The notes under the pieces were generated by a model. The model was not told where the DNA came from. It did not search any database and was given only the letters and a program-made list of their open reading frames with translations. 64,000 nucleotides of DNA. Source: Octopus sinensis (lineage: Eukaryota). The stretch spans positions 183,334,001 through 183,398,000 of the forward strand of contig NC_042997.1 of assembly GCF_006345805.1 (NCBI RefSeq), given 5' to 3'. Shown here piece after piece: positions 1 to 64,000 of the stretch (positions are counted from its first letter, which is position 1; every line of letters starts with the position of its first letter). A program made the translations under genes and the position numbers.

Positions 1-211
1 CCAGGCTCATGGGCCTGGTTTCCCGGTTTCAATGGCGTATGTGTTCCCCAGCTGCACAAGACACCAATCCATCGCAGCATTACTCATTTTTGCCAGCTGA
101 GTGAAATGAAGTGTTTTGCTCAAGAACACAACGCGTCGCCCAGTCCAGGTATCGAAACCACAATCTTACGATCATGATGCTGATACCCTAACCACTAAGC
201 CATGCACCTCC
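1..211 (-). mobile_element. tRNA-derived SINE (head and body, truncated by window)
   Basis: Minus strand reads GGAGGTGCATGGCTTAGTGGTTAGGG (A box) ... GGTTTCGATACC (B box), then a non-tRNA body. Confidence 0.7.
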
Positions 212-660
212 GCATGTTAAAAATATATTGAATACAAATAGGACTACATAAGATATGTATCTCTCATAACTGGAAAAAATAACCAACTCAACATTAACCA
301 TATATAACAAATTTTAACAAATGTGAATTTTTATGCCAGTATTTGTGAATTTACCTGAACTGCATATTTAAACAAGCTTATGGTTTCTATTTACCACAAG
401 TTTACCTTGGCTAGAGCAAATGGTAACATTTTGGTGAATATTTTAAAATATTAATGACTAAAAATGGAAAATGAGTGTAAAATAGCAAAAGAAAAATATA
501 GATATTAATGTCTGGAAATAAATTTGTTTTAAGAACGTATTAGTACTTGGTAGTTATTTTGCCATTTCCACTTCAAAAACTGTAACTACAATTTATTGAG
601 GTTAAAGTGTTGTAATAATACTATATGGACTGTCTTGCAGTAGGAATAAAAGGTAAATAG

Positions 661-969
661 TAAAGATCCCCTTTGGTCATAACCATGGGATTGCACCCAG
701 AAAGTTACCCTTAGAGGCACAAAACTTGGCAAGGTTGTTTATGAAAAACCAGCAGTCATCCATGCATACTAGCCTCCACTCACCATGCCACTAATGTTAT
801 CCAAGGGAAAGGCAAAGACCGATACAGCTTGGCACCAGTGATGTCAGAACTCATTGTGAACTGGACCAAATTGTGTCTTGCTCAAGGACACAACACAGTC
901 CAGTCGAGGAATCAAACTCACTACCTTATGATTGCGAGCCCAACACTCTAATCACTGAGCCATGCACCT
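661..969 (-). mobile_element. tRNA-derived SINE
   Basis: A-box-like TGGCTCAGTGATTAG head on the minus strand and a SINE-type body. Confidence 0.6.
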
Positions 970-1839
970 TCTAAATTAGGAATATCATCCAGATATATAT
1001 AAAAAAAAAAACAATTACTTCTACAAAACAAAAGGAACTAATGAGGAAGCCTTTATGCTGTTGCTCAACCTGCTTGAAATAGAAACCAAATTTCACTCAC
1101 ATCACAAAAGAAAAGCTAATGAAATCAAGACAGTATTGTCATGACTGCAATGCTTGTGGATTATATACCTGCTAAATTTCATTAAATACTCACATTTTAG
1201 AAAAAGTATGTGTGTTTTTTATGTCTGTGTATGTGAGATAGATAGATAGATAGAGATAGAGAGAGAGGGTTTGTATGTTTGCATTCATTTGCATGTCTGT
1301 GTGTCTTTGTTATGAATGTTTTGTCTTTCTAAGTGTTGTATGTATGTATGTCTTCTTTATATGTTTATGCGCAATCTGCTGTTTGTGCATTCTTTACACT
1401 TTGTCATCTAGAAAATTCAAGAACTTTAATGTGTGGACATAATAATGCATTGTGTATACAGTTGACATGGAGATATAGCTATCGAATTCTCATGAATCTT
1501 GTACACCCAGTATGCTTTTTCGTATGCTATTGATCAATTGAGTAAACCTATCTGTAATGTACCTATAATGACTACTGGAAACAGCTGTAATCCAAATCTA
1601 ATCTAATAAAGGAAAAATATGTAATGATCGTTATTTATACCTTGTCTTACATATCACTCTGTGTAAAAGTCAGTATAACTGGAACACAACCATGGATTTA
1701 TAATACAGAATTGTGATGAACCATAACCTTGAACCTGCCACAAGAATACTTGGAGTTCTTCACTAATCTAAACAATATTGTTAGCTTGGTGTGCTAACAG
1801 AGAACTTATGAAGTATTTTGCCTGGACTGATAAACCCTC

Positions 1840-3157
1840 ACACCCTGGGAGCTCCTTTATGCTCATGGCCTTGCTCTAATAGCTGAGTCAATACCAGAAC
1901 TAGAGAAGTTAAAGGTGTGGAAGCAAGGTCTAGAATCAAAGAGACTTTGAGTTAATCTAGCAAAAACCAAAGTTTTAGTAGGAAGGCAGACAAATCACAA
2001 ATCCCCTCAGTAGACGGCTCTGCTTGATCAGTAGAAAAGGCGTAGGTAGAAATTCCTTAAGGTGTATCCGGTGTAAGTTATGGACACATAAGAAGTGCAG
2101 CAATATGAAAGGAAGGTTAACTGGGAAGATAGTTTTTGGGCACAGGGGCAATAAACACTGAAAATGTACAGAAAACAGATTCCATCACATGCCAGGGAAA
2201 AAAACTAGAAGTAATTGATAGTTTCCTTTACCTAGGTGACTAAGTCAGCAGTAGGGGTAGATGCTCTGAGAGCTTAGCTGCTAGAATAAGAATAGGCTGG
2301 GCAAAGTTCAGAGAGCTCCTACCTCTGTTGGTAACAAAGGGCCACTCGTTCAGAGTGAAAGGTAGACTGTATGATGCCTGTGTGCGAACAGCCATGCTAC
2401 ATGGCAGTGAAACATGGGCTGTGACTGCTGAGGACATGTGTAGACTTGAAAGAAACGAAGCTAATATGCTCCATTGGATGTGTAATGTCAGTGTGCATAC
2501 ACGGCAGTTTGTAAGCACCCTGAGAGAAAAGTTGCACATAAGAAACATCAGATGTGGTGTGCAAGAGAGACCACTGTACTGGTATGATTATATAATGCGT
2601 ATGAATGAGGACAGCTGTGTGAAGAAGTGTCACACACTAACAGTGGAAGGAACCTGTGGAAGAGGTAGACATGGGATGAGGTTAACGTTGGGCCTCACAG
2701 AGGCAATGACAAGCGACTGAACTCTTTGGAGATATGCCGAGCTTGAGATCTGGCAAGCCAAGTGAGATTGTAGTCATGGCTGATAACAATGTCACATAGC
2801 TGACCTGTTTAAAAGCATCCTTCAATCCCTGAATGATATGGTGTGCTTGTGAAGGCCTGTTGAACCAAGTGAAATCATAGTCATGGCCGATGCCTGTGCT
2901 GCCTGACTGGCCCCCATGCTGGTGGCACATAAAAAGCACCATCCGAGCATGGTCAATGCCAGCGCCGTCTGACTGGCCCCGTGCTGGTGGCACCTAAAAA
3001 GCACCCACTACACTCTCAGAGTGGTTGGCATTAGGAAGGGCATCCAGCTGTAGAAACCTTGTCAAATTAGATTGCAGCCTGGTGCAGCCTCCAGTCAAAC
3101 CATCAGACCTGTGCTAGCATGGAAAGTGGACGTTAAACAATGATGAGGATGATGATA
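1840..3157 (+). mobile_element. RTE-clade LINE, 5'-truncated, degenerate RT plus 3' UTR
   Basis: PWELLYA.., KGRLYDACVRTAMLHGSETW; ends in CATGGAAAGTGGACGTTAAAC(GAT)n-type tail. Confidence 0.88.
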
Positions 3158-3728
3158 GTACACATACACTCTGATTGTATTTATGTGTGACAGAGTGCTA
3201 GTGTATTGAGAAAAAAAGTTAGGCATAAGAAGAATTAGATGTAATGTGCAAAAGAGAAATCTGTGCTGGTTTGGTCATGTGATGCATATGGATGTAGATA
3301 ATTGCAGACGAATGGATGGAACTTGTGGAAGAGGGAGACCCAGGAAGACATAGGATGAAATATTGAAGGCTGATCTCAAGACACTAAGCCTTATGAAGGA
3401 GATGACAAAGGACTGAGATATCTGGTGCCTTGCTGTGCTCAAGAAGACCCATCCATTACAGCGGAATTGATACCGGCACTGACACCACATAAAAAGTACT
3501 GGTGTTGATTCCACGTTAAAAGTACTGCTGCTGGTACCACATAAAAAAGCACCCAGTACACTGTGTAAAGTGCTTTACACAACAAATTCTGATATAATTG
3601 TAATCTACACCGTCTGAGACATATATGTAGAAAAGTTTATTCACAAATTATCCATGTTTCAGAAAGTTACCACAGACACATACACACACACATATATATA
3701 TATACATATCTGTCTATATATCTATCTA

Positions 3729-3768
<40 letters not shown>

Positions 3769-4199
3769 TCTATCTATCAACACACTCACAAATATATACA
3801 TGATATGTTATGTATCTATATGCATATCATCATCATCATTTAACGTTTTCCATGCCGGCATGGGTTGGATGGTTTGACAGAAGCCAACATGCCAGGGGCT
3901 ACGTCAGGCACCTGTCTGGTTTGGCATAAGAGACATATTTATATTTTTATGATTCTATAGACCTTGGTGCAAATTGACTGGGAACCTGGGGCCCATCAAA
4001 ATTGTTCCCAATTGGACCCCGTACCTCCTAAGGCCAGCCCTGCCCTGAGGTATACCACTTATTACAGGTGACTTTGCAGAGAGAAAACCATTTGCAGTCA
4101 CAGATTGCTTCCTACCCCATAACATGATTTTCTCACATCACACACATCTAAAATTGTAGAATGCCTTGTCTAAAAAAGAATAATTACATATCTTGAGGA

Positions 4200-4380
4200 A
4201 CACAACCTCTTAGAAGATATGCAGCATGGTTTTCAGGCTTGACAATGTTGCTTGAACAACTATTAGAGCACCATAACACTATCTTCAATAATTTCCTGAG
4301 AGAAATGGACATTGACTGTATATCTCTTTATTTTGCTAAAACATTTAACAAGGTTGATCATGGTATCATCTGTCATAGGA
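4200..4380 (+). mobile_element. Degenerate CR1/L2-type RT fragment
   Basis: Eroded QHGF and D.I.L.FAK.F.KVDHG motifs. Confidence 0.5.
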
Positions 4381-4796
4381 GAAGGGTATTTTAATTCACT
4401 TTCTCTGAACATCAGCCAAACTGGGCATTAAATCAAATGGATTATTAGTGTTATTTTGAGAATTTCATGATTAACATCATTTTTTTTGTTTTGATGACAT
4501 GTAATAAAGAGCTTTTGGCCTTGCCCACAATATATTTGGTGTAAAATCAAATGGCAGTTTTATGATCTATTGAAATAAGACTTCTTTTTATTTTTCATTT
4601 GATTACAATTAATAAAATAATTTAGTTTCATGAATTGTTTCAATAATCATAGAAGTACATTAGTCAAAAAATTATTAGATGACAAATAAAAGTAGAGGAG
4701 GAATTGAAGAAACCTGGGATCACAAGGAGAGGAATATGATCTGGGACTCTGAGAATCATTGATCTAGCACATGATAGCATAGAAAATTTAACGAAT

Positions 4797-5185
4797 GCAG
4801 GTGTGGGTGTGTGGTTAAGAAGCTCATTTCCTGGTCATGTGGTCTTGAGTTCAGTCCTACTGCACAGCACCTAGGGCATGACCAAAGCCTTGTGAGTAGA
4901 TTTGCTAAATGGAAACTGAAAGAAGCCCATATGTGTGTCCATGTGCACCCTGATCTTGATGTCATGTGGTGGTTGTAAATGGAAACAAACACCCTCACTT
5001 GAGGTACTCACCTCATACAAGTGAGGCTGTTTGTTTCCAGTCTTCCATGAAAACCGTCCAGATTTGGGAAAATATTACCTTACTTGGAAACAAGTGAAGA
5101 TTGGTGAGCAGAAGAGCATCCAGTTGTAGAGAATCTATCTCAACAAATTCATCTGACCCATGCAAGCATGGAAATCGAATGCTAA
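4797..5185 (+). mobile_element. tRNA-derived SINE with RTE-type 3' tail
   Basis: GTGTGGTTAAG...GAGTTCAGTCC head; AAAGCCTTGTGAGT core; CATGCAAGCATGGAAA...(GAT)n tail. Confidence 0.75.
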
Positions 5186-5269
5186 ATGATGATGATGATG
5201 AGGCTGTGCACCAGCATAGCTGCAGTCTAATGACCGAAACAAGTAAAAGACAAAAGATATATATATATA

Positions 5270-5399
5270 GGGAGGGTTAAACGTCACGCACCAAGATTAA
5301 AACTCATTTAATATATCTTGCACATAATGATAATAATAATAATAACGTAATATAAATAAAATGCCAAATGTTTTTGTGCGTGACTTTTGGCCCACCCTC
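5270..5399. mobile_element. Tc1/mariner-like MITE
   Basis: Imperfect TIRs (GGGAGGGTTAAACGTCACGCAC / GTGCGTGACTTTTGGCCCACCCTC) flanked by TA; a related end occurs at 38341-38361. Confidence 0.6.
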
Positions 5400-5405
5400 T
5401 ATGTT

Positions 5406-5441
<36 letters not shown>

Positions 5442-5569
5442 GTGGTTCGGCAAAAGAGACCGATAGAATAAGTACTAGGCTTACAAAGAATTAGTCCTGG
5501 GATCGATTTGCTCGACTAAAGGCGGCGCTCCAGCATGGCCACAGTCACATGACTGCAACAAAAGAGTAT

Positions 5570-6560
<991 letters not shown>

Positions 6561-7036
6561 ACACTCATGTATGTGTAAATATTAAATAACTTTCATATGA
6601 TCGTTTTAAAGAATGTGCGAAAAAAAAAAAGTATAAGTTTTCATAGCTAAATTTGTTTATTTAGAATCCACTCCATCCATCCATCCCCCACCTTCGTGCG
6701 AATTTAGACGAACTTTATATATTTGCACTTTAAGAGCTCTATTACTTTGTTTCCTTTTGTTACACGTCAGAGCTCGTCTCTTTTAAATGGTCGGTCCTCG
6801 GCTGTTAGTTTCAACAGAGTTATGCCCCTTCTTGAAATAATTTACCCTACCTTTCACTTCCATTACTAAACAATCAAACAAAATGGCGCAATAGTTCCAG
6901 ACTAGAGCTTTTCAGCATCTGCTTTTATTTTTGCCTAGCTCGTATATTTATAGACATTTGTATTAGTTTTTGTTCCACCAAATCCCAGCTACAGATAGCT
7001 ACATCAACAACATATATAGGTGCGGGGTTTCCTGCC

Positions 7037-7923
7037 ATGCCAAAGAAGAAAAAGAAAATGAGTTACGAAAGACGTCGAAGACAAGACAGAAGTCGCAAGA
7101 GATTATTTCGTGGTTCACAGTCTGATTTATCTCCAATGAACGGTAATCATGGTAATTATGTTTCAAAAGCTTATGCTATTAATGAATTTAATTTTGAGGA
7201 TTTGGATCGAATGATTATGTTTATTACGGAATCGAAACAAATTCAGGGTCGCTACTACGTTCGTTATCTTCCAGGCATGCTTAATTCCGCTGGAGAATTG
7301 ACTCCATGTAATTATAGACCCGTTTTCAGCTTTACTTCTACTGCTGCTTCATCTGATTATAACTTTATCCAAAATAATGATTACAGCGATGGTTCCCCTG
7401 AAGTTGTTGACCTAACTGACAGCGACGGTGTTTCGTCGGAAAACAGCAATCCTGCATCGCCAACTTCACCTTCAACTGTTGACGAAACTCAGAGAAACAT
7501 ATTGAAGTTGAAGGTTCAGAAAATGGTGAACCCGGTGAAAAAAAAGATTCGAAAAGTGAAACACCGGGAGCAGAAAAAGCGAACGTATCTAAATCGATAC
7601 CAGGGTTTTTATCAACGATAAACAGGAAACAAACCGCACGGAAAAGTATGCGGCAACAAACTGAATCTTTGTCTTGCGGAACTGAAAACAGTGCATCTCC
7701 GGCGATGGACATGGAAACGGAAAGTTCGTCCGTTTCTGCTTCTAATTCCGATTCAGTAAATACCAATAATAATATTCGAAGTAAAAGTACCAGTAGTTCT
7801 ATCAACAAAAATAACCTTGTAGCTAACTCCTCGCTAACTAGCAACTGTAAGACTAAGCTACCATCTGATAAGTGGGACATTTTGGATGGAATAACAGTGA
7901 CTATGAATCCGGATTTTCGATGA
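7037..7923 (+). CDS. Intronless ORF, ~295 aa if one frameshift near 7483-7546 is repaired; unknown nuclear-type low-complexity protein (NLS, SIM, H3-tail mimic)
   Basis: gccATG start; frame 2 open 7037-7621; frame 1 open 7483-7923. The acidic/Ser-rich composition before ~7485 continues in frame 1 (SEKHIEVEGSENGEPGEKKDSKSE...), not frame 2. No repeats inside; CpG-rich. No family recognised. Confidence 0.6.
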
Positions 7924-10900
7924 CCTAACGTTGTTCCCTCTTGTACAAAGAAAGAAAAAAAAAAAGATACAAAACAAAACAAAAAAAAAGACAAAAAAAA
8001 AATTTAATCATGTAAACTTTTACCAATTCGTAGCATATACATTAATTTCATGAATTCATTCATTCAAAGCGAATTTCTCGTTTCTACTCATGAATTTTCC
8101 AACATGGCTGCCTGATTGATAATTGATTACAGGTATCTATTGAATGGATTAGTCACTTTAACTGGAAATTAGTGAGTGTGCAAATTATATTCTAGTTTTG
8201 TTCGGCCAAATTTTTTGGTATCTATTGCTACATTAGGACTCCTGCACTGATGTCACGTGTTTCAGCAGCCATATTGAGACGATTTTAGCTGGCTGAACTA
8301 ATTTAGTCACAGGCACTGCTGCATTTAAAGTTCCGATTTTCATCTGATAATGTGTTCATTTTTATCCTCCTTCTCTATAAATATTGAAACAAAACAAAAC
8401 AAAAAAAAAACAAACAAACATTTTTTTTTTTTTCGAGAAATATCCTCAACATATATATATTTTATTTTCTATTGTAAAGAAAATGGGAAATGTTCCGAAG
8501 ATGAACCTAAATAATCTACATTTTTTGGACAGGATACTCTGAGTCGGCTAAACTTAAATGACAAAAGAAAAAAAAATTTATTCGAGAAAGGCGGGTTTAC
8601 TATGTTTATACATATGTATGTGTTTCATATATATTTATAGATATATAAAAACCTGTTGATGTTCCTTCAGCTTGTGTTCAAAACAAAAATGCTGTGTGTC
8701 TATTTACGTCTCACTTAGCTTTAATATTTCTTCTTTTTTCCTATTTGCTCCCCCCCTCTTCTCCCTCCCTTTCTCGTTTTAAAAGGTAATATTTAATTAA
8801 TCATTATTTAATACTTGGAAACCTTTACTCTAAGACTGTAAACCTTCTTGTGGTTATTGCTTTCACTTACTTTTAAGATCTGACTGATACTTTCAACAAA
8901 CAAACAATTTGAAAGGAAACAATTTTTTTATATATGAAAAATACATGTAGAAAAAGCAAGCCACTCAATTTCATAAAAGGTTCATAATCATATGACTGCC
9001 ATGCTGACTTGATTTATATTTTATTCAGTACCTTAAAATGTATATCATCTTGATAAACTTTTTTTGTCTCCCTTCTTTATAAAACTTCATTTTTTCTCTT
9101 CATTTCAAGTTAAAAAATAAATCTTAGTTGTGAGAATGTTGACCTTTTTGTACCTTTATTTAAAAAAAAAAATTAACGATTGAAAAATATTTTTAAAATG
9201 TGCTCTCAAGACTTCAATATTTACATACACAGACACACACAAAAAAATTACTGTTGGTGTTGTTTTAGTTGTAGAAAAACGTTTGAATAAGTATTTTGAG
9301 GAGATATTTACATTTGCAGAAAAATGAATGGCTAGTCGTATGTGCTTGACATAAGTGTTTATGGATTATATATACAGCATTAGATATATAGAACATTGAA
9401 GTTTTAAGTAAGTCGTATTTATGAATCATATCATAACGTCTTCTGGTGATATTATTTAATATACAAAATGGTTTAAAAGCAAGTGTTTATAATTTAAACT
9501 AAACTATTTTTAAAATACTGCTCCCAGATCTGGATTCATTGTTCTTTGTTTACATATTTTGGCTTTCATCAAATAGCTGTTATACGATCTTGTTTTATAT
9601 ATGCAATAGTTTATTTGTAACATTTTGACATATTTGTTCTGGAGAGTACAATACTTTGATTTCCAAATATATAGGATAGATACATTATTTAATGTTCGTT
9701 TGCATAGGAAGTGGGTTTTTTTTAAGGTTTTCACGATAACATTTTTTGATTCAATTTTTAAAAAATATTTGACAACAGTTGTGTTGGGAGTTGTGGATAT
9801 TAATTAATGGAATTGCCCGTGAACGAATTAAAATTTCTATTTTGTTGCAAATTAATTGCATTCAAGAAAGTTGTTGACGTTGCTTGGCGTATCAGAGATT
9901 TTTTCTTTCTAATAGCTTAACCACCGACATTGGTCTTTGTATTATATACAATCTGAATAAGTCTCTCTCTTTGCTCTAATTTTTTTCTTTTTCTTACAAA
10001 TTAAGGTTATATTTGTTGCATTTAAGTTGTTTTGCCATTAAAAACTGACTCGCTGATTTATAGCTAAACTAATAATTTTAATTGTTGGAGTGTCCCCGGT
10101 CAATTCTATTGTCAGCATGGAGGCTGCTGATTAAATAATCATTATTTTTTCAAGTCGTGGCTATCCCGTCTTGCGAAAGGAAGAACACTGCAATTGGGAC
10201 GTTCTTATTTAGCAACTATCGCAATAGCAACCGATCTGTTTCCCATTTATATCATTGTATACACTATTATTTTTTGTGCAGAAGCTTACTTATTGACAAC
10301 AACCTAGTTTCTTCAAGAAATCATGCTAATTTCATTGTATCGTTTTATTATATTCAAAAGAAAAAAATTATTACTTCGTCCTATGAAGAAAGGCATTGTT
10401 CATTATCGCCTGTACTGAAACGGGTTGGGCTGTCTGGACAAATTGAGTGCATTTAATTCTTCGACTGAGTTGAGTGTGGGAGGGCGGTGTGGCTACGGGA
10501 AAGATACTTGTTTGAGTAGGAGGAGGCGTATAAAATGCATGTTCAGTGGCAGTTGTAGGAAAAGCAGTAACGGTTTATAGTGGGAGGACAGCTCAACAAC
10601 TGGCTGGTGATAGCTTATTAGTTTCATATTGGCCCTGATCGAGCACACCTATGAGCTCTTTCAGTCGTGATCAGTGTGTCCTTTTTTTTTTTCCATCCAG
10701 GATCGCGTTATTTTAATGTGTTTCATGTGCTTTGTGGGCGGTATGGTAGCATTCAATGGAAATTTGTGGCTGTTCTTTCTAGCCGGTCGGCCGATCGTTG
10801 CCATGTCAAGTTTTTTTTTTTCTCCTTTGTCGTATTTCATTGACAGGTTGTTGGTAAAGTAATTCCAGTCGTGGAAACAATATTCGGTGTTGTATATTTT

Positions 10901-11696
10901 TAGTTCAGGAATGACGGAGATATTGGCTTTTGAACAGAGATCACTCGAAATACGTCCAAGCGATTTTGAGTGTAGTTAATAAAGCTAATTGTTTATTTTA
11001 TCATGACATAACAAGAAAGCTTAGCGCTTATGTCCGATTTGCGGGATCTTTTGCCTCTGGTAAACCAAAACACTGATGCAGTTACATTGCCAAATATATT
11101 TAAGGATTTTTACAGTTGCCCGCTAAGTTAGGTCTAGTAGTGTTGTAATAGTTAATCAGTTGTTATTACTTCTATTTAACTTGGATATGTTTGTGATTGT
11201 TTTGGAGTTTTGTCAGTTAGGTTTATTGAAATTTTAGATTGTCAATGGAAAAAAAAAAAAGAATTAAATATTAGATTAAAATAAATGTAAGCAGAAGAAA
11301 CCGTAGCTAATCGAGCTTCGATAGTAGAACCAAAACAGTAGCAGCTAGTGTGATAGTGGCCGAAGAATGCGTTTAACCAATTCTTTCAAGCCTACATAAT
11401 ATCTTTCTAAATATTAGCCGTCGTAGTTTGCGATAAGCAGTTGCTATTATTTACTTTATGAATTTAACATTGCAAAAACACGACAGATGCTTAACACTAT
11501 AGTGTTAAAATTTATATTATAAATACTTATACTAATGAGAAGTACTTTGTGTCAAAAACAGCAGAATTTTTCCTGATGAAATGTGTGTGTATGTATTTAT
11601 GTGTGCGTGTATATATATATATGCGTGCGTGTATATATATGTATATAATGTGCGTGTATAAATATGTATATAATGTCTGTTTATATATGTATATCA

Positions 11697-11804
11697 CGTG
11701 ACCGATCAGACCATCAGATGTTGCTACACATCGCTGGTCACAATGCGCTTCGCATTGTTTTAGCCTTCGCATGACGCCACCCCGCTGGCTAAGCGAGCAG
11801 GCCA
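11697..11804. repeat. GC-richer ~108-bp module embedded in TA/TG microsatellite (probable dispersed repeat)
   Basis: Abrupt composition change inside simple repeats; family not identified. Confidence 0.45.
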
Positions 11805-12126
11805 TATATGTATATAATGTCTGTTTATATATGTATATAATGTCTGTATATAATGTATGTATATAATGTCTGTGTGTATATATGTGTAATAATGTCTGTA
11901 TATATGTGTAATAATGTCTGTATATATATATATGTGTAATGTCTGTATATATATGTTTGAATAAATATATATATATATATGTATATAATGTGTATATGTA
12001 TATAAATGGAGATTATTGGTTGTAAAGGGTCTTCTGAAATAAGTTAATTCTAAGTGCTAAGTACAGCACATGTACATTCATTGCTGATGAAGTCATAATT
12101 TTGTAAAGTTAAATTAGATTTTTGAA

Positions 12127-12328
12127 CCCTTTAGCAGTTAGATTACTTTGTCAAATGTAATGCTTATTTATTCACATTGTTTTGCATTAATCATGCAATT
12201 TTGTAGCTTTAGGATTTCAATGATGCGATTGTTTTCAGAATGACATTGCAGAGCAGATGTAAGAGACCAGATCTGGTCAAAAAGGTAGAATATTTGGGTT
12301 GGATGTGGCGGGGTTAAATGCTAAAGGG
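12127..12328. mobile_element. piggyBac-like MITE (second family)
   Basis: CCCTTTAGCA...TGCTAAAGGG TIRs; TTAA on the right, TGAA on the left. Confidence 0.65.
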
Positions 12329-15300
12329 TTAATAACTATCAGTCTTTTGCAAGAACCAGAAAAAGCGAATCTCTCTATCAAAACGTCTGTATAATTTCAA
12401 GTAGGATTAACAGTTTATACTATTCTTTAGCCAGCCAATTTCAAGACTATAGAAGGCAATATCACCCAACATTAATTTTGAAAGACATGTTATGACCCTT
12501 CTGTCCGGCCTTTGCTGTGATAGATTGCTAGCCAGTACACATTCTTTATTTTCTTTCTGTGGAAGAGCGTAGGCTTGAAACGTTAAAGACTTTTTCACTT
12601 CCTGAGCATTGCACTAATACATACTGTATGTTGTCTACACCACCTGTCTTTGTCTTTTGTTTTTTGTGTGTGAATTCTCCCCATGTTGTTATGAAAACAG
12701 ACCTAGGTCAACCACGTGTGTGCAGACCTATGATCAAACACATTTCAGTTTTTCTTTTGCTATTTTATATCATCAGCCCATGTGTTCTTTTCCAGTTAGC
12801 AGTGAGATTTGGCTGTTATATCTTCTAGGTTGGAGATTATAGAGGCTTCCTTACTGGACAAGAAGCTTGTTTTATTTTCAATATTTGGTTATCTAAAGGC
12901 CAAACCCAAATTCTCAATGTATTCTATGACTTATGCGATCCTATTTACTGGTCTTGGTGATATGAGAGAGACACTTGTCAATGGAGCACGTTTATGCATA
13001 CCTATGTAGATAGAGGCATATATATTTGCATATATTTTATAATACCTCTTGTGAAAAATAGCAGTATTCATTTTATATTTTCAGCGTGTACACTACATCA
13101 TTTCCAGTGACTAGGAAGTGTTTCTACAAATTGGGTGGATTTTAGTTTAAGGGCACTCACTGGTTTATTGGTTTTCTTGACAATATTTGCATCCTTGCCA
13201 ATATGGTAGTGAAAGATATATGGATCTCTGAATTCGAAAAGTAATCAGTTTAATTAACTTCACTGAATTAGCATGTCAGTGGTTGAACATTCTACAGACA
13301 CCTGTACCCTGAATGCAATTTTTTAAAGTTAAATCAATGTAACATGGTTTGACTTAAATTGCAGGTGTAGTCCTGTTTCACTTACAAGGCTTGGCTGACC
13401 CTAGGCTAAGGTAAATAACACTCAAGGTACCACATAGGAGGATTGTAATGAGCCCATGTGATTGTGATGCAAGCTTCTTAACAGAGCTGGCTGTGTGTGT
13501 AATGGACTCCCCTGTCAAAGATGATGTGAGTGTTCAGCTTTAGCTGAACAACTTACGTGAATTGTTTATAGTGATTGAATGTATGTGTTGTACATTAGCT
13601 AACTCCCTTGTTCAAATCAATGATAACTGAACAGGTGCATGGTGTACCACGAGTTAGGTTTTGGAATGATCACAGAGACTTAGATGAAATGTGTTGCTCA
13701 AGAACACAACGCACCAACTGGTTTAGGAATTGAAACCATGATCTCTTGACTGAGTGCACCACTCTAACCACTAGGCTATGCGTCTTTATATATATATATA
13801 TATTTACATACACACACATGACTGGCCTGTTGTGTATGTATATAGTCAATCCAACAATATGGTAGAAAATGCTGATGTGAGATTTCATGTGCAATCATGT
13901 TTTTGGAAAGTGTCCTTTACACATAGCTGTATAAACATGAGAAAACTATTAGTATGAACATGATGCATAGGAAGGATAAGTTTGGTGAAGAAGAATAAGT
14001 TTAACCATTTTTTTTTATCATATTGCTATTGAATTACACTGCCTTTGCTTTAATTAATTTCAAAAATAGTGAATTTATTAAAATATATTTATCTTTAAGC
14101 TGCTGTTTGTTAAATAAGCAAGTAATTTTGATGGGTGATTTTCATTTAGATCATTTTAAAATAGGAAATTTATATCATAGGTGGTTTCAGACAGTTTGGT
14201 ATCAGAATGGTTAAATGATGATACGCCTTGCCAACCATCCCAATATCCAGCTTATAACTTCAGAAATTGCCCACTTAGTGGATTGTACTTCTTGAACACC
14301 TACAGGATTATCTGTAACTCATCACAAATACTTTTAAGAATGATACAACCAACATATACAATCATTCAGATTGAAGGACAAAATTTTACTTTTTAGTCAC
14401 AAGTTGTTTAGAAATGTACATCATAAAATAGGACACAGGGGTTAGTCTATAATCTAGGAATTGCAGATTATGCTCAACTAACATGGCTTCTCAGATCCAA
14501 TTCAGAGAATCCTAAAGGTTTGCAAATGAATTTTCAAAATGAAGCAGAGTAGTTACCCCTGTCACCCACCTAGCACCAAGAGTGCTCTCCCCTCTTATAG
14601 AAGCACAAAAAAATAGAGCTTATTGATTAATACCAATAGCATGGTGCAGTAATTCCTCCTGATCACCCTAGCCGATTTGACTTAGAGTTGCCTAAATGAC
14701 TATGTGGCAGGAGGCACAGTAGTAATACAGTGAATTATCAGCTGCCTTCTAGTAAATACAGATGGAGTATTTTTAAAATTTTATTCGTAATAAAAAAAAC
14801 ATATACCAACTTCCTGTCATATCTATGAATCGAAAATATATAACTAAAGAAGACATATTCCCTCATGTAATTCATGAAGAATATCTAGACATCCTCCAAG
14901 ATTTAGGAGCAAGTTGAAAGAAATGGGTGTTAAATCAAATGGTATGTGGTTGTTTGTCTAAATTTCAGGTGACAAGTAAAAATTATGTATTATGCATATA
15001 TTCAGGGTTAATGTAATGCTAAGTTTAGTTCTAAAAAGGATTTTGATTTAGCCTTTTCTAATCCTGTCTAAGCAGTAATATTGTATTCTGTAACCAAACC
15101 TTTGTCTACGTGCAGTCAATGTCTTAAATTTGAAATATTGATGTAAGTATGTCTAAGAAGTATAGGGGAACAAATTTTTATAGCTTTATGCAAAATGATA
15201 GTTGATAGCATGACCAGATACTAAAATAGATCCCTCAAGAATAACAGGACCAAAGAAATGTTAATTTTCCACCGAGGGACTTGTAAGATATGAGCAAAGA

Positions 15301-15419
15301 AAACAAAAAACAAATTATCTTCTGGTTTAACTCCCTTTTCAGTCTTAATTGAACTCTCATCCAGCTAAAAACTTAGTTTAATTTCAAAGTATTTTCCTGG
15401 TTGCAACAAACTGCACAAG

Positions 15420-15635
15420 TTCATCATCGTTTAGCGTCCGCTTTCCATGCTATCATGGGTTGGACGGTTCAACTGGGGTCTGGGAAGCCAGAAGGCTGCA
15501 CCAGGACCAGTCTGATCTGGCAATGTTTCTATGGCTGGATGCGCTTCCTAATGCCAACCACTCCGTGAGTGTAGTGGGTGCTTTTTATGTGCCACCGGCA
15601 CAGGTGCCAGATGAGGCTGGCAAACGGCCACAATC
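15420..15635 (-). mobile_element. RTE 3'-tail fragment
   Basis: CATCATCGTTTAGCGTCCGCTTTCCATGC start; same tail as the other RTE copies. Confidence 0.8.
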
Positions 15636-16649
15636 GGATGGTGCTGTTGCAAATAGTAACCAAGCTAAACCACAATGTGTACTAACCAGGGCTCATATAA
15701 ACAGCAGCTCTATGCTTGAGAGCTAAAGCAGTAATCCACCAGTTTCTACAAATACTGATAAGCAAAACAACTACTTAGATAAGCTACTACGCTACTAGAA
15801 ATTGCTAAATTGCCTGCCACATTGCTAAAAGTTTATCTCCATCAAAGTGTGGAATGGTTTAAGAGCAACTAGCTTACAGCCCAACTAGGTAACAACTAAT
15901 TTGACCAATGTGACTGGATCGTTGTGGGGCAGCAGCAGAAATAATTGTTTTCTTAGCTCCAGGTCACCCTTCATCAAGTGAATCTTTGATAAGACACATT
16001 TCACTTGTAACCATTCACGTTTTTCTTGGTAAAGTGTACATTGGACTGAAAAAAAAAAAAAACAGGATAATTATGACTAGAACATCTTTTATCACAGGTT
16101 GCTTGATGATAATTGGCCTGGATGTAAACAAACAACAATAACAATTATACTATCTGCCTGCCAAAACCTAGTGTCTCAGTTACTTTGGCTAATAGGTGGC
16201 CAAGCTAGTTGTTACCCAGTTGCCATGTTATCTCTGGAAGAGTTCAAATCATATACAGGTATATGTGAGGGACCGTTCCATTTAGAAGTTATGTGAATCA
16301 CAAATTCACCTATAAATTTGCAAATATGGGAATACCATAGCTCTATCAAGTTGTGAATACAAACTAAAATTTAAGTCACATGATCCATTTTAGCTCATGG
16401 CATGAAATAAATTAATAAAAAAAGATCCTGTGATCTTTATAAAATTCTAGATATGAAGTAAGCCAACAGACATTTTAAACATGGACTGAGTTAATAGCAA
16501 ATGTCATACAAGGTTCTAGCTACAAAATAACAAACATTCACACTAGATTAATTTGACAGATATAGATTACCAAGCTGCTACCAGATGGAAAAATAAGTCT
16601 TTATTGGCTTCTGATGCTTCCAGTAGATTGGGGTAGACTTCCACTCTCC

Positions 16650-17390
16650 TCTCCTTGAAATCGGGTATCAAATGTCTTGGTCATTGCCTCCGTGAGGCCC
16701 AACACTTGAAAGGAACTCAGCTACTTTGCCTCTGTGAGGCCCAGCACTCAAAAGATGTTTTTGATGTGTCACCAGCATGGGTGCACTTGCCTTGACGAGT
16801 CCTCTCAAGCACAACACATTGCCAAAGGTCTCAGTCACCAGTCATTTCCACAGTGAGTCTCAAAGTTCGAAGATCATGCTTCACCACCTTGTCCCCTGTC
16901 TTCCTGGGTCTACCTCTACCACAGGTTCCTTCTACAGTTAGAGATTGGTACTTCTTTTCACAGTTGTCCTCGTCCATACATATTACATGACCATACCAGT
17001 GCAGTCATCTCTCTTGCACAACACATCTGATTCCTCTTATGCCTAACTTTTCTCTCAAAGATGCTTAGACTCTGTTGAACATGCACACTGAGATTGAACA
17101 TTCAGCGAAGCATACTGGTTTCATTTCTTTCAAGACTACGCATCTCCTCGGCTGTCACAACCCATGTTTCACTGCCATGCAGCATAGCTGTTCAAACACA
17201 GGCATCAAACAATCTGCCTTTTACTCTGAGAGAGAGGCCCTTTGTTGCCAGCAGAGGTAGGAGCTCTCTGAACTTTGCCCAACCTAATCTTATTCACACA
17301 GCTATGCTCTCGGAGCATCCACCTCCACTATTAATGTGGTCACCTAGATAACAGAAGCTATCTACTACCTCTAGCTTCTCCCCTGACAGT
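16650..17390 (-). mobile_element. Degenerate RTE LINE fragment
   Basis: Reverse complement of the same RT C-terminal region as 2240-2700. Confidence 0.8.
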
Positions 17391-17399
17391 TAATGGAGT

Positions 17400-17860
17400 T
17401 TTTGCTAGGTAAAGTATCCACTAAGGCCAGTATAGGCCCAGCCAGAGATGAATGCTTAGCTTTATGTTCCAAAGTACAAATAGATAGATACAAGATGGAG
17501 AAATTCAGAAAGGGCTTAATAATAAAAACTTGACTTAAGAACATAAATAAAAGTTCAATCCGCCCACCATCCACAATCATAAACTTTGTTAGCAACATCA
17601 GCTAAAGAATTTTGAAAATTTTGTTTGATAAAGAAATCTTCAACCAAATTGCACCACTCTTATAACAAAACCTAAAATCAAGTGGATTTAATGAAGAGTT
17701 GTAATATGTACTAAAACTACTACAAACAAACACTGAACAAAAGAAACTCAGGAAAACATGTATCTGGTTTAACCCACTCTTCAGCCTGAATGTAAATATA
17801 AATATAGGACACATCTTCATAATACTAATCAGCATTTCCCAATTGATCACAAATACTATA
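17400..17860 (+). mobile_element. Degenerate Penelope-like element fragment (RT C-terminal/linker region)
   Basis: Translates with stops and shifts to INKSSIRPPSTII...FDKEIFNQIAPLL...SGFNEEL and IWFNPLFSLNVNINIGHIF (17762-17818). Confidence 0.6.
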
Positions 17861-18529
17861 AATAAGCAAAAGAGAAGTGTAGCTGTGTGATTGAGAAGCT
17901 TAGCTTCTCAACCATGTGGTTTCAGGTTCAGTCTCACTGAAGCATCTTGGGTATATATTTTCTATTATAGCCCCAGGCCAACCAAAGCCATGTGAGTGGA
18001 TTTGGTATACATTTGTGTGCATGTACCCTTATCTTGACTTGTGATGGTTGTAAATGAGCATCACTATCATACAAGCAATGCTGTTTGTTTCCAGTTTGGC
18101 CAAGAGGAATTGTTATCTTGCTTGAAGGCAAGTGAGATTTGACAACAGGGATGACATCCAGCCATAGAAAATCTGCCTGTACATAAATATGTGTACACAC
18201 ACACACACACACACAGAGTCTTGAGCCTTTAGACCCATTAGGCAGAAGCTTATCTTGGTTTCTAGTTATGTAAAGTGTCTGAGAATTCAACACTTCACTG
18301 AATGGAATGCCAATCTGTTGCAGGATTAGCCTCCCCATCACCACCATTGCTGTTGCCAGTACTCAATTTCACTTGAGTGGACTGAAGAAATGTGAAATAT
18401 ATAAGCAATTTCGTAGTAGTGAGATGTCAGGTGTGAATATCTGTCCATGTGTCAGAACAAGAACTCCTCAATCATCATCAAACAATCACATTCACTTTTT
18501 CTACAGATGCAGAAAACAGAAATTGGATA

Positions 18530-18743
18530 TTTCGTTTTGGGATTTGGTTTGCAAGATTCTTTATATGAGTTTGTGTGTTGAAGCATATTCTGTTGTGTCT
18601 GGGGAGAGTCATTTTCTTTATTGAAAAGGTTGCAAGACGCAACGAAAATTTTAGGAAAATAAAAATAAGAAAAAAGTGAAAATTTTACTGGTGAGTGTGT
18701 TATATTATAAGGCACAAAAAGAAAATGACTCTCCCCAGACACA
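18530..18743. mobile_element. Small unclassified element with internal inverted repeat, flanked by a direct repeat
   Basis: ACAGAAATTGGATA at 18516-18529 and 18744-18757; 32-bp inverted arms at 18588-18619 and 18718-18749; second copy at 48464-48639. Confidence 0.65.
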
Positions 18744-19094
18744 ACAGAAATTGGATAACCAATCATCATTGGAAACTTCGTTCCTTCTGTTAGGTATACC
18801 AGTTTAAGGCTGTCACCATTAACATTAGCTCAATGAAAAGTAGAGCTGGGCAGATTGTAGACATACTGGAATTGAGGCTTGTAGAGGTGTGCTGTGTACA
18901 AGAGATAAGATGAAGATGTACAAGAAATAAGATGAACCATGGGAAAATATTACCTTACTTGAAAACAAGTAAGGGTTGGTATCAGGAAAAGCAGCCAACT
19001 GTAAAAAAATCTGCTTCAATAAACTCTATCCAACCTATGGAAGCACAGAAAATTGGACATTAAAACAATGATGCTGATATAAAGTATATCACAA

Positions 19095-19440
19095 TCATCA
19101 TCATCATCATCCTTTAATGTCTGTTTTCCATGCTAGCATGGGTTGGAAGATTTCTATTGGTCACTTTTGCCGAACCACTAAGTTACAGGTACGTAAACAC
19201 ACCAGCATCGGTTGTCAAGCGATGTTGGGGGCACAAACACAGACACACAAACATATACACACACATACATATATATGACGAGCTTCTTTCAATTTCCGTC
19301 TACCAAATCCACTCACAAGGCTTTGGTCGGCCCGAGGCTGTAGTAGAAGACATTTGCCCAAGGTGCCACGCAGTGGGACCGAACCCGGAACCATGTCGTT
19401 CATAAGCAAGCTACTTACCACACAGCCACTCCTATGCCTA
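19095..19440 (-). mobile_element. tRNA-derived SINE with RTE tail
   Basis: Reverse complement of the 20630 SINE family plus a (CAT)n tail. Confidence 0.8.
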
Positions 19441-19739
19441 CATATTTTGCTCAAGAACAGAATGCACCTTCTGCTCCAACAATCAGGACCATGAATTTGT
19501 GATCATTAGTGCAACATCCTAACCAACTTGACTGTATGCCTTCACATGTGAAATATATATTTGTTTATTTAAGCATAAAATCACTGATTTATAGGTCAGG
19601 TATAATGTTTTTTCTTCATTAGAGGGCATTAGTGGCATAAATAACAAGAATTATACCCAACAGTATATAATATTGGTCTGTCAGGAGCTCACCTATAAAC
19701 AATGAGTACAAATTGTTAAGTTTAAATTGTATGCTTAGT

Positions 19740-20065
19740 TGTGATACCCATGCTGGTGGCACATAAAAAGCACCATCCAAATGTGGCCGATGTCAGCGCT
19801 ACCTTGGCTGGCTTATGTGCCAGTGCATGTAAAAAGCACCAACTGATCGTGGCCGTTGCCAGCCTCCCCTGGCACCTGTGCCGGCAGCACGTAAAAAGCA
19901 CCCACTACACTCACGGAGTGGTTGGCATTAGGAAGGGAATCCAGCTGTAGAAACACTGCCAGATCAGACTGGAGCCTGGTGCAGCCTCCTGGCTTCCCAG
20001 ACCCCGGTCGAACTGTCCAACCCATGCTAGCATGGAAAATGGACGTTAAATGATGATGATGATGT
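19740..20065 (+). mobile_element. RTE 3' UTR fragment with repeated TGGCAC(A/G)TAAAAAGCACC units
   Basis: Shared tail ending GGACGTTAAATGATGATGATGATG. Confidence 0.82.
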
Positions 20066-20629
20066 AGAAATAGAAATATGACACTTTCAAATGATGCATG
20101 TGGATGACAATAGAATAATTTCTAAAAAAAAAAGCAGTGATTAACAAGCCCAAATCTTGTTAAACTATTCTTATAATAACTTCTAATAGACTAATTAAAA
20201 TAGGAAGTATTTCTAATAGCTGTGAAACAAGGAAGACTTCAAATATATTAATTCGATCAAACATGGGGATGTTGGATTTATTGTTAAGATATCACAGGAT
20301 CAAGTGCTATAGAAAAATACAGCAGTACAGGTGTTAGTATCTCCATGCTAGCAGTGGACAATGATCATTAGCAGAAAAAACAGATGTTGATAGGATCACT
20401 CTTATACAATGGTTGATAATGACATTTCTTAGCTGCTGATGGCCTGAATGTGATTGCAAATTAGGACAATTGGTACTTGAAATAATAAGTAGGGTTATTT
20501 TGAGTTCTAGATTGTTGTAACCAGTTTTATATATCAACATAATTTTCAATATTTTTGTTACTAAGTTATTACACCAGATAAAAATATTTCATTTTAGCTC
20601 CATTCCTTTAGTATAGAAATAAAGGGATA

Positions 20630-21018
20630 GGCGTAGGAGTGGCTGTGTGGTAAGTAGCTTACTTACAAACTACATGGTTCCGGGTTCAGTCTCACTGCGT
20701 GGCACCTTGGGCAAGTGTCTTCTACTATAGCCTCGGGCCGACCAAAGCCTTGTGAGTGGATTTAATAGATGGAAACTGAAAGAAGCTTGTCGTATATATA
20801 TGTATGTTTGTGTGTCAGTGTTTGTTCTCCCAACATCGCTTGACAACCGATGCTGGTGTGTTTACATTCCCGTAACTTAGCAGTTCGGCAAAAGAGACCG
20901 ATAGAATAAGTACTAGGCTTACAAAGAATAAGTCCTGGAATCAATTTGCTCGACTAAAGGCGCTGCTCCAGCATGGCCATAGTCAAATGACTGAAACAAA
21001 TAAAAGAGTAAAAGAATA
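20630..21018 (+). mobile_element. Full-length tRNA-derived SINE
   Basis: GGCGTAGGAGTGGCTGTGTGGTAAG...GGTTCAGTC head, internal TA/TG tract, CAGCATGGCC..AGTCAAATGACTGAAAC..(AAAAGAGT)n tail; near-identical copies at 39306, 43324 and 47820. Confidence 0.9.
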
Positions 21019-21716
21019 ATATTCATAATACGAATAAATAATATTGTTATAAAGTCAGAGTGATAAATATTTGCAGTTATGAAGTATTTGACATTGCTTT
21101 TCACTGTAGGATATGAAATTAAAATTTTTTACTAGACTGTCTCTGAATATCAGATTAATTTAAAATTAGTTTATTTATCTGGCAAGAGTTTACGATATTT
21201 TGGTTTCCTCCAATTTTTGCCTTTTATGACGCATAGAGGAGATGTTGGGTCTATTCTTTGACATGCCACTCCTCACACAGCATGAAAGAGGTAGGATCTG
21301 CACTCCAACCTCGTAAAACCCTCACCAGCAACAATCTTTTATACAACCCCACAAATTTCTCTCCTCTGGACAATTACCTCAACTGCCTATAAAGCAACTG
21401 TGGCAAAGCCATCAGAACCACCATCAGCTATATGGGGAAAACCTTGGACGATAGGATGAGCTGGAAGGTTGTTGCCTGAGTGGTGCAAAGGTGTCATCCA
21501 TCAGGAGTAGGAAATCTCAGTTCAACCTGAGGAAGCCTATTTGGGTGGGGACCTAGAATGTTCTCTCCTGCCCCTGTTGTCTTTGGAACTCAGTTCCTGC
21601 CTGCCCCTGTTGTCTTTGGAACTCAGCCATTTTCAAGTTGCTGTAGCAGCCTTATCAGAGGTGCATTATCCAAGGAGGAGCAACATCTCAACTGGTGGTT
21701 ACACCTACTACTTACT

Positions 21717-21951
21717 TATTTCTTTATTGCCCACAAGGGGCTAAACATAGAGGGGACAAACAAGGACAGACAAAGGGATTAAGTCGATTACATTGACCCC
21801 AGTGCATAACTGGTACTTAATTTATTGATCCTGAAAGGATGAAAGGCAAAGTCGACCTCAGCGGAATTTGAACTCAGAACGTAACAGCAGACGAAATACC
21901 ACTAAGCATTTCACCCGGCGTGCTAACGTTTCTGCCAGCTTGCCGCCTTTC
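21717..21951 (-). mobile_element. Short tRNA-derived SINE inserted in the RTE LINE
   Basis: Perfect 16-bp TSD ACACCTACTACTTACT at 21701-21716 and 21952-21967. Confidence 0.9.
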
Positions 21952-23084
21952 ACACCTACTACTTACTGGTCTGGGCACTCTGACGGCTGGCATTACAGAG
22001 AGGTAGCAGTTCTAGTACCTGACTGGCTGGTTCCAATTATTTAGGTGTAATACCTGTCAACGAATGTTATTATGTGGCTGAGGATCTGACATTCTCTGTC
22101 AAATCCGTCATGTTCTTGCTTGCAGTACATGCTTTGACTGCTATGAATGACAGGTTGGTGAGGAACATATTCTTCACCCATCTGTGCTCTGTTGTCATGG
22201 GAAATTTCAACTGGGGTTGACAGAATGGAATATAAATGTGTTGTTAGCCCTTTTGGATCTGATGCTGAACATTTGGAGTGTGATGCTCCTGTACATGGAT
22301 TTTGCATTTCTGGCTCCTGATACCAATATCTTGAACTGCATCATTGGATTTGGTATTCCAATACTGGCTGTATGGCAAAAGAGATTGACCATGTACTTGT
22401 TGTTGGCTGCAGGAGCCTCCTACAGAACTGCAGGGGTTTTTTAGAGTGCTAGTTTCTTGGTCACCAACCAGAGACTTATTGTGACTGAGATGAGATTGTG
22501 ACTGAAGTTAGCCTCGTAAGAGGCTGAAGACAGTCAGCCCTAGACTGAATGTTGACAGACTCAATAACAACACTGTAAGTAAGACTTATTTGCAGTAACT
22601 TAGATCTGTGCTACTTGGGACTGACTTAATGTCTGATCCTATAGGAATGTGGGAAACTTACAGGGACACCCTACTGTCGACTGCTAGGGAATTTATTAGT
22701 TTCCAAAATTGGGCCAGGAAGTGTTTTATTTCCAGGGAGACCCTTGTATTGGTGGAGTGTAGCTGCAGGGCAAGACTGGGTTGAACCTCTGGGGATTTGC
22801 TTTGAGAGCTGAGATGTGGGGTAGTCAGGGCACTGAGGCCCAACAAGGAAAAGCAAGTCCAAGAAATCTGCAAGAAGGTTGAGACTCAGTGTCATATATG
22901 TGACTCATGTACTGCCTACAGAGAAATCACTTTGCTTGCAGTAGGGGTGAAGCCACCCCATCGATGTTCTGAAGTCTTAGACTCTTGTATACTCCTGATG
23001 GAGGAGCCTAAGGTGATGGTTCACTGGGCATTGTACTTTGAGGAATTGTATAAGGTGGATCTACCTAGTACTGATCTGAATACC

Positions 23085-23311
23085 TATTTCTTTACTACCC
23101 ACAAGGGGCTAAACACAGAGAAGGCAAACAAGGACAGACAGACGGATTAAATCGATTATATCGACCCCAGTGTGCAACTGTACTTAATTTATTGATCCCG
23201 AAAGGATGAAAGGCAAAGTTGACCTCGGTGGAACTCAGAACGTAATGGCAGACGAAATACAGCTACGCATTTCGCCCGGCATGCTAACATTTTTGCCAGC
23301 TCGCCGCCTTA
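23085..23311 (-). mobile_element. Second copy of the same SINE inserted in the RTE LINE
   Basis: Perfect 16-bp TSD TACTGATCTGAATACC at 23069-23084 and 23312-23327. Confidence 0.9.
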
Positions 23312-25270
23312 TACTGATCTGAATACCATGATTCCTTCAGCACTGGTGACTGACCAACCAATCAGCTGTGATCTGCTGTCTGAAGATGAGGTTCATACAG
23401 CAGTAAATTACTGGATCATTGGGAAGGCAGCCAGTGTTTGTGACATCCATAGGAAGATGATCAAGAAAGGTGGGCCTGCTGCAGTCATGTTTTTGCAGCA
23501 GATCTTCTGCTCAATCTGGAGCAGTGACATTATACTGCTGGACTGGAAGAGGAGTATAACTATCTCACTTTGGAAAGTTAAAGGTGACAACTACAACAAT
23601 TATAGGGCTGTTACACTCCTCTCAATGCCTGGTAAGGTCTTTGTCAGGGTCATCCTGTGAAATCATCTGCTTGCATCTCAGTAGCCGGAGCAGTCAGGGT
23701 TCGTGTCAAAGAGGTCAACTACTGACAGGGTCCTAGCTCTTTTTGTACTCATTGAATGCAAGCAGAGCTTTCAGAAGGAGCTACTTGCAACCTATGTTGA
23801 CCTCTGCAAGGCATTTGACTTGGTGGACAGGAATGTGATTCTAGAGCTCTAAGGTATACCTCCCCAGCTGATTGGGCTGATGATGGCCTTGTAGACTGGA
23901 ACAGTCAGTGCAGTTCAGATTGGGGGCTCAGCATCTGACATTTTCCCAGTTAGAGCTGGGGCCCATCAGAGTTGTGTCTTGGTTCCTGATCTGTTTAGTG
24001 ACTGCATAGATTGGATACTTGACTGAATGATAGCCCAACTGAGTTGTGGTGCACTCATTTGTGAAACTAGGATTACAAAACTAGATTTTGCTGATGTTGC
24101 AGTTATTCTTACTAAGTCTCTGGATGTCTTAAGGAGCACTCTCCTTTCACTGAGTAAGGAAGAGGAGCTAGTTGACTTTGGAGTCTCTTGGGTCAAGACA
24201 AAAATCCAGTCCTTCCTTGATATCTAGGAGGACTATGCCTCTTCTGTCTCTATTGTGGGTGAGAATGTTGAAATTGTTGATTGATTCATTTATCTCAGCA
24301 GTGAGGTTCATAATGGCATTAGCTGTAAGTCTGAAGTCCTAAAAAGACTGGGACAAACTCGTACAGTTGTGGACTCATTTGACCAAGGTGTTTGGCCCTG
24401 CTGATATCTGTGCAGGAGGATAAAGGTTCGGGTCTTTAAGTCTTTGGTCCTCCCTGTCCATCCATATAGTTGCAAGAATCGGACACTGTCCTGGGCCCTT
24501 AGGAGCCACTTGAACTCCTTTGGTACCAGAATGCTTCACAGAATTATGGGTTACCACTGGTTGGATCTCATATCGATCTGATTACTCTGCTCAGAAACTG
24601 GGATGCATTCTGTCACTTGTATGATTTGGGGATGCTGTCGCAGACTGTTTAGCAAAAATTGCTTGATTTTCCAAGTTAGACCTTGCTTTCTGTGTTCTCT
24701 TCACTGAAGATCCAGCTCAGTTGATGTCTCATGATGGTCAACCACATGCCACATGGTCATGGCAGATAAAGAGGTATCTTGTGGAAATGGGAACTGACTG
24801 GGACTCTACTCGACAGGTCATTAGGAGGACCCAGGAATATACCAACAAATGGCAAATGCAGTAACATACTGCAACAATGGCACATGCTTTTACACCTGAC
24901 CTGACCTCCAATCTTCTCCAGATTGATTATCATTATTGTTTAAAATTATCAAAACATTTTTTCATTATACCTAAATGACTACATCTGAAAAATGTTGGAT
25001 ATAAATGTCTTTATATCTTTTTCATTTTAATTGGGCAGTTTTCTTGGTAGTTTTCCTTTTTTTGTTAAGTTGCAATAGTCTGAAGTTGGTGTTAGGAAGA
25101 GCATCCAACCATAGAAACCATGCCAAAGCGGACACTGGAGCATGATGCAGTCTTTGGGACTCATTAGGTCCGGTCAAATTGTCAAATCCATGCTAGCATG
25201 GGACATGGATGTTAAATTATGACAATGCTGGTGATATTGCAAAGTACAGATAAAACAATATTTAAATTAA

Positions 25271-25492
25271 CCCTTTTGTTAACATATTTCTGATGAGATG
25301 CTCTGTGTTTCTTACAATTAATTTTAAACATAACAAAGAATTTAGTAAAATAACTTAGTTATCATTCAGCTAGTGTTAGGAACATAAATTGTGACTAAGG
25401 TTTGGTGGAAGATTTTAATTCAGAACTTATGAAAACAAGACATTTGTATTACAGAGCCAGAGACGGTTTCAGCCGGGTTGGTAACAAAAGGG
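25271..25492. mobile_element. piggyBac-like MITE
   Basis: TTAA|CCCTTTTGTTA ... TAACAAAAGGG|TTAA. Confidence 0.85.
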
Positions 25493-25759
25493 TTAAACTT
25501 ATGGCCTCATTGTATTGACCTTCCCTTCATCATCCCCTTCAAAAAATCAACAACCAGTTTCATTCAGTGTAAGAAGCTTTAAATCAAATAATTCTTGGTG
25601 TTTATAATCAGTACAACACTAGTATATGAAGCTGTTTACAAAACAACTATTGCAGTATTTAAAAAGTAAGTACAATGCTAAACAGAGTTATTTCTTGTAT
25701 TTTCAGACTGTCTTTAATGTTGATTTGGTATTCTATAATTTTAGAGTTTTCTCTTTCAG

Positions 25760-25955
25760 TTTTCAAAGAAATTCATATTTCTTTGCTTTCTCGTGACTTG
25801 AAAACAACTGTCAAAACTATTTTAAAGACTTGCAACCTACCTCTGGATTATGTCGATCATGTTGCAAATCAGAGCAAAATTAACACAAGTTCTCCTGTAT
25901 TCAGACCCCTGGATCCATCAATAGTCATGAAGCCTAATCCTCAAATAAGTTTACA
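25760..25955 (+). CDS. TCAIM: T-cell activation inhibitor, mitochondrial: first identified coding exon (FKEIHISLLSRDLKTTVKTILKTCNLPLDYV...)
   Basis: ttttctctttcAG acceptor, GTAAGT donor; resembles human FRAVKFTLHTRDLLSTVLYILNSCSL; starts phase 1, ends phase 2. Confidence 0.85.
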
Positions 25956-26056
25956 GTAAGTAAAGTTATCTAATGCTGTTTGTCATCTTTTCATTTGAAA
26001 GGAAACGTTTTTATCTTGACTATATTCTATCATTACTATTTGGGTTTCTGCTAAAT

Positions 26057-26633
26057 CAGAGGTTCTCAATATGGGTGGTAGCACCCCCTAGCAGTTGCTG
26101 GGCATGTCATAGAGGGTCAGTGAGGTAACTTAATTAACATACTAAATTTTACCTATAGTAGTAATTATATTATACATGATAAAACTAGTAATGATTTTTT
26201 AGGATGAATGTAACTTCCTTAATTGTCAATTTTTTTTTGAGGAATAAACTAAGTTTTTTGCTTAGAAGATAAGTTACCATAGAGATAACAGTGTAATTTT
26301 TTTTGAGAGTTCATATTGGAAAAAGAGATTGCGACCTTGATGTTGGATTAAAATTAACCTTAAGGTGGAGAGATAAGTAGTGTACAGCTACTTCTAGCAA
26401 GTCGAGCAACTGTATAGATTCTACACCAGTTGCTTGACCTGCTAGAAATAGCAGCACACTAACTATCTCTCATTTTACTTTAATAATCATTACTAGTATT
26501 ATCATGTATAATATAATTACTATTGTAGGTAAAATTAAGTTAGTTTAGTTATGATACCTCACTAACCACTTAGGTGGCCACTAGGTATAACAACTACAGG
26601 GGCACTACAGAAAAATATGGTAAAGAACCATTG
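26057..26633. mobile_element. hAT-like MITE
   Basis: CAGAGGTTCT... / ...AGAACCATTG ends; 8-bp flanks TGCTAAAT / TGTTAAAT. Confidence 0.6.
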
Positions 26634-27309
26634 TGTTAAATCTAAACTCAGTTGATCCTTGACTCATTTCATTTTGTTTTGTTTTTACATAATATATTTA
26701 TCCAACCCATGATAGTAAGCCAGGTGTCTATCTTGTTATCTTTATCTCTTTTTTTTTTCAGTAAAGGATCACATCTTCAAAAAGTGATAATGGAGAAGCT
26801 CAAATGTAAACAAATGCACACACACATTTCATCATCATCATCATTATCATCATCAACATCAACATTTTAATGTCTGTTTTCCGTGCTGGCATGGGTTGGA
26901 TGGCTTGACAGGAACAAGCAAAACCAGATTTGCTATAGGGATTGGATATAGCCTCAGACCAACCAAAGCCTTGTGAGTGGATTTGGTAGGTGGCTACTGA
27001 AAGAAACCTTTTGTGTATGTGTGTGTGTGTTACTGTTTCCTTATCTTCACATCATGTGATGGTTGTAAGCAAGAGTCACCCTCATTGTTTGTAAGTGGTG
27101 CCTTTTGTTTCCAATTTTCTGTGAAAACATGTCTGGTAATGGGGAAATATTTCCTTACTTGGAAACATGTGAGGTTTGGTGACAGGAAGGGCATCTGACC
27201 ATAGAAAATCTGCCCCAACAAATTCCTATCTGACTTATGCAAGCATGGAAAAGTGGACACTAAATTGATGATGATGATTAGAATATTAAACCCCAGCCCA
27301 TCCAAAGTG

Positions 27310-27760
27310 CCTTGGATCGCAGGACAGCTTGCTGTGTTTACCTTGGATCGTAGGGCAACCAGCTGTGCTTGAGGAGACCTAATGAGTCAAGTACATCAAC
27401 ATCAAAAAGTTAAATGGAAATTGTAGTTGTGATACCTGTGCCGGTGGCACGTAAAAAGCACCATCCGAATGTGGCCGATGCCAGTGCCGCTTTGACTGGC
27501 TTCTGTACTGGTGGCACGTAAAAAGCACCAACCGATCCTGGCCGTTGCCGGCCTCCCCTGGTACCTGTTCTGGCGGCATGTAAAAAGCACCCACTACACT
27601 CACTGAGTGGTTGGCGTTAGGAAGGGCATCCAGCTGTAGAAACACTGCCAAATCATACTGGAGCCTGGTGCAGCCTCCTGGCTTCCCAGACCCTGGTCGA
27701 ACCGTCCAATCCATGCTAGCATGGAAAACGGATGTTAAACGATGATGATGATGACGACGA
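27310..27760 (+). mobile_element. RTE 3' UTR fragment
   Basis: Repeated TGGCACGTAAAAAGCACC units and (GAT)n tail. Confidence 0.8.
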
Positions 27761-27946
27761 CGAAGAAGAAGAAGAAACATTGTTTCAGAAGCATGTATGG
27801 TTCTGAAGTATATGTTGTCCCTTTGATACTAGTTTGTTGTAATTTATCTGTCTTATCTAATTCAGCAGTTTATAAAACTGTCATTGAATTATTGAGTTAT
27901 TCTGTTTTTTTACTTTTTTTTCCTTCTTAATTACTTTCATTGTCAG

Positions 27947-28170
27947 AATGTGGTTGGAAAAGAACAGTCAAGAAACCCAGAGGCTGTCTCTGGCTACTTT
28001 AGCCATTCAAGATGAAATCGACCGTCTTAGCCTTGTTCTGAAGGAAAAGTTAAAACTCCGGGAACTTCGATGGGATAGTGCATGGGGAAATATCCATTTC
28101 CGAGCTTGTTTAAAGAGCTTTGATCGTCTATATGCAGAAAATACCATCAAATTTGAAAGCATTCTTAAAG
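27947..28170 (+). CDS. TCAIM: TCAIM coding exon (MWLEKNSQ...LRELRWDSAWGNIHF...ESILK)
   Basis: Resembles human SWLDNNG...ELDRLKDELSHQLQLSDIRWQRSWG; AG acceptor; non-canonical AAG|GCAAGT donor, phase-consistent with the next exon. Confidence 0.9.
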
Positions 28171-28430
28171 GCAAGTTGTAGCATAAATTTTGATGATATT
28201 CCAACTTTTTATATTTAAGAAATTTAAACAAACCAATAATTATGATTTGTACATTAGATATGTTTAGTGGTATTAATCATTATTTCATCATTTGTAGTAT
28301 ACAATATTAACCTGTGTGTGAAGGCTTGACTATACTATCATTTTTATAAGTTTCCATATTTTTCAATACCCAGAACATTTGAATTTACATATCATCATGA
28401 TAATCATCATTGTTTTAGTGTGTACTTTTC

Positions 28431-29034
28431 GGATCTTTACCTTTTGACCAACAGATTTTAAAAAATAATTTTTTGTAACTAAACACTTTCAAACTTCGGA
28501 CACTGGTAGAATGTGTCATATAAAACATCTTTTACTCTTAGCATTTTTGAGAAAATTTATAATTACAAAGTTATTTCATGTTAAAGTTCTTGTATTTCGG
28601 TAATTTCAACCAATCAATGACATGTATTCAGCTGAATAAAATTACTGCTGTTGATTGTCAACAAGAACTTCCGGCAGTGTATATTTCGTTTGTCACTGTT
28701 ATTTATGACAACCCTAACCCTAACACCTTAAAACCAGTACAAACGCATGAATGATGTCATAAATAACAGTGACAAATGAAAAATACACAACCGATAGTTG
28801 TTGTTGACAAACAACAGCAGTAATTTTATTCAGCTGAATACATGTCATTGATTGGTTGAAATTACCGAAATACGACAACTTTAACGTGAAATAACTTTGT
28901 AATTATAAATTTTCTCAAGAATGCTAAGAGTAAAAGATGTTCTATATGACACATTCCACCAGTGTCTGAAGTTTGAAAGTGTTTAGTTACAAAAAATAAT
29001 TTTTTAAAATCTGTAGGTCAAAAGGTAAAGATCC
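28431..29034. mobile_element. 604-bp foldback DNA element (Merlin/Mutator-like MITE, inferred)
   Basis: ~280-bp inverted arms (GGATCTTTACCTTTTGACC... / ...GGTCAAAAGGTAAAGATCC); perfect 8-bp TSD TACTTTTC; spacer contains AACCCTAACCCTAAC. Confidence 0.9.
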
Positions 29035-29359
29035 TACTTTTCCATGCTTGTATAAGTTGGACAGAGTTAGCTGAGGTAGATTTTTTGGGGGCCAGATACC
29101 CTTCCTGTTGCCAACCTCCACTTGTTTCCAAGCAAGGTAACAGCATTCCCCCATGTACATATGTACAATAATTATTTGAATAATGCAGCACACATAAGAT
29201 AATGGATGTGATAGTTAAAAGTCTTTTTATAAAAACTTTTAGTTATTTATATAAAATCATTCATGTTTAAAAATAAAAACTTTAAATGCAATGAATTGGT
29301 AAATGGAATTGATATGAAACTTGAAAATAAAAGAAAGCATAATTTTCTTTATTTCTTAG

Positions 29360-29451
29360 ATAGAATATTGGTATTTGCGAGTTCTACTGGCGTAAATCTT
29401 CATGGTGAAATCATCATCAGTACTGAGCATGTTCCAACATTTTGGTTGTCT
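29360..29451 (+). CDS. TCAIM: TCAIM coding exon (RILVFASSTGVNLHGEIIISTEHVPTFWLS)
   Basis: AG/GTAAGT; resembles human CTIIFTDRSGMSAVGHVMLGTMDVHHHWTK. Confidence 0.88.
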
Positions 29452-29476
29452 GTAAGTTGGTAATATATACATATAC

Positions 29477-29517
<41 letters not shown>

Positions 29518-29729
29518 CGTTCAAAACTTTGCTTCAATATCTTCTATTGTTCTCAGTGTTACATTTTAGCAGATGGTGAGGAATGTATAATGTGCTTACT
29601 TTAATTTCATTAAGATACCTTCTTTTGATTAATTCCAGCAGTTAAGGCTTATTCCAGTTTATTGACTCAAAACAACTGGGGTCCATATAACCCTTGGGGG
29701 CCCACATAAGATTTTGTTGCTAAAATTTA

Positions 29730-30072
29730 TCTCTATATATATAAACAGCAAAATGTCTCTGTGTGTGCGTGTCCTTTATACAAATCCAATTTTTCAGTTA
29801 GAGGGCTTGCACTTTCTATGGTCATTCAAAACTATCCAAGGGTGGTCGTGCACATTTTTACATTTCCCCAGTCACCCAACAAAGCCATTAAAAAATCCAT
29901 AGAAATGACTTTTTTGTGAATTTTCTATCCAAAACGCAATCAAAATGCCCGAAACTTGATACGCCAATTGAATGCCAGCTAGCTGTATGTGATTGGTCGG
30001 AGATTTGGACAGTACTCGCGTGTATGTGCGCATGCACGCAGCTATATATGCAACGCCGGGTCATAGTGCTAG
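29730..30072 (+). mobile_element. Non-autonomous Helitron
   Basis: 5' TCTCTATATATATAAA, 3' GCAACGCCGGGTCATAGTGCTAG; inserted between A and T, no TSD. Confidence 0.75.
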
Positions 30073-30749
30073 TGTGCAATAAATTTGTTATACTCTTACA
30101 AGATATTTTAACAATTTTTTTATACAATTCTTAATAATATTTAATTGTAAAAATATAGTTGGATTTTTAAAATATTGAATGACTATGGGGGTCCATCCAA
30201 ATAAAACAGGAATCAAAGGGGGCCATAAGTGGAAAAAAAAAAATCATTGAGAACTCCTGCTCTAAATAAATGTTTTTGTCCCCACAATTTAAAGAATCAA
30301 GTTCATTATTATCGGTGTTAGTGATGAGGTTGCATACTTGTTTTACTCCATATAGTTGTTGTTTAACCCCTGGTTAGTTCTGACCAAACAGACCTATGAT
30401 CTAAAGCATTACAGCTGTTACTACTTGTTTTTTTAAAGACATAGTTTATCCAGGAGTACACTATAAAATGTGTCTTTTTCTTTGAGATAGTTGTTTGTGA
30501 TTTGAGAGGGATCTAGGTGCTATTTTGTTTGTGATTTGAGGGAGATCTAGGTGCTATTTTTAGCAGGTTAAGTGACTGTAGAAAGAGACTCTCATTGGAT
30601 TGTTTACCTCATCTTTTTAAACAGGTCTAGACATTTGCATAAAAGATTGCTTAAGTTAATGTTATAATCATTGGAAATCTATAATGACAACCTCTGAACT
30701 CGGATTTATGGTTGGTACCTGTTTTACAGTTGGATTGACTGATACAATC

Positions 30750-31075
30750 ATCATCATGATTTAACGTCCGTTTTCTGTGCTAGCATGGGTTGGATGGTTC
30801 GACTGGGGTCTGGGAAGCCAGGAGACTGCACCAGGCTCCAGTCTAATCTGGCAGTGTTTCTACAGCTGGATGCCCTTCCTAATGCCAACCACTACGTGAG
30901 TGCTTTTTATGTGCCACCAGCGCAGGTGCCAGAGGAGGTTGGCACCGGCCACAATTGGTTGGTGCTTTTTGCGTGCCACTGGCACAGAAGCCAGTCAAGG
31001 CAGCGCTGGCATCGGCCATGTTCGGATGGTGCTTTTTACGTGCCACCAGCACAGGTATCACAACTACACTAAGAT
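30750..31075 (-). mobile_element. RTE 3'-tail fragment
   Basis: Reverse complement of the shared tail. Confidence 0.8.
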
Positions 31076-31379
31076 AATTTCCTCGAATCACAAAGTAGCT
31101 GTGATTGCTAAAAATGAACTAAAGGACACTCTACTCTCTTAACAAAGGATGAATACACTGAACAGTGTTTAAGATACACAGATGGTATGGTCATAGCTGG
31201 AATGCCTTTAATCATAAATCTTCTCAAGTAGGACTGGAGCTAAATAACAGCAACTACTATTTAATTACCCCCTTCCAAGGGATGAGTTTAAATGTAATAA
31301 AACGCAAATACACTTATTTATATGTGGATTGGTATGTTATGCCTTAGACATGAGTGACATAAATGAAATGCAGTAACAC

Positions 31380-31600
31380 ATTATCATCATCATCGTTTAA
31401 TATCTGCTTTCCATGCTAGCATGGGTTGGACGATTTGACTGAGGTCTGGTGAACCAGATGGCGCCACCAGGCTTCAATCTTGATCTGGCAGAGTTTCTAC
31501 AGCTGGATGCCCTTCCTAACGCCAACCACTCCAAGAGTGTAGTGGGTGCTTTTACGTGCCACCAGCACGGGGCCAGTCAGGCGGTACTGGCAACGACTTC
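31380..31600 (-). mobile_element. RTE 3'-tail fragment
   Basis: Reverse complement of the shared tail. Confidence 0.8.
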
Positions 31601-31992
31601 GCTAGGACATTATTCAAACATTTATTTATAAAGCTTGGGATACTGTTGTCTGAAGATAATGTTAAGAAAATAGGGGTCGTCCTTTAAATGAAAGAAGTTT
31701 CTGGCAAGGTTAAGATAAATAAGGAGATTGTAGGTGATGTATCAATTCTACTCCTAGTACACTGTTGATTGTCCTTTTTGGTATGTCTATACATATGTAT
31801 GTGTGTGTGTGTGTTTCTTTTTCTTTTTTTTTTTGTATGTGTTTTCAGAGGCAGAGGGAAATATAATTAGAATTAATTGCTAAAGAAAAGAATGGTTTTG
31901 CATTTAGTGTTTTTCATCATCTTTAGATGTGTTTCTGGGAGTTTATTTCATCAGTGTAAAATTGTGAGTGTTTTTCTTAATTACCTTAATTA

Positions 31993-32213
31993 CCCTTTTG
32001 TTACTGGATTTATTTTGAGATGCTCTGTGTTTCTTTCAATTATTTTAAATATAACAAAGAATTTAGTTTAATAACTTGGTTATCATTAAGCTTGTGTTGG
32101 GAACATAAATTGTGACTAAGGTCTGTTGGAAGATTTTAATTTGAAACTTATGAAAATGAGACATTTGTACTACAGAGCCAGAGCCAGTTTCAGCCGGGTT
32201 GATATCAAAAGGG
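31993..32213. mobile_element. piggyBac-like MITE (same family as 25271)
   Basis: CCCTTTTG...CAAAAGGG|TTAA with a homologous interior. Confidence 0.82.
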
Positions 32214-32368
32214 TTAATAGATTGTTTTTTTTTCTTATATGAAAGTCTATGGTAGAACTTTTGTTTCTTTTCATTTCTACTGTTTTAATGTCCAACATTA
32301 TTAAAATTATATTTTTGATCAACAGAAGCAGTAAAATCTGTAAGAGATTTATATTTCAATTTTCCCAG

Positions 32369-32613
32369 CTCTTCAATAATGTCCGAGCTTATGATCCCGT
32401 CCTGGCAAGGTTACCTCATATGGAGAGAGAACTGTCACACCTCATGAACAATATTCAAATTGTGCGTCGACATAGAAAACATACAACCTTAATGGCTGAG
32501 CAATATGAAGAACTCTTGAACAAATTAATCAACTCACTTCGCAAATGCCAGTTAGAAGCCAGTTTATACTTCTTGAAAGAAGACCTTTCAGATTTTGAAT
32601 TAGTCTTGGAATG
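32369..32613 (+). CDS. TCAIM: TCAIM coding exon (LFNNVRAYDPVLARLPHMERELSHLMNNIQIV...FELVLE)
   Basis: ttttcccAG acceptor, GTTTGT donor; resembles human LFERLPSYFDLQRRLMILEDQISYLLGGIQVV; phases fit. Confidence 0.88.
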
Positions 32614-33189
32614 GTTTGTTGCTCACATATTCCTATCTTACCTTTTTTTGTCAAGAGATTTAGAATGTATTTCATTATTGTTTTATTGTTGTTGTTGTGA
32701 TGATGATGATGCTAGCACATGTTAATTTGACAGGTATTTTATTTTGAAGTTTGGTAAGAACAGGTCTCCTCAGCTCTCAAGAATCTGTCTTAGGATTCTT
32801 GCAGAATATACGATAGCATTTTTCTACAGGTCGACAATGCGAGTTTCAATTCCAATTTCTTTCAGTCTTTAGATAACATTTTGGGTGTTGTGCAAGCACA
32901 CCAATTACTACAGGAATAATTGTTGTCTTGTTCTTCCAAAGTCTCCTCAGCTTTCTGGCTAAATAAATACATACATACATGCATGCATACATACATACAT
33001 ACATACATATATACATATGTATGTACACACACACACACACTCAAACTCATATTATCATACATGTGAATATAGATGCAGGCATGGCTATGTGGTAGAAATT
33101 TTTCTTTTTGGCCATATGTTCAGTCCTTCTGTGTGGCACTTTGGGCTAGTGTCTTCAAGAACAGCTCCAGGCTGACCAAAACCTTGTGA

Positions 33190-33610
33190 TCGTTACCAGC
33201 ATCGCCTTACTCGCACTTGAGCTCCGTGCTAGTAGGGTGCTAAGAGCACCATCTGAGTGTGATCGTTGCCAGAGCGGCTAACTGGCTTCCATGCCAGTGG
33301 CACGTAAAAGGCACCATTCGAGCATGATCATTACCAGCATTGCCTTACTGGCACCTGTGCCGGTGGCATGTGTAAAAAGATTCGAGCGAGGTCATTGCCA
33401 GTACCGCCTGACTGGCCCCCGTGCCGGTGGCATGTAAAAAGCACCCACTACACTCTCGGAGTGGTTGGCATTAGGAAGGGCATCCAGCTGTAGAAACTCT
33501 GCCAGATCAAAATTGAAGCCTGGTGCAGCCATCTGGTTCATCAGCCCTCTGTCAAATCGTCCAACCCATGCTAGCATGGAAAGTGACGTCAAACGATGAT
33601 GATGATGATG
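33190..33610 (+). mobile_element. RTE 3' UTR fragment inserted in a SINE
   Basis: SINE head at ~33075, RTE repeat units and tail, then the SINE resumes (AAACTGAAAGAAGCCC) at ~33612. Confidence 0.7.
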
Positions 33611-33989
33611 AAAACTGAAAGAAGCCCATAATGTGTGTGTATGTGTGCATGCATGCGTACACGTGCTCTCGTGTGTGTGTGTGCATGCACACGTGTGTAT
33701 GTGTGTTACTGTTTCCTTCCCTTGATTTCATGTGGTAGTTATGAGTGTCACTGTCATGCAAGCAGTATCATTCATTTCCAATCTTCTGAGAAAACATGTC
33801 TGATCATTGGGAAGCATCACCTTATGTTTGGAAACAGATAAGGATTGGTGACAAGGACATCTGGCCATAGAAAATCCACCTCAACAAATTCTGTTCAACC
33901 ATGCAAGCATAGAAAAGTTGATGTTAAAACAAAAAATAAAGATGATGGTAATGTATATGTAACGGTAGAAATTGAATTGTAAACATTAT

Positions 33990-34660
33990 TAAGCAATGTC
34001 ATGGTCAGCTGGTGCGACGATAATTAGTTGTTGTTATGATTTCTTACTTTAAGATGTGAAAGAACAAAGTGCATAATGTATAAAGTTTTAATACGTTACA
34101 ATACCTTGCCTCGACAGACAGGTTGATAAATCCAAAAGCATGCGAAAGTTAGATGCGGTAGAATGTTCGAGTTTGGGTTCTCTTCATTGTTTAGTAGTAA
34201 TTGTGGAGACAAATAGAATGATGTTGTAAGAGAACTGAATTCAAGCTAGTGAGAGTAAGAGAGTGTGGGACATTGTTGAAGTTGCTGGCAGGAATTTTTA
34301 TTTCTCTCTCTGACCATTAAATTCTAGCAGTCCTTTCCTTACTAATTGAGTTGTCACAAACTGCCTTGTTCAGTTGCCGACAAGTTACTAACCGAATTTT
34401 GCTTGGAGTGTGCTTGTTTATATAAAGATCCAGAAGGATAGATATATCATTGAGAACAATAGATTTAGTTGGTGGTCTTGTGATCTATTCTAGCCTTCGG
34501 TGAAGTAGAAGAGGTTAGAAAGGGTCAAGTGATGAAGACATTATTTCGGCCTAGCTAAAAGCATCTGGAAAATGTAAAACTGCTGTCAGAGAAAAACCAT
34601 TGTTCCACCGTGGGAAAAATTCTGTAGCAGTGTTAATTTAAATTTGGCTATGGTGGATCG
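33990..34660 (-). mobile_element. Degenerate L2/CR1-like LINE 3' fragment
   Basis: Minus strand has an eroded 'FFP..WN' type RT C-terminal motif near 34600-34630. Confidence 0.4.
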
Positions 34661-34690
34661 AATCCACTTCATGCATGCTAGATTCGCTAC

Positions 34691-34722
<32 letters not shown>

Positions 34723-35744
34723 CTGCTTGTGAATGTTTATATTACAACTATTATTTTTAGGTAAATATTTTCATAGCGACTACATCTAGGTGTATATTTG
34801 CTTAACACTAACTGCATCCAAGTGGTATTGTTATATAGTTAAAGGGAGATGACACTTACAGAATTACACCAGTTTTTGAGTGAGTGTTCTTCTCAAATCA
34901 GATTAAATTCAAATTATCATTACTGACTGATCATTCAAATTTGGTTTGCACTCCTAATTAAACACTTATCTTTTGCTCTCTTTTTAGCCTCGCTTGAGTC
35001 ATAAATTTTATTAAGTGAAAATATTAAGACATTAAAATTGCAGCATGTTTTTAAATGAATACTTAAGGGGGTCAGCTTGACATATGCATGTGTTTAACCC
35101 TTTGCCAAAGCATTTTCATAAGTTTCTCCTAAACATTTATGCTTGTTTTCAGATATTTAGTTAGCCCTTTGTTTCATATGGTCTGTGTAAAAGCAAGTAT
35201 TCCTTTCATAAGTCCTAAGTTATTTTGGTGGTTGAAAAAATTGGGGATATTATCAAATATGATGCATAGATGCCAGGAAATTCTGTCCTGATACACAGGA
35301 CAGACAAAGGATTTAGACTATTTGTCAATGAGGATACCTGTATGCTGACAGTCTAGCACTCATAGCTGAGTCTGCTGAAGATAGAAAGAAGGAATTCCAA
35401 ATGTGAAAGTGAAACCTGAAAGGTCTCAAAGAAATGAATTTTTATAGAAAAAAAAGATAGGATCCTTATTGTTATATGGGAGTGGCCATGCTCAATATGT
35501 AGAGAAGATGCGGATAGGAATTCTATTACTGGGTGCCGACTGTAAATTACAAATACTCTAGGATTGTATTGGGATTATAGGCAGGGAGACAAAGAAGGAA
35601 GTTTTCCTTCTCAGCCCACTATCTTATGATCCCACTACAACTATATACAGGAATAATTATTAGCATAACTTCTTCCAACTGCTCATAAAGCTCCACAGAA
35701 AAGTTGATAGGTGTTACCTAGGAGCCCTAACTGACAGTGCAAGT

Positions 35745-35749
35745 GGATA

Positions 35750-35793
<44 letters not shown>

Positions 35794-35803
35794 TATATAT
35801 GTA

Positions 35804-35836
<33 letters not shown>

Positions 35837-36130
35837 GGATATATGTGTATGTATATGTATATATATATGTGTATATGTATGTATATATATGTGTATGTAT
35901 ATGTATGTATATATGTGTATGTGTTTATATGTATATATGCATATGTATATATGTATATATATATATATATATATGTGTATATATATATGTATATATGTGT
36001 GTATATATGTATATATGTGTGTATATATGTATATATGTGTATATATACATATATATATATGAGTATATATATATGAGTATATATATATATATATATATAT
36101 ATACATACATATATATGTATGTATACACAC
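35745..36130. repeat. Compound (TA)n/(TATG)n microsatellite
   Basis: Direct inspection. Confidence 0.95.
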
Positions 36131-37575
36131 ATCAACATCATCACCGTTTAACGTCCGCTTTCCATGCTAGCATTGGTTGGACGATTTTGACTGAGGGCTA
36201 GCGAACCAGATAGCTGCACCAGGCTCCAATCTTGATCTGGCAGAGTTTCTACAGCTGGATGCCCTTCCTAACGCCAACCACTCTGAGAGTGTAGTGGGTG
36301 CTTTTACGTGCCACTGGCATGAGGGCCAGTCAGGCGGTACTGGCAATGGCCATGCTTAAATGTAGTTTTTTATGTGCCACCTGCACAGGAGCCAGTCCAG
36401 TGGCACTGCCAACGACCTCGTTCAAATGTTTTTTCACATGTCACTGGCACAATGATCACACTCGAATGGTACTTTTTATGTGCCACCGGTATGGAAGACA
36501 GTTAGCCGCTCTGGCAATGATCACACTCGGATGGTGCTCTTAGTGCTCCACTAGCACGGATGCCAGTCATCAAATTTGATTTTGATTTCACTTGCCCCAA
36601 CAGGTCTTTGCAAGCAGAGTTTAGTGTCCAATGAAGGAAAGGTATGCAGAAGTGGGCTGGTTACATCCCTGGCATAGGCCATGAGGTTATGGTCTCATTT
36701 GGCTTGCTGGGTCTTCTCAAGCACAGCATATTTCCAAAAGTCTTGGTCACTAGTCATTGCGTCGGGGAGGCCTAATGTTCAAAGTAGTGCTTCACTACTT
36801 CATCCCAGGTCTTCCTCTTCCACAGGTTCCCTCATATTGGCTTCATTCCTTGCAAGCCTACGCATTTCCTCAGCAGTCACGGCCCATGTTTCACTGCCAT
36901 GTAGCATGGCTGTTCATACACATGCGTCATACAGTCTACCTTTTACTCTGAGCGAGAGTCCCTTTGTCACCAGCAGAGGTAAGAGCTCTCTGAACTTTGC
37001 CCAGGCTATTCTTATTCTAGCAGCTAAACTTTCAGTGTACACTCCCCGGCTACTGACTTGGTCACCTAGGTAACGGAAGCTATCAACTACTTCTAGTTTT
37101 TCTCCAATGTGGCGGAAGTTGTTCTCTGCACATTTTCAGTGTTTATTGCTCCTGAGCATCTGCCACATACAAAAACTATCTTCCCAGTTAGCCTTCCTTT
37201 GATATTGCTGCACCTCTTATGTGTCCATAGCTTACACTGGGTACATCTTACAGAGTTTCTACCTATGCCTTTTCTACAGATCAAGCAGGGCCATCTACAT
37301 GAAGGGATTTTTGGTTTGCCTACCTTCCTACTTATTAGGGCTTTGGTTTTGGCTAGGTTGATTCTAAGGCCCTTCGATTAGAGTAAAGTCGTCAGCATAG
37401 AGGAGCTCCCAGGGGCATCCTGTCTTGAATTCCTCTGTTATTGCCTGGAGGACTATGATAAATTGGAGGGGGATGACTGAACCTTGGTGAACCCCGACCT
37501 CCCCCCGGAATTCTTCACTGTACTCGTTGCCAACACTCACCTTACGTACAGGGACGTACATACTCATACACATTT
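36130..37575 (-). mobile_element. RTE LINE, 5'-truncated
   Basis: GVHQGSV, GCPWELLYADD, RCTQCKLWTHKRC; small internal deletion near 37380; (GAT)n tail. Confidence 0.88.
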
Positions 37576-38033
37576 AATAGATAACTTAGCAGGGGCACAT
37601 TCATCAGGAAGTGTACTGAGATTGGAGCCGAAGCAGTTTTCATAGCAAGATTAAGTGATTACATGAACATAGTAGTATATGCTGTGTGCTTAATATTTAA
37701 TTATCATTTATTGTTTTCTATTACATCACCACCATTTTATTTGTAAAAGGACATTTATAATGTGTCCATTCCTAAATTATAATTCTTGTAATTTGCTCTC
37801 ATTTGGTCTGAGTTGAATTTAAGGAGCTTCAAAATCTCATTACTCAGTTTCCTGGTCATGTGCCTTTGTCAATTTTGCATTTAAATAAAAGGTATTTTTA
37901 TAGTAAAACTAAGTATGTCACACACATGTGCGCACACACACATACAACAAATTAGCTTCTCTGCTCTCATTCATTCATTCATTCAGTATAAAACATGTAT
38001 ACAAAAGCTATCTACCTGTGTTTATCTTTGTAG

Positions 38034-38165
38034 CCAATCTGGTCCATTTGCAGTATCACCCACTGGTCAGTTCCTAATACCTGGATCATGTCCTGGATCT
38101 CTTGTTATTGAATTCATTAACAAAAACAAAGCATTGGCTAAACAACTTTTAGCACAGGCACCCAG
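38034..38165 (+). CDS. TCAIM: TCAIM coding exon (QSGPFAVSPTGQFLIPGSCPGSLVIEFINKNKALAKQLLAQAP)
   Basis: AG/GTAAGC; resembles human APSLHELGHFNIPTLCDPANLQWFI; phase 2 to phase 2. Confidence 0.88.
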
Positions 38166-39305
38166 GTAAGCTTCAGTTGATTTATACTGTAAACTGTATG
38201 TCAGATCAAGATTTAACAAAATTTATTTAACTTGGTGTAAATACCTTAAAAAAAAAAATCACAATTACTTTTTGTTTTTAGCATAAATTTCTGCAGTTAT
38301 TAATGAGGTGTTTTTATATTGATATTTACTAAGTTTGATATACAGGCTGGGCCAAAAGTCATGTGCCGAAACTTTTGACATTTTATTTATATCATGCTAT
38401 TATCAATATTATTATCCATTTTGTCTATACAAGTACATGTATATTCATCATTATTTTATTCAATTTAAAAAAAAATCGAAGCATGCCTTTGATAATTCAG
38501 GGATGTGTTGACCTTTATTTTGTGCATGACTTTTGGCTCACCCTACACACGCACGCAGAGGTGCCAGTGTGGTAAGAAGTTTGTTTCCTTAATTTTAGAT
38601 TGACTACGTATCTTTAAATTCTGATATTTTTCTTCCATTTAGCTCAAAGCACTTTTTTTATTTCTGGGTTGTAGTTGCTGTTTAACTACCAAGCCAGTCC
38701 TTACTGAGTAGATGTAAACAAAGCCTTGACTGCTATTCCATATTCTTTTTTTTTCTCAGGCATTGTGCTATTTAAGAATTGGCTAGAGTTTGCTTCATCA
38801 GTTCATGTAACTGTTATAGCATATACTTACATCAGTGCAACCAGAAAAAAATTTTTTCTTATACTTGCATGGAAAAACAAATAAGTTACATGAATATATA
38901 TAATTGAGGCATTGTTTTACAGTCAGATTTACTTCTGATTGCTAACTTACCTGTTTTTCCAAGTAAGGGGGCTCTCATTCCGCCCCCATTAGAGCAAAGC
39001 CAGTAGATGTTTTGTTGACAAGGGAAATAATGTTATTTCTTCCGGCAATGATTTTCAGGAAAGTGATGTTAACACACACAATTATAAAGCATTTATTTGT
39101 TTCTGAATTTAGGGCTTCTTTCAGTTTCCACCTACCAAATCGACTCGGTTTGCTCAGGGCCATAATAAGTAATACTTGCCCAAGGTGCACTGCAGTGGGA
39201 CTGAACCCAAAACAAAGTGGTTGTAAAGCGAACTTCTTAACCATAGTCATACCTGCATCTATATGGAAATTAATTTGTTAAATCAAAAATATATTCTTAA
39301 GTATA

Positions 39306-39467
39306 GGTGCAGGAGTGGCTGTGCGATAAGTAGCTTGCTTACCAACCACACAGTTCTGGGTTCAGTCCCACTGTGTGGCACCTTGGGCAAGTGTCTTCTA
39401 CTATAGCTTTGGGCCGACCAAGTCCTTGTGAGTGGATTTGGTAGACAGAAACCGAAAGAAGCCTGTC

Positions 39468-39523
<56 letters not shown>

Positions 39524-39731
39524 ATGTTTGTGTTTGTCCCCCAAACATCGCTTGACAACCGATGCTGGTGTGTTTGCATCCCCGTAACTTAGCGGTTCGG
39601 CAAAAGAGACCGATAGAATAAGTACTAGGCTTACAAAGAATAAGTCCTGGGGTCGATTAGCTCGACTAAAGGCAGTGCTCCAGCATGGCCACAGTCAAAT
39701 GACTGAAACAAGTAAAAGTGATAAAGAGAGA
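39306..39731 (+). mobile_element. Full-length tRNA-derived SINE with expanded (TA)n
   Basis: Homologous to 20630-21018. Confidence 0.9.
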
Positions 39732-39973
39732 GTTCGTTTGTTAATGAGCTCTAATCTAATGAAATAATATAATTTCATTACAATTCTGTACTACTAATAG
39801 CATAACATGCAGCAGGGTATATGGAAAAAAAAAAGCATAAAATTATGATGAAAAAGATTTAAAGTGATTAAAAAAAAAAAAGAAAAAAAAAGGTTTTATT
39901 GCAAATATATATCAATCATTGTGACACACAAACATATTTTTATAAATTCAAAACATTGTAAATTCTTTTTCAG

Positions 39974-40214
39974 GTTACTCGAAATGGAAAGAGTTGCACA
40001 TGCAAAATGCTTGAAAGAATTTAATTTTTCCACATTAAAAAAAGACGACACAATATCCCATTATCAAATGGTTAATTTTTGTACTCGTCTATTAGAGAAC
40101 ACGGATAACCTAAATATATTAAAGTCCATGAACAATTTACACATTCAGGTTTCCCATTACTATTCTGTGATGCAAGATGGCCGAATATGTATACCTTGGG
40201 ATTGGACATTATGA
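39974..40214 (+). CDS. TCAIM: TCAIM last coding exon (...QMVNFCTRLL...VSHYYSVMQDGRICIPWDWTL*)
   Basis: Close match to human C-terminus QMVDCCKRLL...ISHFYSVMQDGDLCIPWNW; tttttcAG acceptor; TGA stop. Confidence 0.93.
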
Positions 40215-40479
40215 AACTATAGTTATTTTTAAAAAAAAACCTCCTTTGGAGATGTATAGCGTAAAAAAAGGATCTTTAGAAAAGACTTAACTTTGCAATT
40301 GATGTTGAAATGTTTAATTAAATATTTTTTTTGTAAATGTCATCTGTTCTGTCATTGAAAACTATTTTAATATATTTATTTAAAAAAAATTTTATGATGT
40401 AATATTTAATATTTAAAACACTGATCGTGGAAAAAAATTAATTAATTTTTATTTTCTTGGATATGTATATATTACGTGC

Positions 40480-40665
40480 AGGTGGCACGTAAAAAACACC
40501 CACTACACTCGCGGAGTGGTTGGCGTTAGGAAGGGCATCCAGCCGTAGAAACACTGCCAGATCTGACTGGGCCTGATGAAGCCTTCCAGCTTCACAGACC
40601 CCAGTTGACCCGTCCAACCCATGCTAGCATGGAAAACGGACGCTAAACGATGATGATGATGATAT
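40480..40665 (+). mobile_element. RTE 3'-tail fragment just downstream of the TCAIM stop
   Basis: Shared tail sequence. Confidence 0.8.
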
Positions 40666-43323
40666 ATAAATTGTCTTGAATTAAGAATTTATCTTTACAA
40701 TAGAAGAAAAGCAGAAGAAAATGTTTTAACTGAGAAATCTACGCTTCTGATCTTAATCAGATATTTCATAGAGACTCAGTGGCTATGAAATGGGAAAATT
40801 TCATTGCTCGTTTTAGTGTGTCCAGGTAAAAAATACCATTTTCACTTATGGAAGTTCGTTAGCTAGAGGTTATAAGAATATCCGGTTGATAAAAATGAAA
40901 ACAAACAAAACAAGCCAAACACTGGTTTCACTACTATGCAAAAATATGTATAAAATTTGAAGATAAATTGTAAAGATGGATTTAAATCAGTTTTAAAAAT
41001 AATTGATTTATTGCATATTTGATTTTGCTGCCTCAACCAGAGATTCTACTCAAGTATATTTAGTAGGAGTCTTTCCCGGCTAAGGAAGATGTCCACTTGA
41101 TAATGGATGCTTAATATGATATTGTCTGTTATTCAAACATCATATGCAGTTCATAGGAAGAACCTGAGCTTGTATTATTCAATTTCAAGGCAGTTGTAGA
41201 TGACTGGGGATTCTTCTGAAGTTAAAGAGCTAGAATGATTTCTTTGTGCTCATATGAGCTGAATTCTGCATTGCAAACAATGAGCCACTTGTTAATTTTA
41301 CATATCTTCCACTGCTTGTAGTGGCAAGTTGTTCCTACCATGTGGTGCTTATTTTCACCTATGTAAACTAGGCCATTTGATAGTTAAGTTCCTTGGCTAA
41401 GACTCAAAGTGCTGGTGACAAGACATGAACAATGAACTTTTACTGATTGTCTAATAGCCTATTGACTTTGCCAGCCGCACTCTAGTACCATAAGAACAAG
41501 AATGTTTTCATGTATTTTGGTTTAAATGATTTTGGCTTTGGAGTTATTTGAAAACATTAATTAATTCAGGAAATCAATTCTATGTCACTCATCGAGATTC
41601 TAGTGCAATAAACATTTGAATAATAACTTAAAAAAAAAAAAAAGTGTCTGAAGAAGGAAATATACTGACATATCGAATGTGAAGATTGGTCAAAATACAC
41701 TAGAACACCTGACATTTTTCACATAGAAAAATAGAGTAAAATTTGAAAATTTTTGTCATTGTACATCTATTATAATTTCTTACTTCAGCTCTGTTGCTTT
41801 GTGCTTATGTAGAAAATAATTAAATAGTACTTTGAACCCAATTTACGAGGTGTAATTCACTGTTAAATTGAATATTTTTTCATTAGCTAGTCCTCTGAAC
41901 ATGGTTTGTTATACAAAAGTGACAGCCATTTCATGAAATAGAGCAAAATAACATCCTGTCATCTACAAGGTCTATGGAGCACCAATGGAAATGTTAGACT
42001 TTGCATTGTATTTTGGTCGTAATATATTACTTGACTCCAATTATTAAGCTAGAAAATACAGTTATCAAGAACAAATTTAAAGATCTCCATTTGAAGACTG
42101 ATTCAATGCATTGAAGTATGGATATAGGAAAGAAATATATGGATATATACATAGTATTTTAAACATACTCTATTTGAACTACTGATGAAGATGCTGTCCT
42201 GTAAGGAGACAAGTGAACTGTGTCTAAACTAGAACATTTGATTACAAAGTAGTAATCAGTGTTAAATCTAGAAGCTTGGTGGCTTTCTGATCATTACACT
42301 AAAAAAACAAAAACACAAAAGATTGTGCTTTCATTAAAAAAAAACCCACTTCACTTTCTCTGAAGCCACTTAATCTGAGATACATAAACAGGCAACTGGG
42401 TCATATCCTGAAAGAAGGTAAGCTTTCTCACTTATGATTTACTTCACCTTTAATATTTCCAGAGTGATGGTCACAAACGACTTACATAAAATCATAGCTG
42501 CTGAAGATCTTACATTGTCACCTGTGCAGTAACTTATGAACAATTTTGATGTCAAGGGGAATAACTATGCTGTAACTAGAATGAGAATCCTAGTGAAACT
42601 TACTATTCATCAATAACAGCAGCTTTAAAGCTGTTTCATTATAGCTTCTGTTAATGAGGCTCCCTCCAAACCTCACTATCAATCTGAATGAAATCTGTGA
42701 GAGTTATCTAAACTAATAACCAATTCAGTTTCTTCTAATATCATACTCCTTTACAAACGTGATTACCTAATATTTCTCCTCTACAAATCATTTCACCATG
42801 GAACCCTCAAATTTTCCATTAGATATGTATTCTTGAAATAGAAATAAAAATTACAACTTCTATTTAACAGTACCAATATACACACATCCTAAGAAACCTA
42901 CTATAAATTAAAACATAAGATTGCCTGCTAATCCCTTTGCTTTTACTGTAATTAAATATAGTCAAAACAACAAATTCTTAGGCTCCTTTAAAAGCCATGA
43001 AATGTTGTACATGCGTTAATGTTAACTATTTAGATTGAGCCAACACATTCATTCTATTGAAACATTGTTCCTTTTCAGCTGAAAAGTGCCATCTATCAGA
43101 TGGGCCAACATTTCACTGGTGAACATCCTAGAACCTTTGGCTCATTCACAAGTTGTACTTTCTGACTCTTCTATTGAAAACAGTAACCTACTGAGCATGC
43201 TGACTATATATACCACTCCATCACTTCCATACTAACAGCTAATTCTTTTGACCTTATAATGCCAACTTTACAGCTCAACAACTGTTTTGCTGCTCATTTT
43301 TCTTCCAGCCATTTACCCTAATA

Positions 43324-43694
43324 GGCATAGGAGTGGCTGTGTGGTAAGTAGCTTGCTTACAAACCACATGGTTCTGGGTTCAGTCCCACTGTGTGGAACT
43401 TTGGGCAAGTGTCTTCTACTATAGTCTTGGGCCAACCAAAGCCTTGTGAGTGGATTTGGTAGACGGAAACTGAAAGAAGCTTGTCGTATATATGTGTGTG
43501 TGTTTGTACCCACCAACATCGCTTGACAACCGATGCTGGTGTGTTTAGGTCTCCGTAACTTAGCAGTTCGGCAAAAGAGACCGATAGAATAAGTACTAGG
43601 CTTACAAAGAATAAGTCCTGGGGTCGATTTGCTCGACTAAAGGCGGTGCTCCAGCATGGCCACAGTCAAATGACTGAAACAAGTAAAAGAGTAA
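43324..43694 (+). mobile_element. Full-length tRNA-derived SINE
   Basis: Homologous to 20630-21018. Confidence 0.9.
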
Positions 43695-45945
43695 TGAATT
43701 TAAATTAAATAAGCTGCTGCTTCCTTCAAATTAAGACATCTGTATAAAATTTTTTTGAGATACAAGAAAGTTTTGTAAAGCAAAATGAGCAGTTGATTGA
43801 ACAGAAGTATATCAATGGTATCTTATTTAATAAAAAATATTACGAAAGATCAGCACTACCTAGTGATCCTATAAAGACAACTATAGTTTAGTCATTTTAC
43901 TGTTTCTGCTGACTCATCAATTCAAAAGGTTTCTCTTTTTTGACGAAGCACAACTATATATTGCTTTCATATTTTTATGAACATATTTCATTTATTTGAT
44001 AAAATTATTTATAACAACACTTCAAACACTTATTTTCATATTTAGACATCTTGAATTCATAGCAAACGCATGCTGTTAGATGCATTTATTGAGCTTTCAC
44101 ATTTAAGCTCTGGTATGGAAGAGTTTAAAACAGTTTTCCCTTAATCTGTTCTTTACAAGTCTTTTATAGACCTTTCATGTCTACATTTAAAAGAAAGTAT
44201 ACAAAAGTTTACTAGATACCCAGAACAGTCACAAAGAACAGAACTGCTTGTTGAATAATCCATCATATTTGATGTCAGTGTATTGGATAAAAATAACTTG
44301 TTCTTTTTAACAAATCTCTAACTCTTGAATTCAAATCCTTCCAAGGTCAACTTGCTTTTCATATTTTGGTGTTTGAAGAAATAAGTACTGATCAAATTAA
44401 TTGACTGCGCTCTCTCCACAAATTTGTGAACTAGGACCACTTAAATTCATATTATTGCTGTTTTAAGAAATTATGCTTGGTGCCTGTCAGAGTATATTTT
44501 AGTAAGCTTAAAAATTAATATATTCTGAAATTATTTTGCATATCTATCCTAAAATTGCAACAGCTATTACTTCATATCAGTATTATAAAGCCTCAACAGT
44601 CACATTTTAAGATTTTTCTATTCTAAGAAACAGTAGGGATGATAGTAATAAAAAAGTGAAAAAGGAAAAGAATCAGTTAAGAAAATCTTTATACACTGGT
44701 GTGCGAAATTCATTTTTATTTTGTAGTAAAATCCTTGTTGCAAAGTTATGGTGGAAAAAATCTTTTTTTAATATGAATCTTCAAAATGTTCATTGAAATA
44801 AACTTAAAAAATGATTTACACTTATGAAGTTTAATCAAGAGAAAGGTCTTGGGGAAGGGAGAGACTTCAACCAAATCAAAATGTACCCAAGAATAAAGAA
44901 ATTCAGAGATATGTAACAATATGTATATTCAAATTGACTGTTAGAATTACAGATTATTTGAATACTTTATGTGTATTTGTGGAGAAAGAGAGAATGAAGC
45001 ATGTATGTACATATGGTGATAGTAAGAGAAATATATCTGGTTTCAATATCATTAGTAATAAATGTTAAAATTAAACTATACAGCAAAGTAAATAAAAGAT
45101 TTCTAGACGAAAGTTTTAAAATTTCTTTTATAATTCAATTTATAAGCAACCTGTGCTGGAGAAGGCTGTTTTAACTTTAATTATAAATTAATAAAGGAGA
45201 GGAGAGAAGAGGGTGTGTGTGTGTGTTTGTGTAGGTGTGTATGTATAGAGAGCAATAAATAAAAATGCTTTAAAGGCTAGGAAAACCTTAATACCACTTT
45301 CTCTCTTCAATAGATTCAGAGATATGTTCCTTAAATTAATAAAATGATATCAAGAACAAGAAAATATATAAAACAAACATAAATATATAAAAAAAAAATA
45401 ATAATACAACAATGGAAACTAAAATCAAAATTTATAATATATATAATGAAAAAAAAAGCATAACTTTTGATATTGAGATTTTTTCTTATTCTTCCCTGCT
45501 TGCTTTTCACACAGCTTTGCACTAGTGTTTTACTTCAGTGTTAAACTTCATTTTAGAAAATGGGTGTTTTTTTCCAATTTTTTACAAAAAAATTAAAAGA
45601 ATAAAGTAAATGAAGAAAATAGTATATATATTTATGTATATGCTTGTAGATCTCTTTAACTTAACTTCATTTACATAGTTTACAGATTATAATTATTTTA
45701 ATAATTATAATTATAAAAATAATTATATATATATATATATATATACATATATAATTATCTTTTTTTCTATCTCCAACATTCTATGCTTATTCAGAGCATT
45801 TAGCAGGTTTGATTTTTTTCCCTTAAGTAGATGTGAAACTAAAATCAGCATCTGTTTCCAATTTTGAAAAAAATTTGTAAAATGGTAGGAAAACAAGTAT
45901 TTAGTGGTGATGGTTTGTTTCACATTAGACTGATCTCTAGTTAAT

Positions 45946-46137
45946 TCAGTTGATAGTTTTTAATTTATTCAGATTGTCCCTTGAATCTCTCTTTCTTCTG
46001 TGAGTAGAAGGGCTTGGAAGGTACAAGTGTGAGGAAATTGGAGGAATATAATGGAGAATAGAGGTATCTAAATTTCGATCTTCTTCCACAAGAGTCTTTA
46101 CAGTACGTTTCCAATAGTCAAAATATATTCTGGAGCT
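45946..46137 (-). CDS. TRPC4AP: TRPC4AP (TRUSS, CRL4 substrate receptor) last coding exon (SSRIYFDYWKRTVKTLV...KTIN*)
   Basis: Resembles human SSCISFSYWKETVSILL; poly-T CAG acceptor; TGA at 45946-45948. Confidence 0.92.
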   Translation of the reverse strand, partial: SSRIYFDYWKRTVKTLVEEDRNLDTSILHYIPPISSHLYLPSPSTHRRKRDSRDNLNKLKTIN

Positions 46138-46322
46138 CTGAAAAAAAATGCAAAAGAGAAAAAAAATGCTAGTTACGATAGTAAAATTTTATAATTATTG
46201 ATTTCTCACATTACCAGAATGTTTCATATTAATGGAAGAGAGGACTTTTACTTTATGGAGCTTGCAAGATTTAATGTTCACAGCTACAGAAAACACCTAT
46301 GTGCAACTGTTCCCAACTTTAA

Positions 46323-46512
46323 CCCTTTCGTTACCATATTTATTTTGAGATGCTCTACATTTCTTTCAATTAATTTTAAATATAACAAAGAATTTAGTAA
46401 AACAACTTCATTATCATTCAGCCAGTGTTAGAATATCAATTGTGACTAAGGTTTGGTGGAAGATTTTAATTCAAAACTTATGAAAACAAGACAATGGTAC
46501 TACAGAGCCAGA
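46323..46512. mobile_element. Truncated piggyBac-like MITE joined to an RTE UTR fragment
   Basis: TTAA|CCCTTT left end with homologous interior; right end replaced. Confidence 0.7.
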
Positions 46513-47181
46513 GGGCCTCGCTCGAGTCTTTTTACACATGCCACCGGTACAGGTGCCAGTAAGGCGACGCTGGTAATGATCACACTCGAATGGTGCCCTT
46601 TTACGTGCCACCGACATGCTCTGGCAGCAATAAATTAGTGTTAATTTATATGGCAATATTATACATGCTTTAAAGCAAATTTTGTATATGCACAGGTTTC
46701 AACATACAAATGAATAAAGAATACTCATGGAAAAACTAATTGGATATAGAGAATGCATTTTAAAAGAAACTTTGCTACTTGTCTAGGATTTAAAAAAAAA
46801 GGTTGTTACCTTCCTTTAAAAGCAAATGCTTATGATTTTATATTTAAAAACTCTATAATATTGCTTGACACGAAGAAATTTGCAAAGGAAGGGCAGAGTT
46901 AATTGACTATGATAGGTGTTTATTTTATAGAGAGGCTAGGTAAGATTACAGTTGACCCTTCACTAATTTCATTAATGTGTGCAAGTGTTACTTTCATTGC
47001 TACAACACTGCTCTTTAAACATCAATAATTTTGATTCCTTCTGGTTACAAACTCAGTTTCTGCCCATCTGAGACAGACCATTAAATCAATGTTAGAGTAA
47101 TACTGGTATTTTTATTATCAACTGGAAAAAGAGGGTTGGGTAGCACAAGAAAATCAAATATGATACAACTTGAACTCTTAA

Positions 47182-47403
47182 CCCTTTTGCTACCGTATTT
47201 ATTTTGAAATGCTCTGTGTTTCTTTCAATTAATCTTAAATATAACTAAGAATTTAGTAAAATAACTTAGATACCATTAAGCTAGTGTTAGGAACATAAAT
47301 TGTGACTAAGTTTTGGTGGAAAATTTTAATTCAAAACTTATGAAAGAAAGACATTTGTGCTACAGAGCCAGAAGCAGTTTCAGTCGGGTTGGTATCAAAA
47401 GGG
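47182..47403. mobile_element. piggyBac-like MITE
   Basis: TTAA|CCCTTTTG...CAAAAGGG|TTAA. Confidence 0.85.
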
Positions 47404-47592
47404 TTAATGAAGAAGAATGAGACAAAATACTGCAAGGCATTTAATCTAGTACTCTACCATATCTGGCAATTAACTGATTTTGAAACATCAAACAACTTGT
47501 GGTCTTCACATTTAACACACATTGCAGAATGCAACAAATTTAAGGGTAGCATGTAGAAAATAGATAAAAATTAAGAACTGAAATAAACTTAC

Positions 47593-47659
47593 CTTTTCAA
47601 GTGCACTGCAGTCTTTGTCTTTATGCAAATAATGATCTTGCCAGAATAACAACAACTCC
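47593..47659 (-). CDS. TRPC4AP: TRPC4AP exon (ELLLFWQDHYLHKDKDCSALEK)
   Basis: Matches human LLRFWQQHYLHKDKDSTCLE; AAG acceptor, GTAAGT donor. Confidence 0.93.
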
Positions 47660-47819
47660 CTTCAATTAATAGGATAAAATAAATTAGAAACAAAGTCATG
47701 AATAGATTGGTTTTAAATGATAAATTAAGTTTCCTTGCAAAATAGAAAACTGCTGAAAAGGCAAGATAAATACTTAATAGTATTAAGATAAGCTCAGTAA
47801 AAATATTTTACAGCATATA

Positions 47820-48147
47820 GGCGTAGGAGTGGCTGTGTGGTAAGTAGCTTGCTTACGGACCACATGGTTCTGGGTTCAGTCCCACTGCATGGCACCTTGG
47901 GCAAGTGTCTTCTGCTATAGCCTCGGGCTGACCAAAGCCTTGTGAGTGGATTTGGCAGACGGAAACTGAAAGAAGCCTATTGTATATATGTATATATATG
48001 TATTTGTTTGTGTCTGTGTTTGTCCTCCCCCCCCCAACATCGCTTGACAACCGATGCTGGTGTGCTTATGTCCCCGTAACTTAGTGGTTCGGCAAAAGAG
48101 AACGACAAAATAAATACTGGGCTTACAAAGAATAAACCCTGGGGTCA
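47820..48147 (+). mobile_element. tRNA-derived SINE, 3'-truncated
   Basis: Homologous to 20630-21018. Confidence 0.85.
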
Positions 48148-48463
48148 TAGAAAAATTGCCATAACAAAACCTGTTTGACTCCGGCAAGCATGAAAATGTA
48201 GGCATTAAAACAATGAAGATGAGGAAATACTAACAAGACATCTTTGCCCAAATCTTTATCAATAAGTGTCTTAAGAATGATTATTCCACCAGTGTTGAAG
48301 ATGTATATTAAGAATTGGGACTGCAGTATTTTCTTTTAAAACATATCAATGTATAAATTAGCTGAATATCTTTTGTAGAAGCTATAAACCGAAAATACTA
48401 AATATTTTACTCTAGTTTGCTTCATCTGCCAATCTAGTAAATATATATAACATTTCATAAAAT

Positions 48464-48639
48464 TCTGTTGTGTCTGGGGAGAGTCATTTTCTTTTTGTGC
48501 CTTATAATGTAACACATTCACCAGTAAAATTTCCACTTATTTCTTATTTTTATTTTCCTAAAATTTTCATTGCGTGTTGCAACCTTTTCAATAGTCTTGA
48601 CTGTCCATTAATCTTGCAAACCAAATCCAAAAACGAAAT
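48464..48639. mobile_element. Second copy (opposite orientation) of the 18530 element
   Basis: 12-bp direct repeat ATTTCATAAAAT at 48452-48463 and 48640-48651. Confidence 0.65.
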
Positions 48640-48770
48640 ATTTCATAAAATGTTTAGTACAAAAAAGAGTGTCAAACTACAAAATAGCTGTTCCTGTAGT
48701 GATTATAAAACTGACATGAGGAGATTAGGAAAAAACATGATAATACTAATTAAAAGCTTTTATATATTAC

Positions 48771-48919
48771 CTGAAATTACCCATGATTGAACCAGATATA
48801 TTAACATCCAAAAGGTCATCTGTGTCATCCTGTAGAGCATGAAGATACTTTGGTAATATTTTCTTTTGATTGGCAAACATTAGGAATACCAGTGTTGTAT
48901 TTAAACAGCTTACATTTTC
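48771..48919 (-). CDS. TRPC4AP: TRPC4AP exon (ENVSCLNTTLVFLMFA...IMGNF)
   Basis: Matches human ENVSCLNTSLVILMLA; AG/GT, phase 0 to 2. Confidence 0.93.
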
Positions 48920-49343
48920 CTAATAAACAGACATAAACATAAAAATAATTATGGAAGCTACCAAAAAATTTCAAAATACAATTAAGAGAAAATGATTTCT
49001 TTCTAACAAAAGAACTGACAACTAAGATTTTGTGTAGATAGAGCATTCAAGGCAGATGCCACACACACTTTACATTTCAGGAGACAAGGATATGAAACAA
49101 TTTCAATCTGTTTGTTCTCATCTTGGTTTAAAATTTTAATAATTTTAAAACTAAGTGACTTCTTATAGGAAGGAAAGGAGTCATGAAATGGCTACTGATT
49201 ATGAATTTTAAGAATGTTAAAGCTACAAATTCAGTGCAAAAATATTTTTCAGATATGGGACAAGATACATTATGTTTAAAATATTGCAGTGGCCACAAGA
49301 GAACGGCTTCATCAAATTGCAAAAATATTAACGTCATCAATAC

Positions 49344-49450
49344 CTGAGTGAGATTTTGAACACTAATTATGTTGATTAATTTCCGCAAATAGTCAAGTTG
49401 TTGTTTAAAATCTGCTATATACACTAATAAACGGTTGTGCTTTCGGATAG
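49344..49450 (-). CDS. TRPC4AP: TRPC4AP exon (IRKHNRLLVYIADFKQQLDYLRKLINIISVQNLTQ)
   Basis: Matches human RLLAYI...LFRLINIIHVQTLTQ; AG/GT, phases fit. Confidence 0.9.
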
Positions 49451-49911
49451 CTGAAAGATAAAAATGCATAAATAATCAACATATGGTCTATTTTCATTTA
49501 CACATTTTTTAAAATTAAAAAACATACACCAATTAAAAAGAAAAAAATTAAGTTAAGGTACTGTATAGCTATTCACAGGGACAGAAAAAAAAAAACTTAT
49601 CCCTAAATTGTACCTTACATTATGCAAATGATCCTATTTGGCACAAAACTAAAGGATATGTTTGTATTGCAGACATGTTAATCCATGAGATTTCAACACA
49701 AATCTATTTAAATACAGAGTAAAAAACTAATAAGCTCAACTTTCATTAACATAGCAATCGGGCTTTAACGAAAACTTTCCAGAGAAATTATTTAAAACTA
49801 ATCAATTTAACTGAGCTGGGATAATTTTTATGGTTTCATCTTCTTTCCACTTATTCTTCCCCACCCCCATTGATGTACTGATGTTCACATGCAAACAACA
49901 ACTGATCTTAC

Positions 49912-50020
49912 CATCATATTGTTCGTCATCTGAGAAATGTTCAAGAGACAGAATTAAACTTCGGATAAACATGTTAGAATCCACTAGATTTCTGTTGACT
50001 GTTGAGATGAATTTATTAAA
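49912..50020 (-). CDS. TRPC4AP: TRPC4AP exon (FNKFISTVNRNLVDSNMFIRSLILSLEHFSDDEQYD)
   Basis: Matches human INSSLVDSNMLVRCVTLSLDRF; AG/GTAAGA. Confidence 0.92.
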
Positions 50021-50305
50021 CTTAAAAGAGAAGAAAAGGAAGTCACATTATATATATATGTATATACACACACAGAGTTTTAAGAATGGAAAAATAAAAT
50101 ACTGCTTAAAATTCTAGAGGCTAGAAACTTACAATTATCTGTACCTACAATACTCATCATCGTTTAACGTCCATTTTCCATGCTAGCACAGGTTGGATGG
50201 TTCGACCGGGGTCTGGGAAGCTAGGAGATTGCACCAGATCTTGGAGTGGTTGGCGTTAGGAAGGGCATCCAGCTGTAGAAACTCTGCCAGATCAGATTGG
50301 AGTCT

Positions 50306-51891
50306 GTTAGTTAGTTAGTTAGTTAATTTGGCTCAAAAGCAAATAGCAAGGCCATGTAGGGGGACATGGAGTTAAGTACAGGGTGGTGTTCATGTAAAGA
50401 GTTCAGGCCACTTGAGGTCCAGGGAGGCTTTGAACAAAGTGGTCATCGGCATCTTCACCATCTCGTCTGGCAGCTTGTTTCACGGATCCGCAACCCGGAC
50501 GGAGAAAGCTCCTCTCCTTCGATTGAGATGAAATCATCGCAGGTAGAGCTTTTCGGAATGACCCCGCAGCCGACGCTCTGGAGCAGGAGTGAAGAACAGC
50601 TCTTTCGAGAGGTTACACTTTCCGCTTATGATGTTGTGGGCGAGAATGAGATCACTACGGCGGCGGCGTTTTTCAAGAGAATAAAGGTCGAGCGTCCTCA
50701 GCCTTTCTTCGTAGGATAAATTTTTGAGACCATGAACCATGCGGGTAGCCAGCTTCTGGACTCTTTCGAGATGCTGTATGTCTTTGAGGAGATAAGGAGA
50801 AGAGGCTTGAATCCCATACTCCAATATGGGTCTCACCAGCGTGACATAGAGTGGTAGGAATATGGCTACTGTGAGCATTCCGAATGACTGTCGAATCAAG
50901 AACAGAATTCCGCGTGCTTTGTTGGCAGCATGGACGCACTGGGCCGAAGGCGAAAAGGAGGAATCCACCAAGATACCTAGGTCCTTTACCTGATCGGTCC
51001 TCTCCAGCAGCAGACGACCCGGCTCGAAATCAAGTTGAGTTGCAGGAGTAGAGCCGACAGGCAGATGACAGCACTTTGACACATTCAGACACAGGTCCCA
51101 ATCGTTAGACCACTTCCAAATTTGGTGGAGGCATCGACGAAGATCCTCTATATTACCGCGAGGAGCGACCAGTTTGATATCGTCGGCAAATAGAAGGGTG
51201 TGTTGCGTGAGGTCGTCGGGCAAGTCATTTATGAAGACTAAGAACAACAAGGGCCCAAGCACTGAACCTTGAGGCACGCCACTGCTCGCACTGGAGACGG
51301 ACCGCGAACCATTAACTTGGACTTGGAAGGAGCGATCTGAGAGGAAGGCACCAACCCATCGTACAATATCCGGATGGAAACTATATGCTTGAAGCTTGAC
51401 AAGTAATAGGCGGTGGTTTACCGAGTCAAAAGCTTTGGCAAAGTCCAGTAAAACGATGTCAACAGCATCACTATCATCGAGGATGCGCGTCACCAATTCT
51501 TCCATTACTAGTAAGTTGGTCAAGCATGATCTCTTCGGCACAAAGCCGTGTTGGGAATCGGAGATAGAGGCTGTGTTTAGGAGGTGGAGCATCATACTTT
51601 TCTTAAGGATGGTTTCGAACATCTTGCTGATTATTGATGTATGGGAAACCGGTCGGTAGTTAAGCGGGTCTTCGCGGCTCCCTTTCTTGAAAATTGGGCA
51701 GATTATCGCTGTTCTCCAGTCTGCAGGTATAACACCCATCGCCAATGACATTGAATAGTCGTGTTAAGGGCTCGCAGATGACCGGAGCCAACGCTTTGAT
51801 AACCCGTGGGTGTATGCCGTCAGGGCCGTGACCCTTGTTGACATCAAGGCCTTGAATAACACGTTTGACTTCGTCCCGCGTGATGACCAAT
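50306..51891 (-). mobile_element. CR1/L2-group LINE, 5'-truncated, GC-rich, RT almost intact
   Basis: 405-aa ORF with QHGF, LDFAKAFDSV, GVPQGSVLGPLLF, FADD; frameshift near 51752; TGA stops near the 3' end; (AACT)n tail; inserted in an RTE tail. Confidence 0.92.
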
Positions 51892-52207
51892 CGAAGCCAT
51901 CTGGTTCACCAGTCTTCAGTCAAATCGTCCAACCCATGCTAGCATGGAAATCGGACGTTAAACGATGATGATGAAATGTGAGATGCAGACAAATATACAA
52001 TCTAAATCTTAAGATTTACATCACACACATGCATAACAAAGAAAATAACATTACTAGACACTGAAAATATTACATATTCTCGATATAAAAGAAAAACACA
52101 AACTATACTGTGTTCTGAAGGCATGTGTAGCCGTGTTGGGTTGTGATATAAAAATATGTAATAGAACAAGTGCAATAAAGAATTAAAAACATCAGCCTTC
52201 AACTCAC

Positions 52208-52348
52208 TTTACTTTCTGTATTGAGGATAGTATCGAAGTCCTTGAATCCATCAATGTTGAATTTTATAAGTTCACCCAAGAGATCAAAACTACTCTGAAG
52301 AATCTCTTTGTTGGCTATATCATGTTTCACAATATTACCAGCAACGTG
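52208..52348 (-). CDS. TRPC4AP: TRPC4AP exon (HVAGNIV...LQSSFDLLGELIKFNIDGFKDFDTILNTESK)
   Basis: Matches human LQSYFDLLGELMKFNVDAFKRF; AG/GTGAGT. Confidence 0.93.
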
Positions 52349-52888
52349 CTAAAAAAGAAAGAAAAAAAATATATATACATATATATCCTTCATTAGTTAA
52401 AGTGATGAGTAAACTGGTAAGAAATTATATATCAAGAGGGAGAGAAAGATTTTCTTTTGACTGTTTTAGATTTAATATTACATGCTTACGTGTGGATGAG
52501 AGGATTTTTTACTGGTGCAGTTTTTTTTTCATATTGCTAACCAAAGTTGGAACCTTTTCTTTTGCATTAGTCAAGCAAAATTCAGAGTTAAATTCCTTGT
52601 TCTTGAACTTGACAATGAATGAAAATGCGATTTGAGGGAGATTTGGCTGCCACATCAAGTGAACATAGAGACTTCAATGGCTTACATATAAAATATTAAC
52701 AGTAGTAGTCACTATCCATTACATGAAGAGAAACTGCCATGCTTGAAAAACAAAAATGGAGTTCATAAGAGTCTTAATAAATATTGAAATCTGTGTGTGC
52801 ACAACAATGCAACAGGATCTTAAATACTTTTTTTAATAAGCTACAAGTAGTTGTATAACAAAGTCCATAAGTAGTCAAGGACTGCAGA

Positions 52889-53264
52889 TCGGGTTCCTAC
52901 AGCCGGTCTGCGTCATTGCCTGAATCTCCGGCCCCTCCGGTGCTTCTACAACGGCACTTAAGGTGGTTCGGTCATGCAGCCCGGTCTCCAGAAGGTGAAC
53001 TGATTTGCGATGTCCTCCTTCCACCGCCGCTTCCCAGCTGGCTCAAATGCACGGGCGGGCAGCTGAAGACCTGGGCAATGACAATAAAATAAAGGAGGAC
53101 CTCTCTGAACTCTCAGGTCCAAAGGTGGTCAGTCTGTGCAGATGGAACCGTGAATGGCTCGCTATCTCCAGTGACCTCGCACGGGACTGTCGGGCGTGGG
53201 CTGTCATGACCTGAGAAGAAGCCAGCTCACCCGCCCTGGGTGAACGCCGTCACAAGCAAGCAAG
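52889..53264 (+). mobile_element. GC-rich RTE-type LINE 3' fragment
   Basis: LRWFGHAARSPEGELI-type RT C-terminus; (CAAG)n tail; 13-bp TSD CAAGGACTGCAGA at 52876-52888 and 53265-53277. Confidence 0.8.
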
Positions 53265-53744
53265 CAAGGACTGCAGACTTCAGATAACATACAAAATTAT
53301 TCCTGGATATGTAGTAGTGATAAAATAAACAGAGACAGACATGCTCAAACAGAAAGTTATATTTGTACACTGATATCAAACTGCTACAACTAGTAGCCAA
53401 CAAATGCACTATTTCTTCTACTATGACTACAACAGATTCTGCTCATTTGAACCAAGATGCATACATCTCTGTTGAAATCTACCCATATTAACCACAATAA
53501 ACTCTTTTCCTGCCAAGATTACAAATCTATTAAACCTCCTCTCTCCCTTTAGGCATTAGCATAGGAAAGTTCAAGCTGAACATTATTTACATTGGTAGCA
53601 ACAATTTGGGTAGGACTCCAGAATCCAAGGGTATTGCTCTATTCACTTTCCAACCTCAACTAAATTAACATCAAAAACTTAATTTTAAATAAAGTGAGAC
53701 AGAGAAAGAAATCGAAAAACAGGGAAAGAAAAAAAAACAATTAC

Positions 53745-53835
53745 CTGAAGCAAATCCCGCCGCATAAGAAAAATCTGATCACAGTAGGAAGTGTTACCCC
53801 TAAGATAACTTTCAACAGCTCGAGCTAACCAAAAC
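53745..53835 (-). CDS. TRPC4AP: TRPC4AP exon (FWLARAVESYLRGNTSYCDQIFLMRRDLLQ)
   Basis: Matches human FWQARAVESFLRGTTSYADQMFLLKRGLLE; AG/GT. Confidence 0.94.
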
Positions 53836-55541
53836 CTGCAAGGAAGATTAGTTCATGTAAGTGTGTGTGTGTAATATAAATATATATATACAAGCAAAAC
53901 GCTCCCCCATCCAATGGACGGTGCTGAGTTTAAACCAAATTTTCTCAAAACTTGTCTGACCGTCCCATAGGTCTCCTCTTTAATATATGATATAATGAAA
54001 TTATTGTATACAGTGCTCAGGTGCACCACAACTTGTCGAAAGTGTGTATAAAGCATATGCAGTAATGTACAAATGTCTGGAAAGTGAACAGTGTATGAGT
54101 CAGATACATGCTTGCATGTGTATGGAGGGGAGAAAATCAGGTGTAGTGTTGGCGAATCTCAGAAAGCATGGAAGTTTTGAGAAACACTGATTTAACCTAA
54201 ATTTGAGACACCAGCAAAAGAAGAAATAAAGATAGGCTTTTTTCTATTCCAAAGAATGCTTTATCGATCACATTCTCACCTGGAACTGATTTTGTAATTT
54301 TTTCAAGACTTATACACGCCCTGATACCGTCGGTGTCTACATATCAAATTTTAGCGTAATTGGGTGGAGGGTAACCAAGATCCTAGAAGACACACACACA
54401 CACAGACAGAATGGATTTTATATAATATATATATATATATATATATGATGGGCTTCAGAAAACCTGTTCAGCAAAGTAAAATTGAGGCCATGCTCCCACA
54501 CACAATCTATCCCCGACAAACCTCTTCTATGGCCCGTCTTTCCAACAACTCTCCCACCATCCGCCGCTCGTGTTCAGCACTCATAACGTTCCCCTCCCCT
54601 CTATCTTCCACCTGCACACTATGATCCAAACAAATCACTTCCCCATAACATCCTCCTAACAGCTCCCTTCTAGCCACTCACTACATTCTCCTCCCCTAGT
54701 ATCTTCCACTTTTGTGATCCCATTGTGTCCAATCTCTGGTCTACTGTGCTATATACACTTTCCTGTAACTTGGATGTACACCCTCTCACATATTTACCAT
54801 CTCATCTCTCTCCAACTGAGGCAGTCTCTACTGCAAGGCACCTATTTCTTCACTGCTGCTGGTGCTACATAAAAAGCACCCAGTACACTCTGTAAAGTGG
54901 TTGGTGTTAGAAAGGGCATCCATCTGTACAAATCATACCAAAGCAGGCAGAGCTTGGCACAGTCTTCTGACTTGCCAGCTCCTGTCAAACCATCCAATCC
55001 ATGCCAGCATCAAAGGAAGATGTAAAATGATCTTATAATCCCTTGTAGGAATGTTCAAATATGAAACTCATCCCTATAGTTTACAGACACACCTTTTTTA
55101 AATAGTAATTCATAAATAGTCTGTCTCAATTTTGACTCCTTTCTAAGTATAACCCCACAATGAACCTGCAAAATGTATATAAGGTAATTTTAGAAAAAGA
55201 CTTAAATATGCAAACTATTACTAACACAAATTCATTATACAAATAGTTTTTCTAAAATAGAGCTATATCATACAACTTATTCTGGATTTAAGAATACTGG
55301 TCTCTATTACCAGTATAGGGTCACAAATTTGTAAGAGGAGGAGTATAATCAATTGAACTAACTCAGTATATTACTAGTACTTATTCAACTAGCTGTGGTA
55401 AAGAAAGATAAACTTGAACCAGGACTGTAAAGGGATGCAACTAAATACCATAGTCTATTACTCTAACAATTCAACCACTTCAATGCCTTTGAAGTTAAGA
55501 ATGCTGCACAACTTATATTCTCAAAACTGTAATATACTAAC

Positions 55542-55625
55542 CGGAATGTTGATGTCGTTGGCTCTTTCTTCATGACTTCAACTATTTTCGTCAGCAATCC
55601 TTTGCTCCCTCTACACATCAGCTGC
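55542..55625 (-). CDS. TRPC4AP: TRPC4AP exon (QLMCRGSKGLLTKIVEVMKKEPTTSTF)
   Basis: Matches human LVCDGKRGLLTRLLQVMKKEPAESSF; AG/GTTAGT. Confidence 0.92.
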
Positions 55626-55729
55626 CTGGAAAGAGAAAGAGTTAGACACCACGTTATAGATATAGAAAATTGAGGAAGTTAAGCAGTACAACATTTACTT
55701 TCAGAACAAGGACAAAATACCAGACTTAC

Positions 55730-55775
55730 TTGTTTAAATAATCAAGATTTTGTAATGCCAATGGACCAGCATGAG
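55730..55775 (-). CDS. TRPC4AP: TRPC4AP small exon (HAGPLALQNLDYLN)
   Basis: Strong CAG/GTAAGT sites; phase 1 to 2 links its neighbours in frame. Confidence 0.82.
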
Positions 55776-57131
55776 CTGAAAAATAAAGTTATCAGTTAAT
55801 GCCATATGAGTTTGATGTTTTAAAATTATCATCTTAATGATTTTACATGTTTTTCTAATAGATTATAGAAATTTGGATATACACACAAACATAAGTTGGA
55901 ATGACACTAAGTTCAGAAATTAGACAGGTACATACATAAATCTATCATGTGCAAACAGGCATGATGTTGTTGTCATTGCCATCATTTAACATCCCCTTTC
56001 CACGCTGGCATGGGTTGGACAGTTTGACTGAAGACTGGTGAGCGAGAAGGCTGCACCAAGCTCAATCTGATCATTTGCAACATAAAAGCTCAGCTGCACT
56101 GCAGATGTGAACATCCTTTCCAAAATCAACAAGGAAAATATGAACAACTGCATTAAAATCTGCTGCTCCTCTACCTTGATCATAAATTCACATATCAATA
56201 ATTATTGGTGTATTTAGTTATGCTAATAAATGTTTGACAATCTGGAAGAGTTAGGATTGTCAGACAAAGAGACCAATTAATATGCAAAACTTTTAAGTTC
56301 CACATGTAACACCTGTTATCCAAATTTCAGAGATGGTTCTTTGTTAGAACCAGCTCCTTCCATGCAGAAAGGATTCTAATAAAAAAAGAAAAAAAAAAAA
56401 AATATATATTTGTATTTGCTTGATACTGACAATTCGTCTGTCACAAACCAATGCACTTGGAATAGAGATGGAGTGAACCATTAGCCCCTAAACAAACTCT
56501 GCTTTTATGTATTGAGTACTTTTTTCATTTATTTCTACACCCAAATACATACAAGACAAGAAGACAGAACAACAAAAATTCTGTAGAGAATTGGATAGAT
56601 TCATGCTCAGTATGCCACAGTGAATATAAAATAATGCTAAATGTTTGTTATACATGGAGTTTCATTCCTTGACAGTGAAACATAAGCTGACTGGTACACT
56701 GTACCCAACACCCCTAAACATTGTAATATCATGATTTCACCACCCTGGATGAGTACTTTTCTTTTTATTGACCCTGAAAGGATGAAAGGAAAAGCTGACT
56801 TTAGTGGGATTTGAACTGAAAGAGCAGAGACTTGGAACAAATACCACAGTGTTCTCTCCAACATCCTAATGACTGCCTTCTAAGATACAATATGGAGGCC
56901 AACAAATCATAGATTTCAAACCTGCCATAGTTACAGCATTGTCTATAGATAAAATAGGAACTGAATATTTAAATGTGCTAGACCTCTGACAAATGCCATA
57001 AGCATTATACCATCAAGCCGGAAATATCATGTAGCCTTCACCTGCCTATATGGAAACAAAAAATTGATAAAGAACAGCAGAAAGTCCATTTGTTTTACAA
57101 AAGAAAAAAAAAAAAAAAGAGAGAATTTTAC

Positions 57132-57187
57132 CATTAATGTTCTTGATTTCATTCAGTTCATTTCTAGATAACAATAGATGCTTGTAA
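57132..57187 (-). CDS. TRPC4AP: TRPC4AP exon (YKHLLLSRNELNEIKNIN)
   Basis: Matches human NKYLLLNNQELNELSAI; AG/GT; phase 2 to 1. Confidence 0.88.
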
Positions 57188-57574
57188 CTGAAAAAAGAGA
57201 AAATGGGATGAAGAAATTAATTTTTATTGAGGAGAGAGATTTCGCTGAGAAGTAGTGTTGAGTAATTGGGGGAATGGAGATCAATGCTTCAGACCTATGT
57301 ATACAAATTTTATTACAGGCAACCAATGCTAAAAGTTATACCTAAAAGTACTTAGTGGTTACTCAGTAGATGCAAAATCTATAGGATTCTTAAGAAAGAA
57401 AAACACTGAATTGTATGTAGGTTTCCTTTTCTAGGCTCCAAAGATGTTCAACATTTAATTATATAATGCTTGCATTGCTTCTATCAGAAAGATAGTCCTA
57501 CCCCATAAAACCTATTGACAGTTAGGTGATTTTAACATGTTAAAATGTCTGTCACAGACAGGGTACTGTGCTAG

Positions 57575-57885
57575 TGATGGATTGTTGTTTGTTCCTTCTC
57601 GAGCCATGCCTGGCTCATAAGGGCCGGTTTCCTGGTTTCCTTGGCGCATAGGTTCCCCACCTGGACAGAACGCCAGTCCGTCGCAGGTGAGCTGCAAGAT
57701 GCAGGAGGAAAAAGTGAGAGAAAGTTGTGGCAAAAGAGTCAGCAGAAGTTTGCCATTACTTTCTGCCGGTGCCGCATGGAGCTTAGGTGTTTTGCTCATA
57801 AACACACATCGCCCGGTCTGAGATTCGAACCCGTGATCCCTTGACCGTGAGTCCGCTGCTCTAACCACTAGGCCATGTGCCTCCA
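57575..57885 (-). mobile_element. tRNA-derived SINE
   Basis: GGCACATGGCCTAGTGGTTAGAGCAGCGGAC...GGGTTCGAATC head; near-identical copy at 63085. Confidence 0.85.
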
Positions 57886-58493
57886 CTAGTGATGGATTAT
57901 AAACCATCAATTATTTAGCTACAAGTTCAACACCCTATTAACTTCAGTTGTATTTAGGGTCAGACATACATTTACAATAAAATAAGATTGCATCACAATA
58001 ACCTTCCACTTTGGGATGACAAAATGCTTCAGCTTTAACAAATTCTAGCCCTTTAAACAAAGCTCAAATGAGACTCACAATAGAATGCTGCTCTCACCTT
58101 TGAGCTGGCGCTATTGCTACACACAAAGACATCCTAGACTATAAAAATAGAAAAATTCACACACAACTAATTGCACAAAGTCCACTCTTTGCCTTTTCTA
58201 TTGCTATTGTAATTGCCTGCTCCTCAGAGCTAGCTGGTCTTGTGCTCTTACCATTCAGATACTCCTAGCTAACCCTGTCCATATTGTGCTCCTCCTTTGA
58301 CTCCACATTAGTCATTATGCCCAGTTTTTCCTTCCCAGAACACCCATCCTCTGGCATTTTTCTCACAACACATATCCTGCAACTGTACAATTTTACCAGC
58401 CCTGTGAAGGCCATTTGTACAGACCCTTCACCTTTTGTCCAGACAAGACCAATAAATTAAAAGGATAAAAATAAAAAATAAAACTACACTTAC

Positions 58494-58552
58494 TCTGAGT
58501 GATCACAAAAACTATGAACAAGTCGAAGGAACTGGATTTTTAAAGCAACTTC
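58494..58552 (-). CDS. TRPC4AP: TRPC4AP exon (EVALKIQFLRLVHSFCDHS)
   Basis: Matches human TLKIQFLRLLQSFSDHH; AG/GTAAGT. Confidence 0.93.
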
Positions 58553-58879
58553 CTATTAAAGGATGAATAAAAAGAATGTTATATATATTATAAAAAAAAC
58601 AAATTTTGAAAAAAATATACCAGGATTGATATTAAAATATATTACATTTGATATTAATATCAAATTAAGTTGGAGAAATAAGGCATTAAAATGATGAAAA
58701 CCATTATCATCCTTCACAAATTAGTTTTATGCTAGAGTTCTAAAAGGGATGGAAATATTTAAATATTTTCAAAATTAATGATAGATCCTGGCATCATATT
58801 TTGACAAATAACTTGGTACTTTTTCACTGTAACTTCTCAAAACCAAGCTAATATATGATATCCATGATGAACTAAGATC

Positions 58880-59345
58880 CATAAACAGCCAATGCATTAC
58901 CTCTGTATCAACATGTTCCAAGAAGCAACTAGAGCAAAAGGTGCCAAACTTTGGTATTAAAACCTACCACTCACTGCGCCACGGAAGACGCTGCCAGCTA
59001 CCACCAATCAACAAAAAGGCTGGCCAGGCAGCAAAAACCCTGCGAGAGTCAAGTCTGTTGGTTCGAGGAGCACAACTATTCAACTCCATTCCGGTACATG
59101 TCAGAAATCTATCAGGATGCAGTGTGGAATCATTCAAATTGCAGCTGGATAGATACTTAAGCACCACTAGAGATGAACCCCATCTCCCAGGATACACACA
59201 ACGAGCACAAACTGACTCAAACTCGCTCCTACACATGTCAAAATTAAACAGAGAATACAACCTGGCAACCACACCAGACTCTGAGGGTGGAGTCTTCGAC
59301 TTGGCCTGAGCATGGACTCAAACTCAAATGAAATGAAATGAAATG
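58880..59345 (+). mobile_element. CR1/L2-type LINE 3' fragment
   Basis: RGAQLFNSIP...FKLQLDRYL...DEPHLPGY; (AAATG)n tail. Confidence 0.8.
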
Positions 59346-59710
59346 GTAATAAAGTAGTAAAAATTTTGCATGTATTTTTCTAATGGTTTGGCTATGACTA
59401 AAGCTTTTGCAGACTTTCCAAAATAGGTAAGGAGGTAAGGCTGATATGTTCTGGATTGAGGAAGACTACAGATTTATGGGTAGGGAAAGAATTCAAAAGG
59501 GCCAGTATTCTGAGAAAGAATTTGGTATAGCAGGCAATGCAAAAGTTGTAAGGTGGGGGTAACAGAGACAATATGAGCGATGAGAGAGACATGCGAGTTA
59601 AGAGGACCAGAGTGAAAGTGGCCCAAGAACTCAACTTTAAGGAGCAGAGACTATTGTAGTAGTGAAAGAAAAAAAAACGCAGGAAAAACTAGCAATAAAC
59701 CAATACTTAC

Positions 59711-59771
59711 TGGACTACATTCACAGCTTGAATTGTGTCCAATTAGCCGGTGACGTACTCCATGTCGTGTT
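59711..59771 (-). CDS. TRPC4AP: TRPC4AP exon (TRHGVRHRLIGHNSSCECSP)
   Basis: Matches human HGHNQNCDCSP; AG/GTAAGT. Confidence 0.9.
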
Positions 59772-60284
59772 CTAAATGAAATATAACAATATTCTATTTA
59801 TTATTATATTTTAATCCACTGACAGTAAACATTTATCTCTTAACCCTTAGGAGACAACAGGGCTGATCTATCAGCAGAAAAGTCAAATGATGAAGATTGT
59901 ATTAATTCATTCAATTTCCTACAAGAATATATAGTTTTATATATGTAATTATTTTATAATTTTTTTAAAAAATAAGTGCATGCCCTTATGTGAAAAGGGC
60001 TCTATCTTCTTGGCACTGAAACTCCAAATGTGGCTTTGTCTCCAAAGGGTTAAATAACCTCCATCTCCATAATACACAAAACAGGTCAGAACAACACAGT
60101 TCAGTTTTTCGTTTCCACCATATGTATATGAAGGGGTGATGGGACAAGAATACATAATGGATAAAGGGAATGATGAATAAGAAATGTTTGGAATGGAACA
60201 CACTATCAAATGTTTCTTATAGAAATAAACATTTCTATAGAAATAAAGAAAATAGTATAATTGAGAAATATTCTAACAACTTAC

Positions 60285-60364
60285 ACTTGACATTTCCATA
60301 TAAATTGATCAAAAAGTTCACTTAATCCAGGAGCTAGCTTTAATTCAGCTAATTTTCTCTGCAC
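60285..60364 (-). CDS. TRPC4AP: TRPC4AP exon (VQRKLAELKLAPGLSELFDQFIWKCQ)
   Basis: Matches human VHRMIAEFKLIPGLNNLFDKLIW; AG/GTAAGT. Confidence 0.92.
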
Positions 60365-60479
60365 CTGGAAGAAAAATCAAAATATACATAAGGGAATGAA
60401 AGAGGATTATTTGATGGAGGTTTCAAAAATGTCAGATTGAATGACAATGAAATATGAATAACGAAAACAGAGAATCTGA

Positions 60480-61530
60480 AGTTTAATGGAATGAATTCAG
60501 TGTAGTGATATAAGTTGGTAAAGATAGTATAAAACTAAAAATATTTAAAATACAGTCATTAGATTTGGATTTAAATTGAATATAAGATTGACTGAGGGAG
60601 AAGTTTAGGAAATGGAAGGAGGTGTTTGAAAGCAAGGGTTTAAAGGTAAACCTCAGGAAGACAAAGGTGATGGTGAGCAGGGTGGAAGAAGTGTTAGTAA
60701 GGTAGATCCATGTGGTGTGTGTGAGAGAGACGGGTAATGGCAAATGTGGTGTTGTGTATGAAATGTGAGAAATGGATTCATGGTAGATGTACGTAAATGA
60801 AGAAGGTGACCCAAAGAGATTTTATTTGTGGAAGATGTGAGAAAGAAGCTGGAGGGGTGGCGGAATCAGCGGAAATGCTACGTGATGAGATGGAAACGGC
60901 GAGGGTTTTGTTATTTGGTAGATAGGGTGGATGTAAGTGGTGGATTTGAAGCAGCTGTGACAACAAGAGCGAGACTTGGCTGGGTGAAGTTCAGGGAATG
61001 TGGAGTGTTATTATATGGGAAAAAGTTCTCCTTGAAGATGAAAGGAAGGGTTTATCGGAGTTGTGTGAGAGCTGCAATGATGTATGGGAGTGAGACATGG
61101 TGTCTGAGGGAAAGTGAAATGGCAATTTTGAGAAGGACCGAGAGAGCAATGGTGAGAGCAATGTGTGGTGTGAAACTATTGGATAAAAGGAGGGCTGAGG
61201 ACTTGATGGAGATGCTGGAGGAATCAGTGGAACAGTTAGCAAGGGCAAATGGAGTGCTGTGGTATGGACATGTGATGAGGAGGGATGAGAATCATGTTCT
61301 GAGGAAAGTGTTTGAGGTTAAAGTGAATGAACTGTGAAAGCAAGGTTGAAAAAAGAACACATGGAGGGAACAGGTGGAGGAGGAGATTGGGAGGATTGGC
61401 TTGAGGAGGGAGGATGCCCAAAACTGGGCGAGATGGTGTGAGAGCAGTTACCGTAAGAGTGAGGTAGATTTGGCCACCCCTGTTAACTGGGACAAACCCG
61501 GATTTAAAATATTGGAATTCATTCATTGAG
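60480..61530 (+). mobile_element. RTE LINE 3' fragment (second RTE family)
   Basis: GWVKFREC...KGRVYRSCVRAAMMYGSETW...WYGHVMRR. Confidence 0.85.
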
Positions 61531-61824
61531 ACATATTAAAAGTATTGCAAACTCGTTCTACTCCTAAAAGATCAAAAAATTTGATGATGATTGTTACAAC
61601 TTTAACCAGAAAATATTTTTGTTAAAAGATGGACCAGAGCTGTTTTCAAACAAGCAGATTTCCAAGGTACTATTATATTCCTTTGCTAATATATGGGGAC
61701 AAAAACCTATATAAGCTGTCAATTATACCTAATCCTAAGCACAAATATTACATAACCAGGACAATAATCTCATGGAGAGGGTTGCATCAAAAACTGTATC
61801 CAACTATAATACATTACTACTCAA

Positions 61825-62150
61825 CATCATCCTCATCATTTAACGTCCGCTTTCCATGCTAGCATGGGTTGGACGATTTGACTGAGGACTGGCGAACCAG
61901 ATGGCTATGCGAGGCTCCAGTCTAATCTGACAGAGTTTTTACAGCTGGATGCCCTTCCTAATGCCAACCATTCCAAGAATGTAGTGGGTGCTTTTATGTG
62001 CCACTGGCACAAGGGCCAGTCTGGCGGTACTGGTAACGACCACACTCGAAATGGTGTTTTTATGTGCCACCTGCACAGTAGTCAGTCCAGCAGCACTGGC
62101 AATGACCTCGCTCGAATGTTTTGTTCACGTGCCAGTAAGGCGATGTGAAC
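61825..62150 (-). mobile_element. RTE 3'-tail fragment
   Basis: Reverse complement of the shared tail. Confidence 0.8.
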
Positions 62151-62291
62151 ACATTGGATGAAAATACGAAACCTTGCAAATCTTTAGACCACAGATCAAA
62201 GAATCTTTTTTAGTGTCTTCAATATACATGCTTGAACATAAAATTTAAACATTTTTGCATAATTGCTATAAACACCATAAATGCAACTTAC

Positions 62292-62425
62292 TTTTTTCCG
62301 ATGTTTACCCAGTAAGAATAAGCCAAGAACATAAACAACTTCCACTCGTTGTGCAAGATCTTCTGTTATTCGTAAACCTTGCTGAGTTTTTAAAGAGGAA
62401 CCTCGTGCAGTAGCAACAGAAATTC
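62292..62425 (-). CDS. TRPC4AP: TRPC4AP exon (ISVATARG...RVEVVYVLGLFLLGKHRKK)
   Basis: Matches human KLEVLYVLCVLLMGRQRNQ; AG/GTAAGT. Confidence 0.9.
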
Positions 62426-63084
62426 CTGCAAAGATAAAAATGAAAATAAGAAATACAAAAGACAATGAAATAAGTACTATACTGTGTTAGCTCTAAATAC
62501 TGAAATTATAAATCACACTCTAAATTTTTCCTTTCTTTGCAAAGAACCATCATTAATTCAAGAAACCGTCAGGAAGATTGCCCAGATCTTTTAGTCATCA
62601 AAATGTATGTCTTATCCTACAACTGCCAGCAGATTGCTTTAAACAAAAGATTCCAGAAATAAAAATACTACACAAAAGATCTGTTAATGTAGAATATTTT
62701 GGTGGAGGTCAGTCTGATTGAGCTGACCTATGATAAAAAATTCCAACCAATACACACACACACACACATGTAATGAACTGACAGAATTGTTACTATGCCA
62801 GAAAAAATGCTTAGAGGCATTTCTAGCTTTACATCCTGAGTTCAATCAGATGCACACGCAAGAGAAAGAGAGGACAGTATTGGTAATGGACATGTGAAAC
62901 ATATGGAGAATGACAGTTGTATAAAAAGTGTCATGTGCTCCAAAGTGAATGGTGTCTGTGGAAGAGGGAGATTGAGAAAAACATGGGAAGAAATAGTGAA
63001 GACTGCTCAAGGTGTTGCATTTGATAAGAGAAACGAGAAAGAACCATGTTGATTGGTGACAGTGCTGGAGAAGACTTATCCACT

Positions 63085-63380
63085 CATGTTGTTTATTCCT
63101 TCTCGAGCCATGCCTGGCTCATAAGGGCCGGTTTCCCCGTTTCTTTGGCGTATAGGTTCCCCACCTGGACAGGACGCCGGTCTGTCGCAGGTGAGCTGCA
63201 AGATGCAGGAGGAAAGAGTGAGAGAAAGTTGTGGCGAAAGAGTCAGCAGAAGTTCGCCATTACCTTCTGCCGGAGCCGCGTGGAGCTTAGGTGTTTTGTT
63301 CATAAACACACACACATCGCCCGGTCTGAGATTCGAACCCGCGAGTCCGCTGCTCTAACCACTAGGTCGTGTGCCTCCAC
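63085..63380 (-). mobile_element. tRNA-derived SINE
   Basis: Homologous to 57575-57885. Confidence 0.85.
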
Positions 63381-63979
63381 TTATTCACTCATGCAAGCAT
63401 AGTGAAATGAACATTTATAATGGAATAGAGGCAATAATGAAGGCTAAGCTACCTCCCTACCACTTTGATATCCTCTCCTCTATCACTTGATGTCCTATTC
63501 ACTATACTATAAATAAAGAGAGCAGTGGGTCTCACTGCTTCCAATGGACCTGTCTGACATCTAGTCACTGTACCATCCCACCAATGTAATGAAGAATATT
63601 AGACTTATTCATCTTCAATCCCCACCTACTACCATCCTTATCACTATTTAATTTGCTTATCACAAGGCATATGTATAAATGATTTTATCAGATCTTATAT
63701 CACATACGTTCTGCTATTACAATTTCTGTACTTCCAGCCATCACTCCCTCTCCCCTGGACTTGTTATTGACAGTCATCACTCACTCTCCCCTCTCTCTAA
63801 CATCTTAAACTTGCTCCCTTCACCTAGTTACCGTGATTTTTTTTTTAAATGGCTAACATTCTTCTCACAATAAAAGATACCATCAATTTACTTCTAGCCA
63901 TGAAATATATTATTTAGATTAATATGAGGAATTTCATAATTCCTGACAAAATCAAAATAACTATTACAAACCAACGTAC

Positions 63980-64000
63980 CACCAACAAAATCTTCAAATT
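63980..64000 (-). CDS. TRPC4AP: Probable 3' end of the next upstream TRPC4AP exon (FEDFVG), cut by the window edge
   Basis: GTACGT donor on the minus strand with phase 1 matching the next exon; only 21 nt visible. Confidence 0.45.

What the first reader, a model, noticed from the sequence alone, without database searches (positions are those of the whole stretch)
7627..7650. Hidden histone H3 tail mimic (KQTARKS) in the frameshifted half of an orphan ORF
Seen: frame 1 at 7627-7647 reads K-Q-T-A-R-K-S, identical to H3 K4-S10, followed by MRQQ. The ORF track starts at the ATG just after it, so it is missed. Established: ARK(S/T) mimics are G9a/GLP substrates read by HP1/MPP8-type chromodomains (ARKTM in G9a/GLP, ARKTMR in ATF7IP). 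Inference: this may be an undescribed, lineage-restricted heterochromatin adaptor or decoy for H3K9 writers and readers.
Basis: partly seen in the sequence, partly recalled or inferred. Interest (0 to 1): 0.75.

Follow-up and report, generated by a model that had tools for sequence, protein, structure and literature searches.

The report
Conserved histone H3 mimic in octopus protein
An uncharacterised, mostly disordered protein found only in octopus and a few related sequences carries a stretch identical to the histone H3 tail (KQTARKS). The stretch is perfectly conserved while its surroundings diverge, so it is probably a real histone mimic, although this window's copy of the gene has a one-base frameshift.

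Summary
Frame 1 at 7627-7647 reads KQTARKS, then MRQQ. It lies in the second half of a gene split here by a 1-bp deletion at about 7491.

Three other octopod copies are intact. One is UniProt A0A0L8HZE9, an uncharacterised Octopus bimaculoides protein. Frame 1 is the coding frame: the half after the frameshift has 11 synonymous and 5 non-synonymous differences (P = 8e-5), and dN/dS for the whole gene is 0.12.

An exhaustive HMMER scan of 1.84 billion proteins found only two more relatives, at 46-49% identity. In both, KQTARKSMR is invariant (9 of 9 residues) inside a disordered region where 15 of 117 other columns are invariant. Seven of its nine codons carry only synonymous changes.

The family has no Pfam, PDB or fold match. 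Its other conserved blocks are a basic N-terminus, a roughly 56-residue core, a P[ED]VVDLT segment identical to the SUMO-interacting cores of RNF4 and PIAS4, and a C-terminal tail.

The motif satisfies every position of the published G9a specificity and shares ARK[ST]MR with ATF7IP K16.

Function as an H3K9-like substrate or reader ligand is inferred, not shown. Whether the frameshift is an assembly error is unresolved.

The parts
7037..7923 (+). Single-exon coding sequence of the family member. It is read in frame 2 up to about 7490 and in frame 1 from 7492 to the stop at 7921-7923. It is the orthologue of the intact 295-aa P0001 and of O. bimaculoides A0A0L8HZE9.
   Evidence: dN/dS is 0.12, with P = 4e-8 for the excess of synonymous changes. 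In-frame stops lie upstream of the ATG in the window and in the relatives.
7491..7491 (+). Site of the 1-bp deletion (frameshift). The window has one A where the relative L001 has AA (CAAGAG becomes CAGAG). Frame 2 then runs on for 43 codons to TAA at 7619-7621.
   Evidence: Alignment A1. P0001, P0004 and P0005 are all intact across this point. The truncated 194-aa product is not on record in any other assembly.
7058..7102 (+). Conserved basic N-terminal block, MS[YF]..RRRQ...RKR. It is probably a nuclear localisation signal (inference). The ATG at 7058 (M8) aligns with the start codon of the distant relatives and shares their AAAATGAG context.
7166..7333 (+). Conserved core (P0001 residues 44-99): KAYA..EDLDR.IMFITESKQIQGRYYVRYLPGM.N..GELTPCNYRP.FSF. 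It holds a run of 22 invariant residues. AlphaFold models it as a long beta-hairpin at modest confidence.
   Evidence: AF2 gives pLDDT 65-71 for residues 59-82 only. There is no Pfam, PDB-sequence or fold match.
7397..7426 (+). PEVVDLTDSD: a SUMO-interacting-motif-type block, with VVDLT invariant and an acidic/Ser flank.
   Evidence: Invariant V123-T127. The same core occurs in the RNF4 SIM3 peptide SLEPVVVDLTHND and in the PIAS4 SIM VVDLT.
7627..7653 (+). KQTARKSMR. The first seven residues are identical to histone H3 K4-S10. ARKSMR parallels ATF7IP ARKTMR.
   Evidence: sequence and codons; invariance; literature on ARK[ST] motifs and G9a specificity.
7870..7920 (+). Conserved extreme C-terminal block, KW..LDGIT.T.NPDF[RG]-COOH. 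Its function is unknown; it is presumably a partner-binding motif.

Best explanation
The window holds a single-exon gene for a nuclear protein of about 290 aa that is mostly intrinsically disordered. The family is known only from octopods and two more distant, unnamed sequence sets, which are probably other cephalopods.

The protein is a string of short conserved motifs: a basic N-terminus, a roughly 56-residue core, a VVDLT SUMO-interacting-type motif, KQTARKSMR, and a C-terminal tail.

Shown here:
- The gene is real and under purifying selection in the frame that encodes the motif.
- The motif is invariant across 46-49% identical relatives, and only synonymous codon changes occur in it.
- This window's copy carries a 1-bp deletion upstream of the motif.

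Inferred:
- KQTARKSMR acts as an internal histone H3 K4-S10 mimic. Its lysine, which corresponds to H3K9, is methylated by an EHMT (G9a/GLP)-type H3K9 methyltransferase.
- The methylated form is then bound by HP1/MPP8/CDYL-type chromodomains. The unmethylated form occupies the enzyme as a pseudo-substrate.
- The adjacent serine offers an Aurora-type phospho switch.
- The SIM tethers the protein to SUMOylated chromatin factors.
- Taken together, the protein would couple SUMO marks to the H3K9 methyl machinery, much as ATF7IP combines a SIM with a G9a-methylated ARKTMR motif.
- The frameshift in this window is more likely an assembly or individual-level error than an old pseudogenisation.
For: Gene and frame:
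- Intact 295-aa relative.
- One-base gap in the window.
- dN/dS 0.12.
- Frame-specific excess of synonymous changes downstream of the shift, P = 7.7e-5, with the other frames full of stops.
- The CDS has a single 1-bp gap, while 1.5 kb of 3' flank has 254 gapped bases.

Distribution: three clusters in 1.84e9 representatives. One member is named: Octopus bimaculoides A0A0L8HZE9.

Motif constraint:
- 9 of 9 invariant against 15 of 117 elsewhere, and 0 of 200,000 shuffles reach a run of 9.
- The codons are AAA/AAG, CAA/CAG, ACC/ACG, GCA/GCT/GCC, CGG/AGA/AGG, AGT/AGC and CGG/AGG, all synonymous.

Disorder: AF2 pLDDT 39-43.

Fit to known biochemistry:
- G9a needs TARKSTG-type sites: R next to K, Ala before R, then a hydrophilic and then a hydrophobic residue after K. 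TARKSM meets each of these.
- ARKT motifs of G9a, GLP and mAM are methylated as efficiently as H3, and they bind HP1 once methylated.
- ATF7IP K16 in KARKTMRAS is trimethylated by G9a/GLP and read by the MPP8 chromodomain.
- VVDLT is the SIM core of RNF4 SIM3 and PIAS4.
Against: - There are no biochemical data of any kind.
- The methyltransferase and the readers have not been identified in these species.
- An internal motif cannot mimic the free H3 N-terminus that many H3K4 readers need, so the conservation of K and Q at the start of the motif is not explained by G9a or HP1 alone.
- The motif is also a good basophilic-kinase site (R-K-S-M) and is basic enough to help nuclear import.
- Only three divergent lineages were available, so the sample for conservation is small.
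- Neither expression nor the taxa of the two distant relatives could be established.
- In this window the motif lies out of frame.
Confidence: 0.55

Rival explanations
1. The motif is a real H3-tail mimic, but it serves other H3-tail machinery rather than the G9a/HP1 axis. Candidates are Aurora B with PP1 (phosphorylation of the S10-like serine), UHRF1-type tandem Tudor domains (which read K4 together with K9me, as with LIG1 K126), KDM4/KDM3 demethylases, or the importin and chaperone route that recognises the H3 tail.
For: K and Q at the H3 K4/Q5 positions are invariant, yet they lie outside the minimal G9a site TARKSTG. R-K-S-M fits the R-x-S/T-hydrophobic preference of Aurora kinases (own knowledge). 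Papers found with KQTARKS include work on importin-4 binding of the H3 tail and on Aurora B and the chromosomal passenger complex (CPC) (titles only).
Against: ARK[ST]M(R) is shared with three proven G9a/GLP substrates: G9a, GLP and ATF7IP. Nothing here discriminates between readers.
Confidence: 0.2
2. The conserved nonamer is an ordinary basic linear motif, such as a kinase site, a 14-3-3 site or part of a nuclear localisation signal. Its identity to H3 would then be coincidental, with no link to chromatin modification.
For: The motif is short and basic, and the protein already has a basic N-terminus. ARKS alone occurs three times in the six-frame translation of the window, about once being expected by chance. 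There are no functional data.
Against: Seven consecutive residues identical to H3 are expected 1.2e-4 times per window even in six frames. The match extends, through M-R, to the ATF7IP substrate motif. It also sits in a protein with an invariant SIM-type block identical to those of chromatin-associated SUMO binders. A generic basic site would tolerate K/R and S/T exchanges, and none is seen across 46-49% identical relatives.
Confidence: 0.15
3. In the species and individual of this window the gene is a true recent pseudogene or a truncated allele. Only a 194-aa product would be made, with the basic N-terminus, core and SIM plus a novel basic tail, so KQTARKS is not translated here.
For: The deletion is in the sequence as given. 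It lies in an AA dinucleotide, not in a long homopolymer, which is where assembly errors are most common. No intact copy specific to this species was found in the protein collection.
Against: There is no second lesion in 887 bases. The 143 codons downstream keep a 5:11 non-synonymous to synonymous ratio and no stop. All three other octopod copies are intact. The frameshifted 194-aa product was not found in any independent assembly.
Confidence: 0.3
4. The region is not protein-coding: a chance ORF, a transposon fragment or a captured fragment of a histone H3 gene.
For: There is no Pfam domain. Repeats and a LINE reverse transcriptase occur elsewhere in the window. The N-terminus of the O. bimaculoides model is repeat-derived.
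Against: Selection is strongly frame-specific. Start and stop positions are conserved in relatives at 46-49% identity. The locus is single-copy in the window, with no flanking terminal repeats other than microsatellite. Similarity to H3 does not extend beyond the seven residues, and there is no histone-fold match.
Confidence: 0.02

Closest known systems
ATF7IP / MCAF1 (vertebrate SETDB1 cofactor), H3K9-like motif at K16
   Same: Both carry ARK[ST]MR: ATF7IP has KARKTMRAS and this family has TARKSMR. In ATF7IP the lysine is trimethylated by G9a/GLP and read by the MPP8 chromodomain. ATF7IP also carries a [VI][VI]DLT-type SUMO-interacting motif (own knowledge), so the combination of SIM and H3K9 mimic is the same.
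   Different: There is no detectable homology. No ATF7IP or FNIII domain is present (Pfam none). The motif order is reversed, with the SIM before the mimic, and the mimic is internal at about residue 200 rather than N-terminal. The protein is about 290-370 aa against more than 1200. Here the match to H3 runs four residues further upstream (KQTA). According, the ATF7IP motif is vertebrate-restricted.
G9a/GLP automethylation motif (ARKT) and other G9a substrates such as LIG1 K126 and WIZ
   Same: Both are ARK[ST] motifs inside a non-histone protein that match G9a specificity. In G9a the methylated form binds HP1.
   Different: Those proteins are enzymes or large multidomain factors conserved across animals. 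This is a small, disordered, lineage-restricted protein, and its methylation is untested.
Histone H3 N-terminal tail
   Same: Residues K4-S10 are identical.
   Different: The motif is internal, not at a free N-terminus. There is no histone fold, and the flanking residues are unrelated (NR/RF before, MR after).
SIM-containing SUMO binders (RNF4 SIM3, PIAS4)
   Same: The P-x-VVDLT core with an acidic flank is identical to the experimentally used SIM peptides.
   Different: There is no RING or SP-RING domain and only a single SIM. SUMO binding is untested.
UniProt A0A0L8HZE9 (Octopus bimaculoides, uncharacterized protein, 357 aa)
   Same: It is the orthologue. It falls in the same 90%-identity cluster as P0001 and differs from the window's conceptual product at about six residues. 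It contains KQTARKSMR.
   Different: Its first 34 residues match a dispersed repeat present at 15 or more places in the window, so they look like a gene-model artefact. It is intact, whereas the window is frameshifted.

Membership tests
Histone H3 (gene, pseudogene or captured fragment) | Histone-fold domain (Pfam Histone PF00125) and an N-terminal tail starting ARTKQTARKS | tested here: not met
   No Pfam family at E <= 1 for either half or for any of the three family members. No PDB sequence match. The motif lies at residue 198 of 295, and similarity is limited to seven residues.
Non-histone H3K9-like substrates of G9a/GLP ('histone mimics') | Sequence fits G9a specificity: R immediately before K, a small hydrophobic residue (Ala) before R, a hydrophilic residue after K, then a hydrophobic one | tested here: met
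   T-A-R-K-S-M against the rule as summarised in PMC8541646 and the ARKT/ARKS kinetics in PMC2175347.
Non-histone H3K9-like substrates of G9a/GLP ('histone mimics') | The motif is evolutionarily constrained beyond its surroundings | tested here: met
   9 of 9 invariant against 15 of 117. 0 of 200,000 shuffles reach a run of 9. Only synonymous codon changes occur.
Non-histone H3K9-like substrates of G9a/GLP ('histone mimics') | The lysine is methylated by G9a/GLP in vitro and in cells | not testable with these tools
   This needs an enzyme assay or mass spectrometry.
Non-histone H3K9-like substrates of G9a/GLP ('histone mimics') | Methyl-dependent binding by a chromodomain or Tudor reader (HP1, MPP8, CDYL, UHRF1) | not testable with these tools
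   No complex prediction or binding assay was available.
ATF7IP/MCAF family | Homologous SETDB1-binding region and C-terminal FNIII domain | tested here: not met
   No Pfam hit of any kind. HMMER over 1.84e9 proteins returns only the three family clusters.
SUMO-interacting motif (SIM) proteins | Hydrophobic core [VI][VI]-D-L-T with an acidic/Ser flank in a disordered region | tested here: met
   P[ED]VVDLT followed by D/E/S is invariant. It is identical to the RNF4 SIM3 and PIAS4 cores. The region is modelled as disordered.
SUMO-interacting motif (SIM) proteins | Binds SUMO | not testable with these tools
   This needs a binding assay.
Orthologous group of O. bimaculoides A0A0L8HZE9 | At least 90% identity over the whole length and collinear flanks | tested here: met
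   Same 90% cluster. tblastn gives 96.5% identity over the C-terminal 143 aa. The L001 contig is collinear with window 6809-11484.

The most novel reading that the evidence does not exclude
A cephalopod-restricted, intrinsically disordered adaptor arose de novo or diverged beyond recognition. It independently evolved a perfect H3 K4-S10 copy next to a SUMO-interacting motif. The protein would then work as a methyl- and phospho-switchable bridge, or as a decoy, between SUMOylated chromatin factors and the H3K9 writer and reader machinery. That would be a lineage-specific functional analogue of the ATF7IP K16 switch, in a group of animals with very repeat-rich genomes.
Probability: 0.35. Interest if true: 0.7.

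Novelty: new member of a known kind. Interest (0 to 1): 0.5.

Why it matters
Endogenous histone-tail mimicry is established for a handful of vertebrate proteins (G9a, GLP, ATF7IP, LIG1 and others). It shows how histone writers and readers are redirected to non-histone targets.

This would be an independent invertebrate example, and the closest to H3 in sequence among the mimics compared here: seven identical residues against four in G9a, GLP and ATF7IP. It sits in a small orphan protein whose only other recognisable feature is a SUMO-interacting motif.

The hypothesis is clean and cheap to test by peptide methylation and chromodomain pull-down. A positive result would give an entry point to heterochromatin regulation in cephalopods.

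There is also a practical point. The gene is split in this assembly and has a repeat-derived N-terminus in the one public gene model, so annotation pipelines misrepresent it.

Tried and rejected
- **Pfam.** Both halves and all three family members gave nothing. The only entry was a sub-threshold UBR4 match at E = 0.075, on low-complexity sequence.
- **PDB sequence and profile searches.** Only low-complexity noise, E >= 0.9.
- **AlphaFold2.** The single sequence and the 3-sequence alignment gave pLDDT 39 and 43. Only a beta-hairpin at residues 59-82 reached 65-71.
- **Foldseek against the PDB.** Nothing below E = 1. The PC4-like hits are hairpin noise.
- **Profile search with the core block alone.** It returned nothing and did not even recover the known members, so it is uninformative about distant homologues.
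- **Profile search with the full alignment.** It was capped at 8000 word-sharing candidates, probably dominated by poly-N/S/D, and returned only the three known clusters.
- **Literature searches.** Nothing for the run accessions, for A0A0L8HZE9, or for 'histone mimic' with 'cephalopod'. The taxa of P0002 and P0003 and the library type of the source runs (RNA or DNA) therefore remain unknown. The contigs end at low-complexity tracts, which does not tell RNA from DNA.
- **Rfam and tRNA scans of the window.** Nothing.
- **Bacterial promoter and terminator scan.** Irrelevant for a eukaryotic locus.
- **Repeat search around the gene.** Only microsatellite and no terminal repeats, so there is no sign of a mobile element carrying the gene.
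- **Antisense 209-aa ORF (7365-7994).** Rejected as coding, because the substitution pattern fits the + strand frames.
- **Look-up of the window's 194-aa product in other assemblies.** Not on record, so the choice between assembly error and real frameshift stays open.

Full report
**1. The observation**

Window 7627-7647 on the + strand, frame 1, reads AAA CAA ACC GCA CGG AAA AGT = KQTARKS, followed by ATG CGG CAA CAA = MRQQ. The ORF lister starts its 91-aa ORF at the ATG at 7648, so the heptapeptide is left out. Frame 1 is open from about 7488 to the stop at 7921-7923. A 194-aa ORF (7037-7621) lies upstream in frame 2.

From the composition of the six-frame translation, KQTARKS is expected 1.2e-4 times in this window. 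ARKS alone is expected about once and is seen three times. In a scan of many windows the bare match could therefore be chance. What follows is the independent evidence.

**2. It is one gene, broken here by one missing base**

A search with the 194-aa ORF found a single cluster. Its representative, P0001, is an intact 295-aa protein that continues straight into the frame-1 sequence and contains KQTARKS. It is encoded on contigs of about 4.5 kb from four sequencing runs (L001-L004). These contigs are collinear with window 6809-11484.

The nucleotide alignment shows one gap in 888 columns. The window has ACTC-AGAG where L001 has ACTCAAGAG, at about window 7491.

The same 90% cluster holds two more members:
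- P0005, 288 aa, starting at the second Met.
- P0004, which is UniProt A0A0L8HZE9, 'Uncharacterized protein, Octopus bimaculoides', 357 aa.

Both are intact, so the window comes from an octopod. It is neither O. bimaculoides itself nor the species behind P0001, since it differs from them at about 6 and 10 residues.

The extra 34 N-terminal residues of the O. bimaculoides model match a dispersed repeat at 15 or more places in the window. They are probably a gene-model artefact. In all lineages an in-frame stop precedes the start codon. The ATG at 7058 aligns with the start of the distant relatives.

**3. Frame 1 is translated and constrained**

Window against L001, skipping the gapped codon:
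- There are 21 synonymous and 10 non-synonymous differences, giving dN/dS = 0.12. The probability under neutrality is 4e-8.
- Downstream of the frameshift, frame 1 has 11 synonymous and 5 non-synonymous differences (P = 7.7e-5) and no stops. The other two frames have 7 and 20 stops and no excess of synonymous changes.
- The CDS carries a single 1-bp gap, whereas 1.5 kb of 3' flank carries 254 gapped bases.

The frameshift is therefore either very recent or an error. I lean towards an assembly or individual-level error, at about 0.7. The grounds are that there is no second lesion and that all three other octopod copies are intact. The tools cannot settle this, because the truncated product is not on record in any other assembly.

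**4. A very restricted family with a motif-on-a-string architecture**

An exhaustive HMMER scan of 1.84 billion cluster representatives found just three proteins: P0001, P0002 (370 aa, 49% identity) and P0003 (362 aa, 46% identity). A profile search of the 5.8-billion collection returned the same three.

P0002 and P0003 come from unnamed sequencing runs. Their taxa could not be established. Other cephalopods is my inference.

The alignment and its run analysis show these conserved blocks:
- RRRQ...RKR at the N-terminus.
- A core, KAYA..EDLDR.IMFITESKQIQGRYYVRYLPGM.N..GELTPCNYRP.FSF, with 22 consecutive invariant residues.
- P[ED]VVDLT followed by acidic residues.
- KQTARKSMR.
- The C-terminal KW..LDGIT.T.NPDF.

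Everything between these blocks is low-complexity sequence that cannot be aligned.

No Pfam family, PDB sequence or fold match exists. AlphaFold models the protein as disordered apart from a hairpin at residues 59-82.

**5. The motif is conserved far above background**

- In the disordered stretch between the VVDLT block and the C-terminal block, 9 of 9 motif columns are invariant, against 15 of 117 other ungapped columns.
- No shuffle out of 200,000 produced a run of nine invariant columns.
- At the DNA level seven of the nine codons differ between lineages: AAA/AAG, CAA/CAG, ACC/ACG, GCA/GCT/GCC, CGG/AGA/AGG, AGT/AGC and CGG/AGG. That is at least nine changes, all synonymous.

The constraint is therefore on the peptide and not on a nucleotide element.

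**6. Most likely mechanism (inferred)**

The motif meets each published determinant of G9a/GLP substrate choice. These are Arg next to the target Lys, Ala before the Arg, and a hydrophilic and then a hydrophobic residue after the Lys. The minimal site is TARKSTG.

ARKT motifs of G9a, GLP and mAM/ATF7IP are methylated as efficiently as H3, and methylated G9a binds HP1. ATF7IP K16, in KARKTMRAS, is trimethylated by G9a/GLP and then read by the MPP8 chromodomain. The cephalopod motif shares ARK[ST]MR with it.

The invariant VVDLT block is identical to the SUMO-interacting cores of RNF4 SIM3 (SLEPVVVDLTHND) and PIAS4.

The best reading is a nuclear disordered adaptor. Its SIM would dock on SUMOylated chromatin proteins. 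Its H3K9-like lysine would be a substrate or pseudo-substrate of an H3K9 methyltransferase and, once methylated, a chromodomain ligand. The adjacent serine could act as a phospho switch.

My confidence that the motif is a functional linear motif is about 0.9. That it engages H3-tail machinery, about 0.75. That the axis is specifically G9a-type writer plus chromodomain reader, about 0.55.

**7. Rivals**

- The motif is an H3 mimic for other machinery (Aurora B, UHRF1 tandem Tudor, demethylases, importins). The invariant K and Q upstream of the minimal G9a site hint that something reads more than TARKS.
- The motif is a generic basic motif with a coincidental match to H3. This is unlikely given seven identical residues, no K/R or S/T exchange, and the SIM context.
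- The window's copy is a real truncated allele. This stays open.
- The region is non-coding, a transposon or a captured H3 fragment. This is refuted.

**8. Comparison and novelty**

The closest known system is ATF7IP, with its SIM plus a G9a-methylated ARKTMR motif. There is no homology to it, no FNIII or SETDB1-binding domain, the motif order is reversed and the size is very different. The protein may work like ATF7IP's methyl switch, but it is not a member of that family.

Histone mimicry by non-histone proteins is a known kind of mechanism. This is a new, lineage-restricted and so far unstudied instance. No paper was found mentioning the UniProt entry or a cephalopod histone mimic.

I score interest at 0.5. 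The prediction is solid, well conserved and easy to test. The concept is established, however, and nothing functional is shown.

Noticed in passing
window 32249-32725 (+): A 158-aa ORF matches Pfam DUF4461 (PF14688) at E = 1.7e-13. It is probably an exon of a conserved multi-exon gene. The H3-mimic gene may lie near or inside that gene.
   Followed up: no
window 50534-51751 (-): A 405-aa ORF carries a reverse transcriptase domain (RVT_1, E = 3.9e-32). It is a LINE-type retroelement fragment. A second ORF at 60828-61337 has no Pfam match.
   Followed up: partly
window, 15 or more dispersed sites, e.g. 19959-20060, 27696-27761, 40601-40663, 51919-51972 and 61829-61882: The first 34 residues of the O. 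bimaculoides gene model A0A0L8HZE9 match a dispersed SINE-like repeat on both strands. The public model's N-terminus is therefore likely a repeat-derived artefact.
   Followed up: partly
window 5880-6550: An imperfect (TA)n microsatellite of about 670 bp lies roughly 490 bp upstream of the gene's ATG. The related contigs L001-L004 all begin just downstream of the corresponding position.
   Followed up: no
window 7945-8002 and 8379-8425: A-rich tracts (AAAAGATACAAAACAAAAC...) begin about 20 bases after the stop codon and occur again 420 bases later. For an intron-less gene this could be the remnant of a retroposed poly(A) tail. The distant relatives show T-rich sequence after the stop instead.
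   Followed up: no
window 7037-7057: The octopod-specific extension MPKKKKK upstream of the conserved start (M8 at 7058) corresponds to an A/G-rich 5' UTR in the distant relative L005 (..AAGAAGAAAATGAGC). The first ATG may be a recent upstream start, or it may not be used.
   Followed up: partly
window 6809-7036 and 7924-9423 against L001: In the aligned columns, the flanks are as similar to the relative (95-96%) as the CDS is. They differ mainly by indels, and synonymous divergence (0.12) exceeds the substitution divergence of the flanks. This may reflect constrained UTRs or an alignment bias.
   Followed up: no

What the first reader, a model, noticed from the sequence alone, without database searches (positions are those of the whole stretch)
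7037..7923. Intronless ~295-aa orphan gene split by a single frameshift
Seen: good Kozak ATG, no repeats. Frame 2 closes at 7621 while frame 1 is open 7483-7923. One extra A in GACGAAACTC would give ...VDENSEKHIEVEG..., an acidic run continuous with the upstream sequence, whereas the frame-2 ending looks like a typical Lys-rich off-frame tail. Inference: either an assembly indel hiding a real gene, a very young pseudogene, or a recoded locus. No family recognised.
Basis: partly seen in the sequence, partly recalled or inferred. Interest (0 to 1): 0.7.

Follow-up and report, generated by a model that had tools for sequence, protein, structure and literature searches.

The report
Conserved octopus gene, one-base frameshift
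This is a real, conserved, single-exon cephalopod gene for a 295-residue disordered nuclear protein, and its reading frame in this assembly is broken by one missing base that is either a sequencing error or a very recent mutation.

Summary
Frame 2 is an ORF from 7037 to 7621 (194 aa). Frame 1 is open from 7483 to 7923.

An intact 295-aa orthologue exists in another octopus species (P0001, 96% identical, on 4.5-kb contigs colinear with window 6809-11484). A second exists in O. bimaculoides (UniProt A0A0L8HZE9, about 98% identical). The DNA alignment shows the window lacks one A of CAAGAG at 7490/7491.

Both halves are equally constrained: dN/dS is 0.127 upstream and 0.117 downstream, in frame 1. 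The lesion therefore covers at most about 13% of the divergence path. It is either a consensus error (my preference, about 0.55) or a very young or segregating null allele (about 0.35). Recoding is not supported.

The family has only three clusters among 1.84 billion representative proteins, and no Pfam or PDB match. It is mostly disordered. It carries invariant short motifs:
- a roughly 55-aa core;
- a VVDLT SUMO-interaction-like motif;
- KQTARKSMR, identical to histone H3 residues 4-10;
- a C-terminal KW..LDGITVT.NPDF.

The truncated product would lose the last two motifs. Function as a histone-H3K9 mimic adaptor is inferred, not shown.

The parts
6809..7036 (+). 5' untranslated region. It is colinear with the 5' end of orthologous contigs L001-L005 and contains a conserved 3-codon uORF at 6883-6894.
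   Evidence: The blastn and MAFFT alignments start at window 6809 in all contigs and are 95% identical.
7037..7489 (+). CDS part 1 (frame 2), codons 1-151. It carries the basic N-terminus (KKKKK, RRRRQDRSRKR). The second ATG at 7058 is the start conserved in the distant homologues.
   Evidence: dN/dS against L001 is 0.127.
7160..7333 (+). Conserved core block, residues 42-99 (VSKAYA..EDLDRMIMFITESKQIQGRYYVRYLPGM.N..GELTPCNYRP.FSF). It is the only region with a predicted fold, a beta-hairpin at residues 59-82.
   Evidence: The block is invariant across three clusters that are otherwise 35-54% identical, with many synonymous codon changes. AlphaFold2 pLDDT here is 65-71, against a mean of 43 for the whole protein.
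7403..7426 (+). VVDLTDSD: a hydrophobic core followed by an acidic/Ser run, resembling a SUMO-interaction motif.
   Evidence: VVDLT is invariant in all homologues, with synonymous codon changes. Assignment as a SIM is by resemblance to the RNF4 and PIAS motifs, from my own knowledge, and was not tested.
7490..7491 (+). Site of the 1-nt deletion. The window has C-A-G-A-G where the orthologue has CAA GAG (Gln152 Glu153).
   Evidence: DNA alignment with L001. This is the only indel in the 888-nt CDS, against 68 indel events in 3.8 kb of flanking non-coding sequence.
7492..7621 (+). Off-frame Lys-rich tail of the 194-aa product (frame 2: RNILKLKVQKMVNPVKKKIRKVKHREQKKRTYLNRYQGFYQR*).
   Evidence: No homologue carries this sequence.
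7492..7923 (+). CDS part 2 (frame 1), codons 153-295 plus the stop codon.
   Evidence: dN/dS against L001 is 0.117, and 11 of the 16 differences are synonymous.
7538..7545 (+). A8 run, read as A_AAA_AAG in frame 2, 45 nt downstream of the lesion. It is the only place where a -1 slip could restore the frame.
   Evidence: L001 has GAGAAAAAA at this position. There is no downstream structure, z = +0.65.
7627..7653 (+). KQTARKSMR. The first seven residues are identical to histone H3 residues 4-10. The motif starts just after the frame-2 stop codon.
   Evidence: The motif is invariant in all homologues, with synonymous changes at six of its nine codons. It resembles the methylated ATF7IP site FKARKTMR (PMC6172828).
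7870..7920 (+). Conserved C-terminal motif KWDILDGITVTMNPDFR.
7924..11484 (+). 3' untranslated region, colinear with L001. It includes the A-rich tract at 7947-8002.

Best explanation
The locus is a functional, single-exon, cephalopod-restricted gene. It encodes a 295-residue, largely disordered, probably nuclear protein built from short conserved motifs. The break in its reading frame is one missing A at 7490/7491. I think this break is not an evolved property of the species. Most likely it is a residual consensus (assembly or polishing) error, so the real gene reads straight through as ...VDETQEKHIEVEG.... Shown here: the gene, its conservation, the exact lesion, and equal purifying selection on both halves. 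Inferred: that the lesion is an artefact rather than a real allele, and what the protein does. My proposal for function is a chromatin adaptor that binds SUMO through VVDLT, presents an H3K9-like KQTARKS lysine to H3K9 methyltransferases and chromodomain readers, and carries a conserved C-terminal docking motif.
For: Intact orthologues exist: P0001 (295 aa, 96% identical), O. bimaculoides A0A0L8HZE9 (about 98% identical over the shared 295 aa) and P0005. The single-base gap is the only indel in the CDS, whereas about 16 would be expected at the flanking non-coding rate. dN/dS is 0.127 upstream and 0.117 downstream, with dS about 0.12. A Poisson bound says the downstream half can have evolved neutrally for at most about 13% of the window-to-L001 path, which is about 0.017 in dS units. 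Against the O. bimaculoides and P0001 proteins, the window lineage has only four conservative substitutions, one upstream of the lesion and three downstream. The downstream motifs KQTARKSMR and KW..LDGIT.T.NPDF are intact in frame 1 and are invariant across homologues despite synonymous turnover. My own rough estimate is that, in a long-read assembly, a residual 1-bp error in 888 bp is several times more likely than a loss-of-function allele in a gene with omega about 0.12.
Against: No reads or transcripts from the window's own species could be reached. Neither the 194-aa product nor an intact same-species protein is in the collection. The deletion sits in an AA dinucleotide, not a long homopolymer. 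Across 4.7 kb, the window shows no excess of 1-bp deletions relative to the short-read contig L001 (6 against 13), so there is no local sign of systematic indel error. If the assembly is short-read based, the prior reverses in favour of a real allele.
Confidence: 0.55

Rival explanations
1. The deletion is real. It is a very young loss-of-function allele, either heterozygous or segregating in the sequenced individual or recently fixed in this species. It produces a 194-aa protein that keeps the core block and VVDLT but lacks the H3-like motif and the C-terminal motif. This would be an incipient unitary pseudogene.
For: The sequence as given carries the lesion. One-base deletions in short A runs are the commonest natural indel (my own knowledge). 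There is no local evidence of systematic assembly indel error. The age bound still allows a lesion up to about 0.017 in dS units old, which covers polymorphism-level ages.
Against: The gene is strongly constrained in both halves, with omega about 0.12. The lost motifs are the most conserved features of the C-terminal half. There is no second lesion downstream. The prior for a null allele in such a gene is low.
Confidence: 0.35
2. The deletion is real and the full-length protein is still made by recoding. A -1 ribosomal or transcriptional slip on the A8 run (A_AAA_AAG, 7538-7546) would return to frame 1 after a 16-17-residue out-of-frame patch in a poorly conserved acidic segment.
For: The A8 run lies 45 nt downstream of the lesion, in the register required for a -1 slip. 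In L001 the run is interrupted (GAGAAAAAA), so the longer run is specific to one of the two lineages. The replaced segment is not conserved in the family.
Against: There is no stimulatory structure downstream: MFE is -9.7 kcal/mol and z = +0.65 against shuffles. All orthologues are in frame, so this is not a conserved recoding signal. Eight A's is short for efficient slippage in eukaryotes (my own knowledge). The lesion site itself has no slippery sequence.
Confidence: 0.03
3. The ORFs are not a host gene at all. They would be a transposon ORF, a decayed processed retrocopy, or a chance or antisense artefact; the 209-aa ORF on the minus strand at 7365-7994 would be the alternative reading.
For: The gene is intronless, an A-rich tract follows the stop codon (7947-8002), the surroundings are repeat-rich, and a long antisense ORF exists.
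Against: There is a single copy in the window. No transposon domain was found. No flanking terminal or direct repeats were found other than microsatellites. No multi-exon parent or any other paralogue appears in 1.84 billion representatives. The A-rich tract lies inside the colinear contig and is shorter in L001. 20 of the 31 substitutions fall at third positions of the plus-strand frames, and omega is 0.12. The antisense open stretch is shorter in L001, 175 codons.
Confidence: 0.03

Closest known systems
Octopus bimaculoides uncharacterised protein A0A0L8HZE9 (P0004), together with Logan transcript clusters P0001/P0005, P0002 and P0003
   Same: These are orthologues and homologues. They share the core block, VVDLT, KQTARKSMR and the C-terminal motif, and P0004 is about 98% identical over 295 aa.
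   Different: All of them are in frame, whereas the window has the 1-nt deletion. The first 46 residues of the UniProt model come from a SINE-like repeat and are a gene-model artefact.
ATF7IP/MCAF1 (and ATF7IP2): SETDB1 cofactor with an H3K9-like lysine (K16, FKARKTMR) methylated by G9a/GLP and read by the MPP8 chromodomain
   Same: Both have an ARK(S/T)MR H3K9-like motif in a disordered region (PMC6172828). ATF7IP also has a SUMO-interaction motif of the (V/I)(V/I)DLT type, which I state from my own knowledge.
   Different: No sequence homology was detected, and neither the ATF7IP_BD nor the C-terminal FNIII domain is present. The motif order is different, and the protein is 295 aa against more than 1200 aa. 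This is an analogy of mechanism, not family membership.
G9a automethylation site and other H3K9 mimics bound by HP1 chromodomains
   Same: Both are ARK-type histone-tail mimics in a non-histone protein (PMC2175347, listed).
   Different: Here the identity to H3 extends over seven residues (KQTARKS). The protein has no SET domain or any other catalytic domain.
SUMO-interaction motifs of RNF4 and PIAS proteins
   Same: Both show a VVDLT/VIDLT hydrophobic core followed by acidic/Ser residues (my own knowledge).
   Different: There is no RING or SP-RING domain, and SUMO binding was not tested.

Membership tests
Cephalopod P0001/P0002/P0003 family (UniProt A0A0L8HZE9) | Conserved core block DLDR.IMFITESKQIQGRYYVRYLPGM...GELTPCNYRP.FSF | tested here: met
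   The window's frame 2 encodes it unchanged.
Cephalopod P0001/P0002/P0003 family (UniProt A0A0L8HZE9) | VVDLT, KQTARKSMR and the C-terminal KW..LDGIT.T.NPDF motif | tested here: met
   All three are present. The last two are present only in frame 1, downstream of the lesion.
Cephalopod P0001/P0002/P0003 family (UniProt A0A0L8HZE9) | One uninterrupted ORF of 288-370 aa | tested here: not met
   A 1-nt deletion at 7490/7491 splits the ORF.
Programmed -1 ribosomal frameshift / recoded gene | The two-frame arrangement is conserved in orthologues | tested here: not met
   P0001, P0004, P0005, P0002 and P0003 are all single ORFs.
Programmed -1 ribosomal frameshift / recoded gene | A slippery heptamer in the overlap, followed by a stimulatory structure | tested here: not met
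   A_AAA_AAG is present at 7540-7546, but the downstream 94 nt fold no better than shuffles, z = +0.65.
Unitary pseudogene | A disabling lesion | tested here: met
   Met in the sequence as given. Whether the lesion is real in the organism cannot be tested here.
Unitary pseudogene | Relaxed constraint or further lesions downstream | tested here: not met
   Omega is 0.117 downstream against 0.127 upstream. A neutral phase is limited to about 13% of the path at most.
Unitary pseudogene | Loss of expression in this species | not testable with these tools
   No same-species reads or contigs are in the collection.
Processed retrocopy | Intronless copy with a poly(A) remnant, target-site duplications and a spliced parent gene | tested here: not met
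   It is intronless. However, no flanking direct repeats were found. The A-rich tract is internal to the colinear contig. No other homologue was found in 1.84 billion representatives.
Transposon ORF | A transposon protein domain, multiple copies and terminal repeats | tested here: not met
   There is no Pfam hit, a single locus in the window, and no terminal repeats.
ATF7IP/MCAF | SETDB1-binding domain and C-terminal FNIII domain | tested here: not met
   The Pfam scan at E up to 10 found neither domain, and the profile found no PDB relative.
ATF7IP/MCAF | An H3K9-like ARK(S/T)MR lysine that is methylated and read by a chromodomain | tested here: inconclusive
   The motif is present and invariant. 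Methylation and binding cannot be tested here.
Histone H3 | Histone fold | tested here: not met
   There is no Pfam histone hit, and the AlphaFold2 model is disordered. Identity is limited to seven residues.

The most novel reading that the evidence does not exclude
The gene family is a cephalopod-specific chromatin adaptor. It would carry a perfect internal copy of histone H3 residues 4-10 (KQTARKS) as a methyl-lysine mimic or pseudosubstrate, coupled to a SUMO-interaction motif and a C-terminal docking motif. In this reading the window's species, or the sequenced individual, carries a genuine very recent truncating allele that removes exactly the mimic and the C-terminal motif, giving a natural separation-of-function variant.
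Probability: 0.12. Interest if true: 0.55.

Novelty: new member of a known kind. Interest (0 to 1): 0.3.

Why it matters
For genome annotation, this is a real gene that an automatic pipeline would truncate, mark as low quality or drop. The O. bimaculoides model of the same gene also carries a spurious repeat-derived N-terminus.

Biologically, the frameshift itself is ordinary. The family is of modest interest. It is a lineage-restricted, intronless, disordered protein in which selection preserves only a few short motifs. One of those motifs is a seven-residue copy of the H3K9 region, next to a SUMO-interaction-like motif. This is the same motif logic as in vertebrate heterochromatin cofactors such as ATF7IP. 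If confirmed, it would be an independent invention of histone mimicry in cephalopods.

Tried and rejected
- **Pfam.** A scan of both halves at E up to 10 gave only a sub-threshold UBR4-like hit on the low-complexity tail (13.8 bits against a cutoff of 27). I rejected it.
- **PDB.** A profile search gave only low-complexity matches with E of 0.9 or more. Rejected.
- **Profile searches.** Searches of 1.84 billion representatives and of the 5.8-billion set found nothing beyond P0001-P0003.
- **Core-block search.** A search with the core block alone returned nothing, not even P0001. I treat it as a failure of the word index and as uninformative.
- **AlphaFold2.** With a 3-sequence alignment it gave mean pLDDT 43. 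I did not run a fold search because it would be meaningless on such a model.
- **Exact look-ups.** The 194-aa truncated product and the O. bimaculoides model are not on record, so no same-species or O. bimaculoides DNA was obtainable.
- **Run accessions.** A literature search for the accessions, meant to name the source species, found no papers.
- **Homopolymer collapse.** I looked for an excess of 1-bp deletions in the window relative to L001 and found none.
- **Frameshift-stimulating structure.** None was found after the A8 run.
- **Retrocopy or transposon structure.** A search for terminal or direct repeats found only microsatellites.

Full report
**1. Observation**

The window contains an ATG-initiated frame-2 ORF at 7037-7621 (194 aa). 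It also contains a frame-1 stretch free of stops from 7483 to the TGA at 7921-7923. Given the local composition (34% A, 27% T), stops are expected at 0.068 per codon. Open stretches of 147 and 194 codons then have probabilities of about 3e-5 and 1e-6. The frame-2 open stretch 6836-7621 is the longest on the plus strand of the whole 64-kb window. There are no tandem repeats within the CDS.

**2. An intact orthologue exists and the lesion is located exactly**

I searched with the joined translation and found three protein clusters.
- P0001 is 295 aa, 96% identical, and covers 100% of the query.
- P0002 (370 aa) and P0003 (362 aa) are distant homologues.
- The P0001 cluster also holds the Octopus bimaculoides UniProt entry A0A0L8HZE9 (P0004, about 98% identical over the shared 295 aa) and P0005.

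P0001 is encoded on 4.5-kb Logan contigs from five sequencing runs (four carrying P0001, one carrying P0005), all with the same 5' end (L001-L005). These contigs align colinearly with window 6809-11484. The flanking regions are about 90% identical with many indels, so the contigs come from another species.

The DNA alignment shows GAC GAA ACT CAA GAG AAA CAT in L001 against GACGAAACTC-AGAGAAACAT in the window. The window therefore lacks one A at 7490/7491. The intact reading is ...VDETQEKHIEVEG....

**3. Both halves are under the same purifying selection**

I computed Nei-Gojobori estimates for the window against L001.

| Region | dN/dS | Synonymous changes | Non-synonymous changes |
|---|---|---|---|
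| Whole CDS (dS 0.12) | 0.122 | 21 | 10 |
| Upstream of the lesion | 0.127 | 10 | 5 |
| Downstream, read in frame 1 | 0.117 | 11 | 5 |

- 20 of the 31 substitutions fall at third codon positions. This also shows that the plus strand, not the 209-aa antisense ORF at 7365-7994, is the coding strand.
- The single-base gap is the only indel in the CDS. The flanking UTR-like sequence carries 68 indel events in 3.8 kb, so about 16 would be expected in the CDS if it were neutral.
- A Poisson bound shows the downstream half can have evolved neutrally for at most about 13% of the total path between the two species, about 0.017 in dS units.
- Polarising amino-acid changes with O. bimaculoides and P0001 gives four conservative changes on the window lineage (A143T, T156I, V188I, S273T) and two on the O. 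bimaculoides lineage. There is no visible acceleration.

The lesion is therefore either not real or very young.

**4. Artefact or real allele?**

This cannot be settled with the tools. The collection holds neither the 194-aa product nor any intact protein from the window's own species. The O. bimaculoides gene is not on record as DNA.

Two points argue against a systematic assembly problem. The window has no excess of 1-bp deletions relative to the short-read contig (6 against 13). The deletion is also in an AA dinucleotide rather than a long homopolymer.

The case for an artefact rests on prior odds, which are my own estimate. A residual 1-bp error in 888 bp of a long-read assembly is several times more likely than a null allele in a gene with omega of 0.12. 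I put about 0.55 on an artefact and about 0.35 on a real young or segregating null allele.

**5. Recoding**

All orthologues and distant homologues are single ORFs, and the lesion site has no slippery sequence. An A8 run (A_AAA_AAG in frame 2, 7538-7546) lies 45 nt downstream. In principle it could restore the frame by a -1 slip after a 16-17-residue patch in a non-conserved acidic segment. L001 has GAGAAAAAA at this position. The downstream 94 nt fold no better than shuffles (z = +0.65). I give recoding about 0.03.

**6. Not a transposon or retrocopy**

- The gene is a single locus in the window.
- It has no Pfam domain.
- It has no flanking terminal or direct repeats other than microsatellites.
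- No paralogue or parent gene was found anywhere.
- The A-rich tract after the stop codon (7947-8002) lies inside the colinear contig and is shorter in L001.

**7. What the protein is**

The family is lineage-restricted. An HMM of the three clusters, searched against 1.84 billion representative proteins without a word index, recovered only those three clusters. The same held in the 5.8-billion set. There are no Pfam or PDB relatives. AlphaFold2 predicts disorder (mean pLDDT 43), apart from a beta-hairpin at residues 59-82 (pLDDT 65-71).

Conservation is concentrated in short blocks. These are invariant between proteins that are otherwise 35-54% identical, and their codons differ synonymously. 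Selection therefore acts on the peptide, not on the DNA.
- A basic N-terminus (RRRQ..RKR), NLS-like.
- The core block VSKAYA..EDLDR.IMFITESKQIQGRYYVRYLPGM.N..GELTPCNYRP.FSF (7160-7333).
- VVDLT followed by acidic/Ser residues (7403-7426). This is the pattern of the SUMO-interaction motifs of RNF4 and PIAS (my own knowledge).
- KQTARKSMR (7627-7653), whose first seven residues equal histone H3 residues 4-10.
- The C-terminal KW..LDGIT.T.NPDF (7870-7920).

The H3-like motif closely resembles the ATF7IP K16 site FKARKTMR. That site is trimethylated by G9a/GLP and read by the MPP8 chromodomain (PMC6172828). It also resembles the G9a automethylation site that binds HP1 (PMC2175347, listed).

From this I infer a SUMO-binding chromatin adaptor whose K203 acts as an H3K9 mimic, either as a substrate and reader ligand or as a pseudosubstrate. 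This rests on motifs only. Nothing about binding or methylation is shown. The family is not a member of the ATF7IP family: neither ATF7IP domain is present, and the motif order differs.

The 194-aa product stops at 7619-7621, two codons before the H3-like motif. It would retain the core block and VVDLT but lose the mimic and the C-terminal motif.

**8. Gene structure**

The 5' ends of the contigs coincide at window 6809 in five runs. The two distant homologue clusters are likewise carried on contigs of fixed length and gene offset, shown for four contigs each. This is the behaviour of transcripts, so I infer that the gene is expressed in the related species and is unspliced over about 4.7 kb.

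The distant homologues start at the methionine that aligns with the second ATG (7058), so MPKKKKK may be an octopus-specific extension.

The 62-residue N-terminal extension of the O. bimaculoides UniProt model is not supported. Its first 46 residues match a SINE-like repeat present 20 or more times in the window, mostly with stop codons. L001 has an in-frame TAG 48 nt upstream of the ATG.

**9. Verdict**

This is a real, conserved, lineage-restricted gene with a single 1-nt frame break that is either an artefact or very recent. As a frameshift it is ordinary. The motif content of the family is the more interesting part.

Noticed in passing
window 19959-20060, 51913-51972, 61829-61888, 25167-25235, 26868-26912, 55963-56034 and at least 14 further sites: A short interspersed repeat whose translation reads ..PVK.SNPC*HGK.TLNDDD.. 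occurs 20 or more times on both strands. The N-terminal extension of the O. bimaculoides UniProt model A0A0L8HZE9 (residues 1-46) matches this repeat, so that part of the public gene model is probably an artefact.
   Followed up: partly
window 5880-6550 (also 5567-5658, 11585-11991, 35.7-36.2 kb): There is a very long (TA)n microsatellite of about 345 copies only about 260 nt upstream of the gene's apparent 5' end. Further TA/TG-rich arrays lie just past the 3' end of the colinear region.
   Followed up: no
window 50534-51751 (-): A 405-aa ORF carries a reverse-transcriptase domain (RVT_1, E = 3.9e-32), so it is a LINE-type retrotransposon fragment. ORFs at 2328-2720 (+) and 60828-61337 (+) share a ..GSETW.. 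motif with each other and look like other retroelement remnants, though they have no Pfam hit.
   Followed up: partly
window 32249-32725 (+): A 158-aa ORF matches Pfam DUF4461 (E = 1.7e-13, above the gathering score). It is probably an exon of a conserved host gene about 21 kb downstream of the apparent 3' end (11484) of the gene studied here.
   Followed up: no
window 6883-6894: A three-codon upstream ORF (ATG GCG CAA TAG) sits in the 5'UTR and is identical in the orthologous contig L001. The whole 5'UTR is 95% identical, more conserved than synonymous sites in the CDS.
   Followed up: no
window 7365-7994 (-): A 209-aa TTG-initiated antisense ORF overlaps the CDS. It is 175 codons in L001, and the third-position substitution pattern supports the plus strand, so it is probably a by-product of the sense codon usage.
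   Followed up: partly
window 7538-7545: An A8 run inside the CDS is created by a synonymous GAA, where L001 has GAG. It is a likely hotspot for indel errors or slippage, yet the actual lesion is not here.
   Followed up: yes
tool behaviour: A word-indexed search with the 67-column core-block alignment returned no hits, not even P0001-P0003, which contain the block exactly. Negative results from short queries with that tool should not be trusted.
   Followed up: no
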